From contig NC_068983.1 in the NCBI RefSeq assembly GCF_001194135.2, positions 114,809,438 to 114,873,437 on the forward strand: a DNA stretch of 64,000 nt, given 5' to 3'. The DNA comes from Octopus bimaculoides (lineage: Eukaryota). Positions 1 to 64,000 of the stretch are shown here, one piece after another. Within the stretch, counting starts at the first letter, position 1, and every line of letters starts with the position of its first letter. Made by a program: the position numbers and the translations under genes. The notes under the pieces were generated by a model. The model worked only from the letters and a program-made list of their open reading frames with translations, searched no databases and was not told the origin of the DNA.

Positions 1-225
1 AAGACACCATTTCGAGCGTGGCCATTTTCGTGCGGGTGACACGTAAAAGCACCCACTACACTCTCTGAGTGGTTGGCGTTAGGAAGGGAATCCAGCTGTA
101 GAAACTCTGCCAAATTAGACTGGAGCCTGGTGTTGCCATCCGGTTTCACCAGTCCTCAGTCAAATCGTCCAACCCATGCTAGCATGGAAAGCGGACGTTA
201 AACGATGATGATGATGATGATGATG
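1..225 (+). mobile_element. RTE-LINE 3' UTR/tail fragment ending in (GAT)n
   Basis: gttggcgttaggaagg...ccaacccatgctagcatggaaagcggacgttaaacgatgatg; the same tail terminates the RT-bearing RTE copy at 43030-44850. Confidence 0.85.
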
Positions 226-805
226 TGACATTAATAAAAATCTGTAAATGTACAACCATCCAGATTTCTGAGTACCTTAATTTTTTTCTATAATATAATT
301 CCTGTACATCACCTCCAAACCTTCCAATATATATATACACATATATACACCACATGGTGCCACCAACATTAGATGTGCAGCTGTAGAGGACTATTTGAAA
401 TTCCTTTTTGAATGTTTTCTACAATTATGCCAAATCCTCCAGCCTAAATCAGTAACTAGCTTATTTCTTCTGTTACAAATAAAAGAAACACTTTTTACAT
501 GTTTTACTTACCAAGAAAGTATTTTTTAACTGGATTTAAAAAAAAATATACTTTATACCTCACGGAATTCTGCTAAAACTAATAACAATACCACTGATGA
601 TGCGACAGCACTACAGCACCAATAAGCTATTCATGATGAAGTAAGTACTCTTCTCATTTTATTTGCACTCTACATTTAAAACCAAAATCTACTTCAGTGC
701 CATTAAAAAAACCCATGATGACACTTCTATTGGATATATGAAGTGTTTCACTGACAATGTTGGTAAAGTATTCTCTCCTAACTGTATTTACCCCTCAAGC
801 ATTAA

Positions 806-1026
806 CCCTTTCATTACCAACCCGGCTAAAACCGGCTCTGGCTCTGTAGTACAAATGTCTTGTTTTCATAAGTTTTGAATTAAAATCTTCCACCAAACCT
901 TAGTCACAATTTATGTTCCTAACACGAGCTTAATGATAACTAAGTTATTTTACAAAATTCTTTGTTATATTTGAAGTAATTGAAAGAAGCACAGAGCATC
1001 TCAAAATAAATACAGTAACGAAAGGG
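806..1026. mobile_element. piggyBac-type MITE, family 1 (221 bp)
   Basis: TTAA|CCCTTTCATTAC ... GTAACGAAAGGG|TTAA: terminal inverted repeats with a TTAA target duplication. Confidence 0.85.
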
Positions 1027-1084
1027 TTAAGGTTGAAATCCCACTTTACATCACAGATTTTAGAGCAGAATGATTGAAGATCTT

Positions 1085-1890
1085 CTCAAAAGGGAGCTTT
1101 CTTAACAGTAATGCTTCATTCCTCTTCTCTCTGTATAATGCCTGTGATAGCAGAGTTTTTCATTCAGTGTTTTAAATTCATGCTTTAGAGTTATTACCTT
1201 TCTCTCAAGTGCTTGGTGTGAAGAGTCACTGTAGAGTTTTACTAATTTATACATAAGATGTAATTGGTGAAATGTAAGCTCATTCATTATACCCCTTACA
1301 TTTTATTATATTTAACCATCCAATATGGCAATGCAGATTGTTGATGCTTTCTCCAAGTTTTGTTTCCATCTCGGTTGCTTCTGCTTAGTAACTTCATCCC
1401 CATATATACTGCAGATATCTCCTTGATGTTATTTAAGAGTGATTGCAGCTGTATATATGAAGGGATTAATATTCCAGTAATTGACATCACATGATTCCAT
1501 GTACTCTCCAGTGATGTTGTTGATAAGTTTCAACATTGCAGCAGTTGGATTTTTCCTTAATCTTGTTGAGAATGGTCTGTAGTTCAATGATAGTTTCATA
1601 AAAGTAAGAAAGTTTTCTATGAACTATGGTCTCAAGATGTTTCCACGTTGAATATATTCCCCTCTTGAGTCAGCTACACAAGGATTTAGTGATGGCTACA
1701 GTGGTTTCTTTGCTTTATTTTAAGTCTCTCTTCTGGCAAACTTTGGCCAGTTCTCAATGAGAAGATTAATTAGCATAACAAAAGCAAGCCATTTTTTTGC
1801 AAAGAAAGATCTTAGTTGCTTTGTTGCCAAAGCTGGTTTATTGCAAAGGTGTTTAAGTTGGGGTTAGCTTCTCCTAGTATTTTTTTTTAA
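1085..1890 (-). mobile_element. Decayed pre-RT region of a probable R4/Dong-like LINE
   Basis: Frameshifted fragments (QPRWKQNLEK; LKHEFKTLNEKLCYHRHYTERR) resemble the basic region upstream of RT in R4/Dong ORFs. Recognised by eye only. Confidence 0.4.
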
Positions 1891-2119
1891 CTACTTCATA
1901 TATCTGATAGAAGTGTCACCATGGTTTTTTTTTTATAGCACTGAAGTAGATCTTGGTTTAAATGTACAGTGTAAATAAAATGAGAAAAGTGCTTACTTCA
2001 TCATGAATAGTTTATTGGTGCTGTAGTACCATTTTCATCAGTGGTATGTCCAGGTTGAGCAGGATATAAAGATAGGTATCCGAAAACTTCCATAATAACT
2101 GCAAGCAAACTGCATAATG

Positions 2120-2300
2120 AAAAAACACCTGGAAGAGACTTAATAGTTGGATATTGATATAACAGGCAGACTTTTTATAGAAAGCTATTAAAAGAACTAT
2201 GGAAGGTCAGATTGACATGCCATGACAAATCGTGTGGCCAAGAATGAAACCACTGAGTTGGCAGAAAACTATAGGTCCTTATTTGCCTGTAGAAAGTGGT
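2120..2300 (+). mobile_element. Decayed start of RT domain, R4/Dong-like LINE
   Basis: TPGRDLIVGY*Y ... AKNETTELAENYR..AC resembles KAPGxDxIxxFWYK ... NYRPIxC. Contains stops and frameshifts. Confidence 0.5.
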
Positions 2301-2545
2301 GAATTGTTCATAGTAGAAGAGATGACACCACCACTCATAGCTTGCAATTTTTTAAGAATGTGAATGTAAACAATTACACAGGTACACATATATGTCTACC
2401 TGTGTCAATGGTTCTAAAAGCAAACTTCGTTTGTTTGTTTACGTTTATCAAAATCTGAATTTAATATATNNNNNNNNNNNNNNNNNNNNNNNNNNNNNNN
2501 NNNNNNNNNNNNNNNNNNNNNNNNNNTATATATATATATATATAT

Positions 2546-2852
2546 CAACATCATCATCATCATCGTCGTTTAACGTCCGCTTTCCATGCTAGCATGGGTT
2601 GGACGATTTGACTGAGGACTGGTGAAACCAGATGGTAACACCAGGCTCCAATCTGATTTGGCAGAGTTTCTACAGCTGGATGCCCTTCCTAACGCCAACC
2701 ACTCAGAGAGTGTAGTGGGTGCTTTTACGTGTCACCCGCACGAAGGCCAGTCAGGCGGTACTGGCAATGGCCACGCTCAAAATGGTGTATTTTATGTGCC
2801 ACCCGCACAAGAACCAGTCCAGAGGCACTGGCAACGATCTCGCTCGAAAGTC
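2546..2852 (-). mobile_element. RTE-LINE 3' tail
   Basis: Near-identical reverse complement of 1-225, with its (GAT)n end abutting a (TA)n tract. Confidence 0.85.
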
Positions 2853-3377
2853 CTTATCTGTGTCTATATAGATCCTGCCAAACACCAGAATCTAGGTTGA
2901 CACACATTTCTTTGACTTATCCTTCTGAAGATGGGCTTTGTGCCTGAAATAGATAAAGGCTTTCCAACTTTCTTCACTGCATTGTTAGCTTTTCTCATTT
3001 CCCTTCTGTTTATTACAGAAACATGTACTGAACTAACTGTTTGCAGCATCACACTAAATTATAATTGAGAGCTGAGTGACATCACTGCTGTAGACTGTAC
3101 TTGAACTTGCTCTCAAATTTATAACATTCCATATGTTAGGTAGAGCAGCATCTCTAGTTGACTGGTTTCAGTCAACTTGCTCAACTGTTTAGTTTATTAT
3201 CAACCTCTTACAACCTACCACTTTTAATGTAAACACTAACACAGAAATACATATAAACACATACACACAAAGATGAGCAGTATGTCATTGATAAAAATCA
3301 AAAGATAATAATGATTGATATTCTTAAATGATTTTAAATAAGACTTTTGTTTTGACTTGGTAATAATACAAGTATTG

Positions 3378-3411
<34 letters not shown>

Positions 3412-3482
3412 AGACATTTTGCCTCTGCTAAAAAGCAATAAAATCTTACCATCTGTGTGGTGGCTGCTTCTCTGCTATCAGT

Positions 3483-3674
3483 CTAGGGATGACATTCGTC
3501 AAACGGAGGTAAGCCAAACAATTCTGGTTGGAAGTCTTCCAGTGTGTCTAATATAATAGAAACTTTGTCCAGAAGCTGTGAACGGTTGGCACGGGAATCT
3601 GGCACCCAGACAACCTGCATTCCAGCAGAAACACCAGAAAGAACTCCATTCGGTGCATCTTCAAAAACAAGTAT
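3483..3674 (-). CDS. PUDP: Terminal coding exon of pseudouridine-5'-phosphatase (HAD family, PUDP/HDHD1-like)
   Basis: My translation of the minus strand after the acceptor ccttctctttcatAG (AG at 3676-3675): ILVFEDAPNGVLSGVSAGMQVVWVPDSRANRSQLLDKVSIILDTLEDFQPELFGLPPFDECHP-stop (TAG 3485-3483). It contains HAD motif IV (EDAPNG) and the FQPELFGLP C-terminus typical of HDHD1/GS1. It is not listed in this frame in the ORF track. Confidence 0.93.
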   Translation of the reverse strand: MLVFEDAPNGVLSGVSAGMQVVWVPDSRANRSQLLDKVSIILDTLEDFQPELFGLPPFDECHP

Positions 3675-3687
3675 CTATGAAAGAGAA

Positions 3688-3689
<2 letters not shown>

Positions 3690-3770
<81 letters not shown>
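3690..3770. repeat. Compound (TA)n(TG)n microsatellite next to the PUDP acceptor
   Basis: Directly visible. Dozens of similar (TA)n, (CA)n, (GA)n, (ATC)n, (ATT)n and (TATG)n tracts occur across the window. Confidence 0.95.
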
Positions 3771-3771
<1 letters not shown>

Positions 3772-4342
3772 GCACGTATGTTTTATATAATGAGCTGTAT
3801 TTCATATGTCTAAAGTGGAGGAATGCTACTAATTCTGTTAAAATCCAAGAACTGATAGGAAGGTTAGTCAAGAAAGAGAAGAGAGAGAGTAGACACTCTT
3901 TCAGCATTGGCTAACCAAAAGTGTAATAGAAATATGATGGATTCAGGTGAGATATGTTCCATCAGTTACAGTAAGTACACTACAATTGTACAACATATCT
4001 ATGTAAGATACTGCCAGCAGGTACATTAGGTAGGGTACATTACTGTTGTATCACTATCAGAAAGGGTATTTTAGTAGTACCACTGACCCATGTGGTACAT
4101 ATTATCAATTAATGTGGATGATTATACTTATGTTACTGATCCGTGTAGCACACTACAAGTTGAGGCAGAGCAATATCTTTGATACAATTGAGATGCTACC
4201 AGCTATTTAAGTAGAAACGTTAAAACAACATTTAATGGTATAAGTGAGCTATCACTTGTTAATGAACAATGCCAGGCATTGTCATATTAGTTCAAGTAGA
4301 AGCATTACAGCAACATCACTATTCTATGTTTGACAGCATAAG

Positions 4343-4511
4343 CAGTACCATCTTAAGGCATGGGGTCACTGAGCAATTGCCTGGGGGCTGCAAGGGTCTA
4401 GGGCTCCATTTCTGATATATATATGCAGTGGCTTGCTGGCAGTAAATATATTGTATAGGGCCCAGTGCATTTAGTTGCCTAGGACCTAATAATGCTATTA
4501 AGATGGCCCTG
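4343..4511. mobile_element. Degenerate hAT-type MITE
   Basis: Ends cagtaccatcttaa ... ttaagatggccctg form an imperfect TIR. No clean TSD. Confidence 0.5.
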
Positions 4512-5640
4512 AACTATATGTCAAGGCGTGATCATTACAGATATATCAGTATATCATTGATAAGTGAATGAAATTACAAGATATGACTAGTTCTAAACAA
4601 TAATGCTAGTAACCTTCAGTTAAGTTAACTAAAATATTTAATACATAAACACAGTCTAACATGCAAGAATATCACTTACAAATCTTGTGAGGAGCTTCCA
4701 TTCATAAACTCATAACCATATTGAGTTAGAAACTATTTCTTTATAGAAAATCAGATTAAAACAAACAAGACAGAACAGAGCAATAGAACATATCAAGACT
4801 GGAATTTAATCTTTTTCATATATACACAAATCAGTGCACATTATGATCTCTATACCACAAAGTTTGTTTGGTTCAACTCAACAGGTAAATATATTCACAA
4901 AGTTCACCCTTGTATCCTTGCCTCTTGATACTGAAATTGAATGCATCTTTTCACTCTGAAGTTAATTAGTTGTTGTTTTTTCATCAACCATAATAACACA
5001 CAAGAAATACTCTCACTCCCTGACCTGGTTATTGATTCAGTCAGTCACTCATATACTTCGTACAGTCGATGAATCAAACAGTTCTCTTGAATAGAGCAGT
5101 AGCTGTAATTCACTCCTAGTTTCCTCTGGTAGTGAGCCAAAAGTGAATGGAAATATGTAATACACTTTCAGTAACATGTCCTGCAATGCTGATATCAAAA
5201 TGAGAGAGAAACAGTAACCTAATACCCAAAGCTACAGCAATAACTTATGTAGTATTCACAAACTATCAAGTCACTTTCACTGTAAAAATAAACAGCTTTT
5301 CCTGTAATCTTTAACTTTTCCTTAGAAAACTTTTAGAATGCTTATTTATAATCAGGGTATTTCTATCAAATAGTAACCTTTAATGTTTTAATGTTTCAAT
5401 CTAAAAATAATCCTTACCTACTATTCCCGCATTTCTATCACAGAAAATTCTTCAGCATAGGATTTTTTTTTTCTACCATTTACTCAGACAGGAAAAGGCA
5501 GTGGTTGAAAATGAGAGTTAACTTCAAACCAGAAATCTGGCTCAAATGCTTGCACAAGGGTGAACTCTACTAAAAATACTCGAGAGCCAGATGTTTGTGT
5601 TAAACTAAGAAACAGACGAAGTCACTACTCAAATACTACA

Positions 5641-5800
5641 CAGGGGCAGACCCAAGGGGGTGGCAGTCTGAGAGGCACGTGACCCCCTCAAGAAAAGAAG
5701 TGCACCCTTCTAAATAATGTTATTACAACCTTTTCTCCTGGAACTGTATTCCCTTCTCAACTTGTGCCATCCCTTCGAAAAATTCCTGGGACCAACCCTG
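5641..5800. mobile_element. MITE with CAGGG...CCCTG ends
   Basis: caggggcagaccca ... tgggaccaaccctg, flanked on both sides by ctaca (5636-5640, 5801-5805). Confidence 0.55.
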
Positions 5801-6618
5801 CTACAAACTATCTCATCCAAAGCACTGTGCTCTAATAATGCTGTCAATTCACTATCTTTGATAATGGTAATGATACATTTTCTTAGCAAATAAATTTACA
5901 AGCAATAGATTTTTGTTATGCAATTTCTGGAAACCGATCTTGATTTACAAATCAACTGATAAAGTCAACATCAATGGTCTTATAAGTTAAAATATAAATA
6001 TTTGCTTCCCTTTAATGTATGCGTACATGTGTGCTCAAGTCTGTGTGAGTGAGAGAATGTACATATGAGTGACAGGGCCAATCGATAGGGCAGAGAGAGA
6101 GGGGGAGTCAGGGAGAGTCACATAAACTGAATCAAAGAGAGAGTGACTGAGAGAGAAAGAGTAAGAGATAGTGAATGAGAAATTGAAAATGATAAAATAA
6201 GAAAAATCAATGTATAAACAGAGAAACACATACACACATAGAGTTAAACATATAATATACAAATATGCAGACTTATATCCAAATATAATTAGAGGAAGCA
6301 AGCAGTGGAGGAATGTACACTAACATGAAAAGAGCAGAAATACCAAATACTTCAAGTGCAGGGTTTCATTGAGAAGTGAAAGAATATGAGAACTCAATGG
6401 ACAACAAGGTAGTCAAAGTGTTACACACACACACATGTATACAGGCCTGTAATTTATAGATTTGTATGTGTGCAAATATATTTGTGCGCATTTCAACTTT
6501 AAACAACGATTGACCCTCATGCAAAGTATAAGTGCACCTCACCTACATGAGTTAGTGGAGCTGCTATACACACGCACGCACATGCACACATACACATGCA
6601 CACATACGCACACACACA

Positions 6619-6654
<36 letters not shown>

Positions 6655-6737
6655 CACATACAAGAACAAACGTTCTAGATGTCATCCAAAAGCACATCTG
6701 ACCAAGTGGCAAATCTACACCCACCAGTATGCTACGT

Positions 6738-6900
6738 TAACCCTTTAGCTTTCAAATTACTCTGACAAATGTAAAGTTTATTTATTCATATTATTTTCAA
6801 TTAATCATGTATTATGTCACAGATTTGAGATCTTGATGATGTCATTGTCTATTTTTAGAATGACATTGTAGGATAAGTGTGAGAGATTAGATCAGGCAAG
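6738..6900. mobile_element. Partial TTAA MITE, family 2
   Basis: ttaaccctttagc...tttttagaatgacattgtagg, homologous to the complete copies at 31051 and 61187. Confidence 0.7.
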
Positions 6901-6950
6901 TTTCTTACCACACAACCACGCATAATGTATTCTGACAAACATAGTATACT

Positions 6951-7361
6951 CTTTACTCTTACTCTTTTACTTGTTTCAGTCTTTTGACTGTGGCCATACT
7001 GGAGCACCGCCTTTAGTCGAGCAAATCGACCCCAGGACTTATTCTTTGGAAGCCTAGTACTTATTCTTTCGGTCTCTTTTGCCGAACCGCTAAGTTACAG
7101 GGACATAAACACACCAGCATCGGTTGTCAAGCGATGTTGGGGGGACAAGCACAGACATACAAACACATACACACATACATATATATATACATATATACGA
7201 CAGGCTTCTTTCAGTTTCCGTCTACCAAATCCACTCACAAGGCATTGGTCGGCCCGAGGCTATAGTAGAAGACACTTGTCCAAGATGCCACGCAGTGGGA
7301 CTGAACCCGGGACCATGTGGTTGGTAAGCAAGCTACTTACCACACAGCCACTCCTACGCCT
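6951..7361 (-). mobile_element. tRNA-derived SINE family A, near full length
   Basis: Head ggcgtaggagtggctgtgtggtaag (A box) ... gggttcagtccc (B box), an internal (TA/TG)n tract, and a (AAAGAGT)n-like tail. Confidence 0.9.
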
Positions 7362-7696
7362 ATATCATCATNNNNNNNNNNNNNNNNNNNNNNNNNNNNN
7401 NNNNNNNNNNNNNNNNNNNNNNNNNNNNNNNNNNNNNNNNNNNNNNNNNNNNNNNNNNNNNNNNNNNNNNNNNNNNNNNNNNNNNNNNNNNNNNNNNNNN
7501 NNNNNNNNNNNNNNNNNNNNNNNNNNNNNNNNNNNNNNNNNNNNNNNNNNNNNNNNNNNNNNNNNNNNNNNNNNNNNNNNNNNNNNNNNNNNNNNNNNNN
7601 NNNNNNNNNNNNNNNNNNNNNNNNNNNNNNNNNNNNNNNNNNNNNNNNNNNNNNNNNNNNNNNNNNNNNNNNNNNNNNNNNNNNNNNNNNNNNNNN

Positions 7697-7740
<44 letters not shown>

Positions 7741-8334
7741 CACACACACATATCTGTATACATGTAGACAAATATATGTGAGGGCATAAACATACATACA
7801 AGCATACATATTAAAAAGAAAGAGGGAGAAAGAGAGAGAGGGAGAGAAAGAGAGCAAGAGAGAAATGGACAGATATGCACACACACACACACACATAAGA
7901 GAAAGTCACAGAGACACACAGACAGAGTATGACCAACTGCCACAAAATAGTCTAAACTGGCTTACTGAGATCATAAACGTGATAATTACAATGGTTAAAG
8001 GTTTCTATTTGCAGGGCTGTGGTTATTCAGATTCATTGACTAGCCATACACTAGCAACACAGACAGGCAACACCTTCAAATGAATACATATACAACAATT
8101 GCCAACAGAATAGTATACAGATTGTACAGACTTACACAACTGTACATGTGTGTGTGTGTGTGTGTGCGTGCACCTAAGTACACATATAATTGAAATTACA
8201 GACACATATACATAAGTAAATGCATATAACAATCATCATCATCATCATCATCATCATATTACATCCGTTTTCTATAGTAGTATGGGTTGGGTGATTTATT
8301 GTGTGTGTGTGTGTGTGTGTATTATATATACTCA

Positions 8335-8664
8335 TTTATTCTTTTACCTGTTATAGTCATTTGACTGTGGCCATGCTGGAACACCGCCTTGACACCAGGA
8401 CGAGCTGCTAAGTTATGGGGGACGTAAACACACCAACACCGGTTGTCAAGTGGTGATAGGGGGGGACGAGCACAGCCACATACACACACACACAAATATG
8501 TGACAGGCTTCTTTCAGTTTCCGTTTACCAAATCCACTCACAAGGCTTTGGTCAGCCCAAGGCTATAGTAGAAGAGACTTGCCCAAGGTGCTACCCAATG
8601 GGATTGAACCTCGAACCATGTGGTTGGGAAGCAAACTTCTTACCACACAGTCACACCTGTACCT
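8335..8664 (-). mobile_element. SINE A, diverged
   Basis: Same head and body motifs as 6951-7361. Confidence 0.8.
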
Positions 8665-8764
8665 ATATGTATATATATCACCAGTATCATCATTTAAATG
8701 ATTCAAGATCATATATATATATGTGGGTACACATGTGTGTCCATATCCATCTATCCCCTCACAC

Positions 8765-8860
8765 ATCGTCGTCGTCGTCGTTTAACGTCCGCTTTCCATG
8801 CTAGCATGGGTTGGACGATTTGACTGAGGACTGGTGAAACCAGATGGCTACACCAGGCTC
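8765..8860 (-). mobile_element. 5'-truncated RTE 3' tail fused to the Gypsy fragment
   Basis: Identical to the last ~95 bp of 2546-2852; joins Gypsy RT sequence at ggctc|aggcattc. Confidence 0.85.
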
Positions 8861-10708
8861 AGGCATTCTCCTACGTACATGGCTGGCACTACAGTCTCGT
8901 CAACCAAAATGTCGTCAATGTAGGAACTGGTGGCCTTCCTTATCTTCTCCTCTTTCCCTAGGATGGACTTGAGCACCATTGCCATGATTTTTGGAGCAGA
9001 ATTCAGCCCAAAACCCAGTACGTCCGGCCCTTGTGCCGCACCAGCTGATATCGCCACAGCTTGCTACTCACATGGAGCTGCAAATATGCTGACTTCAAGT
9101 CGACGATCGTCGCTGCCTTGGTCAACTGTCTCCACACACGCAACGTCTCACTACAAACGTTCGTTGCCTCGCCTCCTGTGTGGCACGATATATGTTCGTT
9201 CAGCTTCCTAAAGTCCAACACCGGTCTGACTTTTCCCTTCGTTGGCTGCACCACCGCCATCAGAGGTAGCACTCCGCTCACCACCTCCTCTTTCCACAGG
9301 ACAAGGACTCCTTCCTTGATCCATCTCTCTACCTCCTCGTCGAACTCAACCCNNNNNNNNNNNNNNNNNNNNNNNNNNNNNNNNNNNNNNNNNNNNNNNN
9401 NNNNNNNNNNNNNNNNNNNNNNNNNNNNNNNNNNNNNNNNNNNNNNNNNNNNNNNNNNNNNNNNNNNNNNNNNNNNNNNNNNNNNNNNNNNNNNNNNNNN
9501 NNNNNNNNNNNNNNNNNNNNNNNNNNNNNNNNNNNNNNNNNNNNNNNNNNNNNNNNNNNNNNNNNNNNNNNNNNNNNNNNNNNNNNNNNNNNNNNNNNNN
9601 NNNNNNNNNNNNNNNNNNNNNNNNNNNNNNNNNNNNNNNNNNNNNNNNNNNNNNNNNNNNNNNNNNNNNNNNNNNNNNNNNNNNNNNNNNNNNNNNNNNN
9701 NNNNNNNNNNNNNNNNNNNNNNNNNNNNNNNNNNNNNNNNNNNNNNNNNNNNNNNNNNNNNNNNNNNNNNCATATTCGATCATGATTACCCGTAGCCTTA
9801 GCGCCGCACTTGGCAACGCTATCTCCACACTGCAGCTGCCCTTGCAACGGATGTCTCTGCCGTCGACTGCCCGGATGCTACTCGCCCCATCCCATTTCTT
9901 CGCTACCCTTGGTGTCACGAGGGTAGTTGTGCAACCCGTGTCCACGAGGGCCTTGAGCTTCTTCCCCTCAGCCTTGACCTCGACTACGGGCAGCGTCTCC
10001 ACAAGCGCCTCTACTCGGTTGCGGGGAAAGTTTGAGAGGCAGCAACTTCCCCACGGTCGATTCCCTGGTCGCAATCATGGGTGATGTGCCCCGCCTTCCT
10101 GCATCGATAGCAGATGGGCCCCGATTTGGCGCATTCCCTAGCTACGTGCGACCCCTGACATTTAAAACACCGGCCCGAGAACGGTGCTGTCGTTGCTCGG
10201 TAGGCTTCCTCACGCTTTTCTCCAGCTGTCGTCTGTTGGAACACACCTCCGTCGCCGCCATCACTATCGTCTTTCGTCCGACGTGTTGTGTCAACAAGCG
10301 AGCTTGTGCTACAAGCTCACTGAGTGCCATCTTTCTCCCACCAGGCAACTGCTGCAATCAAATCCCTATGTCATCAGGGAACCCACTCACAAATGCCAGC
10401 TGCGTTGCTCTGTCCAGGCCTTCTCCCGTAAACCCAGCCAACGTGGCCAGCCTACGCACTTCCACCGCGTATTCATCCACCTGTTCTACCCCCCCTCCCC
10501 ATCTAACAGTCCCCAGTTTTACAAAGGCAGCGTACTCGCTCTCCGTATATGCCTCTCTCAATCTCTGCTCGATTTTCTCTGCACTTAACTTCTCTTCCTC
10601 GCCCATCTCTAAATACAGAGTCAGGGCGCTTCCTTCCAAGTATAGCACCATAAGACTTGCCACATCGCTTATCCCTTGCAGTTTCGCCACAAGCCTGATC
10701 TTTCGCAT
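8861..10708 (-). mobile_element. Inactive Ty3/Gypsy-like retrotransposon fragment (gag, protease, RT)
   Basis: Gag-like helical region, knuckles CFKCQGSHVAREC and CYRCRKAGHITHDC, protease ALVDTGC, and RT motifs RPVLDFRKLN, VDLKSAYLQL, GFGLNSAP, YIDD. There is a stop at ~10358 and frameshifts near 10190 and 9020. It ends ~20 codons after YIDD; no RNase H, integrase or LTR is visible and the 5' end lies in a gap. Confidence 0.85.
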
Positions 10709-11425
10709 NNNNNNNNNNNNNNNNNNNNNNNNNNNNNNNNNNNNNNNNNNNNNNNNNNNNNNNNNNNNNNNNNNNNNNNNNNNNNNNNNNNNNNNNNNNN
10801 NNNNNNNNNNNNNNNNNNNNNNNNNNNNNNNNNNNNNNNNNNNNNNNNNNNNNNNNNNNNNNNNNNNNNNNNNNNNNNNNNNNNNNNNNNNNNNNNNNNN
10901 NNNNNNNNNNNNNNNNNNNNNNNNNNNNNNNNNNNNNNNNNNNNNNNNNNNNNNNNNNNNNNNNNNNNNNNNNNNNNNNNNNNNNNNNNNNNNNNNNNNN
11001 NNNNNNNNNNNNNNNNNNNNNNNNNNNNNNNNNNNNNNNNNNNNNNNNNNNNNNNNNNNNNNNNNNNNNNNNNNNNNNNNNNNNNNNNNNNNNNNNNNNN
11101 NNNNNNNNNNNNNNNNNNNNNNNNNNNNNNNNNNNNNNNNNNNNNNNNNNNNNNNNNNNNNNNNNNNNNNNNNNNNNNNNNNNNNNNNNNNNNNNNNNNN
11201 NNNNNNNNNNNNNNNNNNNNNNNNNNNNNNNNNNNNNNNNNNNNNNNNNNNNNNNNNNNNNNNNNNNNNNNNNNNNNNNNNNNNNNNNNNNNNNNNNNNN
11301 NNNNNNNNNNNNNNNNNNNNNNNNNNNNNNNNNNNNNNNNNNNNNNNNNNNNNNNNNNNNNNNNNNNNNNNNNNNNNNNNNNNNNNNNNNNNNNNNNNNN
11401 NNNNNNNNNNNNNNNNNNNNNNNNN

Positions 11426-11464
<39 letters not shown>

Positions 11465-12611
11465 ACAAATACGATGGTGAAAACACACAATGCACATGTA
11501 AATACTTATGTATGGCATGTATTATATTCATAGAAATATGCTTATATTCACAGCTTTGATTTTAATTGGTTTTCTTTCTACATTTTCTTAAAAAGTAAAA
11601 TGCAGGTAATCCTTGGGAGCAATTGACAAACAAAAGGTAAAGGCAAGAAGAAGTGACAAACCATTCCTGTTAAACACATAGATAAATAAGGTTCAACGGA
11701 AGGGTTTAAGTTGTCAGTCACGTAGTTTATAAGTCTGTTCTTGTCTTATATTTTTTTTGTTTTTTGTGTGGCATTTATGTAAGTCAGTGTGAAAGCAAAA
11801 CATTCTTTTGCTTATGCCTGTATTATTGTTGTTATTGTCATTGCTGTTGTCTGCATCAGACCAGATCATTTCCAACACACCTGACATTTACAAGAAGAGT
11901 AAAGAACAAGGATATAGTGAAAAAAAAAAAAAAAGAATAATAATTAAACAATGAAAGAAAGAAGTGGAAAAGGAAATGATCTTGAAAAAGAAAAGAAAGA
12001 TGGGAAGAAAAAATGAACAGAAAAAGAACACAAACAAATGAATATAACATGAAAAATAAAAAGAGAAAATTGAAAGCCCTAAAGGAAAGGATTTTTAAGC
12101 TTCGCTTTCTACGCCCCACTGCACCTTAACTACCATTCTTTCTGTATTTCCCAATTTCTTTTCTTCCCCCAATTTTCATTTATACGTTTCTATAGACATT
12201 AACTGGGCCCAATTTCTTTGACCAGTTCTTTTCATTTTTTTTTTTATATTTTTTTCTTTTCCAGAGCAAAAGACGTTTTATTAAAGTTAAAAAACACTGG
12301 AAGACAAAATAACACCATGACCTGTAGCATCACATTCAAAGATGCTATGACAATACAACAATGTTGAATTGATTGCTTGGCCCTTTCACTTGCATTCAAT
12401 AACTCCTAACAAAAAGAAAAAAATAAGAATGGTGGTTGTGGTGGTGGTGGTGGTGGTGGTAGGGGCAATGGTTTGCAAACATGGTGACTGTACAACCAGC
12501 GCTTCTTATACCAGCATCATGTGAATCAAATCAACTAGTAGCAAAAGAGTTATTTTGTATCTTAGTACTGGGGTTGTACTGAACATAGCTGGTGGGGAAG
12601 ACATCTTTTAT

Positions 12612-13110
12612 CTTTTACTTGTTTCAGTCATTGGATTGCAGCCATGCCTTCAAGGCTTTTAGTAAAATTGACTCGAAACTTATTTTTTAAAGTCTGGTAC
12701 TAATTCTATCAGTCTCTTTTGTCAAGCTGAAGAGTGGGGGAAAAAGACACACACACACATATACACAAAAAGCTTCCACACAATGTCTGTCTATCAAATT
12801 CACTTACAAGGCATTGGTTTGCTCAGAACTATTGTAGAAGACACCTGCCCAAGGTGCTATGCAGTGGGAATGAACTCAAAATCATATAATGCAAAGCAAG
12901 CTTCTTAACCACACAGCTATATATATATATATCATTTAATACCCATTTCCCATGATAGCATGGATTGGATGGCTTGACAGGAATTGGCAAGGCTAGGGGT
13001 TACACCAGGTTCCATAGTCAGTTTTGGCTTGGTTTCTACACCTGGATATCCTTCCTAATGTCAACCACTTTACAGAGTGTACTGGATGCTTTTTATGTGT
13101 CACCTTGGTT
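12612..13110 (-). mobile_element. Diverged SINE A (12612-12917) plus diverged RTE tail (12935-13110)
   Basis: Motif similarity to intact copies elsewhere in the window. Confidence 0.7.
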
Positions 13111-13666
13111 TTAGGATCTCAATTCTGTTATGGTGGGTGGTTCCATATATGTATGAATATATGTATGTATGTACACCACTCACTATCCACTTGGCCTAAA
13201 ATTGGTGCAATGGGACAAAGCAAGGAATTAATCTCTAGCTAGGTAGTTGCTCAACCTGCTATAAGCAGTAGCTAAATCTTCTTTAAATTAAGCCCTAACA
13301 TCTGATAAATGGGAGGGCTACAATAAATAATGTAATGCTACACATATCAAGGTTAAATTTAAAAAAAAATTTATGGTTGCAATATCTTATAGGACTGCTC
13401 AGTCAAAGCTGACTTAGGGCTAGACAATAACAACAATAGAAACACCATGGATACCTACAGATTGTTACTAAATTCAGAGACAGAGAGAATAAAAGTATAA
13501 TTTTTTCAGATGATTTAACCTCCCTTTTATAGCTCATAAATGTGTCAATATTTACATCGTCAAATGTAATGCTTATTTATTCACATTATTTTGAATTAAT
13601 CGTGCATTTTCTTGTAACTTCAAGATTTAGGCGCAGGAGTGGCTGTGTGGTAAGTAGTTTGCTTAC

Positions 13667-15289
13667 TTCCGGTTTGCTCATTGCGCATGTGCGCCAGACT
13701 GGCTACTTGCTGTGAACGAAGATAGACATGGTTTTCGGCTCTGTCTATAGAAGGAAAATTTGAAGAATTTGCCAGGGTAAGTCGTTTTTGTTGCTCAGCT
13801 GGGCAGCAATTTATTGCTTCTATTTATTTTTTTAGTAAATTGTTGTCCAGCGGTGTGGCATCTTCGCTTTCCTTGGCGAGTTTTTTGTGTGTTCGTTGTA
13901 CGAACAAATTTTGTATTCGCTGTTTGTGGGAGGCGGGTTCACTTGCCCACAGTAGCCAAAATTTTTGTTTTGACTTTGAGCCAAAAAAAAAAAAGCAACT
14001 TTGAGTGAAGAAAACTTTTTGTGTCTCACTGTGCGAGANNNNNNNNNNNNNNNNNNNNNNNNNNNNNNNNNNNNNNNNNNNNNNNNNNNNNNNNNNNNNN
14101 NNNNNNNNNNNNNNNNNNNNNNNNNNNNNNNNNNNNNNNNNNNNNNNNNNNNNNNNNNNNNNNNNNNNNNNNNNNNNNNNNNNNNNNNNNNNNNNNNNNN
14201 NNNNNNNNNNNNNNNNNNNNNNNNNNNNNNNNNNNNNNNNNNNNNNNNNNNNNNNNNNNNNNNNNNNNNNNNNNNNNNNNNNNNNNNNNNNNNNNNNNNN
14301 NNNNNNNNNNNNNNNNNNNNNNNNNNNNNNNNNNNNNNNNNNNNNNNNNNNNNNNNNNNNNNNNNNNNNNNNNNNNNNNNNNNNNNNNNNNNNNNNNNNN
14401 NNNNNNNNNNNNNNNNNNNNNNNNNNNNNNNNNNNNNNNNNNNNNNNNNNNNNNNNNNNNNNNNNNNNNNNNNNNNNNNNNNNNNNNNNNNNNNNNAAGG
14501 AAGAAGGTGGGCAACAATGGTTGGCCACTGAAAATTGTGGGGGAGGAGGAGGACCTTCCAGCAAAGGCAGAAGTACGCCCTACTCCAGTGGCCCCCAAAG
14601 AAAAAGAAAAAAAAGAACGAGGCACGGCCGGTGCTCGATAGTGCACCGTCGGTGTGTCCCGACACTCCGTTGGTGGGAATTGTGCCACCAACGGAGGAAA
14701 GCAGGTCGGTGGGAATTGTGCCGCTGACAGTAGAAGCTGTGGGCTCACCCTGTGAAGAAAAGGATCGGCTAATCCTATTCCGAAAGGGATGGGCCCTGCA
14801 GAAATTTGTGAATAAAAGAAAGCGTCAGAGAGATGGAGTCCTCAACTGTACTAAGGATCCGGACTGGCCTCCGCAGGTGTCTGCGGCGGTCGTGTCGAGT
14901 AGGCACTTAAGTGCATTGGTGAATTCCTTCCCCCTCGGCGAATTCAGTATTGAAAAGTGGCCCGACCCAGACCCATCGTTTTGCTTGAGAGAAGCGAAGG
15001 CTATATCGGGCGAAAAAACCTAAGAGGACGAATGCCTCATATTGTGTAATGAAAAATCGTAAGAGGCAAATGCCTTAATTTATGACTTTTTATGTACGAG
15101 GTTCATAGCCTCAATGTGAAAATTTAATTTTATAAAGAACAGTGTTATAGAGAAGCAAAGTTCGGCGGGTGGCTTTTGCCTTCTCTCATTATACCATCAT
15201 ATTTATTATCCATTTCATCTCATTAATGTTTTTGTCCAGCCCATAGCTACTCTCTGTGTACTGCCTTTATGGCAAATTGAAATGAAATA
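13667..15289 (+). mobile_element. Unclassified non-LTR-like insertion with 15-bp TSD
   Basis: TSD aagtagtttgcttac at 13652-13666 and 15290-15304; CpG-richer 5' end ttccggtttgctcattgcgcatgtgcgcc; 3' end gaaattgaaatgaaata; 458-N gap at 14039-14496. Confidence 0.85.
14497..15023 (+). pseudogene. C-terminal part of an orphan ORF in the insertion (possibly LINE ORF1-like)
   Basis: Reads KIVGEEEDLPAKAEVRPTPVAPKEKEKK, then after an apparent frameshift in an A-run NEARPVLDSAPSV...LILFRKGWALQKFVNKRKRQRDG...KDPDWPPQV...EKT-stop. No recognisable RT or endonuclease motif; the start is lost in the gap. Confidence 0.5.
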
Positions 15290-16139
15290 AAGTAGTTTGC
15301 TTACCAACCACATGGTTCCGGGTTCAGCCCCACTGCGTGGCACCTTGGACAAGTGTCTTCTACTATAACCTCGGGCCGACCAAAGCCATGTGAGTGGATT
15401 TGGTAGACGGAAACTGAAAGAAGCCCGTCGTATATATGTATATATATATGTATGTGTGTGTTTGTGTCTGTGTTTGTCCCACCACCAATGCTTGACAACC
15501 TATGGTGGTGTGTTTACATCCCCGTAACTTAGCAATTCAGCAAAAGAGACCGATAGAATAAGTCGATTTGCTCGACTAAAGGCGGTGCTCCAGCATGGCC
15601 GCAGTCAAATGACTGAAACAAGTAAAAGAGTAAAAGAGTATTTCAATAATGTGATTGTTTATTTTTAGAATGACATTGCAGGATATGTGTGAGAAGCCTA
15701 AAATAGTTAGGCCAGATATGGATGGTTTAAATGGTAAGGGGTTAAACCAAGAGCCTTGATTTCTAAATTTAGTTTTTTGTACACTGCCTATAAACTATGT
15801 TTCCATCAGTTTAAACTCCATTTGTTCTTCTTTTTAAATGAAGCTTAGAGACATCAAGCTGATCAAAATGTAGGGTAGATGTAAGTATCAAAAGCATTTC
15901 ATCTCTTAAGATGATGTTATTAGTCTGGAAAATAAATTTGTTAATGATCAGCTCATCAGGGACATTTAGATATTTAAGGAGAGAAAATAAGAGAGACAGA
16001 CAGACAGATAAACAGACAGAGACAGTGCATTTTATAAAAAAAATGATCTGGCACCTGATCATAGTCAAGCAGACCTGTAACCTACAGCAGTATTAAGTAT
16101 TAAGTATTAAGACCAATCCTGCTGATGGTGTAATGCACT

Positions 16140-16688
16140 TGTGGCAGTGCTGCATAAAAAACACCTGTGCAGTGTCACATAAAAGTGCCTGTGTGGTGTC
16201 ACATAAAAGTTCCCATGTGGCATCATGTAAAAGCACCCATGTGGCACCACATAAAAGTGCCTGTGCAGTTTCACATAAAAACACCTGTGCAGTACCACAT
16301 ATAAGTGCCTGTGTAGTGCCACATAAAAGTTTCCCTGTGGCATCATGTAAAAGCACCCATTTGGCACCACATAAAAGTGCCTGTGCAGTTTCACATAAAA
16401 GCACCTGTGCAGTGCCACATANNNNNNNNNNTCACATAAAAGTTCCCATGTGGCATCATGTAAAAGCACCCATGTGGCACCACATAAAAGTGCCTGTGCA
16501 GTTTCACATAAAAACACCTGTGCAGTACCACATATAAGTGCCTGTGTAGTGCCACATAAAAGTTTCCATGTGGCATCATGTAAAAGCACTCATTTGGCAC
16601 CACATAAAAGTGCCTGTGCAGTTTCACATAAAAGCACCTGTGCAGTGCCACATATAAGTGCCTTTGTGGTGTCACATAAAAGCACCCA
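16140..16688 (+). repeat. Minisatellite with 24-bp unit and 120-bp and 240-bp higher-order periods
   Basis: Units such as tgtgcagtgccacataaaagcacc; 16201-16320 recurs exactly at 16434-16553; a 10-N gap lies at 16422-16431. Confidence 0.95.
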
Positions 16689-16847
16689 GCACTCTCTGTA
16701 AAGTAGTTAATATTAGGAAGGGCAACCAGCCATAGAAACCATACCAAATCAGACTGGAGTCTGGTGCAGCTCCCCAGCTTGCTAGCTCTGTTCAAACCAT
16801 CCCACCCATGCCAGTTTGGACAACGGATATTAAATCATGATGATGAC
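16680..16847 (+). mobile_element. Diverged RTE 3' tail continuous with the minisatellite
   Basis: aaagcacccagcactctc...ttaggaagggc...ccacccatgccag...gatgatgac. Confidence 0.75.
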
Positions 16848-17689
16848 TACTGAGTATGCATGGTAACTGGACTCAGGCTAGAACTCAATTTTTAGCACTA
16901 AAACATATCGGGAGAACAAGAAAAGAAAGAAAAAAAAGAAAAAAGAAAAGAAAGAAATACAACCATAATGGTTGTGTGGTTATTCTATCTGTAGTAATAA
17001 CAAGGAGCCAATAAAAAGCTAAAAAGTTTGCCATATTGAATGTAACTTCTATTCCTTCTAGTAGCATTACAAAGAGCCAATGTTAAGCAGTCATCTATGT
17101 GTGGCTCTGAAGTCTACTGGGCAATTCAAGTTTAATTTCATTGCATTATGCCACAAGTGTCTTATACAATATCCTTGGTCAGATTCAAACCATGCAAATG
17201 AAGCTGGGTAGAAATTTGGCAACTGTACAGAAGCTTGTCAAGCTGACCTGTCCTTCTATAGTAGACTTGATCCATCAACTGTTTTAAAACCACCTCTGGT
17301 CTCTTGGGTAGTTTCAGTAGAGTCCAGTCTGCTGTAATGATTCAGGCCAGGTCTATCATCTGATGATGATCCAATAGACTGATGAAAAGGATCATTTACA
17401 TTTCAAACTTACAATTTTTTTTTTTTTTTTTGAAAAAGCCATAGTGCATGTCCAGTTTATCCTTCTACTTCTAGTAGTATTACAAACATGAACCTGATGA
17501 AAAATGACCAGCCATACTGGATGTCCATCTTCATTTGATGTCCTACAATCAATAGCACAGTACCAAGTGAGTAAACACACATGCACAAAACTAGTTTTAT
17601 AAGTGAGTTCGCCATCATCATCATCATCATCATCATCACTGGTGACCTCCTCCTCCTAATCATCATCCTCATCCTCATCATGCTGTCAT

Positions 17690-17850
17690 CAAGCCATCCA
17701 ACCCATGCTAATAGGTTGGATAGCTTGACAGGAACTGACAAGACCAGGGTCTGCACCAGGTTCCATTGTCTGTTTTGGCTTGATTTCTACAGCTGGATGC
17801 CCTTCAGAATGCCAACCACTTTATAAAGTGTATTGGGTGCTTTTTTACAA
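17690..17850 (-). mobile_element. Diverged RTE 3' tail
   Basis: ccatccaacccatgc...ctacagctggatgcccttc. Confidence 0.7.
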
Positions 17851-18033
17851 AACACCATCATCAGTGCTCTTTTCGTGGTGCCAGCATCCACCACCAATGC
17901 TTTTTACATGGAACCTTTTATTATCACCATTTCAATGTCCATTATTCCTCACTGACATGAACTGGATAAGTCTGCTATACATTTCTTGTGGTTCCTACAT
18001 GAGCCTCTTAACCACACAGCTATGCCTGCATCT

Positions 18034-18420
18034 GTTGTTGTTGGCACTCCGTCGCTTAAGTCGTCGAGGGTTCCAGTTGATCCGATCAACGGAACAGCCT
18101 GCTCGTGAAATTAACGTGCAAGTGGCTGAGCAATCCACAGACACGTGTACCCTTAACGGAGTTCTCGGGGATATTCAGCGTGACACAGTGTGACAAGGCT
18201 GACCCTTTGAATTACAGGCACAACAGAAACAGGAAGAAAGAGTGAGAGAAAGTTGTGGTGAAAGAGTACAGCAGGGTTCGCCACCATCCCTTGCCGGAGC
18301 CTCGTGGAGATTTAGGTGTTTTCAGTCAATAAACACTCACAACGCCCGGTCTGGGAATTAAAACCGCGATCCTATGTCCGCGAGTCTGCTGCCCTAACCA
18401 CTGTGCCATTGCGCCTCCAC
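18034..18420 (-). mobile_element. tRNA-derived SINE family B with 12-bp TSD
   Basis: Head gtggaggcgcaatggcacagtggttagg and (CAA)n tail; TSD atgcctgcatct at 18022-18033 and 18421-18432, inside a SINE A-like head. Confidence 0.9.
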
Positions 18421-18980
18421 ATGCCTGCATCTATTTATGGGTAAATTAATTAATCAATTAATTAATCCACAGTGCACTATGAATGAATAAGTTAAACGAG
18501 CAGAGTGACCTATTTAGCTAAGTTTTAGTTTGAGTACAAAATAGGTAGCTATATGCTAATACTCTGTAGACAGAGGGCTATATATGGATATGCATTCTCA
18601 AACGAAGGCCATAAAAGACTAGAAACTAGTCAGATTCCACTTTTTTTCTGACCACGGACAGATAAAGCTTATAGAATAACAACTTTGTTTACTTTTCACA
18701 ACCAAGCTAAAATTGTATGCATATTAAAAGATCAATTCAATGTTACATTTAAACTTATCTACAAAAAAAAAAATCAGTCTATGAATAAATTATATGTATG
18801 TATGTGCGTGTGTACATGATTTATTATATATTTGTATCTCCGTTTTATCTAAATGTCTACATATCCAAATGGTAGACTTGTAAATATATATATATAAGAT
18901 ATAAATACATTTGTATGTCTACACAGACACACTGAGGAACACAAAAATACACAACATATATTTATATGACAATGATGAAC

Positions 18981-19018
<38 letters not shown>

Positions 19019-19109
19019 CACACATATACGCACACACACGTGTGTATACATATATATATGTATACATGTACATATATATATGTATATATGTGTATATATA
19101 TATACATAT

Positions 19110-19479
19110 AGCTTCCGCTATCTGGGCGACCAAGTTAGTAGTGGGGGTGGGTGCGCTGAAAGTGTAGCTGCTAGAATAAGAATAGCCTGGGCAAAGTTTA
19201 GAGAGCTCTTACCCCTGCTGGCGACAAAGGGACTCTCACTCAGAGTAAAAGGCAGACTGTATGACGCATGTGTACGAACAGCCATGCTACATGGCAGTGA
19301 AACATGGGCTGTAACCGCTGAGGACATACGTAAGCTCGCAAGGAATGAAGCCAGTATGCTCCGTTGGATGTGTAATGTCAATGTGAATACCCGTCAGAGT
19401 GTAAGTATCTTGAGAGAAAAGCTGAACATTAGAAGCATCAGTTGTGGTGTGCAAGAGAGATGATTGCGGTGTTATGGAC
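19110..19479 (+). mobile_element. RTE-LINE ORF2 fragment (RT subdomain 7 and thumb)
   Basis: [37 protein letters not shown]...LYDACVRTAMLHGSETWA...ASMLRWMCNV; continues into a gap. Confidence 0.9.
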
Positions 19480-20369
19480 NNNNNNNNNNNNNNNNNNNNN
19501 NNNNNNNNNNNNNNNNNNNNNNNNNNNNNNNNNNNNNNNNNNNNNNNNNNNNNNNNNNNNNNNNNNNNNNNNNNNNNNNNNNNNNNNNNNNNNNNNNNNN
19601 NNNNNNNNNNNNNNNNNNNNNNNNNNNNNNNNNNNNNNNNNNNNNNNNNNNNNNNNNNNNNNNNNNNNNNNNNNNNNNNNNNNNNNNNNNNNNNNNNNNN
19701 NNNNNNNNNNNNNNNNNNNNNNNNNNNNNNNNNNNNNNNNNNNNNNNNNNNNNNNNNNNNNNNNNNNNNNNNNNNNNNNNNNNNNNNNNNNNNNNNNNNN
19801 NNNNNNNNNNNNNNNNNNNNNNNNNNNNNNNNNNNNNNNNNNNNNNNNNNNNNNNNNNNNNNNNNNNNNNNNNNNNNNNNNNNNNNNNNNNNNNNNNNNN
19901 NNNNNNNNNNNNNNNNNNNNNNNNNNNNNNNNNNNNNNNNNNNNNNNNNNNNNNNNNNNNNNNNNNNNNNNNNNNNNNNNNNNNNNNNNNNNNNNNNNNN
20001 NNNNNNNNNNNNNNNNNNNNNNNNNNNNNNNNNNNNNNNNNNNNNNNNNNNNNNNNNNNNNNNNNNNNNNNNNNNNNNNNNNNNNNNNNNNNNNNNNNNN
20101 NNNNNNNNNNNNNNNNNNNNNNNNNNNNNNNNNNNNNNNNNNNNNNNNNNNNNNNNNNNNNNNNNNNNNNNNNNNNNNNNNNNNNNNNNNNNNNNNNNNN
20201 NNNNNNNNNNNNNNNNNNNNNNNNNNNNNNNNNNNNNNNNNNNNNNNNNNNNNNNNNNNNNNNNNNNNNNNNNNNNNNNNNNNNNNNNNNNNNNNNNNNN
20301 NNNNNNNNNNNNNNNNNNNNNNNNNNNNNNNNNNNNNNNNNNNNNNNNNNNTATATATATATATATTAT

Positions 20370-20427
<58 letters not shown>

Positions 20428-20806
20428 GCATACATATGTGCTTGTGTGCACACACACACACGTGTATGTGTGTGTGTGAGTGTGTGTGTGTGTATCACCA
20501 TCATATGATGCATGTGAAGAAGATATAGAGGCATATGTTTGGCAAGAATTGTCAGTGGGTCAAGGTTAGGGAAGGAGAACAAATTATTGTGGTATAAAAC
20601 AAACAAGCCAGTTAGCAATTAGGCAGCCAATCAACAGGCTTTATGGCAAGCAGGAAAAAAAAAAGAAGTTACACACACACACACACAAAAAAGCATGATA
20701 TACAGATGATATATGGAGACAGAGAAGATCTAGTTTTCTGTTTACAAGGTCTGATGAATTTGCCCTTGCAAAACCCTGATAAGGACCCCTTTGTGCTGCA
20801 GCTCAG

Positions 20807-20845
<39 letters not shown>

Positions 20846-21080
20846 CATGTGTGTGAAAGAAGGTAAAAGAGAAAATTGGTGTTTAGTCCCAGGCAGAACT
20901 ATTTTAGCAACATTGTCATACCCCAGGCAAATCATAGCAGTGGACCTTACAACAAACCACAGCATATATAGATCAAAATGTGGCCCTTAAACCCATGAGG
21001 CCCTCAGGTAACTACCCAATGTGTCCGTGCTTTAAGGTGGCACTGGTCCCAGTTCAGCCCTGATTGAGTAGATCTATTCA

Positions 21081-21483
21081 TTTATTCTTTTACTTGTTTC
21101 AGTCATCTGACTGCAGCCATGCTGGAGCACTACTTTAAAGGGTTTTAGTTGAACAAATCAACCCCAGGACATTTTCTTTGTAAGCCTAGTACTTATTCTA
21201 TCAGTCTCTTTTGCCAAACTGCTAAGTTACAGGTATGTAAGCATATCAACACCGGTTGTCAAGTGATGGTGATGGGGACAACACAGACACAAAGAAGACA
21301 CACACATCATCATCATCATCATCGTTTAACGTCCGCTTTCCATGCTAGCATGGGTTGGACGAATTGACTGAGAACTGATGAAACCAGATGGCTACACCAG
21401 GCTCCAATCTGATTTGGCAGAGTTTCTACAGCTGGATGCCCTTCCTAACGCCAACCACTCAGAGAGTGTAGAGGGTGCTTTTA
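21081..21483 (-). mobile_element. Partial SINE A (21081-21300) plus RTE 3' tail (21305-21483)
   Basis: Motif identity with other copies. Confidence 0.85.
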
Positions 21484-21545
21484 CCCTCTACACTCTCTGA
21501 GTGGTTGGCGTTAGGAAGGGCATCTAGCTGTAGAAATTCTGCCAA
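21414..21545. repeat. 62-bp-arm fold-back of RTE tail sequence, 8-nt loop
   Basis: 21414-21475 is the reverse complement of 21484-21545 with 2 mismatches. Confidence 0.95.
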
Positions 21546-21574
21546 TATATATGTGTATATATATATATATATGC

Positions 21575-21725
21575 CTACATAGGTACAGGACATCACGAAC
21601 TGTGTAAACAACATGAAATACAAAAACAAACACGCAAACAACAAGAGAAAAAATGGCAAACAGGACAGGTAAACAGAGAGAATGACCCTTCATCAGTTGT
21701 CGGCTGTCTATCTACTCCCCATTTC
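21575..21725. repeat. Single copy related to the arms of the 28350-28825 fold-back
   Basis: Shares ggtacaggacatcac and cccttc..cagtt......tctatctactcc motifs. Confidence 0.55.
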
Positions 21726-22689
21726 AAGCATTCACCAACAATGAGTCTTCAAAGACAGTTGATCCCAAGGATTTATGGAAGGTCAAAGTTAGGACAATGG
21801 AGACATACAAGGAAACCAAATGAAAACAAATATAGAGGGACATTAGACCAGAACGAGAGTAAAGTAGTGAATGCTGGGAGAAATATTTTCTTTGAAAAGA
21901 GAAAAGAGGGAGAAAGAAAACGTCCAGTCCTTCGAACTTCTGTGCAGGGAAAGAAAGATGGTCACGTGTGGAAAAGATGGACGATGGTCACGTGTGAGTA
22001 ACAAGAGAGAGAAAAAGAGAAGGAGGGGCAAAGAGAGAGAGAGAGAAAATCATGAAAGAGGGAGGGGGAGAAAAAGAGAATTAGAGAAGGATGGAGATAT
22101 ATATATATATATATATATGTGTGACAGGCTTCTTTCAGTTTCCATCAACCAAATCCACTCACAGGGCTTTGGTCTGCCCAGTGCTATAGTAGAAGACACA
22201 TGCCCAAAGTGTTACACAGTGAGACTGAACATGAAACCATGTGGTTGGGAAGCAAGCATCTTACCACACAGCCATGCTATAAGTAAAGTCTTAATCTGTC
22301 ACCCTGTTTAACACCACCGACTTGTACTTTGAGTACCTTCAGGAGACCTCATTCTGTTTGGAACCATTCAGGTCAGTTCCCCGGTCTGAGGATAATTTCC
22401 TCCCTCACTTCCACCAAACTTGGAGGCTCTGGAAAGGTTTATGCTTTCCTCCTCACTAAAAAGCAATAAAAGAAAAAGAAAAGAAAAGAAAGCTTTGCAA
22501 ACTATAAACATCTCATATTTTTGTTATGTGTAGAAAACCCAAGACAACATTATTCAATATGTGCTTTTTTCTAAGATCAGAAGTGGTTTCAAGGAAATTT
22601 GGCTACTATCTCAGGCAAGTTAAGCAAACATGGAACACAATCAGGTCTTTCCAAATAGTATGTCTAATGAAAAATTACCTTGAATTATT

Positions 22690-23900
22690 TAGTAGTGCAA
22701 GCTCACCTGGTGAATGAGAAGCCCAGGTAGATGGAGGAGCTGACAAATTCCATGACATCAGGGCCAATATGGAGAGGGTCCAGGACATCACCAACATGCA
22801 TCAACTCAGTCTTTGCCCAATTCACCTGAAGGACAAAGCTTTGCTGATTTCTCTTGGTGTATGGTCAATGGATCCCTGAGCTGGTCGATTGAGTTATTGA
22901 AGAGAGTAGTGTTATCTGCATACTCCAAGTTGGCAAAGTGGTAGTTCCTGAAGGTAACATCAGAGATTCACTCATAGACCTTGGTCATTAGATAAGTGAA
23001 GACACAGATGCAGAGGTTGGAGGCAGCCATACAGCACTGTCTAACCCCACTGTTGATGAAGAACCAGTTGGAGTCCATCCTGTTCACCTGCACACAGCTC
23101 TCAACTGTCATATAGCCATTGGAACAGGGCAGTGATCTTGGGAAGCACATTGATGAGCTTGAGAATTTTTGAGTGGGATGCATGGATAACATGAGGTTGA
23201 CAAAGGGGATGTAGAGGTGGAAATCTTTGTGGAAGTCCCAAGATCTTTCAATAATGAGGTAAAGGGTAAAAATATGGTCGGTGGTAGATCGATTTGGCAC
23301 AAATCTAACTTGTTGTGGAGTTTGTCAGCTCCTTTATCTATCTGGGCTACACAGTTACCAACAAAGGATACCCTGGAGATCAACCACAGATATGGTTGCC
23401 AGGGCCATGTACTCGCAATGTGGTCCCTCATGAAAACCCTGCCAAAGAGGTTTGACAGCTTCAATAGCAGAGCCCTGAGAACCATCAAGAACATCAGATG
23501 ATGCCATAATGTTTCCAATGAAGGACTGCATGTGCACATACATCAGCCTGCATCCTCCCATTTCATAGATATCTGCCGCATGCATTGGAATGAACATGTC
23601 CTCTGCCTCCTACCAGAGCATACCACCAGGGCCTCACTCTTGTTCAATGCAACAGCTGTGGGCTGGAAGAGGCCTCATAGCAGGCCCCATGACAGATGGC
23701 TGGACATAATTAAGGAGGATCTTCAGAGACTTGACGTCATCTTGGAGGATGTAGAGAGGCTGGCACAGGATTGCCAGCAATTGGGTGGGGGTGGGGTGGA
23801 GAGGGCAGTAGTGGACCTGGTCGGCCCTATGCATGAAAACACCTCTGGGACCACTAACCTGGGATGACCCCATCCCCATCAAGCTAGAGCATGAAGAAAA
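22690..23900. mobile_element. Decayed RTE-like LINE with an inverted 5' part
   Basis: Minus strand 23310 to 22690: FVPNRSTTDHIFTL...NSGVRQ...LEYADNTTL...EFVSSSIYLG. Plus strand 23311-23870: VEFVSSFIYLG...WSLMKTL...RALRTI...GWKRPHSRPHDRWLDIIKEDL. Confidence 0.8.
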
Positions 23901-24775
23901 CAAGCAAGTCCACTTGATGATCAGCCATGTTTCACGCACGCTGCTTCTGGAAAAATTTATCCCTGTCTGATCTAACAGGTTCCCCATTCGCTGGAGAGAA
24001 AGAAGTTGGGAAAAACTATAAGTAACTTGGAAACTTAAGAAGCACAAACAAGTTATTGGTTCTAGCAATAATTGATGATGCAAATATTTAAATGATTTTG
24101 TTGTTGATGCTGATTTTGCTGAAAAACTGCTACTGCTGTAGTTGTTGTTATTACTGATATCAAGTATGGAAATCTTCATCAGAAAATGCTAACATTCTCC
24201 TCCAGTCCACCTATACACATATCAACAAATGTAAGAAGCAGCTGGGTTTATGAGTAAATTGTAAAGAGCTGGTAAAAATAACTTGGGGTGTTTAGTGTAG
24301 TACCTTGTGATTGTAAGTTCAAACCCCAACGACTAAGTAAACTGTCCCATGACTCTGCTAGAGTTGGCATTATTTATCTCTCTCTGAGTTTAGTTTAGTA
24401 GCTCATGATTGTAAGTTCAAACCCTGCTTCTTAGGTTCAGTGAAATACTGATTTCTAACAATAAAATAAGGCTAACACATTTAGAGTAGAGGGGTACAAT
24501 AGGAGAAAAATTGACCCATGTACATTATCTTATTCTTTTATTCTTTTGTTGATTCTTAGACTGTGGCCATGCTGGAGCACTGTTAGTGTTAGGTCAACCT
24601 TCATTGAAAAGACCTATGACCAATGTTATTTCAGCCATGACCATCCTTTCTCTTGTTTTGCCAAGCAATGGACAACATTTTGAAAATAATTCAAAGGAAA
24701 TTTGATTGCTATTTGTAGAAGTAACTGGGCAGCAGTTACTTTGCTGGCTCAGTCTTAATGCCCATTTTATTAACA

Positions 24776-25188
24776 GGCGCAGGAGTGGCTGTGTGGTAAG
24801 TAGCTTGCTTACGAACCACATGGTTCTGGGTTCAGTCCCACTGTGTGGCACCTTGGGCAAGTGTCTTCTACTATAGCCTCGGGCTGACCAAAGCCTTGTG
24901 AGTGGATTTGGTAGACGGAAACTGAAAGAAGCCCGTCGTATGTATATATATATGTGTGTATGTGTGTGTTTGTGTGTCCGTGTTTGTCCCCCAAACATCG
25001 CTTGACAACCGATGCTGGTGTGTTTACGTCCCCGTAACTTAGCAGTTCGGCAAAAGAGACCAATAGAATGAGTACTAGGCTTTCAAAGAATAAATCCTGG
25101 GGTCAATTTGCTCGACTAAAGGCGGTGCTCCAGCATGGCCACAGTCAAAAGACTGAAACAAGTAAAAGAGTAAAAGAGAGTAAAGAGT
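24776..25188 (+). mobile_element. SINE A, full length
   Basis: Complete head, body and aaagagt tail. Confidence 0.92.
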
Positions 25189-27197
25189 ATATAGATATCT
25201 AGATAGACATTTACAGTAGCTATAATAAGCTCTTAAAGAATCACAGAGTTAATCAGATGCAGAATAATCTTCTCCTAGAAAGGGCATCAAGCTATTTCAG
25301 GTAACATTCTCAGATGACCTGGCACCTATTTCCAGAAATTAAGTGAACTCAGGCATGTGAAATTAAGTATACTATCCAAAAAACACATCAAACCACAAGC
25401 AATGGATTTGAACTCATGATCTGTAAGCTATATAGCATAATGCCATAACTATCCAGCCATTTCCTTTCTGATCTTTAAATCAGTATGTCCTTGTTAACTG
25501 ACTGGCCATCATCATGCCATATATGGACAGAGATAAATAAGGCTATTCAACAACACAATACAGTAAGTGTCAATGTAAGTTGGGACATAAGGTCCAATTT
25601 ATTGAATTAGTGCCACATCAGTATACTATTTTAATACAGCTTCTTTAACAATATAGAATAGATAAGTGGTGAGAAAGAATAAAGACATCAATATCATAGA
25701 AGACTATACTTCTTTCTACTGCAATTTTGACATTTTATCAATTAAAATCATGTCAGTCTGTTGTAGCATCTTACCACATTGTCTTCATCCTTGTCCTTTA
25801 ACAATGAAATAATGAGAAATTACATGGACTCTCATTCAGTTTCCTTCGTCCCATTAATTCCTGCCATTCAATAGGAGACCACACATAAGCGCTTTACCAG
25901 GAAGATTTTATGTTTATTATTTACTTTTAACCTGGAAGACTTCATGCTGGATACATAATTTCAGAGAGTGGGGTAAGTGTTTCTACTAGACTTGAAAATG
26001 ATATGATGTGTTTTTATAAATTGCTTGGGCATGGTTGTGTGGTTAAGAAGTTTGTTTTGCAACCATGTCGCTTCCAGTTCAGTCCCACTTCATGGTACCC
26101 CAGGTGTCTTCTTCAATAACCATAGAGCAATAAATGCCTTGTAAGGAAGCCCTTCATGTGTGTATGCATGTGTGTATGTGCATGTGTATGTGTGTGTGTG
26201 TCTGTCTGTCTGTTATGTGCAATAGAAGCAGTACTAGATTAAAATAGCTATCTATGTGACACAATGTAAATACATTGCAAGGCAAGTTTACTGAGGTATT
26301 CATTCAGAGATAGCCGCTTTTATGGACATGCTGTGTTTCAAAGCACAAACTGTTTTGGTGGCAGACAAAAATCATCCAGAAGTGGCAGATGAGAAAGTTC
26401 ACTGTACATTTCTGCCTCATTGTGCTTCATCAGTTGCATGCATTCACTGCCAACCACATGCTAAGATGAAATCCATCATTGCTGATATGGGAAAATAGTG
26501 ATAGAAGAATCATGAGCTATTTTAATCTAATACTGCAACCAGAAATTCCTCCAAATCTGGGCAATGTAGACCTTGATATTTAAAAAGGACAAAGTGAACA
26601 TTGCTAGATTGGTTTTCATCAAAGATCTGCTAAGTCATAGCCAACTTGGCGCTGAATGACAACATACATCAGTCGGTGCTCATAGATAAAAAAGCTCAGT
26701 CTGACACATTACAATAGATTTCTGCATTAGAAGTACATAAATACATCCAATTTGTAATTGTAGTTATTCTGCCTCCAATATAATCCTTCTACACTTCCAC
26801 AACAACAACAACAACAACACAAACACAAAAAGACCACTACAGCCTATTTAAAAGCATAATCAAAGCTCACTTTGCTTGAAGAAAGAAATTGCAATATGTA
26901 ATTATATTTCCATTTCAAACCCAAACATTAAACATTAATCATGTTGTAACTAATTTACTTACAGCACTCATTAGTGACAAAACAGTTACTGTTGTGACCT
27001 ACATAAAGCGATTGTTAGCGGATGTGAGTTCAAACTCAACACACACACACACAAAGTCACCTACACATAAACACAAACATACGTAGATGCAAGTACAACA
27101 AGAAGGTGTGTTTTCAAAGTTAGTCATAATTAGACAGAAATTGGTGACTGGGCCTTTTATGTATGGGTGTGCATGGTAGGATGTATATGTGCTTGCT

Positions 27198-27271
<74 letters not shown>

Positions 27272-27342
27272 GATATATATATATATATATATATATACAT
27301 ATTACATATTTATCACTTTCGATAATATATATTATGTGTATG

Positions 27343-27380
<38 letters not shown>

Positions 27381-27560
27381 TGCACATACATACATGTGTA
27401 TATATATATATANNNNNNNNNNNNNNNNNNNNNNNNNNNNNNNNNNNNNNNNNNNNNNNNNNNNNNNNNNNNNNNNNNNNNNNNNNNNNNNNNNNNNNNN
27501 NNNNNNNNNNNNNNNNNNNNNNNNNNNNNNNNNNNNNNNNNNNNNNNNNNATATATATAC

Positions 27561-27595
<35 letters not shown>

Positions 27596-27720
27596 CATAT
27601 ATACACACACACATATATATATTGTATAAAGGATCATTGGTAAGGCCAGAACAATGTGAAGTAAATGGAAGGCTAATCACAAGAAAACAAATATATGAAT
27701 TATTGTAGACTTACCTAGTA

Positions 27721-27757
27721 TTCAATATTTCGAGGTTATGACCTCATTTTCAAGAAA
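27721..27757 (-). ncRNA. Minimal hammerhead-like motif, U3-A8 variant
   Basis: ttc TTGAAAA t GAGG tcataa CCTC GAAA ta TT gaa. Confidence 0.5.
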
Positions 27758-28048
27758 TTAACGAATGTTGACGATGTGCATGCATGTGAGCGTGTGTGGA
27801 GTGGACATGCGAGGAAAAAAGAAACATGAAGAAACATCTACAGAAATGCCAGACCCGGGAATTCACAGTGCACATCATGGCAACACAGCAGAACAGGGGC
27901 AACCTTAGAATCTCTGAGGCCATCCTCATACACCAAAAGAAACCTAAGCTCAACAACAGAAGAGAGTTACAAGAAGCTAGCTGGTTGCTATAGCAACACC
28001 TTTCCTTGAATGTCCACTCCACACACGCAAATCATCAACATTCATTAA

Positions 28049-28085
28049 TTTCTTGAAAATGGGGTCATAACCCCGAAATATTGAA
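28049..28085 (+). ncRNA. Minimal hammerhead-like motif, U3-A8 variant
   Basis: ttc TTGAAAA t GGGG tcataa CCCC GAAA ta TT gaa. Confidence 0.5.
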
Positions 28086-28349
28086 TACAAGGTAAGTCTA
28101 CATTAATTCATATATTTGTTTTCTTGTGATTTGCCTTGCATTTACTTTGCATTGTTCTGGCCCTACCCATAATCCTTTATACAATATATTCTACACAATG
28201 CTTCATAGTAATTATTCCATATATANNNNNNNNNNNNNNNNNNNNNNNNNNNNNNNNNNNNNNNNNNNNNNNNNNNNNNNNNNNNNNNNNNNNNNNNNNN
28301 NNNNNNNNNNNNNNNNNNNNNNNNNNNNNNNNNNNNNNNNNNNNNNNNN

Positions 28350-28825
28350 ATACACGCATATATGGGTACAGGACATCACAAAAAACATTAAACACAATGA
28401 GAAATGAAAACATAAAGACGAAGAGATAGAAAACGAACTTTTTTTCGAACAACGAAAAAAACAAACAGAGGAACGAGACATGCAACATAAAAAGTATTAC
28501 CCTTCTTCAGTTATCCCTGTTCTATCTACTCCGCATTTTGTTCTCACTGTCCTGTTCTTGTTTACACTTTCACCGTCCGCAAAATTTTAATTAATTTGCT
28601 TGCGGGAAGGACTAACGAAGTCGCGTATTGTCCTTGCCTTCGAAACATGGAGTAGATGAAACAGGGACAACTGATGTAGGGTAATATGCTTTATATTGTA
28701 TGTCTCGTTCCTCTGTTTTTTCCGTTGTTCGAAAAAAAGGTTCGTTTTCTGTCTTCGTCATTATGTTTTCGTTTCTCATTGTGTTTAACATTTTTTGTGA
28801 TGTCCTGTACCCATAAACGCTTGTA
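28350..28825. repeat. Long inverted repeat, ~180-bp arms and ~116-bp spacer
   Basis: 28350-28532 is the reverse complement of 28649-28825, with scattered mismatches and indels. Confidence 0.9.
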
Positions 28826-29162
28826 TGTATACATATAGATGTCGGTATGTACATATATTTATGGATATATGCATATATTTATATATTATTTATGTTATTA
28901 TATGATCGAATGCCACGCATTGCCTCCAAGTAAGTTTTATCTTATATATATATATAAGCATAATGCAAACTGTTTATGAATGAAAGAGAAATTTTTATTT
29001 GTTTAAATGATCTAAAGTTTATACATAAAAATTTGAAGTTTCATAAAATAATTATAGATAGTAACAATATAGCCTACCTCCATCTCCACACCACTCCCAA
29101 AATTGAAAACCATTACGGTTTATTTTTTCGTTTTTTTTTTCATAATTTTAATATTTGATATT

Positions 29163-29618
29163 TGTATTGTTGGCACTCAGTCGCTTACGACATCGAGGGT
29201 TCCAGTCGATCTGATCAACGGAACAGCCTGCTCGTGAAATTAACGTGTAAGTGGCCGAGCAATCCACAGACACATGTACCCTTAATGTAGTTCTCGGGGA
29301 TATTCAGTGTGACACAGTGTGACAAGGCTGACCCTTTGAATTGCAGGCACAACAGAAACAGGAAGTAAGAGTGAGAGAAAGTTGTGGTGAAAGAGTACAG
29401 CAGGGTTCGCCACCATCCCCTGCCGGAGCCTCGTGGAGCTTTAGGTGTTTTCGCTCANNNNNNNNNNNNNNNNNNNNNNNNNNNNNNNNNNNNNNNNNNN
29501 NNNNNNNNNNNNNNNNNNNNNGCTCAATAAACACTCACAACGCCCGGTCTGGGAATCGAAACCGTGATTCTATGACCGCGAGTCCACTGCCCTAACCACT
29601 GGGCCATTGCGCCTCCAC
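29163..29618 (-). mobile_element. SINE B with 10-bp TSD (contains a gap)
   Basis: TSD atttgatatt at 29153-29162 and 29619-29628. Confidence 0.88.
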
Positions 29619-30041
29619 ATTTGATATTATATTCTAAGTAAATGAAAATGACTAATAACTATTTTTGTTTATTTCATCAAATAATGTGATGGGTAAACAA
29701 AAACAGCTGGTCATCATTAAGAGACTTGTTTATTCTGCATAAGCTGAAATGGATTTTTCAAGCAACAGATACTGAACATCAAACTTCAGCCTCTGAACAC
29801 CTTCAGTATAAACTGGTGGCTGATCTGATTGACTTATCTTTGATCAGAAGGGGGGGGGGGGAAACAACAACCTGAGCAGATGGGTTGATACATTTATATA
29901 TTTGCCATTTGTCACTAAAGAACAAGAAAATGGCCACTGCTGATATTTGGAATGATGTGTTGGAGAAATACTGATTGCAAATGTTAATCTCAGTTGAGAT
30001 AGCCTGCATTTAACTGAAAAATTAACTGTTGTTTGTATGTG

Positions 30042-30325
30042 ACGGTACATGGCTTAGTGGTTAGGGGTATTCTGCTCATGATTGTAAGATCATGAGTTAA
30101 ATTCCTGGCAACGTGTTGCTTCCTTGAGCAAGACGCTTCATTTCACACTGCTCTAGTCCACTCAGCTGGCAAAAGATGTGTAATACTTGTATTTCAAAGG
30201 GCCAGCCTTGTCACGTTCTGTGTCATCATGAATCTCCTTGTGTCTGTGGAGTGCTCAGCCACTTGCAAGTTAATTTTATGAGCAGGCTGTTCTATTGATT
30301 GGATCAACTGGAGCCCATGTTGTCA
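30042..30325 (+). mobile_element. Diverged SINE sharing the 3' part of family B
   Basis: tRNA-like head tggcttagtggttagg; 3' part gagcaggctgtt...gatcaactggagccc. Confidence 0.7.
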
Positions 30326-30633
30326 TAACTGGCAGAATACCATGTTTTTGTTTTTTTAACTGTTGTTCATGATACAAGCAGGAGACATGAGATCTGTGTA
30401 CTGTGATACAAATGGCAAGATGTAGATGGATGTAGCCTGGAGAATTGAAATGACAGACTTCAGGTTTGAGAGAGCTAGCATTGTTGTAATGGCTATCCAA
30501 CAAGTATTTCCTAAACAGTCAACCAGCAACCAACTAGGTTTTTCCAATATAAAATAAGCTGCAATTAATTTTCTGGATAAACATGGGCACCCCGGTAAGG
30601 ATAAATAATCAAGTGAATATGATGACTGTGTAA

Positions 30634-30676
<43 letters not shown>

Positions 30677-31050
30677 GGTGCATAATATATTATGAGAGTA
30701 TAAGAAGCATAAGTCTATATTTGTATATAAATTGGTAACGTGTTTTATGTCCCACCATACTATAATGTTAAAGTATTTAATGATAAGTGCTCTGGTATAA
30801 AAATGAAGTTTAAGAGTTTTGTGGAGAGTAAATTGAGGCTTCTGACTTTACCCAAAGCAGAAAAGACACAGTTTTCTCAGTTAGAAGAGCTTATAATCTT
30901 TTCAGTCTTTCTCCCGTTAGTAAGGTTAACATGATTGACATTCAGCTATAACTCCTATAAGTCAATATGAATAAAGAAAATGAAGGAAAGTATTTCTAGA
31001 AGACTGCAGCTTCAGGAAGGAATCAAAGAAGGACTGGTCAAAATGTTTAA

Positions 31051-31272
31051 CCCTTTAGCACTTCAACCAACCATATCAGGCCAAAATACTCTACCTGGTC
31101 TTATGTTCAAAACTGGTCAGATCCAGCCTCCCATACCTACCCTACAATGTCATTCTAAAAATATAGAATCGCATCATTGAAATATTGAAGCTATGAGATA
31201 ATACATCATTAATTCAAAACAATGTGAATGAATAAGCATTGCTTTTGACAGAGTAACCTGAATGCTAAAGAG
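31051..31272. mobile_element. TTAA MITE family 2, complete (222 bp)
   Basis: TTAA|CCCTTTAGCA ... TGCTAAAGAG|TTAA. Confidence 0.85.
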
Positions 31273-31573
31273 TTAATACAAAATTTGCAAGGGTGAAAAA
31301 TACAGTATTTGATGGTATAAAAGATGAACACTCCAATTTAAGCAGCTTATATAATCAGGAAAAGCAGCTTTTAGGGCATTAAACCTTGGGAGACCCAACT
31401 TTGCATATAGGATCTAGGGTGACATTTTTGAGACAGATTTTTAAAATTATTATTTGAAAGACAGTATGTTTTATTTGCCATCAAATATGGTAGAAAACAT
31501 AGAAATAATGTGAAGCAGCAAGGAAAGGATATTAAATGCCAATCTCATACTGAGAGAAAGAACAAAAGAAAAG

Positions 31574-31577
<4 letters not shown>

Positions 31578-31640
<63 letters not shown>

Positions 31641-31733
31641 NNNNNNNNNNNNNNNNNNNNNNNNNNNNNNNNNNNNNNNNNNNNNNNNNNNNNNNNNNNN
31701 NNNNNNNNNNNNNNNNNNNNNNNNNNNNNNNNN

Positions 31734-31782
<49 letters not shown>
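31578..31782. repeat. (GA)n microsatellite with a gap
   Basis: Directly visible. Confidence 0.95.
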
Positions 31783-31784
<2 letters not shown>

Positions 31785-32502
31785 CATGGCTTGCTGGTTC
31801 AGAGGTGAAGAAAACTACAATGGATACTGTTAGAACAGACAACAGATAGAATGCAATGGCATTGTAATATATTGGTGAGTCATCTATAATGTATATTACA
31901 GATGGTTTGGTGTGTGTGTGTATATACTGCTAAATGTATATGTAATCCAACGTGAAAATGTTTTTAAACGGGTATAACTTTTAATGTATTAATTGATTAA
32001 TATTTTACAGATGATTATTTACCCTGGGTATTCAGGCTCTGATTTTCTTTATAAGCTATTTTCAATTTCAGGTTTTCTTTGATTTTTTATAATAAGAAGA
32101 TGTTTTTATACCACAATTTGTTCATTGCATGCAACCGTCATGAAAAAGACTGTTAGCTGAAAGGACCAATGAAACAAAGCCATTTTCAAATGTGTATCCA
32201 TTAAACTAATTGTATATTTTTGCTTATCTAAACAAAACTGTCCAATGAAAGGGAACGTGAAACTCTGATTAACAGTTTTTGTGATATTTTTGCTGCTTTT
32301 TAATAAGGCATATTACTCTACCTCTGGTATTTGAGTACTATTTTTTCCACCTTGTTTCGCATTCATGTTCATACTCTGGTATATATATATATATACACAT
32401 ACATACACACACACACACACTCTCACACATATACATATGTACATACACATATTAACATACACAAACACACACACATACATACAACTATATATTATATAGA
32501 TT

Positions 32503-32538
<36 letters not shown>

Positions 32539-32913
32539 ACTTTGGAGAACATTTTCAGCATTCTCTGGAATACTGTTTTGGAAATAAGTCTTCCCATACA
32601 TCATTGCTTTTCTTCTGGTGTTTTTGGCGGTTGGCGAGTGCTTGGCTTGGACAAGTGTCAAAAACATGTTCCAGCGTGTTTTTCCTCTCGCTTTACTTTC
32701 TTTGATCTGCTGGAAAACTGTGGTATGAAACCTTTGCCAAGCCTGCAACCCTTTTAGATTCCTACCATGGTTCTTTAGTTTTTAAAACTGGAAGTTGGGC
32801 CAATTGAAGGTGTAGAACTTGGTGAATTCTTACTCTGATTTATGTGTCAGTTATTTCCCACCTGAATGGTGGTGTACATTGGTTGTCTATAATTGTGACT
32901 GCATCCATACGTT

Positions 32914-32960
<47 letters not shown>

Positions 32961-33404
32961 ATTAATGCTATGTGGCGAAAGAGGGGTTTCTTTTGTATTA
33001 TTTGTTTTTCTCCTAATGCATTGGTATGTAGAATGGGACAATTCCATAGCTTTTGCTCTTTAAAGCAATTTAAAATTTAATAGCATGTCTACTTGTTTAT
33101 TAATATTGTTCTTTATCAATTTTGCACATAGCTTTCATATGAAAAATCGCACGCACACTCGCACGCATGCACACACACATATAAAAGGTCAGAAGCATAC
33201 ACACAACACGTGATCATTGTAGAGTAGGTGCTTAACTGTTATTGCATCCTAACTGATGATTTTATCATATTTCCCAATGTTAGTTATTCTGTGTACAATG
33301 TTTGTGAAAAGAGAACTTGTAGACATACATCAACTGGAATATGATAAATTAGATAAATTATTCAGTGGTATCAACAAACAGTGAACATAAATATATGAAG
33401 GAAA

Positions 33405-33745
33405 CACACTGACTGGTACATAAAAAGCACCCTTCGAATGTTGGGTCTCACAGAGGCAATAATAAGTAACTGAGACCTTTGGCAATACGCCATGCCTGAG
33501 AAGACCTGTCAAGCCAGGTGAAATCATAGTCATGGCTGATACCAGTGTCACGTAACCCATGCCAATGGCATGTAAAAAGGACCTAGTACAATCTTGGAGT
33601 GGTTGGCATTAGGAAGGGCATGCAGCCGTAGAAACCATGCCAAATTAGATTGGAATCTGGTGCAGCCCTCCAGCTTCCCAGTTTCAGTCAAACCGTCTAA
33701 CCCATATGTCAGCATGGAAAGCAGACACTAAATGATGATGATGAA
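33405..33745 (+). mobile_element. RTE 3' end (ORF2 end, UTR and tail), diverged
   Basis: ccttcgaatgttgggtctcacagaggcaa...gagaagacc matches 44193-44270 and is followed by the standard tail. Confidence 0.8.
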
Positions 33746-34158
33746 GCAAACTGCACACAACTTTAAAAAATAATTTCCATTCTACATAAATCAATGGTTT
33801 GACATTCTGACCACATATCATAAATAGTAAACTGCTTCCAGGCCAAAAATGCTTTAGCTCTAAAAATTTGCTGGCACTCTTGTATCACAGAACTGCTTTT
33901 ATCTCATGGACAGTATATCTGTAGCAAAGACAAACAAATGAGTGGCAACATACATGATTCCTTTTGGCACAGTTCGTGATTGAACATTTAATTCCAAAAC
34001 GTAACTGCTTTGAGATGATGCTTCCATAACAAGTTTTCATCTGCCCTATTATAGCATGGAAAAACTGATGTTATTTGAATCCAAATGAACACATGAATAT
34101 TTGAATGCATGTGTACATGTACACATGTGTGTGTATGTGTAGAAGTATGTAAATATAT

Positions 34159-34228
34159 ATCTCCACTAACGGTGGAGATGATTTTAATAAATCATCTCCA
34201 CTAATGGTGGAGATGATTTTAATAAATC
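34159..34228. repeat. 35-bp tandem duplication of a double-hairpin unit
   Basis: atctccactaa(c/t)ggtggagatgattttaataaatc, two copies. Confidence 0.9.
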
Positions 34229-34650
34229 AAGAATCTATATTGTAAGGTGTTTGATATACCTGTATTTGTCAAATTTTATATATATGTGTATGTATATATA
34301 TTTGTGTTCTTTTTGCAGCAATAAGACTATTTTAACTCTTATTTCTAGCAATGTAGGTACTTTGGTACCCTTAGTGACAACTGAATTTTTCCTTTATGAT
34401 ATCACATTGCACCTGGCTGTTTATATTAATTCATATATCATCATCATCATCATCATTGTTTAATGTCCACTTTCCATGCTAGCATGGGTTGGACAAAGCA
34501 GAGCGGTTGTTGTAACTGACTAAAGGACAAAAGTATCCATATTTACTATCGGGATCAATTACCTGTCCTACCCCTGGGCATGGCTATGTAGGTACACTAT
34601 GCTCATAGGGTACAGATAACAGAGTCAGCAAAAGTTTATCAGGAATCAAA

Positions 34651-34853
34651 TTTAAATAATCAAAACATGGAGAAAAATTTTGATCAACAAACAAACAAAT
34701 TGGACCAGATCTGTAGACTATTTTTTAATACAAATAACATTTCTATGGCATAGAAATGTTATGTCATGTTTTGTATTAAAAAATAATCAACAGATGTGGT
34801 CCAATTTGTTTGTTTGTTGATCAAAAATTTTCTCTATTTTCTGATTATTTAAA
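34651..34853. repeat. ~200-bp near-palindrome
   Basis: Centre taacatttctatg-g-catagaaatgtta; the arms pair out to tttaaataatca / tgattatttaaa. Confidence 0.9.
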
Positions 34854-36020
34854 CTTATATATATATATATATATATATATATCTTTATCTTATGATATTT
34901 ACTTTGTATTATATTATACCCATTTATTGTACTTTTAATTATTAATTTTTCTATATGTGACAGTGGATTTTCATCGATGAGTTCATGAACCTTGGTTCTT
35001 TTCCCTAAAACTATATATTTATATATATTTTACTCTATAAAGCTCAATTTAATTTTAATTTTTTATAAATTGATTTTAATTGAGTTTTTACCTGTAATTT
35101 TGGATTTTGTCCCTAATATTATTATATATATATATTCCACTGGCCACTTTGAGTTATTTTCTTAACACATTTCTGTTTAATTTATGCAAATTATCAGGTC
35201 ATAAATGCCTTCCACTCTTTTTTTTTGTATGTGTCTGTGTCAATTATCTACTGTAGACAATGTAGGGCAAATATCATACTGATGACATCTATTAAGGCAG
35301 AAACATGTATCCACAAGTGTTCTTCTCTCTCCAGACAGTAAGCCTATCCTTGTCTTCAATGGCATGTCAGCTTGAGACTATTTCTCCTTTTCATATGGAG
35401 CTGGGCTTGATTGCTGTTTAGTAATTGTGACACATCCCCAAGCGGTGCAGATAATTCTAATTAATTCTAATTAATTAAGAAGTTATGTTGTGTGATATTT
35501 GATATACTTCAATTTGTCTATGTGTATGTATGACTGAGTTTATGTTTACTAGGATCACTTTTTCTGAAGAATAATTTAATAAATCAATAAATAGAATTGC
35601 ACCAGATTGAAACAAGTGCTATGGCTAATATGATTGGCCAAAACCCTTGCTAGAAAGGCTTTAGCATGGCCACAGTTCTATGACTGAAAAGATGGAATTA
35701 AAAGGAAAAGGAACACACATACACAAATACATACATATCGTTTCTATTATGCAAAAGTCCAAAACATTGCTTTTTCAGAAAATGAAATGATAGTTTCACC
35801 ATTCCATAGCAAAATTGTTGTCCTAGAATTTGACAATTTTTGATATCTTGGCATCTGAAGCAGCTGGAGGTACAATAGTTTGACCAAAAGAACTGGCTAT
35901 TGCAAGCAAAAAATAAATATTGAAAGAAAAAATGCATTTGGCTAAATTTGGAGATACGAAAGTTTAATATAACAGTAATGATATGGATTTACATATAAGT
36001 GTGTATGTATGTACATGTAA

Positions 36021-36400
36021 CTGGCACTCCATCGCTTACGACGTCGAGGGTTCCAGTTGATCCGATCAACGGAACACCCTGCTCGTGAAATTAACGTGCA
36101 AGTGGCTGAGCACTCCACAGACACGTGTACACTTAACGTAGTTCTCGGGGATATTCAGCGTGACACAGTGTGACAAGGCTGACCCTTTGAATTACAGGCA
36201 CAACAGAAACAGGAAGTAAGAGTGAGAGAAAGTTGTGGTGGAAGAGTACAGCAGGGTTCGCCACCATCCTCTGCCGGAGCCTCGTGGAGATTTAGGTGTT
36301 TTCGCTCAATAAACACTCACAACGCCTGGTCTGGGAATCGAAACCGCGATTCTATGACCACGAGTCTGCTGCCCTAACCAGTGGGCCATTGCGCCTCCAC
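36021..36400 (-). mobile_element. SINE B, full length
   Basis: Closely similar to 18034-18420. Confidence 0.9.
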
Positions 36401-36769
36401 ATATATACATATTATATATATACACACATACACATACACACACATATACATATACAAACACACATACACACACATATATATACACACACATGTATATATA
36501 CATGCACATGTATATACACACGTACACACACACACATATTTCATTTCAATCACTGGACTGTGGTTATGCTGGAGCACCTCCTTGAGGGGTTTTAGCTGAA
36601 TCAATCAATCATAGTATTTATTCTTTAAAGCATGATACTTGTATTGGTCTTTTCCTTTGCCAAACTGCTGTTATGGGGATGTAAACAAACAAACATCAGT
36701 TGTGAAGCTTTGGTATACATACATAAATAGATATAGACAGAAAAATTCACTGGAGTGGCTGTGTGATAA

Positions 36770-37185
36770 GGCGTAGGAGTGGCTGTGTGGTAAGTAGCTT
36801 GCTTACCAACCACATGGTTCCGGGTTCAATCCCACTGCATGGCACCTTGGGCAAGTGTCTTCTACTATAGCCTCGGGCTGACCAAAGCCTTGTGAGTGGA
36901 TTTGGTAGACGGAAACTGAAAGAAGCCCGTCGTATATATGTATATGTATATATATGTGTGTGCGTGTTTGTGTGTCTGTGTTTGTGTCCCCTCCCCCCAA
37001 CATCGCTTGACAACTGATGCTGGTGTGTTTACGTCCCCGTAACTTAGCGGTTTGGCAAAAGAGATCGATAGAATTAGTACTAGGCTTACAAAGAATAAGT
37101 CCTGGGGTCGATTTGCTCGACTATAGGCGGTGCTCCAGCATGGTCACAGTCAAATGACTGAAACAAATAAAAGAGTAAAAAGAGA
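36770..37185 (+). mobile_element. SINE A, full length, preceded by a duplicated head piece
   Basis: ggagtggctgtgtgataa at 36752-36769, then the complete element. Confidence 0.9.
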
Positions 37186-38110
37186 GAGATGGATAGAAAA
37201 GATGGGCTACTTTCAGGTTGTGTCCACCAAATCCATTCAAAAGTGCCCAAAGTGTCATGCAATGGGACTGAACCAGGAATGATATGGTAGGAAAACATTA
37301 TTTACCACACAGCCACACTATTTATACATATAGACATAAAACACACACATGCAGACACACATACACATGTAAGTATGAATGTATGTATGTATGTAGGTAT
37401 GTATGTATGACATAAATACACACACACACGCTCATATATAATGACAGACACACATCTTTATGCATGAGTGAGTCTGTGTAAGTACGCAAATAAATCAAGA
37501 TAATTCTAAAACACTATTACCTCAGTTAGCCACAAAAAAAAAGTAATAATTATAAGTTGAATGTGGATGTAATTATGTGTGTGTGCGTGCATGTGTGTGT
37601 AATCATAAACATATTGCACATTTACACATGAAGCCAAACACATACAGGGGCCATAACTCTTCTGTTGTGATAGAATCAGAGATAACGACAAAAAAGGAGT
37701 CTTTCTTTGTAGCTACAATAATTTCCTTCTTTAAAAGACATTGACACTAAGAAATGAGTGAGAGGAAGAGGATACAGGAGAAAGCAAGAGAAAGGGGGTG
37801 GAAGACCATTCGTTACCTCTGTATGTGTGTGTTATTATCATCATCATTATACATATATATCTTATCATCACTCATAAGCTGGTTCCTATGTATTTCCCCG
37901 AAGAAAAGTTTAAATCCTTACCAACATCACTTATTCCTTTGGAAGGTACAATTTGTAATCTTCGAAACATATGTTGGAAATAAAAGAATTCATTTAACAT
38001 ATGCGTTTTACTCCATTTACTAAATTTGTATATATATATATATATCTATATNNNNNNNNNNNNNNNNNNNNNNNNNNNNNNNNNNNNNNNNNNNTATATA
38101 TATATATATA

Positions 38111-38438
38111 TAAATGAGTAGCAAAGATGTACAGGTGTCAATTCATTACGATTGTTTCAAGTGACTCCTTTAATTGATTAATGAAAACATTACATCATTG
38201 CAAAGAAACCGTTTTCTTCAGATGACAGCATAGACTTCAAACAAAAAAGGACAAACAACCTTTGTTGGTGGTATGAATATGTTTAAGCGGTTTGTTTGTC
38301 CTTTTTGTTTGAAGTCTGTGCAGTCATTTGAAGAAAACAATTTCTTTGCAATGATGCAATGTTTTCATTAATCAATTAAAGGTGTTGCTTAAAATGATCA
38401 TAATAAATTGACACCTGTACATCTTTGTTACTCATTTA
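38111..38438. mobile_element. Fold-back element, ~150-bp arms (MITE-like)
   Basis: taaatgagtagcaaagatgtacaggtgtcaatt ... aattgacacctgtacatctttgttactcattta; the arms pair in to ggacaaacaa / tttgtttgtcc. Confidence 0.85.
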
Positions 38439-38701
38439 CATTTTATTCACCTACCCTGGATTCTGCACTTCGGAAATATTATAGAAAGTATTTTTATATT
38501 AAGTACATGTCTGAACAACCAAGAGCAGATATCTCCACTAAGTTGGGTCCTATTGTCTGCATAAACTGCAAGAATATCGGGTGCAAGTACTCCTGCACAG
38601 AGTTTGATATTCACCTGATATTGTTTGGGTACGCAAATTATTTGGCCTAATAAGGTGCCTTAATTTAAGTACCTAATTCAACTGAATCTTAACTGTTTGT
38701 T

Positions 38702-38733
<32 letters not shown>

Positions 38734-38757
38734 TGTATGTATGTATGTATGTATGTA

Positions 38758-38792
<35 letters not shown>

Positions 38793-39249
38793 ATGTATGT
38801 ATGTATGTATGTATGTATAGAGAAGTGGGGGTGAAGAAGGAGAGAAAATTATTGCTTGTAATTGCAGAAGCAGAAGATGAAAACTGGAATAATGGACAGA
38901 CAAATAGACAGGCAAACAGTCATTTAGACAGATGGAAAAATGACAGATTTAGAGATAGAAACAGAGATAAATTTTAAGACTGCAAAGAAAGATTCAAATG
39001 TGTGTGTGTGTGTGTGTGTGCGTGTGTGTGTGTGTGTGTGTGTAGGTATATATATATATATATATACATGTAGGAAACCATCCTGATGAAGGTGGCATTA
39101 TGTTTCTGTATTTGGAATACTTAAAATGCCATTTATACATTTATTGTACCCCTGAAATGGCCATAGATGATATCCTTTAGCTGAATTCACCCGAATCTGT
39201 ATATATTTATTTTATCTACCAATTTATCTACCTATTTTACCCCTGAATT

Positions 39250-39625
39250 TTTAACCCAGAACCATGTAGTTGGGAAACAAGCTTCTGACCACACAGCCAT
39301 GCCTGCGCCTATAAGCCATGTCTGTGTCTATAAGCCATGCCTGCACCTATTTGCCATGCCTGCACCTATATACATATATTAAATGGATGATATTTTCAAA
39401 TGAGATGTTACAACCTTATCTGATTGTCCAAGTACTTTAATTCTGTGCAAGTACATATATTTACTCGATTGTTGACCTCTATCAATGTTTCCCCAAATGC
39501 TTTGATGTGCCATTTTCTATCATTAATAAAACTGTCAGTATCTTGGACAACACAGCTATGCTAGTATATATAATATATATATGTATATTTGTGTGTGTGT
39601 GTGTGTGAAAGAGTGTGTGTGTGTT

Positions 39626-39698
<73 letters not shown>

Positions 39699-41301
39699 TT
39701 ATATATAGGTGCAGGTATGGCTGTGTGGTTAAGAAGCTGGCTTTGCAACCACATGGTTTTGGTTTCAGTCCCACTGCATGGTACCTTGAACAAGTATCTT
39801 CTACTATAGCCCTACGCTGACCAATACTTTGAATGAATTTGGGAAACAGAAACTGTGCAGAAGGTCACTTATATTTTTTAAGCATGGTACTTATTCTATC
39901 GATATCTTTTGTTGAACCACTAAGTTACAGGGATGTTAACACACCAACACCAGCTGGCAAGAGGTGGTGGGGACAAACAAAGGCACAAAGATATACGTAC
40001 ACACACACACACACATATGATGGGCTTCTTTTAGTTTCTATCTAACAAATCCACTTCACAAGCCTTCAATCAACCTGAGGTTATGATAGAAAACACTTGC
40101 CCAAGGTGCTGCACAGTGGAACTGAACCCAGAACCATGTGGTTGGGACTGCTGCTATAAGCACAATAACCCAACTGGATGTGTTGACCAAAATAACACAT
40201 AATAATATAGCCTACACATACATATGAATACAACATTTCCAGCTGTTAGCTGCTCTCAAAGTAGTCCCACACACCTTCCACTATCCCCATCTTCCACCCT
40301 ACCCATCTACATCTTTTCAGTACATCTTTTAGAAACAGAGTGAAGTGCAAAAAAAAAAATAACATTTAAAATGACATATTCTTGGAAGTAATGCTTTTAA
40401 TTTGGCACACCATAGCTAGAATGTATTCAAGTTTTTGAGAAGAACAAATAAACAAAACAAAAAAACAAAAAATTCAGCATCAAATATGTTATTTGGAGAA
40501 AAGCTATATATTAAAGAAACTGCTTCCACACCTTTGGCTAGGTATTATTTTTCAAATCAAGGAAGCCAACACATACTTCAAAATATCTTGCACCCACTCA
40601 CATGATGAAACAACTTTGTCATTGAAATTGAAATGAGTGGGGTAGGTAAAAATTTACAAATTTACTGGGAATTGTACAACAAAAGGATATTTATATACAA
40701 TTTATAACCAGGCACAGGAGTGACTGTGTGGTAGGTAGCTTGCTTACAGACCACATGGTTCTGGGTTCAGTCCCACTGCATGGCACCTTGGGGAAGTGTC
40801 TTCTACTATAGCCTCGGGCCGACCAAAGCCTTGTGAGTGGATTTAGTAGACGGAAACTGAAAGAAGCCCATCGTGTATATGTATATATATATATGTGTGT
40901 GTGTGTGTGTATATGTTTGTATGTCTGTATTTGTCCCCACAACATCGCTTGACAACCGATGTTGGTATGTTTATGTCCCCGTAACTTAGCAGTTCGGCAA
41001 AAGAGACCGATAGAATAAGTACTAGGCTTACAAATAATAAGTCCTGGGGTCGATTTGCTCGACTAAAGGCGGTGCTCCAGCATGGCTGCAGTCAAGTGCC
41101 TGAAATGATTAAAATGACTGAAACAAGTAAAAGAGTAGGCACAGGAGTGACTGTGTGGTAGGTAGCTTGCTTACCGACCACATGGTTCTGGGTTCAGTCC
41201 CACTGCGTAGCTCCTTGGGCAAGTGTCTTCTATTATAGCCTCTGGCTGATCAAATCCATTTGTGAGTGGATTTGGTAGATGGAAACTGAAAGAAGCCCAT
41301 C

Positions 41302-41341
<40 letters not shown>

Positions 41342-41990
41342 TTGTGTGTCTGCGTTTGTCCCCACCATCGCTTGACAACCGATGCTGGTGTGTTTACCGC
41401 CCCGTAACTTAGCAGTTTTCCAAATGAAACTGATAGAATGAGTACTTCGCTTACAAAGAATGAATCCTGGGGTCAATTTGTTTGACTAAAGGCAGTGCTC
41501 CAGCATGGCTGCAGTCAAGTGCCTGAAATAATTAAAAGAATAAAAGTGTAAAGGAGTATTACATTGCTTGGTGAATTACCATTTGTCAGGCAAAATATGC
41601 ACAGGTATGGCTGTGTGGTTAAGAAGCTTGTATTGCAACCATTTGCTTTCAAGTTCAGTCTCACTGTGTGGTACCTTGGACAAGTGGCTTCTATTATAGC
41701 CCTGGGTCAACCGATGTCTTGTGAGAGAATTTGGTAAATAAAAACTATGTGGAAGCCTGCTATGTATATATACATATACATCTTTTATCTTTTACCCATT
41801 TCAGTCATCAGACTACAGTCATGCTGGGGCACCGCCTTAAAGGATTTTTGGTCAAATGAATCGACCCCAGTACTTTTCCAGTTTTTAAAGCTTGGTGCTT
41901 ACTCTGTCAGTTTCTTTTGCTGAACCATTAAGTTACAGGGACGTAAACACACAACACTAGTTGCCAAGCCATGTCAGTGGATTTGGTAGA
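39250..41990. mobile_element. Cluster of SINE A copies in both orientations, including a head-to-tail dimer at 40711-41545
   Basis: Plus-strand heads at 39709, 40711, 41138 and ~41560; minus-strand bodies at ~39860-40145 and ~41760-41990. Confidence 0.85.
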
Positions 41991-42066
41991 CAGAAGAAAT
42001 TATTACAGATATGCAGAATAAATTATTACAGGAAATGTTGCATACTTCAGAGACTCCAGTAAATAA

Positions 42067-42102
42067 GATCTGAAGAAGGAATTGTGATTCCGAAATATCA
42101 TC
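42067..42102 (+). ncRNA. Minimal type I hammerhead motif (Penelope-type)
   Basis: gat CTGAAGA a GGAAT tgtg ATTCC GAAA ta TC atc: canonical core, 5-bp stem II, palindromic ATAT in place of stem III, 3-bp stem I. Confidence 0.6.
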
Positions 42103-43029
42103 GGACTATAGATAACCAAGTTACAACAGGTATATAGTCCATTTCTTGTTCTATAGTGCATTGTTATACCATTCTAAACTTTTTATTCTTTACAAACAAT
42201 ATACAATGCTTCAAGTGAACTACAATACTCTCTTAAAAAAAATAATATACAAGTAAACAATAAAAGAAAAAGAAAAATGTACAACATGCACACACACACA
42301 CACACATTATGTATGTTACATCATACTGTTTTTTTTCTAATTGAATATATACATGTGAGATGAAAATGAAACATTAGAGAAGTGTATGCATATCAACACA
42401 TCACTGCAACTGTCATCATTTTTCCATGTTTGCATAGGCCAGATGAGAGTCAAATCTCAAATTCTGTCGTTTTGCCATCTGAAAACATGTGAACCCCTTT
42501 TATAGATGGATGCCCTTCTTATCACTGCCCATTTTACAAAGTCGAGTGGAGCTGTTTTATAGCAGCAATAACAATACGGAGGTTGTCTGTGGTAGGACTA
42601 AACAGTCCATACTCAGTATCCATTTTTATCCATAGTTACTGACCTGCACTGTGGCTTATAGAATCAACATTTCCTCTAGACATTTCTTCCTTCCACTACC
42701 CAATATATTGTTGTGTGTGTGTGTGGTTGGGTATTTTCTCAAAAAGTAATGCAAATATGGGACTGATTGTTTTACTAATTGATGTAGGTTGTTTAAATTA
42801 CAGTCGGTAGAGTAGCCCTTCTTCTATACAAAGGTACTATTCAATACAGTTTCCATCACAAACAATGCATTTGAACTATCACAAAACCCAACTTCCAAAT
42901 CCTCTTTGAAAAAATTCAAGTGTGCATTGTTGTACCCATTTCTTTACAGTCGCTGAAAATCAGCGAGCACCAGATTTGAACTGTACAGCAGAGAATCGTT
43001 GACCAGTCCAGTTGATCATTTACCTGATT

Positions 43030-44850
43030 TGTTGTCCTTATGAAAGACTGCTGAATGTGGAGAATGAATGGGAGGAGGAGAGCCTGCCAAATGTTGACCC
43101 AGTTGAGGGACCAGCTACCCGAATCAACAGCACTCTGGTAGATAAAGCAATTAAGGATATGAAGTCAGGAAAAGCCCTTGGTCCATCAGGGATCACTGCT
43201 GAGATGCTTAAAATATCTGGCGGTGTGGGTTATAGTCTAGTCACCCATATCGTAAATCAGGTAATTCATGAAGGAGTCATACCTAATGACTGGTGTAGCA
43301 GCACCAGAGTCAACTGCTACAAAGGTAAAGGTGATGCTTTAAATAGAAATAACTACAGGGGTATCGAATTGCTGGATCAGGTGATGAATGTCACGGAGAG
43401 GGTCATAGCCCAACTGATTAAGGAGAGAGTTAGTTTAGATGAGATGCAGTTTGGTTTTGTGCCAGGTAGAAGCACCACTGATGCAATATTTCTGGTAAGG
43501 CAACTGCAGGAGAAATACCTAGTCAAAGATAAACTTCTGTACTTAGCTTTTGTTGATTTGGAGAAAGCCTTTGACAAGGTCAACTGATCCCTTATCTGGT
43601 GGGCAACACAGAAACTAGGGATAGATGAGTGGTTAGTAAGAGCTGTACAGGCCATGTACAGGGATGCTGTCAGTATGGTGAGGGTTGGCAACAAGTATAG
43701 TGAAGAATTCTGAATAGAAGTAGGGGTTCACTAAGGATCAGTCCTCAGCACCCCCTTATTTATCATAGTTCTCCAGGCAATAACAGAGGAATTCAAGGCA
43801 GGCTGCTTCCGGGAGCGCCTCTATGCTGATGACCTTGCTCTCACAGCTGAATCACTACCAGAACTAGAGAAAAAATTTCAGGTGTGGAAGTAAGGTCGAG
43901 AATTGAAGGGCCTTAGAGTCAATGTAAAACTGAAAGTCCTAGTAAGTAGAAAGGCAAACAAATCACAAACACCTTCAGGTAGATGGCCCTGCTCAATCTG
44001 TAGAAAATATGTAGATAGAAACTCTATAAGATGTGCCCAGTGTAAGCTATGGACACATAAGAGGTACAGCAATATCAAAGGAAGGTTAACCAGGATGATA
44101 GTTTTTGTGTGCGGCAGATGTACAGGGGCAATAAAGACTGAAGATGTTCAGAAAACAGATTCCATCACATAGGATGAGGTGGTGAACCATAGCCTTCGAA
44201 TGTTGGGCCTCACAGAGGCAATGACAAGAGACCGAGACATTTGGAGATATGCCATGATTGAGAAGACCTGGTAAATAAAGTGAGATTACAGCCATAACCT
44301 ATACCAGTGTCTTATAACCAGCCCATTTAAAAGTACTCTTGAATCATCGGGTGATACACTGTGCTTGAGAAGACCTATAGAGTCAAGTGAAATCAAAATC
44401 AAAATGGAAATTGTAGTTGTAGCTGATGCCAGTGCCACCTGGCTGGCACCCATGCTGGTGGCACGTAATAAGCACCATTCAAACATGGGTCAACGCCAGT
44501 ACCACCCGACTGGCTTCTCATACCAGTGACATGTGAAAAGCACCATCCGAACATGGTCGATGCTAGTCCCCACCCCACTGACTGGCTCCAGTGCCAGTGG
44601 CACATAAAAAGCACCATCCGAACTTGGTCGATGTCAGTGCTACCTGACTGGCTTCTGTGCTGGTGGCACATAAAAAGCACCCACTACACTCTCGGAGTGG
44701 TTGGTGTTAGGAAGGGCATCCAGATGTAGAAACATTGCCACATCAGATTGGAGCCTGGTGCAGCCTACAGGCTTGCCAGTCCCCAGTCAAACCATCTAAC
44801 TCATGCCAGCATGCAAAACGGACGTTAAACAATGATGATGATGATGATGA
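43030..44850 (+). mobile_element. Decayed, 5'-truncated and internally deleted RTE-LINE
   Basis: KALGPSGITAEMLK...NYRGI...MQFGFVPGRSTTDAIF...AFVDLEKAFD...YADD (43822-43833), then a Cys/His finger (43990-44121), a jump to the ORF2 end (~44170), a UTR with repeated ggcacataaaaagcacc motifs, and a (GAT)n tail. Several in-frame stops. Confidence 0.93.
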
Positions 44851-45455
44851 AGATAATGATTATGTATGTAATCATGCACTGTCATGGTGAATGTGGATCG
44901 TTTTCACACTTTTGTTAGGTCCCTTCTTCCTGATGACTTTTCTAAGCTTCCTTTTGTGTGTTGGCGTGGGTGTGTAGTGAAGGTCTTCACTTCCAAACCA
45001 CTGGTTTTACGAGCAGTCCCGCTGAGTGGCACCATGAGAAAGTGTCTTGTGCTATATCCCAAGACTAACCAAAGTCTTGTGAGTAGATTTGACAGACAGA
45101 AACTAAAAGAACCTTGTTATGCCTGTGTGCTTGTGCTTGTGCATGTGTATATGTGTGTGTGTGTGTGTATGCACAAACACACACACACACATATATATAC
45201 ATGTGTGTGCATGGCTGTGTGCGTATGTGTATACATGTTTGTGTCATCTTCATACTGCATGGTAATTGTAAACTGGTATCATTCTCCATACAAATAGTCC
45301 TTCACTTCCAATCTGTCATGAAGACATGCCCAGCCATCAGGAAATATTACCTTGATTGCATTCAGGTGAGGATTAGTGATAGGAACAGCACTTGGCCATA
45401 GAATCTCTGTCACAAAAAACTCCATGAAAAGCATGGAAAGGTGGATGTTAAAGTA

Positions 45456-45486
<31 letters not shown>

Positions 45487-46018
45487 CAATGATGATGATG
45501 ATGATAACGATGATGATGATGATGATTTCTATCTTAACTTTCACTTTTCAACTTGTGCACACACACACACACATACAACACATACATACATATTTATACA
45601 CAAACACACAAGTGTACACAAATTCAAATGTATACTAAAACACACACGTGCGTGCACACACACACACACAGACAACAGAGTGTAATATAAGGTAAACAAA
45701 GAAGCGAAGAACTGGATTCTTTTCATGTGTCATGCTCCTCCCTACACCTCACCCCCACCCTACACCTCACCCCCACTCTGAAATCCACCTGATCTCTTCC
45801 ACTTCTAGTATTTTTACAGATAAACTCATGTAGATATAACAGGGATAGGCTTCTCCTTAGACAAAGAAGTCATAAATCAATTAAAGATTGAACACCTGAA
45901 CAACACACTCATTTGTTGGTGGCCTACCTTTGCTGTTTGCAGATCTTTCTTATGCCAACCCACGTACATAGTAAGGGTATATGTGACTATTACTCAAGTG
46001 TAAACAAAAAATAATACT

Positions 46019-47172
46019 ATGAAAATAACAATACACAGAAAGAGCATGACAACTACTTTTTCCAAATCCAAGAGGAACCCACTGACTAATCAACACTTAA
46101 CCGCATTTGAAGAGGAATTATTTAGTATAGCTAAGAACATGAAGTTCAGGAAATACCCTAGAAGGTGCAATATACATCGGCAGAAAATCAGAAGATTACT
46201 TGATTTCAAGAAAGCTCCCGGAATACTTGTACCAGTGGATAAAACAAGTAATATTTACATTGTTGATATTGAGTTATATAAGTCTATGATTAGGAAGGAA
46301 TTACACAGCAAATATAGACATGCTAGTCACAATACATTAAAAAGAACAGGGTTATGAATTAGAGATTCAGTTATAGATGATAGAACCAAGCCATAGGTCC
46401 CTAGAAAACCCCGGATTATGCTGAAGGACCATAAACCCACCTTTCTTACTGTCCCTTCAGTTAGATTGATTTGTCCTTCTAAATCCAATATAGGCGTTGT
46501 TAGTAAAAAAAATCATTGATAGGATAATACTTGCTCATAAGTCTAAAATTAGATTAGCCCTTTGGTCAGATACCCAAGAAGTGGTTGGATGGCTTAAGCT
46601 TCTAGAAATTAGTAGGAATAGTAAATTCTTGCAACTAGATATAGAGAGCTATGCCACTATTAACCAGGTCATCTTTAATAAAGCCCTGATTTATAGTATG
46701 AGAAATTCCAGTTTGTCCCCGACACAAAATAGATATAATACTTGCCACACAAGCCACTTTAGTAGATTTTGATGGTAGATTATGGAATAGATTAGATAGG
46801 GAGAATGCTTTTGATACAGTAATGGGGTCATCTGACTCTGTACAGGTTACAGACCTAGTTGGAATATATATCCTATCATTAATCCAGTCTTACTTTCTGA
46901 AAGTAACAAGAGGTCTATATAGGGATGATGCCTTATTTTTTCTGGACAGAATTAAAGAAGTACAATTAGAAAGGCATAGCAAAAATTTATTTAGATTTTT
47001 TTTTTAAATTTAGGACGAAATATTACTACGGGAAAAGGTTATCGTAGGGTAAATTTTTTTGACGCTACCTTCTGTCTTGATACTGGATTATTTGAATCAT
47101 TTCATAAGCCAAATGATCACATTAAGTACATAAATGTAGCATCCAACCATCCACCATCAATAATAAGCCAGA
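46019..47172 (+). mobile_element. Decayed Penelope-like reverse transcriptase
   Basis: VPVDKTSNIY, LKDHKP..VRLICPSKS, FLQLDIESY, MGSSDSVQVTDLVG, GLYRDD, VNFFD, KYINVASNHPPSI. Has stops and frameshifts; the endonuclease is absent. Confidence 0.9.
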
Positions 47173-47220
47173 GATAATCCTCAAATAATTTTCATTTCCT
47201 ATCATCATTATTATTGTTGT

Positions 47221-47929
47221 TAAGGTGCTGGTAGAATTGTTAATACATTGCGCAAAATGCTAAGCAGCATTTTGTCCGTCTTCACATTCTGAGTTCAAAT
47301 TCCGTTGAGGTCGACTTTGCTTTTCATCCTTTTGGGGTTGATAAATTAAGTATCAGTGAAACACTGGGGTCGATGTAATTGACTCATCCCCTACCCCAAA
47401 GTGGCTGCCCTTGTAGCAAAATTTGAAACCATTATTACTATTATTATTATTATTATCATTATTATTATTAAGGCAGTGAGCTGGCAGAATCGTTAGCATG
47501 CTGGACAAAATGCTTAGCAGCATTTCATCCTTCTTCAAATTCCACCGAGGTCAACTTTGCCTTTCATCCTTTCAGAGTCAATACATTAAGTACTAATGAA
47601 ACACTGGGGTCGATGTAATCAACTAGTCTCCTCCCACCAAATTTCAGGCCTTGTGCCTTCAGTAGAAAGGATTATTATTATCATCAAGGCACTGAGCTGG
47701 CAGAATTGTTACCACACTGAGAAAAATGCTTAACAGGATTTCTTCCAACTTTACGTTCTGAGTTCAAATGCCGCTGAGGTCGACTTTGCCTTTCATCCTT
47801 TCAGGGTCGATAAAATAAAGTACCAATTGAATGCTGGGGTCAATATACTTGATTTACCCTGTCCCTTGTAATTGCTGGCCTTCTACCAAAATTTGAAACC
47901 GTTATTATTATTATTATTATTATTATTAT
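47221..47929 (+). mobile_element. Three head-to-tail copies of SINE family C separated by (ATT)n
   Basis: Starts at 47221, 47470 and 47686 (aaggc..gagctggcagaat..., B box gagttcaaat, tail attatt). A fourth copy lies at ~49388-49528. Confidence 0.85.
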
Positions 47930-48970
47930 AGATGTTGCACAGTATACAATACTGTGAGGTTGTTTATTGGAGATATTGTGTCTACTGGGGGTTTGTACTG
48001 TTTGTCAAGTCACAACAAGGACCTCAGACACAAAGTACTTTACGCAATATGCGTGCAGTTCCAAGTAATGCACCTATTTTACAATACACCTATATTGTAG
48101 GGTATTTCTAAAGTTTTCAGATGTTTTTTTCAGGTTGGGTGGTATTGAACCCAATGCTCCGATGATAATAGGGATAACCTTTATGTTTGACTCTCATAGC
48201 TGCCACATCCTAGCAATCTCAATTCTCAGGTCCATATATTTATCAACTTTTTCTCTTTCTTTCATGATAATATATTGATCTCCTGGCACTGCCATGTTAA
48301 TTATTAGGCTCTCTTGTTTGTCCCTCCTAAAGGTTACTATATCCGGCCTTCAGTACTCTATCTTGTCGGTCTGGAAGTCAAAGTCCCAAAGGATTTTTGC
48401 CTTCCATTTTTCATCCATTACCTTTTTCAGTGTATGTTGGTACCAAGCACCAATAACCTCATATCCATACTTACAGCATAGTAGCCAGTGGAGGTTTTAG
48501 GCTACCTTGTCATGTCTATGCTTGTACTCTTTCTGCATAAGACTTTCACAAGCACTATCAACGTGAGTCATGCTTTCGACCCTCTTCCCACACATTCTGC
48601 AGAGGTTTGTTGCACTTGTGTGATATATATATATATATCCCTTTTCACTGAATTGGTATTCAATGCCTGGTCCTAGGCAGCAATGATTAGGCTTTCAGTA
48701 TTCTTTTTTAGGTCACCCTTGTTAAGCCACCTCCATGATGCTTCCTGGTCTTTTAATTTGTTGGTTTCACAGTGGAACTGGCCATGTAACTCTATGCAGA
48801 GTAGGGTTTCTTCACTTTTGTTGGCTGTTCTTGATCAGAATTCATGAGCACTTTCAAGTTCATTTCTGTTAAATCCTTCTGCATTAGCAGCATACTGTAG
48901 TAGGTCTTGTTTGCTGTTTACCAAATATTCTGCCATGTTTCTTCTTTCACTGTTGATGTACTCCCATATG
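47926..48970 (-). mobile_element. 5'-truncated R4/Dong-like LINE (zinc knuckle and restriction-like endonuclease)
   Basis: LHGQFH...SWRWLNKGDLKKNTESLIIAA*DQALNT...CRMCGKRVESMTHVDSAC...RHDKVA...ILWDFDFQTD...RPDIV...AVPGD...KVDKY...IPIIIGALG...ALLGTARILRKVL; ends in (TAA)n. Confidence 0.9.
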
Positions 48971-49030
48971 CTATATCATTATCATTAATATTATATTATT
49001 TTAAATGGATTGACGTAACTCCTCACAAAG

Positions 49031-49323
49031 GACAATACAAAGAGCGCAATGCGATTGCAATAGATATTTTATTGGTTTTAAATATTTTGACAGCTTGCCT
49101 GTCTTTGTCGAGTTCAAAATGTAAAGTGATGCATAAAAATTCAAAATTATTTCCATGTGGGAACACAAGTCACCATCATACAAATTTTTGAATTTAAATT
49201 TCTATAATTTTGAATTTTTATATATCACTTTTCATTTTGAACTCAATGAAGACAGGCAAGCTGTCAAAATATTTCAAACCAATAAAATATCTATTGCAAT
49301 CACATCACGTTCTTCATTTTGTC
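49031..49323. repeat. Fold-back, ~120-bp arms and ~55-bp spacer
   Basis: gattgcaatagatattttattggttt..aaatattttgacagcttgcctgtctt is mirrored at 49250-49300. Confidence 0.9.
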
Positions 49324-49385
<62 letters not shown>

Positions 49386-49918
49386 GGAAGGCAGCGAGCT
49401 GGCGGAATCATTAGCACACTGGGCAAAATCCTGAGTTCAAATTCCATTGAGGTCAACTTTGCCTTTCATCCTTTAGGGGTCAAAAAAATAAGTACCAGCT
49501 GAGCACTGATGTCAATGTACTCGACTTAGGCGAAGAAGTGGCTGTGTGGTAATTAACTTGCTTACCAAGCACATAGTTCCNNNNNNNNNNNNNNNNNNNN
49601 NNNNNNNNNNNNNNNNNNNNNNNNNNNNNNNNNNNNNNNNNNNNNNNNNNNNNNNNNNNNNNNNNNNNNNNNNNNNNNNNNNNNNNNNNNNNNNNNNNNN
49701 NNNNNNNNNNNNNNNNNNNNNNNNNNNNNNNNNNNNNNNNNNNNNNNNNNNNNNNNNNNNNNNNNNNNNNNNNNNNNNNNNNNNNNNNNNNNNNNNNNNN
49801 NNNNNNNNNNNNNNNNNNNNNNNNNNNNNNNNNNNNNNNNNNNNNNNNNNNNNNNNNNNNNNNNNNNNNNNNNNNNNNNNNNNNNNNNNNNNNNNNNNNN
49901 NNNNNNNNNNNNNNNNNN

Positions 49919-49958
<40 letters not shown>

Positions 49959-50057
49959 TTCAGTAAAAATTTAGATTCAGATGAATATGGTACTTAAGTT
50001 GAAGCACCAGAATTTAGTACGATATTATCCATACAATTTCAAAGTAAGGTGATTAAA

Positions 50058-50210
50058 ATCAAAATAAGCAACAAGGAGGTAATGCAGTACAATCCTTTCA
50101 TGCAACTCCATTTAATTGAACAATGCTATCATTACATCAATTTAAATTGATGTAATGATTGCATTGTTCAATTAAATGGAGTTGCGGATATCGTTGTTGC
50201 TTATTTTGAT
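50058..50210. repeat. Spacer-less AT-rich palindrome
   Basis: gcaactccatttaattgaacaatgc.atcattacatcaattt|aaattgatgtaatgat.gcattgttcaattaaatggagttgc, plus outer atcaaaataagcaaca / tgttgcttattttgat. Confidence 0.92.
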
Positions 50211-50985
50211 ACATACATATATATATATATATATATATGTGTGTGTATATGTTCGTGTGGGTGTGTTTATTCCCCAACCATTGGTTGACAACTGATGTTG
50301 GTGTTTTTTTGTCCCCGTCAATTAGCGGTTCGGCAACAGAGACCGATAGAATAAGTGCTAGGCTTACAAAAAATAAGTCCTGGGGTCAATTTGTTCAACT
50401 AAAAGCAGTGCTCCAGCATGGTTGCAGTCAAATGACTGAAACAAATAAAAGAATAAGAGAAAGAATAAAAACTTACCCACTCCCCAAAATTGCTGGCCTT
50501 GTACCAAAATTTGGAACCATTATTATTATTATTGTTGTTGTTGTTAATGTAAAAAGGAGAGTTTTATATATGTAATTTATTTCATCTGTTATTGTTTCTG
50601 TTATCATCCAGGCATTATTTATCAAGGAAAAAAAAACACCTTCAAATCATAATTTCAAGAAGTATTATTTTAATTCTGAAGAATTATCAATAAAATCAAA
50701 TAAATGCTAATTAGTTACTTTGTTGAGAAGTATTTTCATTGGCTGCCTAGTTACTCACATACAAGATAACAAATACATGTGACAAAAGAATTTGAACCAG
50801 AGATAGTATATATATATATATAGGTTATGACGCTAAGGCCACATTACACACACATACACACACACGAAAAGCTAGTTATAAATTGGAAGCTATTCTCAGT
50901 TAAAGGACCTGAGGTGGGATTAGATTGCAAGAATAATATTACATTATGCATTTATTTTAATTTATAATCTCTCTCTGTTTGTGTG

Positions 50986-51031
<46 letters not shown>

Positions 51032-51113
51032 TGTGTTTGTGTGTATATAAGTGTGTGTGTGTAATATATATATAAGTGTGTGTGCATGTGTGTGTGTGTG
51101 TGTGTGTGCAAAT

Positions 51114-51316
51114 GTGCATGCATGGCTGTGTGGTAAGAAGCTTGCTTCCCAACCACATGGTTCCGGATTCAGTCCCACTGCATGGCACCTTGGGCAAGTG
51201 TCTTCTCCTATAGCCTTGGGCCAACCAAAGCCTTGTGAGTGGATTTGGTAGATGGAAACTGAAACAAGCCCATCGCATACATAAATACATATATGTATAT
51301 GGCAAACAAGCCCATC

Positions 51317-51378
<62 letters not shown>

Positions 51379-51584
51379 GTGTCTGTGTTTGTCCACCCAC
51401 CATCACTTGACAGCTGATGTTGGTGTATTTACATCCCAGTAGCTTAACGGTTCGGCAAAAGAGAGTGATAGAATAAGTAGTAGGCTTACAAAGAATGTGT
51501 CCTGGGGTTGATTTGTTTGACTAAAGGCGGTACTCCAGCATGGCCGCAGTCAAACGACTAAAACAAGTAAAAGAATAAAAGAAT
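51114..51584 (+). mobile_element. SINE A
   Basis: Head to tail, with a short internal duplication (aaacaagcccatc twice). Confidence 0.85.
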
Positions 51585-51672
51585 ACACTCTTGAATAATG
51601 GAGATGGTTAAAGAAAAGGTAGAGAAAGAAGACATATTAAAGGATATCTAATATACAATGAGAGAGAGAGGG

Positions 51673-51723
<51 letters not shown>

Positions 51724-52205
51724 AAAGAGAATATAATGACAGTGCAAAAGAGGAAAGAAAAAGGAAGAAGAATCATACAAAGTGACATACTGAGAGAGAA
51801 TTAAGTATGTATGCCATACAAGATGAGCAGTGTGTGTGTAGGCTGGGGGTGGGAGCGGAATTGTGTATATATATATATATATATATATTGTGTGTACATA
51901 CATACATACACACACACACATATATATATATATGTATTCCACTAAAAAGCAATAAAAAACAGACAGACATACTGACCTCCCTACCTACATTCAGAGCATA
52001 TGCAGGAGGTGCGGTGATGACAAACATACTCTCACCTTTCCCTCCCTGCCTCCCGTGAAACTTACCTTGGTGTCATGAACTAGGTTAAACCCTGCAGCAT
52101 GACACTACACTGTCATTAAACTGACAACAACAACAACGACAACAACAACAATAATAATTTTCATCATCATCATCATCACCACTCACAGCAGCCTATCTTC
52201 TAACA

Positions 52206-52860
52206 CATGACCTGCTAGAAATAACAACCAAATCTCCAATCTTAAAACAACAAACACATTGGATAATGGTAGTTCAAGATAAATGGGAGTACTTGAAAGA
52301 AAGTGCCCCCCACCTCCCGGAATGGACAGGATTGTCATAACTGGATTGGCTTTAATTATATAGGCTTGCCTGATCAGGTTTCATGAGAAGTTGAAAAGAT
52401 CATCAGCAATAGATCCTTTGGTGATCACTTGACTTGAAGAAATACCAGCCAAATTTCCCTCAAATGACATGTGATCATCACAAAAGAGTCATTAACCGAT
52501 GACCTGCTAGAAATAGCAACAAAATCTCCAGTTTTAAAACAACAAGCACACATTGGTTAATGTAGTCCAAGACAAATGGAGTATGAAAGACAAAAAAAAA
52601 AAAACGTAAATGACTGGATTGACATAACTGGATTGCCTTTAATTATATATGCCCACTTGATCAGATTTTACCTGGAGTTAAAGACATCATCAACAATAGG
52701 TACTTTGGTGATCAATTGACTTGAAGAAATAACTGCCAAATTTCCCTCAAATGTCACAAAGGACTCATTAGATAATGTATTCAAAGCACATTATAACAGT
52801 ATGGTCATGGGTGGACCATCTTTAATCAGGGCAGATTTAGGAGCAAAAAAACAAGAATAG
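52206..52860 (+). repeat. Diverged ~290-bp tandem duplication of a dispersed repeat
   Basis: tgacctgctagaaata at 52208 and 52500; tttggtgatca.ttgacttgaagaaata...ccaaatttccctcaaatg occurs twice. Confidence 0.75.
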
Positions 52861-52884
52861 TTCCTTTTCTTTCTTACAATCTTT

Positions 52885-53300
52885 TGTCTTTTACTTGTTT
52901 CAGTCACTGGATTGTGACCGTGCTGGGACAGCACTTTGAAGGATTTAGTCAAATAAATTAGCTCTTGTACTTATTTTATTCCATGCCTGGTACTTATTGT
53001 ATCGGTCTCTTTCTGCTGAACCGCTATGTTAGAGGGACATAAACAAATCAATACTGATTGTCAAGCAGTGGTGGGAGACAAACACAAACACACACACACA
53101 CACATATGTATATACACACACAATGAGCTTCTTTCAGTCTCTGTCTACTAATTCAATTCAAAAGGCTTTGGTTAGTCTGGGGCTATAGTAGAGGACATTT
53201 GCCCAAGGTGTCATGCTGTAAAACTGAACGCAATGCCATATATTTGAGAAGCAAACTTCTTACTACATAGCCATGCTCACATCTACTCATGCCTGCGTCT
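52885..53300 (-). mobile_element. SINE A, diverged (a further partial copy at ~53580-53790)
   Basis: Motif similarity. Confidence 0.75.
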
Positions 53301-54099
53301 ATTATATGCCTATGTTTTCATCACTTTAGCCTTAGTTACTTTATATTTGTTACTACTGCAACCATCCTTATCACCAACTAACATCCACATTTTCATGCTT
53401 GTATGGGTCAGACAGTGTTTGTTGAGGCAGATTTTCCTATGGCCACATGCCTTTCCTGTTGTCAATCCTCCCCTGCTTTCCCATATCCAGGCATGTTTTT
53501 CACAGAAGACTGGAAATGAAAAATTTCACTTGTATGATGATGACACTTACTTAAAAAGCATCATATGATGTTTAGACAAGGGTACACACACTAACAAAAG
53601 AGCACACACACACATATATGATGGGCTTCTTTTAGTTTCCATCTACTAAATCTACTCACATGTTCTAGGTTGACTCAGAGCTATAATAGAGCTATAGCAG
53701 AAGAAACTTGCCCAAGGTGTCGTGTAGTAGGACTGAACTGAAGACCATATGGTTGAGAAGCCAGCTTCTTAACTGCATGGCCGTGCCTGCACTTCACACT
53801 CAACCATAAAAAATGTGGAAGGCCACACTGAACAATGTAGCACTAAATATACTAAATATAAAAGAGAGGAGCATCACAAGAACATCTTTGACTATAGTTT
53901 GGTTCAATCAGGACTGAACTGGGGCAAAACAAAAAACAACAGCAACACATATCCAATCTTCATTTGAAACTAGGTTGTTACATAGCCAGTATGGCAACCA
54001 AGGCATAAGAAAATAAAAGCTATCCAGTTAGTTTCACTCATAAACAATGTGCAATCACAGGTCTACAGATACAAACTTTTATCTTTTTATGCTTCTTCA

Positions 54100-54330
54100 A
54101 ACTGTTCTTATCAACTTGTTAACTATGTATTATCTTCAACAAAATCCACCAGAAGCACCACTTTCTCTTCTCCTCTCCAGTGCCTCAGTCCCCAACAACA
54201 TTGCCCAATCCTCCTTTATAGAACTGTACCCTTCTGGAATTTTCTCCTCGCCCAGAAGTTTAAACTGAACATCAACAACCTCAATCTCACCAGCCTGGAA
54301 TGGCTTCTAAATATCACAGTTGCCCCGTCT
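54100..54330 (+). mobile_element. Possible CR1/L2 ORF2 C-terminal remnant
   Basis: YRTVPFWNF...NINNLNL resembles the FFPRTxxLWNxLP...FK..IN end motif. Weak. Confidence 0.35.
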
Positions 54331-55007
54331 CATCCTCTGACTCATTATAAAAGTCAAGATCATTATGGTTATTTAGCCTCATATCAACCTTTGTCACACA
54401 GACTTGTGATCAAAAGTATTCTAGTGATGATCATCATGTCTGCAGACAATTTCTATTGGATTACATTATTCAGTATGTCCTTTCTCTCTTGGAAGATGGC
54501 AGAGTGTAATCTGAGAGAGAGTTAGCCGCTAAGTCATGTAGGTCAAACAGTCACATTGAGACTGCCCCACTGTCGAAAAATGCCAAGTTTGCTGCAAGTA
54601 AAATCCATGAATATATGAACAAAAGGGAAGCTGCAAAGTGATTTAGTTACACAAATATATGTATGATGATGATGCACCTTGAAAGTTTAAAATATTGAAG
54701 GGAATACTGAGAAATGTATCACTGGACGATGATAACAATTTTGATTCATGCTGAGATGTGTCATGAAGTTTGAAGGAGCAGAATTTGTGATATCAGTAGA
54801 AGTCCATGGCATAATGAGTAAATAATCTTATTATAAACTAATTGGTAAAGTTGTTAAGAACATAGAGTAAGGTGCATTGCAGTACATATTCTGGCTCTTT
54901 GTGCTCTGAGTTCAAATTTCACCAAGGTCAACTATGCCTTTTCATCATAAAATAAAATAGACTAGGGCAGTGCTTATGGTTCTATAGCTTTTATTAGCAT
55001 AATTTAC

Positions 55008-55240
55008 CTTTTCAGGAGATGGTTGATCTGGAAAGCGTTTAGCACACACTTGAAAGCAGTCTGGGGCTGGTTTACTGCGCTTCACCTCAGGATCATCACT
55101 AGAAAGGACAAAATGATGGAACATATTCATTAGCTCTTGATGCTTCTCGGTCTTCCACTTAAATTTCTCTTGACCACTACCAGAAGCAATAGCGATTGGA
55201 ATATTGTGCTTATATAAATGCTCAACCAGCCTCTTTGCTC
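55008..55240 (-). CDS. PUDP: Internal coding exon of PUDP/HDHD1-like phosphatase
   Basis: Acceptor tgtatttcAG then (G)AKRLVEHLYKHNIPIAIASGSGQEKFKWKTEKHQELMNMFHHFVLSSDDPEVKRSKPAPDCFQVCAKRFPDQPSPEK then donor GTaaat at 55007. The exon is 233 bp, phase 1 in and phase 0 out. It carries HAD motif II (ASGS) and motif III (KPAPD) and splices in frame to 3674. Confidence 0.95.
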
Positions 55241-55606
55241 CTGAAATACACAAAAAAAGAAACAACATTGTATTAGACCTCTGATGAGATAACATTGGTA
55301 GCAGATATCTCAGATATCTCAATAAGGGCTAAAGAAAATTACTGCTTCAGAAACAAACTTAAAATTGGAATCTTCCGATGAAAATGGAAATCTTGCTTAA
55401 CTCTCTTGAGATACATGGTGTTTTGGTATGTGTAGCCAAAAAGACCAAAGCTTTTTTCTGTAGAGATTGAAATTGATGCATGTAGAAAACAAAGGATAAA
55501 GTGCCTAAAACTACTTTATAAGTATGTAAAGCTATAAATTTTATGAAAGCTTATGAACAGTACAATACATCTATCACAATAAGAAAACCTAAAACAACAC
55601 AATACA

Positions 55607-55781
55607 TACTCTTTTATTTGTTTCAGTCATTTGAGTGCAGCCATGCTGGAGCACCGCCTTTAGTCGAGAAAATCGACACCAGGACTTATTCTATCAGTCT
55701 CTTTTGCCGAACCGCTAAGTTACGGGGATGTAAACACACCAGCATCGGTTGTCAAGCGAAGGTGGGGGGACAAACACACAT

Positions 55782-55818
<37 letters not shown>

Positions 55819-56081
55819 NNNNNNNNNNNNNNNNNNNNNNNNNNNNNNNNNNNNNNNNNNNNNNNNNNNNNNNNNNNNNNNNNNNNNNNNNNNNNNNNNN
55901 NNNNNNNCATATATATACAATGGGCTTCTTTCAGTTTCCGTCTACCAAATCCACTCACAAGGCTTTGGTCTGCCCAAGGATATAGTAGAAGACACTTGCT
56001 CAAGGTGTCATGCAGTGGGAATGAACCCTGAACCATGTGGTTGGTAGGCAAGCTACTTACCACAGAGCCACTCCTGCGCCT
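55607..56081 (-). mobile_element. SINE A, full length (gap in its internal microsatellite)
   Basis: Complete head and tail. Confidence 0.9.
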
Positions 56082-56322
56082 ATAATACATGTAAATAAAT
56101 AAAATAATAAGCATAAGTGCTTTTGTGAAAAAAACACAAAAATATGTACTGTAAGATGATCTCTGATTGGCTATTACACTTCAAAACTAACCATTCACAA
56201 TGTTTGTTTCATCAGGTCGATGGATCAGCTCAAAGTCCTTTCAGCTTGTATCACTTGGGCTGATCAATCGGCCTGGGTGTCCCAAGAGGGTTAATGTTTA
56301 GTCATTAAATGTTAGGCGAGAC

Positions 56323-56605
56323 CAGTGGTTTCCAAAGTGGGTGGTACCATACCACTCCCTTGGGGGTGGTCGAAAAATCCAGTGGTGGCCAAAAGGGGGC
56401 AATGGATGTAAAAATAACAAAATAATAGGTTAATTAGGTTAAGTTTTATTTGTGAAATACACTCATTTTAAATTTGCTGCAGAAAGTGGTCTACATTTGT
56501 GGTGGAGAGTGGTGGTGGTGGTGGTGGTGGTGGTGGTGTGGGGGCACTAAGAATGTGACCTGTGTACCGAGGGGGCACCAGCCTGAAAAGGTTTGGGAAC
56601 CAGTG
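56323..56605. mobile_element. hAT (Charlie-like) MITE
   Basis: TIR cagtggtttccaaa / tttgggaaccagtg; flanking 8-mers ggcgagac and gactagac match at 6 of 8 positions. Confidence 0.7.
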
Positions 56606-56614
56606 GACTAGACT

Positions 56615-56940
56615 ATAAGAGACCCCCATTGGTCATGAATGACCATGGGATTGCACAGAGAAAATTCCCCTCTGAAGCAAAGGTCTGGGCAAGGTTGTCC
56701 AGTAGTTGCCCATGCATACCAACCTCCTCTCTCCATGCCACTGATGTCATCCAAAGGAATGGCAAAGGCTGATACAGCTTAGCACCAGTGATGTCGCAAC
56801 GCATTTTTACAGATGAGTGAACTGGAGCAATGTGAAATAAAGTGTCTTGCTCAAGAACACAACACACAGCCCAGTCTGGGAATTGAACTCACTACCTCAT
56901 GATTGTGAGCCTGACACTCTATCCACTGAGCCATGCACTT
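56615..56940 (-). mobile_element. tRNA-headed SINE with a different 3' part
   Basis: Head tggctcagtggatagagtgtc...gagttcaattccc; body gtgttcttgagcaagacactt. Confidence 0.75.
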
Positions 56941-57289
56941 TTGCTGACTAACAGGAGAGCTATTCTATAGTAATCCAAGAAAGTGGATATTGTAGTAACA
57001 TGAAAGAAAGATTAATAAAACAAAGACATAATGTAGAGAATATGTAATATACTGAAAATAAAAACATTATGAACAGTCATCTTGGATGTCCTTACCTAAA
57101 CAATACCTGAGAAAAAGTTTGTTGGGTGGGCATGAGTGGAATGGCTTTGCTCATAGGCCTGCACAGTCAGAACTAAAAGAACTAAACAACAAGATATGCC
57201 TATAAGTAAGGAGGATGGAGAAAGCAGGAGAGAGAAAAAGAGAACACACAAACATACATCTCAGTCTCAATCACAACACCATCCCAATA

Positions 57290-57800
57290 TTGGTTTCAAA
57301 TCTTGACACAAAGCCAGTAGTTTAGTGGGTAAGTTGATTACATTGACCCCAGTACTCAACTGATACTTATTTTATCAATGCCAAAAGGATGAAAGGCAAA
57401 GTTGACTGTGGCAAAATTTGAACTCAGAAAGTAAAAATGCTTGCCAAGCACATGGTTCCGGGTTCAGTCCCACAGCGTGGCACCTTGGGCAAATGTCTTC
57501 TACTATAGCCTCGGGCCGACCAAAGCCTTGTGAGTGGATTTGGTAGATGGAAATTGAAAGAAGCCCGTCGTATATATGTATATATATATATATATATATG
57601 TGTGTATGTTTGTGTCTGTGTTTGTCCCCCCAACATCGCTTGACAACCGATGCTGGTGTGTTTACGTCCCTGTAACTTAGCGGTTCGGCAAAAGAAATCG
57701 AAAGAATAAGTACTAGAGTAAAAGAGAGTAAAGAGTATGAACAAAATACTGCTAAGCCTTTTGCTTGGCATGCTAATGATTCTGCCAGCTTGCCATCTTA
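57290..57800. mobile_element. SINE C (minus) interrupted by a 5'-truncated SINE A (plus, ~57440-57737)
   Basis: The SINE C pieces on either side are consecutive (gaactcagaaagtaaa ... aaatactgctaagc...gattctgccagcttgcc). Confidence 0.7.
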
Positions 57801-58103
57801 ACACCCTTCCAGTATTAGTAAAATTTTTGCTTCTCCCATTATTAAAATGAAGACAAAATAAAATCTACATCCTCATAATTCTACTTTCTTCATCATCATC
57901 ACGTTGGACAAAAAAAAAAAAACGTTTGAAACCATCTTAATTTTATTAAATGCAACAAAAATTTCTTCATCTCACTGCAACCAAGCCACTTTACTTAAGA
58001 GAAACTGGGCAAACAGATATGTAAACAAGTAATTAAGTTAACCAAAACTGATTAACTACTGAAATAATTGGCTAAGACAATCAGTTTCACAAGAATGGTT
58101 TAA

Positions 58104-58326
58104 CCCTTTCTGTTACCATATTTTCAAAGAAATATACTGCTTTTGTTTCAATCAATTTTGAAAATAATGAAGAATTTAGTAAAATAGTTTTACCATTATT
58201 AATCTCAAGTTTAGCATATAAATTAACATAAAATTTTGATGCAAGATTGTAATTTTAATGACTTTAAAACATGGAGTTTTTATCATAAAATCAAGGGTAG
58301 TCTCAGGCAGTTTGGTATCAAAGAGA
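58104..58326. mobile_element. TTAA MITE family 1 (223 bp)
   Basis: TTAA|CCCTTTCTGTTAC ... GTATCAAAAGAGA|TTAA; interior related to the reverse complement of 806-1026. A partial family-2 copy follows at ~58355-58550. Confidence 0.75.
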
Positions 58327-59324
58327 TTAAGAAACAAACAAGGTTTCGTGATCTTTTAGCATTTAAACCAGTCATATCTAGCCAAAATATTCAACTTGTT
58401 TAATGTTCAAACCTACCATATCCTGCCTCTCACACCTACCCTACAATGTCATTCTAAAAATAAACAATCACATCATCAGACACTTGAAAGCTACAAGATA
58501 ATGCCTGTTTAATTTAAAATGTGAACAACTAAACATTACATTTGATGTATTTTATCTGTTGCTGTCCATTGTTTTCAAATTTGGTGTACTTTTGTATGTT
58601 AATTATGGAAATGAAACTCATTCTTGCCACAAGTTGATAAATAAAAAGTTGATAGCTCCTAAAGTTTGGAAATTGCAGGTAATTTTAGCCAATTGAAAGC
58701 CACAGACATATTGATGCCTCTTTCCATAGTAACAAGTTATAGAGTCTGCTGAAACTACTATAACTACATGTATTGTCTTTTACCTGTCTATTTTCTTAGA
58801 CAAGTGCCTATTTTCTGAACATTTTTATTACTTCATTTTTTTGTTTTGTGTTGAAGAACTGGGAGTGATTACAACTATGTTCTTGAAATAAGTGCAGAGG
58901 ACCTGCTCAGAAGATTGTTGAGATAAACAAAAATAGTCTTCACAAGATTTAAATACAACTGAGGAAGGGTGCTACTTGAACAGTGGGTTTTCAGAGGAGT
59001 GTGTCACAAGACCAGGCAGGTTCTTTTTTTCTTTATGTGTTACCATGTCAGAGGCACAACACACTAGAGGAATGCATATATCATTTGATTCTTCCTGGAA
59101 CCACAGTTTTCAGTAACTTGCAGGTGGGCCTACTCTCACATTCCCGAAATTGACAGTTATTATTTTCAGCATAGAATAGTGAACTAAAGCGTTGAGCTTA
59201 TTACTTCCTAACTAGTGAAAAACAGCACATGGGCCAGTGTAAAATGAGCATATAAGCAACATTGTGGAGTCCACCACTCTATGATTGGCTTGTATCTCTG
59301 TGAGCTTATGTGGTGCAGGAGATG

Positions 59325-59421
59325 AGCCTGGTGCAGCCATCTGGTTCGCCAGTCCTCAATCAAATCATCCAACCCATGCTGGCATGGAAAGCGGACGTTA
59401 AACGATGATGATGATGATGAT
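59325..59421 (+). mobile_element. Short RTE 3' tail (others at ~34437-34495 minus, ~60765-60920 and ~62940-63055 plus)
   Basis: ccaacccatgctggcatggaaagcggacgttaaacgatgatg. Confidence 0.85.
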
Positions 59422-61186
59422 TTAATGAGAAAGCTTTAGAGTATATCTCAAATTTTCGTTTTTGAATTTTCACTACAAAATATGCATAAATTGTTAACAT
59501 GAACTGAATTACAGTAGTGTAATGTATAGTTTTTTTTTTTTTGTAATTTAACATGTTTTTTTTTCTTTTTTGTAATTTTTCGTCAAAAAATATATTTCAT
59601 GGAGGATTTTTCCTTTTCATATTGCCTGTTCCAATGTTCCACATGACTTTATTCATTCAAAATTATAACTTTCGTCATGATAATTAATAATAAAGTTTGT
59701 TGTTGTACTGTTGTGCTTAACAACTGTTACACACAAAATACCAGCTTCAAACTTTAAATCTCTGTAATATTTAAAAAAAATTTTTCTGGAACAAGTCAAT
59801 AACAACATCAGATTCAACATGGAAAATTACATCAATATATCAAATTTTAAAACTTCAAAACCATGACAGCAACAGAAAAGGTCTCGTTTAACAGAGTAAT
59901 ATGAATGCTAAAGTGTTCAAATGAAATTGGTAGTTTCTCAAGAGATGTATTTCGTCTTGGCTGTTACAAAAACATTTTCAAAAGTTCATTAAGATTACTA
60001 TATTAATGTACTGTGACCTTCCATATATTATTTAAATGGAGAAGTGTGTGACAATGCATGAGAAAATTAGACAAGAATTATGAGAATCAACAAAGTTGTC
60101 AAGCACAAATCTTGTGTGTTGTGTTGAAGGATTTATAGTTCCGGTACTCCCACATTTAAAAGTGGCATGACCTGTTGAATTAGAGTAACCTTGTGATGAA
60201 GATCCTTTAGAGTAACGGTGGAAATGGTGGCATTGCTTTGACAGCTAATAAGTTGTTGAAGCCTTTTATTCCCAGATATTGTATAATGAGTCATTCTTTA
60301 AAGCTTCTTACCAACTCTGTCAAAATATTGAAGAGAAAAGAAAACTAGCAGAAAACAAATGTGGAGGAGGAGAAGGGGGAGGGGTATGGAGGACAAGAAC
60401 GATGCCGATGATGACAACAACAATGACAACAACAGTAACAACAAAAAGTAGTGAAAAACATCCAGTAAGAAAGTTTAAAACAAGTTAAAATGGGCATGAT
60501 CATAAATTTTGTTTGTGAAATTACTGAACATTTAGAAAATGAAATTGAATTTTCATACAACAGAAATGAATTTGTTGAAAACCAACAAAACAAAAAAAAA
60601 AAAAAGATAAATGAGTACTGCTATGATTTGAAACTTTATCAGACAGTAAAATAATGGAAACCAATGCAGTTAAAATATATGATGATTTGTAATAGACCTT
60701 TCAAGACTTCAGTTAAAATCATGTCAATCCTAAACTTTTAAGGATCTTTAATTTTCATAGTCAATACTGGCATGAAAAAGGGCATCCAGCTGGAGAAACC
60801 ATGCCACAAAAGACAGTTGGAGGCCAGGCAGCCCCCTGCTAGCCAACTCCATGTCAAACCATCCAACCTATGTGAGCATGGAAACCAGATGTTAAACAAT
60901 GATTATGATGTTGATGATGAATATACCAATCTCTCTTTATTGGATTTGAACATTACCTCAGCAACACCATTGTCAATTGGAGGTTAGAATAAACTTTTTT
61001 GGAGTTAAAAATAATAAAATACAATTAGCAATTGTTTCTCAAGAAAAAAACTCATAAATATTTGCACATTTGCTAATGAAGGCAATATATGAGTAGACAC
61101 TAATAAATTAGTTGCTATTTCTGGAAACATGAAAATAAGTGGTCACTTTTTGTATAAGTTGTTGTATATTTTTATAAAATAATTAA

Positions 61187-61405
61187 CCTTTTAACATTCA
61201 GATTACACAGTCAAATGTAATGCTAAATTATTCCCATTGTTTTGAATTTATCCTGCATTATCTTATAGCCTTAAGATTAGAATGATGTGATTGTTTATGT
61301 TTATAATGATATTCTAGAGTAGGTGTGAGCCAGATCTGGCCAATTTGAACATAAAGCAAGTAGAATATTTTGGCCAGATATGGCCAGTTTAAATGCTAAA
61401 CAGTT
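61187..61405. mobile_element. TTAA MITE family 2, diverged complete copy
   Basis: ttaaccttttaacattcag ... tttaaatgctaaacagttga. Confidence 0.75.
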
Positions 61406-63189
61406 GAAAATATTTTCCTGTTCATATAATTATACAAGTTTCAGGTATACTTTTCTTTTTCTAAATTCTGTAATCATTGATTTTAATACTTTTTATATAT
61501 TATATCCTTCATGAGCTGAATTCACAAAAGGTGTATGCAAGATATCTAGTATTCTTTAATACTAATGTTGGGAAAGAGAACCAATATATAGATTCCAAGG
61601 AATATTATAAACACTAGTGCCAACTTTATAATTAACAACACTATGATCACAGTACAGTATCACAGTAGGTGATTCAATAGAGTAGTTTGAAACTGGAAGG
61701 AATTTTTGAAACAGTTTTCTTTTTTATGAGACTGAGAAATAGAGTAATTGATTGATGCATATAAAAAGATAATATCTGTGCTACCTTGGCAGATCAAATA
61801 CAAGTGGATATAGAGTGGGTAATAAAAAAAAAGCCAATATAAAAATGTGTGAGGTGGTAGTAGAGGATTGATGGGGCAGAGGTAGTTCAAGGAACATTTG
61901 ATATGTTGCAGTTAGATCAGATCTTCAGATCTTAGAAAACAGAACAAAATAACTGATAGTGTGGGCTGGAGATAAAATGTTCTGTATAAACTTGTCTAAC
62001 TTTAGTGACTGATGATTATGCTTCTTGAAGAATAAGAAAAACTTCATGCTGTTGCTACATTTTTTCATAACTTAGTAAATGTTATTATTAGCATGGTCAC
62101 ACTGCCAAACATTAGGTATGAGCATTTGTTTGTGCCACATTCATGGAAACAGCATCAGTTAGTGTTTTATTCCTGGCCTTTCTTTAACTAAAGTTAGACC
62201 ATGTAGAATAAAATGAGTGTTTTTCTCTTTCTTCTTCTGGCACATTAATTTCTCACATAGACACAATGCTACAGGCTTTCGGGGAGGAGGTATAGCATTT
62301 TATCAAGCTCAGCAGGATGAATAACAAATTCAACCTTGATGGCATTTGAGTTTTGAACAGACAATAACACTGCAAGGTATTCAGTCTCCTGTTCTACCTA
62401 TTTTGCCAATCTATCCTGTAATATTTAAAAACCATAAGGAGTGAGAGGTGCAAACTGTTCCAATTAGACAATACAGAGTGGCAGCACTTGCAGCAATAAA
62501 TCAGAAAATATACATGTTGTACAGATAGAACATGCAGGCATGGCTGTGTGGTTAAGAAGTTCATAACAGAACAAGTGGATAAGGGTTCAGTCCCAGTGTG
62601 TGAATATTGTTGATCTATGTTCTACACTGTAGCTGCAGGTTGACCAACAACTTCTGAGCAGCAGATATTTGGTATACAGAAACTGAATAAACCAGTTGCA
62701 CATATGTGAGTTAGTGCAAGTGAGTTTCTATTTTCTGCTTGTTCTAGTATATCTTTGCGGGCTGCAAGAAAAACAATGGCCTTATTATCAATTCAGGTGG
62801 TGTCATATGTTTTCAGTCAAACACAAAAGCAGATTCAGGTTTCTGGACATGATGTGCAATATTTGTAAATGAAAAAGGCTTATAACTATGTTTGGGCTCT
62901 TTCTTGTTCATTAGACTAGGAGATAATCACCTTACCTGGAAACAGGTGAGGTTTGGTGACAAGAAGAACATCTGACCTTAAAAAACTCTGCCTCAATGTA
63001 CTCTTGTCTGATCAGTGCAAGAATAGAAAAGCGTATATTAAAACTAAAATGATAAAACAAAGATATGATGTTGGTGTTGTTATTGTTGTTGTTAGTTCAA
63101 GTCACCTCTCATCAATGGTATTCCAGTTTTGGCCATTTCGTATTTTATTCAGGCATTTCAAATTACATTATTTAAGGATCCCCTTTTCT

Positions 63190-63990
63190 TTGTGAAGGAG
63201 AACCAATCAGATGAAGATGGCTATCTCTGTAAAAGAAGATAAGCAGAGGATGGAGGATTCCAAACCTTGGTTAGACAGTACAATACTGACAACAAATGGA
63301 TAGTTCCCTATTGCCTACTCCTAACCATGACATTTAATAATTTTGAGAATGTTAATCCACTAAAGTTCACCAAATATATCTGCAAATACGTCATCAAGAG
63401 AGCTTACACTGCAATGTTTACTCTGATGAAGCAAAACAGTTGTGATGGAGTAAGACAATTTCAACTGGATCAATGTATCAACAGCAATGAAGCTCTCTGA
63501 CGCTTTTTTGCCTTTCCCATTCATGAAGATACTTCAGCATTCAAGAACTTGCGGAAATGACCAGTGGGTTTACTTCATTCAAGCAATTGTTGCACAACAA
63601 GCACAAAGTTTAATACAACAGTTGCAGTCTTTGTCAACTTGTACCAGTATGATCTCTTTGCAAAAAAAATATTGGTGTACCACCAGGTTCCACCTTAGTT
63701 CATATGGAACCACAAACAATGGAGACAAAGAAAGTAAGCTATCCTTATTGTAAGCCAACCTAACATAAATTTTGACAGTGCCTTTAGAGTAAAAAGTACA
63801 GTGTACATGCCAGTCAACATAAATGCTCCTTTCTTTAACGTCTCCATAAAGTGTGAGATTCAAGTTCATCTCAAGCTCTTTGGACAGTAAATGAAGTTAG
63901 CACCAATTCTATGTCAGTAGACATATACGAGTGCATTGAAAATGTATCTGACTTTATTTTTCTCCACCAAAATTAATGCCACATGGGAAA
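63190..63990 (+). mobile_element. Decayed Helitron Rep-helicase fragment
   Basis: DEDGY..KRR..EDGG, DNKWIVPY, KYICKYVIK, DGVRQFQLDQCINSNEAL.RFFAFPIHE and YSVH...WTVN match the Helitron Rep/linker region. Many frameshifts. Confidence 0.85.
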
Positions 63991-64000
63991 AATCCTTTGG

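What the first reader, a model, noticed from the sequence alone, without database searches (positions are those of the whole stretch)
13667..15289. Unclassified retroposed unit with its own promoter-like 5' end, mini-intron and orphan ORF
Seen: a 15-bp TSD (aagtagtttgcttac). Both copies carry a T where other SINE A copies here have C, so the duplication is local. The 5' end has ETS-like CTTCCGG and NRF1-like TGCGCATGTGCGC motifs. A well-formed GTAAGT...TTTTTTAG 59-nt intron sits at 13777-13835. A ~175-codon ORF end has no RT or endonuclease motifs. A 3' hairpin (agagaagcaaag / cttttgccttctct, 15149-15186) and a (TGAAA)-type tail follow. Known: long TSDs and simple-repeat tails indicate target-primed reverse transcription; ORF1-only non-autonomous LINEs (HAL1-like) exist; Tx1-clade LINEs often target tRNA-like or other repeats. 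Inference: a non-autonomous, protein-coding, intron-retaining retroelement that may target SINE heads. It forms a three-level nest: MITE, then SINE A, then this unit. This is my best candidate for an undescribed system. The 458-N gap hides the ORF start and its true size is uncertain.
Basis: partly seen in the sequence, partly recalled or inferred. Interest (0 to 1): 0.7.

Follow-up and report, generated by a model that had tools for sequence, protein, structure and literature searches.

The report
Retroposed insert of unknown origin in SINE
A piece of DNA about 1.6 kb long was copied from RNA into the head of a common short repeat, leaving a perfect 15-base duplication. Nothing visible in it shows a working gene, an enzyme or a new kind of mobile element, so it looks like an ordinary one-off insertion.

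Summary
The insertion is real. AAGTAGTTTGCTTAC occurs exactly at 13652-13666 and 15290-15304. Joining the flanks rebuilds an intact SINE head, and both copies carry a T where seven other SINE copies have C. There are no terminal inverted repeats. The 3' end is A-rich, and its last 14 bases equal the 3' terminus of another SINE-like copy in the window. This points to target-primed reverse transcription.

The rest of the reading is weak. The ORF is 163 codons (14532-15023), has no Met, and is closed by a TGA 33 nt right of the gap, so it does not run into the gap. Its length (P about 0.03-0.06) and 3-base periodicity (P 0.04) are marginal. It has no Pfam domain, no homolog among 1.84 billion representative proteins, no PDB match and no confident fold (pLDDT 40). 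The mini-intron (about 0.05) and the 3' hairpin (11 of 200 shuffles) are also marginal, and there is no transcript evidence. The unit is single-copy in the window.

Targeting of SINE heads rests on one event, and SINE DNA makes up 10.6% of the window. Copy number, parent locus and gap content could not be tested here.

Best reading: a retrocopy of a non-LINE RNA polymerase II transcript, mobilised in trans. Rival: a member of an uncatalogued non-autonomous family. Interest is low.

The parts
13553..13629 (+). Left half of the short dispersed repeat that hosts the SINE (outermost level of the nest)
   Evidence: Contiguous with 15641-15750 in uninterrupted copies at 61203-61399, 31249-31045(-), 58545-58356(-) and 6766-6884
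13630..13666 (+). SINE-A head, part left of the insertion
   Evidence: Matches 12 other SINE heads in the window at 83-97% identity; alignment
13652..13666 (+). Target-site duplication, copy 1 (AAGTAGTTTGCTTAC)
   Evidence: Exact 15/15 with 15290-15304. The T variant is shared by both copies and absent from 7 other SINE copies
13667..15289 (+). The inserted unit (1,623 nt as assembled, including 458 N)
   Evidence: Bounded by the TSD; no TIRs; no other copy in the window
13667..13694 (+). 5' end with TTCCGG and the near-palindrome GCGCATGTGCGC (13683-13694)
   Evidence: Each motif is the only such match inside the unit and is rare in the window. Function not tested
13777..13835 (+). 59-nt intron-like stretch (GTAAGT ... 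T-rich tract ... AG)
   Evidence: 5 of 35 GTAAGT sites in the window have an equally good acceptor 45-120 nt downstream. The joint chance is about 0.05 per unit. No transcript evidence
14039..14496 (.). Assembly gap (458 N, length only estimated)
   Evidence: All 13 other gaps in the window are at microsatellites or inside repeats
14498..14641 (+). Frame open from the gap edge to TAG (47 codons). It could join the long ORF only through a frameshift, for example in the A-rich run 14597-14616
   Evidence: No homolog
14529..14531 (+). In-frame TGA that closes the long ORF 33 nt right of the gap
   Evidence: Translations
14532..15023 (+). Orphan ORF, 163 codons plus TAA, no Met; contains an imperfect 31-nt direct repeat (14669-14699 / 14705-14735)
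   Evidence: Length P 0.03-0.06 against shuffles. Periodicity chi2 13.3, P 0.04. No Pfam, no homolog, no PDB match, pLDDT 40. Repeat
15024..15275 (+). AT-rich 3' UTR-like region with an imperfect hairpin at 15149-15186
   Evidence: GC 0.31-0.44. Hairpin dG -15.6, z -1.56. No periodicity
15276..15289 (+). 3' terminal A-rich simple-repeat tail ATTGAAATGAAATA
   Evidence: Identical 14-mer forms the 3' terminus of a SINE-variant copy at 36537-36550(-). No similarity extends further
15290..15304 (+). Target-site duplication, copy 2
15290..15640 (+). Rest of SINE-A, ending in (AGTAAAAG)n
15641..15750 (+). Right half of the host short repeat

Best explanation
The unit is a single RNA-mediated insertion made by a LINE's machinery acting in trans on an RNA that is not a LINE. 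The most likely template is an mRNA-like or lncRNA-like RNA polymerase II transcript of the host. That makes it a retrocopy, dead on arrival, and not a new mobile system.

Proposed steps:
1. A LINE endonuclease nicked the bottom strand of a SINE head at GGT|AAGTAG.
2. Reverse transcription was primed on the A-rich end (...TTGAAATGAAATA) of the bystander RNA.
3. The cDNA ran to the RNA's 5' end, which lies in a TSS-proximal GC-rich segment (TTCCGG, GCGCATGTGCGC).
4. A second nick 15 bp away gave the duplication.

Shown: the 15-bp TSD, the exact empty site, the absence of TIRs and LTRs, the single orientation of tail, ORF and splice-like signals, and the absence of RT and EN in the visible sequence.

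Inferred: which LINE acted, that the template was a host transcript, and that the ORF is either a decayed or fast-evolving coding region or no coding region at all.
For: - Exact TSD, and the SINE is rebuilt by joining the flanks. No inverted termini.
- The A-rich terminal 14-mer also ends a SINE-like copy elsewhere in the window.
- The layout is mRNA-like: a T-rich 5' part, a 47-57% GC stop-poor middle, then a 31-44% GC 3' part after the stop. The window background is about 35% GC.
- No RT, EN, ORF1-type or any other Pfam domain in six frames. No protein homolog in any frame. No Rfam family.
- Single copy in 64 kb, against about 20 or more SINE-A copies or fragments (32 similar stretches).
- The estimated gap of 458 nt is far too small for EN plus RT.
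Against: - There is no poly(A) tail, which classic L1-type processed pseudogenes have.
- No parent gene or spliced mRNA could be looked for. No annotated protein anywhere resembles the ORF. A retrocopy of an annotated, conserved coding gene is therefore unlikely unless the coding sequence lies in the gap.
- A tail shared with a SINE terminus fits a dedicated non-autonomous element at least as well.
- Genome-wide copy number is unknown.
Confidence: 0.5

Rival explanations
1. The unit is one copy of an uncatalogued, low- to middle-copy non-autonomous retroposon family. Such a family would carry a LINE-type terminal repeat, be transcribed from an internal RNA polymerase II promoter, and be moved by a LINE that recognises the TGAAA-like end.
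For: - The terminal ATTGAAATGAAATA is identical to the 3' terminus of a SINE-variant copy at 36537(-).
- There is no poly(A).
- Rare GC-rich motifs sit at the very 5' end, as an internal promoter would.
- A modest hairpin lies upstream of the tail.
- The assembly gap lies inside the unit, and every other gap in the window is in repeat DNA.
Against: - There is no second copy, or even a fragment, in 64 kb.
- Only 14 nt are shared with the SINE end, not a 3' domain.
- SINE-A insertions here have little or no TSD, whereas this one has 15 bp. That points to different machinery.
- The ORF is defective or spurious in a copy whose TSD is still perfect.
Confidence: 0.3
2. The unit is an autonomous LINE or Penelope-like element whose EN/RT body is hidden in a badly underestimated gap. 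The visible ORF would then be the C-terminal end of its polyprotein.
For: - Short-read octopus assemblies are reported to fail on full-length LINEs (PMC9115989).
- Gaps in this window fall in repeats.
- Penelope-like elements are the retroelements known to keep introns (PMC8557442, PMC4209133).
Against: - No RT, EN or GIY-YIG signal in six frames of 1,165 visible nt.
- No hammerhead or other Rfam hit.
- No homolog of the ORF among 1.84 billion representatives. The related word-index collection holds hundreds of mollusc RT ORFs.
- The long ORF is closed by TGA before the gap.
- The gap estimate of 458 nt would have to be wrong by more than 2 kb.
Confidence: 0.07
3. The unit is not a retroposition. 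It would be either a scaffolding chimera of two different SINE-bearing contigs, or a DNA-level filler insertion at a staggered break.
For: The two halves are joined only through an N gap, so their continuity rests on the scaffolder.
Against: - The two contigs carry complementary parts of one SINE and overlap by exactly the 15-mer.
- Both carry the private T variant.
- The A-rich tail sits exactly at the downstream junction.
Confidence: 0.05

Closest known systems
Processed pseudogenes / retrocopies made in trans by LINE machinery
   Same: A long perfect TSD (15 bp), a precise insertion, no terminal repeats, an mRNA-like layout, apparently full length to a TSS-like 5' end, and a single copy in the window.
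   Different: It has no poly(A) tail and ends in TTGAAATGAAATA. A possible unspliced 59-nt intron remains. No parent gene is identified, and no annotated protein matches the ORF.
Stringent-type non-autonomous retroposons that share a LINE tail (SINE/LINE pairs; UnaL2 with stem-loop plus TGTAA repeats, PMC3747384)
   Same: It has a short pentamer-like terminal repeat with a hairpin upstream. The same terminal 14-mer ends a SINE-like copy in the window.
   Different: The hairpin lies about 100 nt from the end and is only marginally stable. No 3' domain is shared with any SINE or LINE in the window. There is no RNA polymerase III promoter or tRNA-like head. Copy number is unknown.
HAL1-like ORF1-only LINE derivatives
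   Same: It is a retroposed unit of 1-2 kb with one ORF and no RT or EN.
   Different: The ORF shows no similarity to any LINE ORF1 or any other protein. It lacks a start codon. No related autonomous LINE was found.
Penelope-like elements (intron-retaining retroelements; PMC8557442, PMC4209133)
   Same: It may retain a mini-intron, and it has a TSD of variable-length type.
   Different: There is no RT, no GIY-YIG, no terminal pLTR repeats and no hammerhead ribozyme in the visible sequence.

Membership tests
TPRT-type retroposed insertion (LINE-mediated) | Target-site duplication flanking the insert, with the empty site reconstructible | tested here: met
   15/15 TSD. The joined flanks align with 7 SINE heads, and both TSD copies carry a private T variant
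TPRT-type retroposed insertion (LINE-mediated) | No terminal inverted or long terminal repeats | tested here: met
   The repeat finder on 13600-15350 finds none at the termini
TPRT-type retroposed insertion (LINE-mediated) | A-rich or simple-repeat 3' end abutting the downstream TSD | tested here: met
   ATTGAAATGAAATA at 15276-15289. The same 14-mer ends a SINE-like copy at 36537(-). It is short, about two units
Processed pseudogene (retrocopy of a host mRNA) | Matches a spliced host transcript or an intron-containing parent locus | not testable with these tools
   No access to the source genome or transcriptome. No annotated protein matches any frame
Processed pseudogene (retrocopy of a host mRNA) | Poly(A) tail | tested here: not met
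   The sequence ends ...GAAATGAAATA directly before the TSD
Autonomous LINE | Reverse transcriptase and endonuclease domains | tested here: not met
   Pfam on six frames of the visible 1,165 nt gives nothing. This is inconclusive for the 458-N gap
HAL1-like ORF1-only element | ORF homologous to a LINE ORF1 | tested here: not met
   No Pfam hit and no homolog in the 5.8-billion or 1.84-billion protein sets
HAL1-like ORF1-only element | Multi-copy, with ends shared with an autonomous LINE | not testable with these tools
   Single copy in the window, with no LINE in the window sharing the 3' 150 nt.
Penelope-like element | Telomerase-like RT plus GIY-YIG endonuclease | tested here: not met
   (visible sequence only)
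Penelope-like element | Hammerhead ribozyme in the terminal repeats | tested here: not met
   Rfam E-value search of 12500-16500 on both strands gives 0 matches. No terminal repeats
Penelope-like element | Functional retained intron | tested here: inconclusive
   Splice-like signals are present, with a chance expectation of about 0.05 per unit. No RNA data
Site-specific LINE-type targeting (Tx1/R4-like) | Repeated independent insertions at the same target sequence | tested here: inconclusive
   One event. SINE-A-like DNA is 10.6% of the window. The other intact SINE-A heads are uninterrupted there; 17 matches span that region

The most novel reading that the evidence does not exclude
The unit is a copy of an undescribed cephalopod non-autonomous retroelement family. 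The family would carry an internal RNA polymerase II promoter, keep a spliceable mini-intron, encode a lineage-specific protein whose start lies in the gap, and be mobilised through a TGAAA-type tail, perhaps with a preference for tRNA-derived SINE heads.
Probability: 0.06. Interest if true: 0.55.

Novelty: new member of a known kind. Interest (0 to 1): 0.15.

Why it matters
As it stands, it matters little. It is one more RNA-mediated insertion in a repeat-dense invertebrate genome, probably an octopod's. That guess rests on the best named RT hit, Argonauta hians, and on my recollection of octopus SINEs.

Two things are mildly useful. First, a tail-less retrocopy with a 15-bp TSD lies beside SINEs that integrate with almost no TSD. 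This hints that at least two LINE machineries with different integration geometry were active here. Second, if genome-wide searches showed a family, it would be an example of a non-LINE RNA polymerase II transcript captured by a LINE that primes on a simple-repeat tail rather than on poly(A).

Tried and rejected
Protein searches, all negative:
- Pfam on the ORF and on all six frames. The one hit, PTP-NADK at 15 bits on the minus strand, is far below its cut-off and is noise.
- Word-index search of 5.8 billion proteins with the ORF, and with every other open stretch on both strands concatenated.
- Exhaustive phmmer against 1.84 billion representatives, and the PDB sequence search.
- Exact-product look-up.

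Structure: single-sequence AlphaFold2 gave pLDDT 40, so no fold search was run.

RNA: Rfam and ARAGORN found nothing.

Public DNA collections: one 27-mer from the unit against the JGI metagenomes and one 22-mer against IMG/VR, plus a tblastn-type scan of the metagenomes, found nothing. These collections are not expected to hold this genome.

Control for the negative protein results:
- An RT fragment from the window finds 734 homologs.
- The best ENA source (ERZ25069866; loci L001-L004) lacks SINE-A, so it is another species.
- The negative result therefore excludes an annotated or conserved parent protein. It does not exclude unannotated copies in the source genome.

Partner LINE:
- I took the RTE-like LINE at 43012-44172 as a possible partner because TGAAAT-like sequence follows its ORF.
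- I rejected it. Its relative L003 ends in (GAT)n directly after the ORF, and the window copy has (ATG)n at about 44832-44850.
- SINE-A as a co-mobilised partner is doubtful. Its tail is (AGTAAAAG)n and its TSDs are 3 bp or less.

Literature: a search for the SINE head sequence found nothing.

Full report
WHAT IS THERE

The window is AT-rich (about 35% GC), dense in repeats and broken by 14 N gaps. At 13630 a roughly 390-nt SINE ('SINE-A') begins. About 20 or more copies or fragments of it (32 similar stretches) lie in the window and cover 10.6% of the read bases.

This copy is interrupted after 37 nt. The 15-mer AAGTAGTTTGCTTAC lies at 13652-13666 and again at 15290-15304. Left flank plus right flank, with one copy of the 15-mer, aligns without a gap to seven other SINE heads. 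Both 15-mers carry a T where all seven have C. So the duplication arose at this site, and 13667-15289 is an insertion.

It has no terminal inverted or direct repeats. The SINE itself splits a short dispersed repeat that occurs uninterrupted at 61203-61399, 31249-31045(-), 58545-58356(-) and 6766-6884. I did not test whether the outer repeat is a MITE.

THE GAP

The gap (14039-14496) cannot be closed with these tools. What can be said:
- Both edges lie between the two TSD copies of one SINE, so they belong to one insertion site.
- On the left edge no + frame is open for more than 19 codons, and none has an ATG.
- On the right edge, frame 14497 is open to 14727 and frame 14498 to 14641. The frame of the long ORF (14499) hits TGA at 14529-14531, 33 nt from the gap.
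The ORF is 163 codons (14532-15023) with no Met.
- It could continue from the gap only through a frameshift, for example in the A-rich run 14597-14616, from frame 14498.
- The minus strand is also open across 14497-14750, so this stretch is simply poor in stops.
- All 13 other gaps in the window touch microsatellites or lie inside repeats. The gap may hide repeat DNA rather than a coding start.

IS THE ORF A GENE?

- Length: 2.8% of dinucleotide shuffles of 14497-15289, and 6% of shuffles of 14497-15023, reach 163 codons.
- Three-base periodicity: chi2 13.3, P 0.04. Of random 489-nt windows, 11% score as high. Real RT and pol fragments in the window score 15-31.
- Pfam: nothing for the ORF or for any of six frames of the visible unit.
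- Homologs: none in the 5.8-billion word-index search and none in the exhaustive phmmer against 1.84 billion representatives. None for all other open stretches on both strands. None in the PDB.
- Structure: single-sequence AlphaFold2 gives mean pLDDT 40.
- Control: an RT fragment at 43015-43584 finds 734 homologs, the best named one from Argonauta hians, so the database does hold mollusc TE proteins. The best ENA source lacks SINE-A and is another species. Unannotated copies in the source genome are therefore not excluded.

Verdict: this is an orphan ORF with marginal statistics, defective as read.

THE OTHER FEATURES

- CTTCCGG starts at 13666, so its C is the last TSD base and is target DNA.
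- GCGCATGTGCGC (13683-13694) is unique in the window. It has a 2-nt spacer between the GCGCA and TGCGC halves that the canonical NRF1 site lacks (from my own knowledge). Such motifs are equally expected just downstream of the TSS of a housekeeping-type gene.
- The mini-intron. In the window, 35 GTAAGT sites occur and 5 are followed by an equally strong acceptor 45-120 nt away. About 0.05 such pseudo-introns are expected per unit. This is plausible but unproven.
- The hairpin (15140-15197) has dG -15.6 kcal/mol and z -1.56. The 3' 190 nt as a whole has z -0.02.
- The tail is only TTGAAATGAAATA.
- However, ATTGAAATGAAATA is exactly the 3' terminus of a SINE-variant copy at 36537-36550(-) (BLAST E 0.028 in the window). 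No similarity extends further into any SINE 3' domain.
- SINE-A tails are TGAAAcaag(TAAAAGAG)n.
- Rfam and ARAGORN find nothing.

MECHANISM

A perfect long TSD, a precise empty site, no terminal repeats and an A-rich simple-repeat end abutting the downstream TSD are the signature of target-primed reverse transcription (established knowledge; PMC3747384 for tail recognition). ORF, splice-like signals and tail all share the + orientation. The visible sequence has no RT or EN, and the estimated gap is too small for them, so the unit was moved in trans.

Which LINE moved it is unknown:
- The RTE-like LINE in the window (43012-44172; RVT_1 plus a PHD-like ORF) ends in (ATG)n, as does its ENA relative.
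- SINE-A copies integrate with 3 bp of TSD or less.
- A different LINE, one that makes long staggered cuts, is therefore likely.
- Octopus genomes are reported to carry active RTE and Dong LINEs, and short-read assemblies fail on full-length LINEs (PMC9115989).

WHICH KIND

I favour a one-off, trans-mobilised retrocopy of a non-LINE RNA polymerase II transcript (0.5). Reasons:
- It is single-copy here.
- Its GC layout is mRNA-like: a T-rich 5' part, a 47-57% GC middle and a 31-44% GC tail region.
- It has a TSS-like 5' end and no TE protein.

The main rival (0.3) is a member of an uncatalogued non-autonomous family. In its favour are the missing poly(A), the tail shared with a SINE terminus and the gap inside the unit. 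A LINE or Penelope-like element hidden in the gap (0.07) and an assembly or DNA-level artefact (0.05) are unlikely.

SINE-head targeting rests on one event in a window that is one-tenth SINE. None of the other heads in the window is hit at that position.

NOVELTY AND SCORE

This is a new member of a known kind. Nothing tested supports an undescribed system. Interest is 0.15. The decisive test, genome-wide copy number and a parent locus, needs the source genome, which these tools do not reach.

Noticed in passing
window 13630/15640, 24776, 36770, 7360(-), 56080(-), 40711: SINE-A insertions show no TSD of 6 bp or more. The host SINE has at most 2-3 bp (tt/ttt) when compared with uninterrupted copies of its host repeat. 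This contrasts with the 15-bp TSD of the unit and suggests two different LINE machineries.
   Followed up: partly
window 36537-36769: A SINE-variant 3' part on the minus strand ends ...GATTGAAATGAAATA next to a (TG)n array. Directly before the full SINE at 36770 sits an 18-nt tandem copy of the SINE head (GGAGTGGCTGTGTGATAA, 36752-36769). It may be a 5'-junction artefact of integration.
   Followed up: no
window 43012-44850 (+); L003 10001-11895: An RTE-like LINE fragment (RVT_1, then a PHD-like zinc-finger ORF) appears to end in (ATG)n. Its ENA relative ends in (GAT)n right after the ORF. The many ATC/GAT/CAT microsatellites in the window (e.g. 204-225, 2544-2564, 8232-8257, 17613-17638, 34437-34456) may be tails of this family.
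   Followed up: partly
window 9003-11518 (-): LTR-retrotransposon gag-protease-RT fragments (aspartyl protease hit) are broken by two assembly gaps.
   Followed up: partly
window 18966-19463 (+): The C-terminal part of another LINE RT-like ORF runs into the 872-N gap at 19480. Pfam gives no hit for this fragment.
   Followed up: no
window 16157-16686 and 44400-44700: There is a tandem array with 24-nt and 120-nt periods (units like CACATAAAAGCACC...). Related units occur downstream of the RTE-like LINE, so this may be a satellite-like dispersed repeat.
   Followed up: no
window 18275, 29404, 36255: A further dispersed repeat family (GGTTCGCCACCATCC...GGAGCCTCGTGGAG...) has three copies. One of them is cut by the gap at 29458.
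   Followed up: no
all 14 N gaps of the window: Thirteen gaps touch (AT)n/(AG)n microsatellites or lie inside repeats. The gap inside the unit is the only one flanked by ordinary-complexity sequence on both sides.
   Followed up: yes
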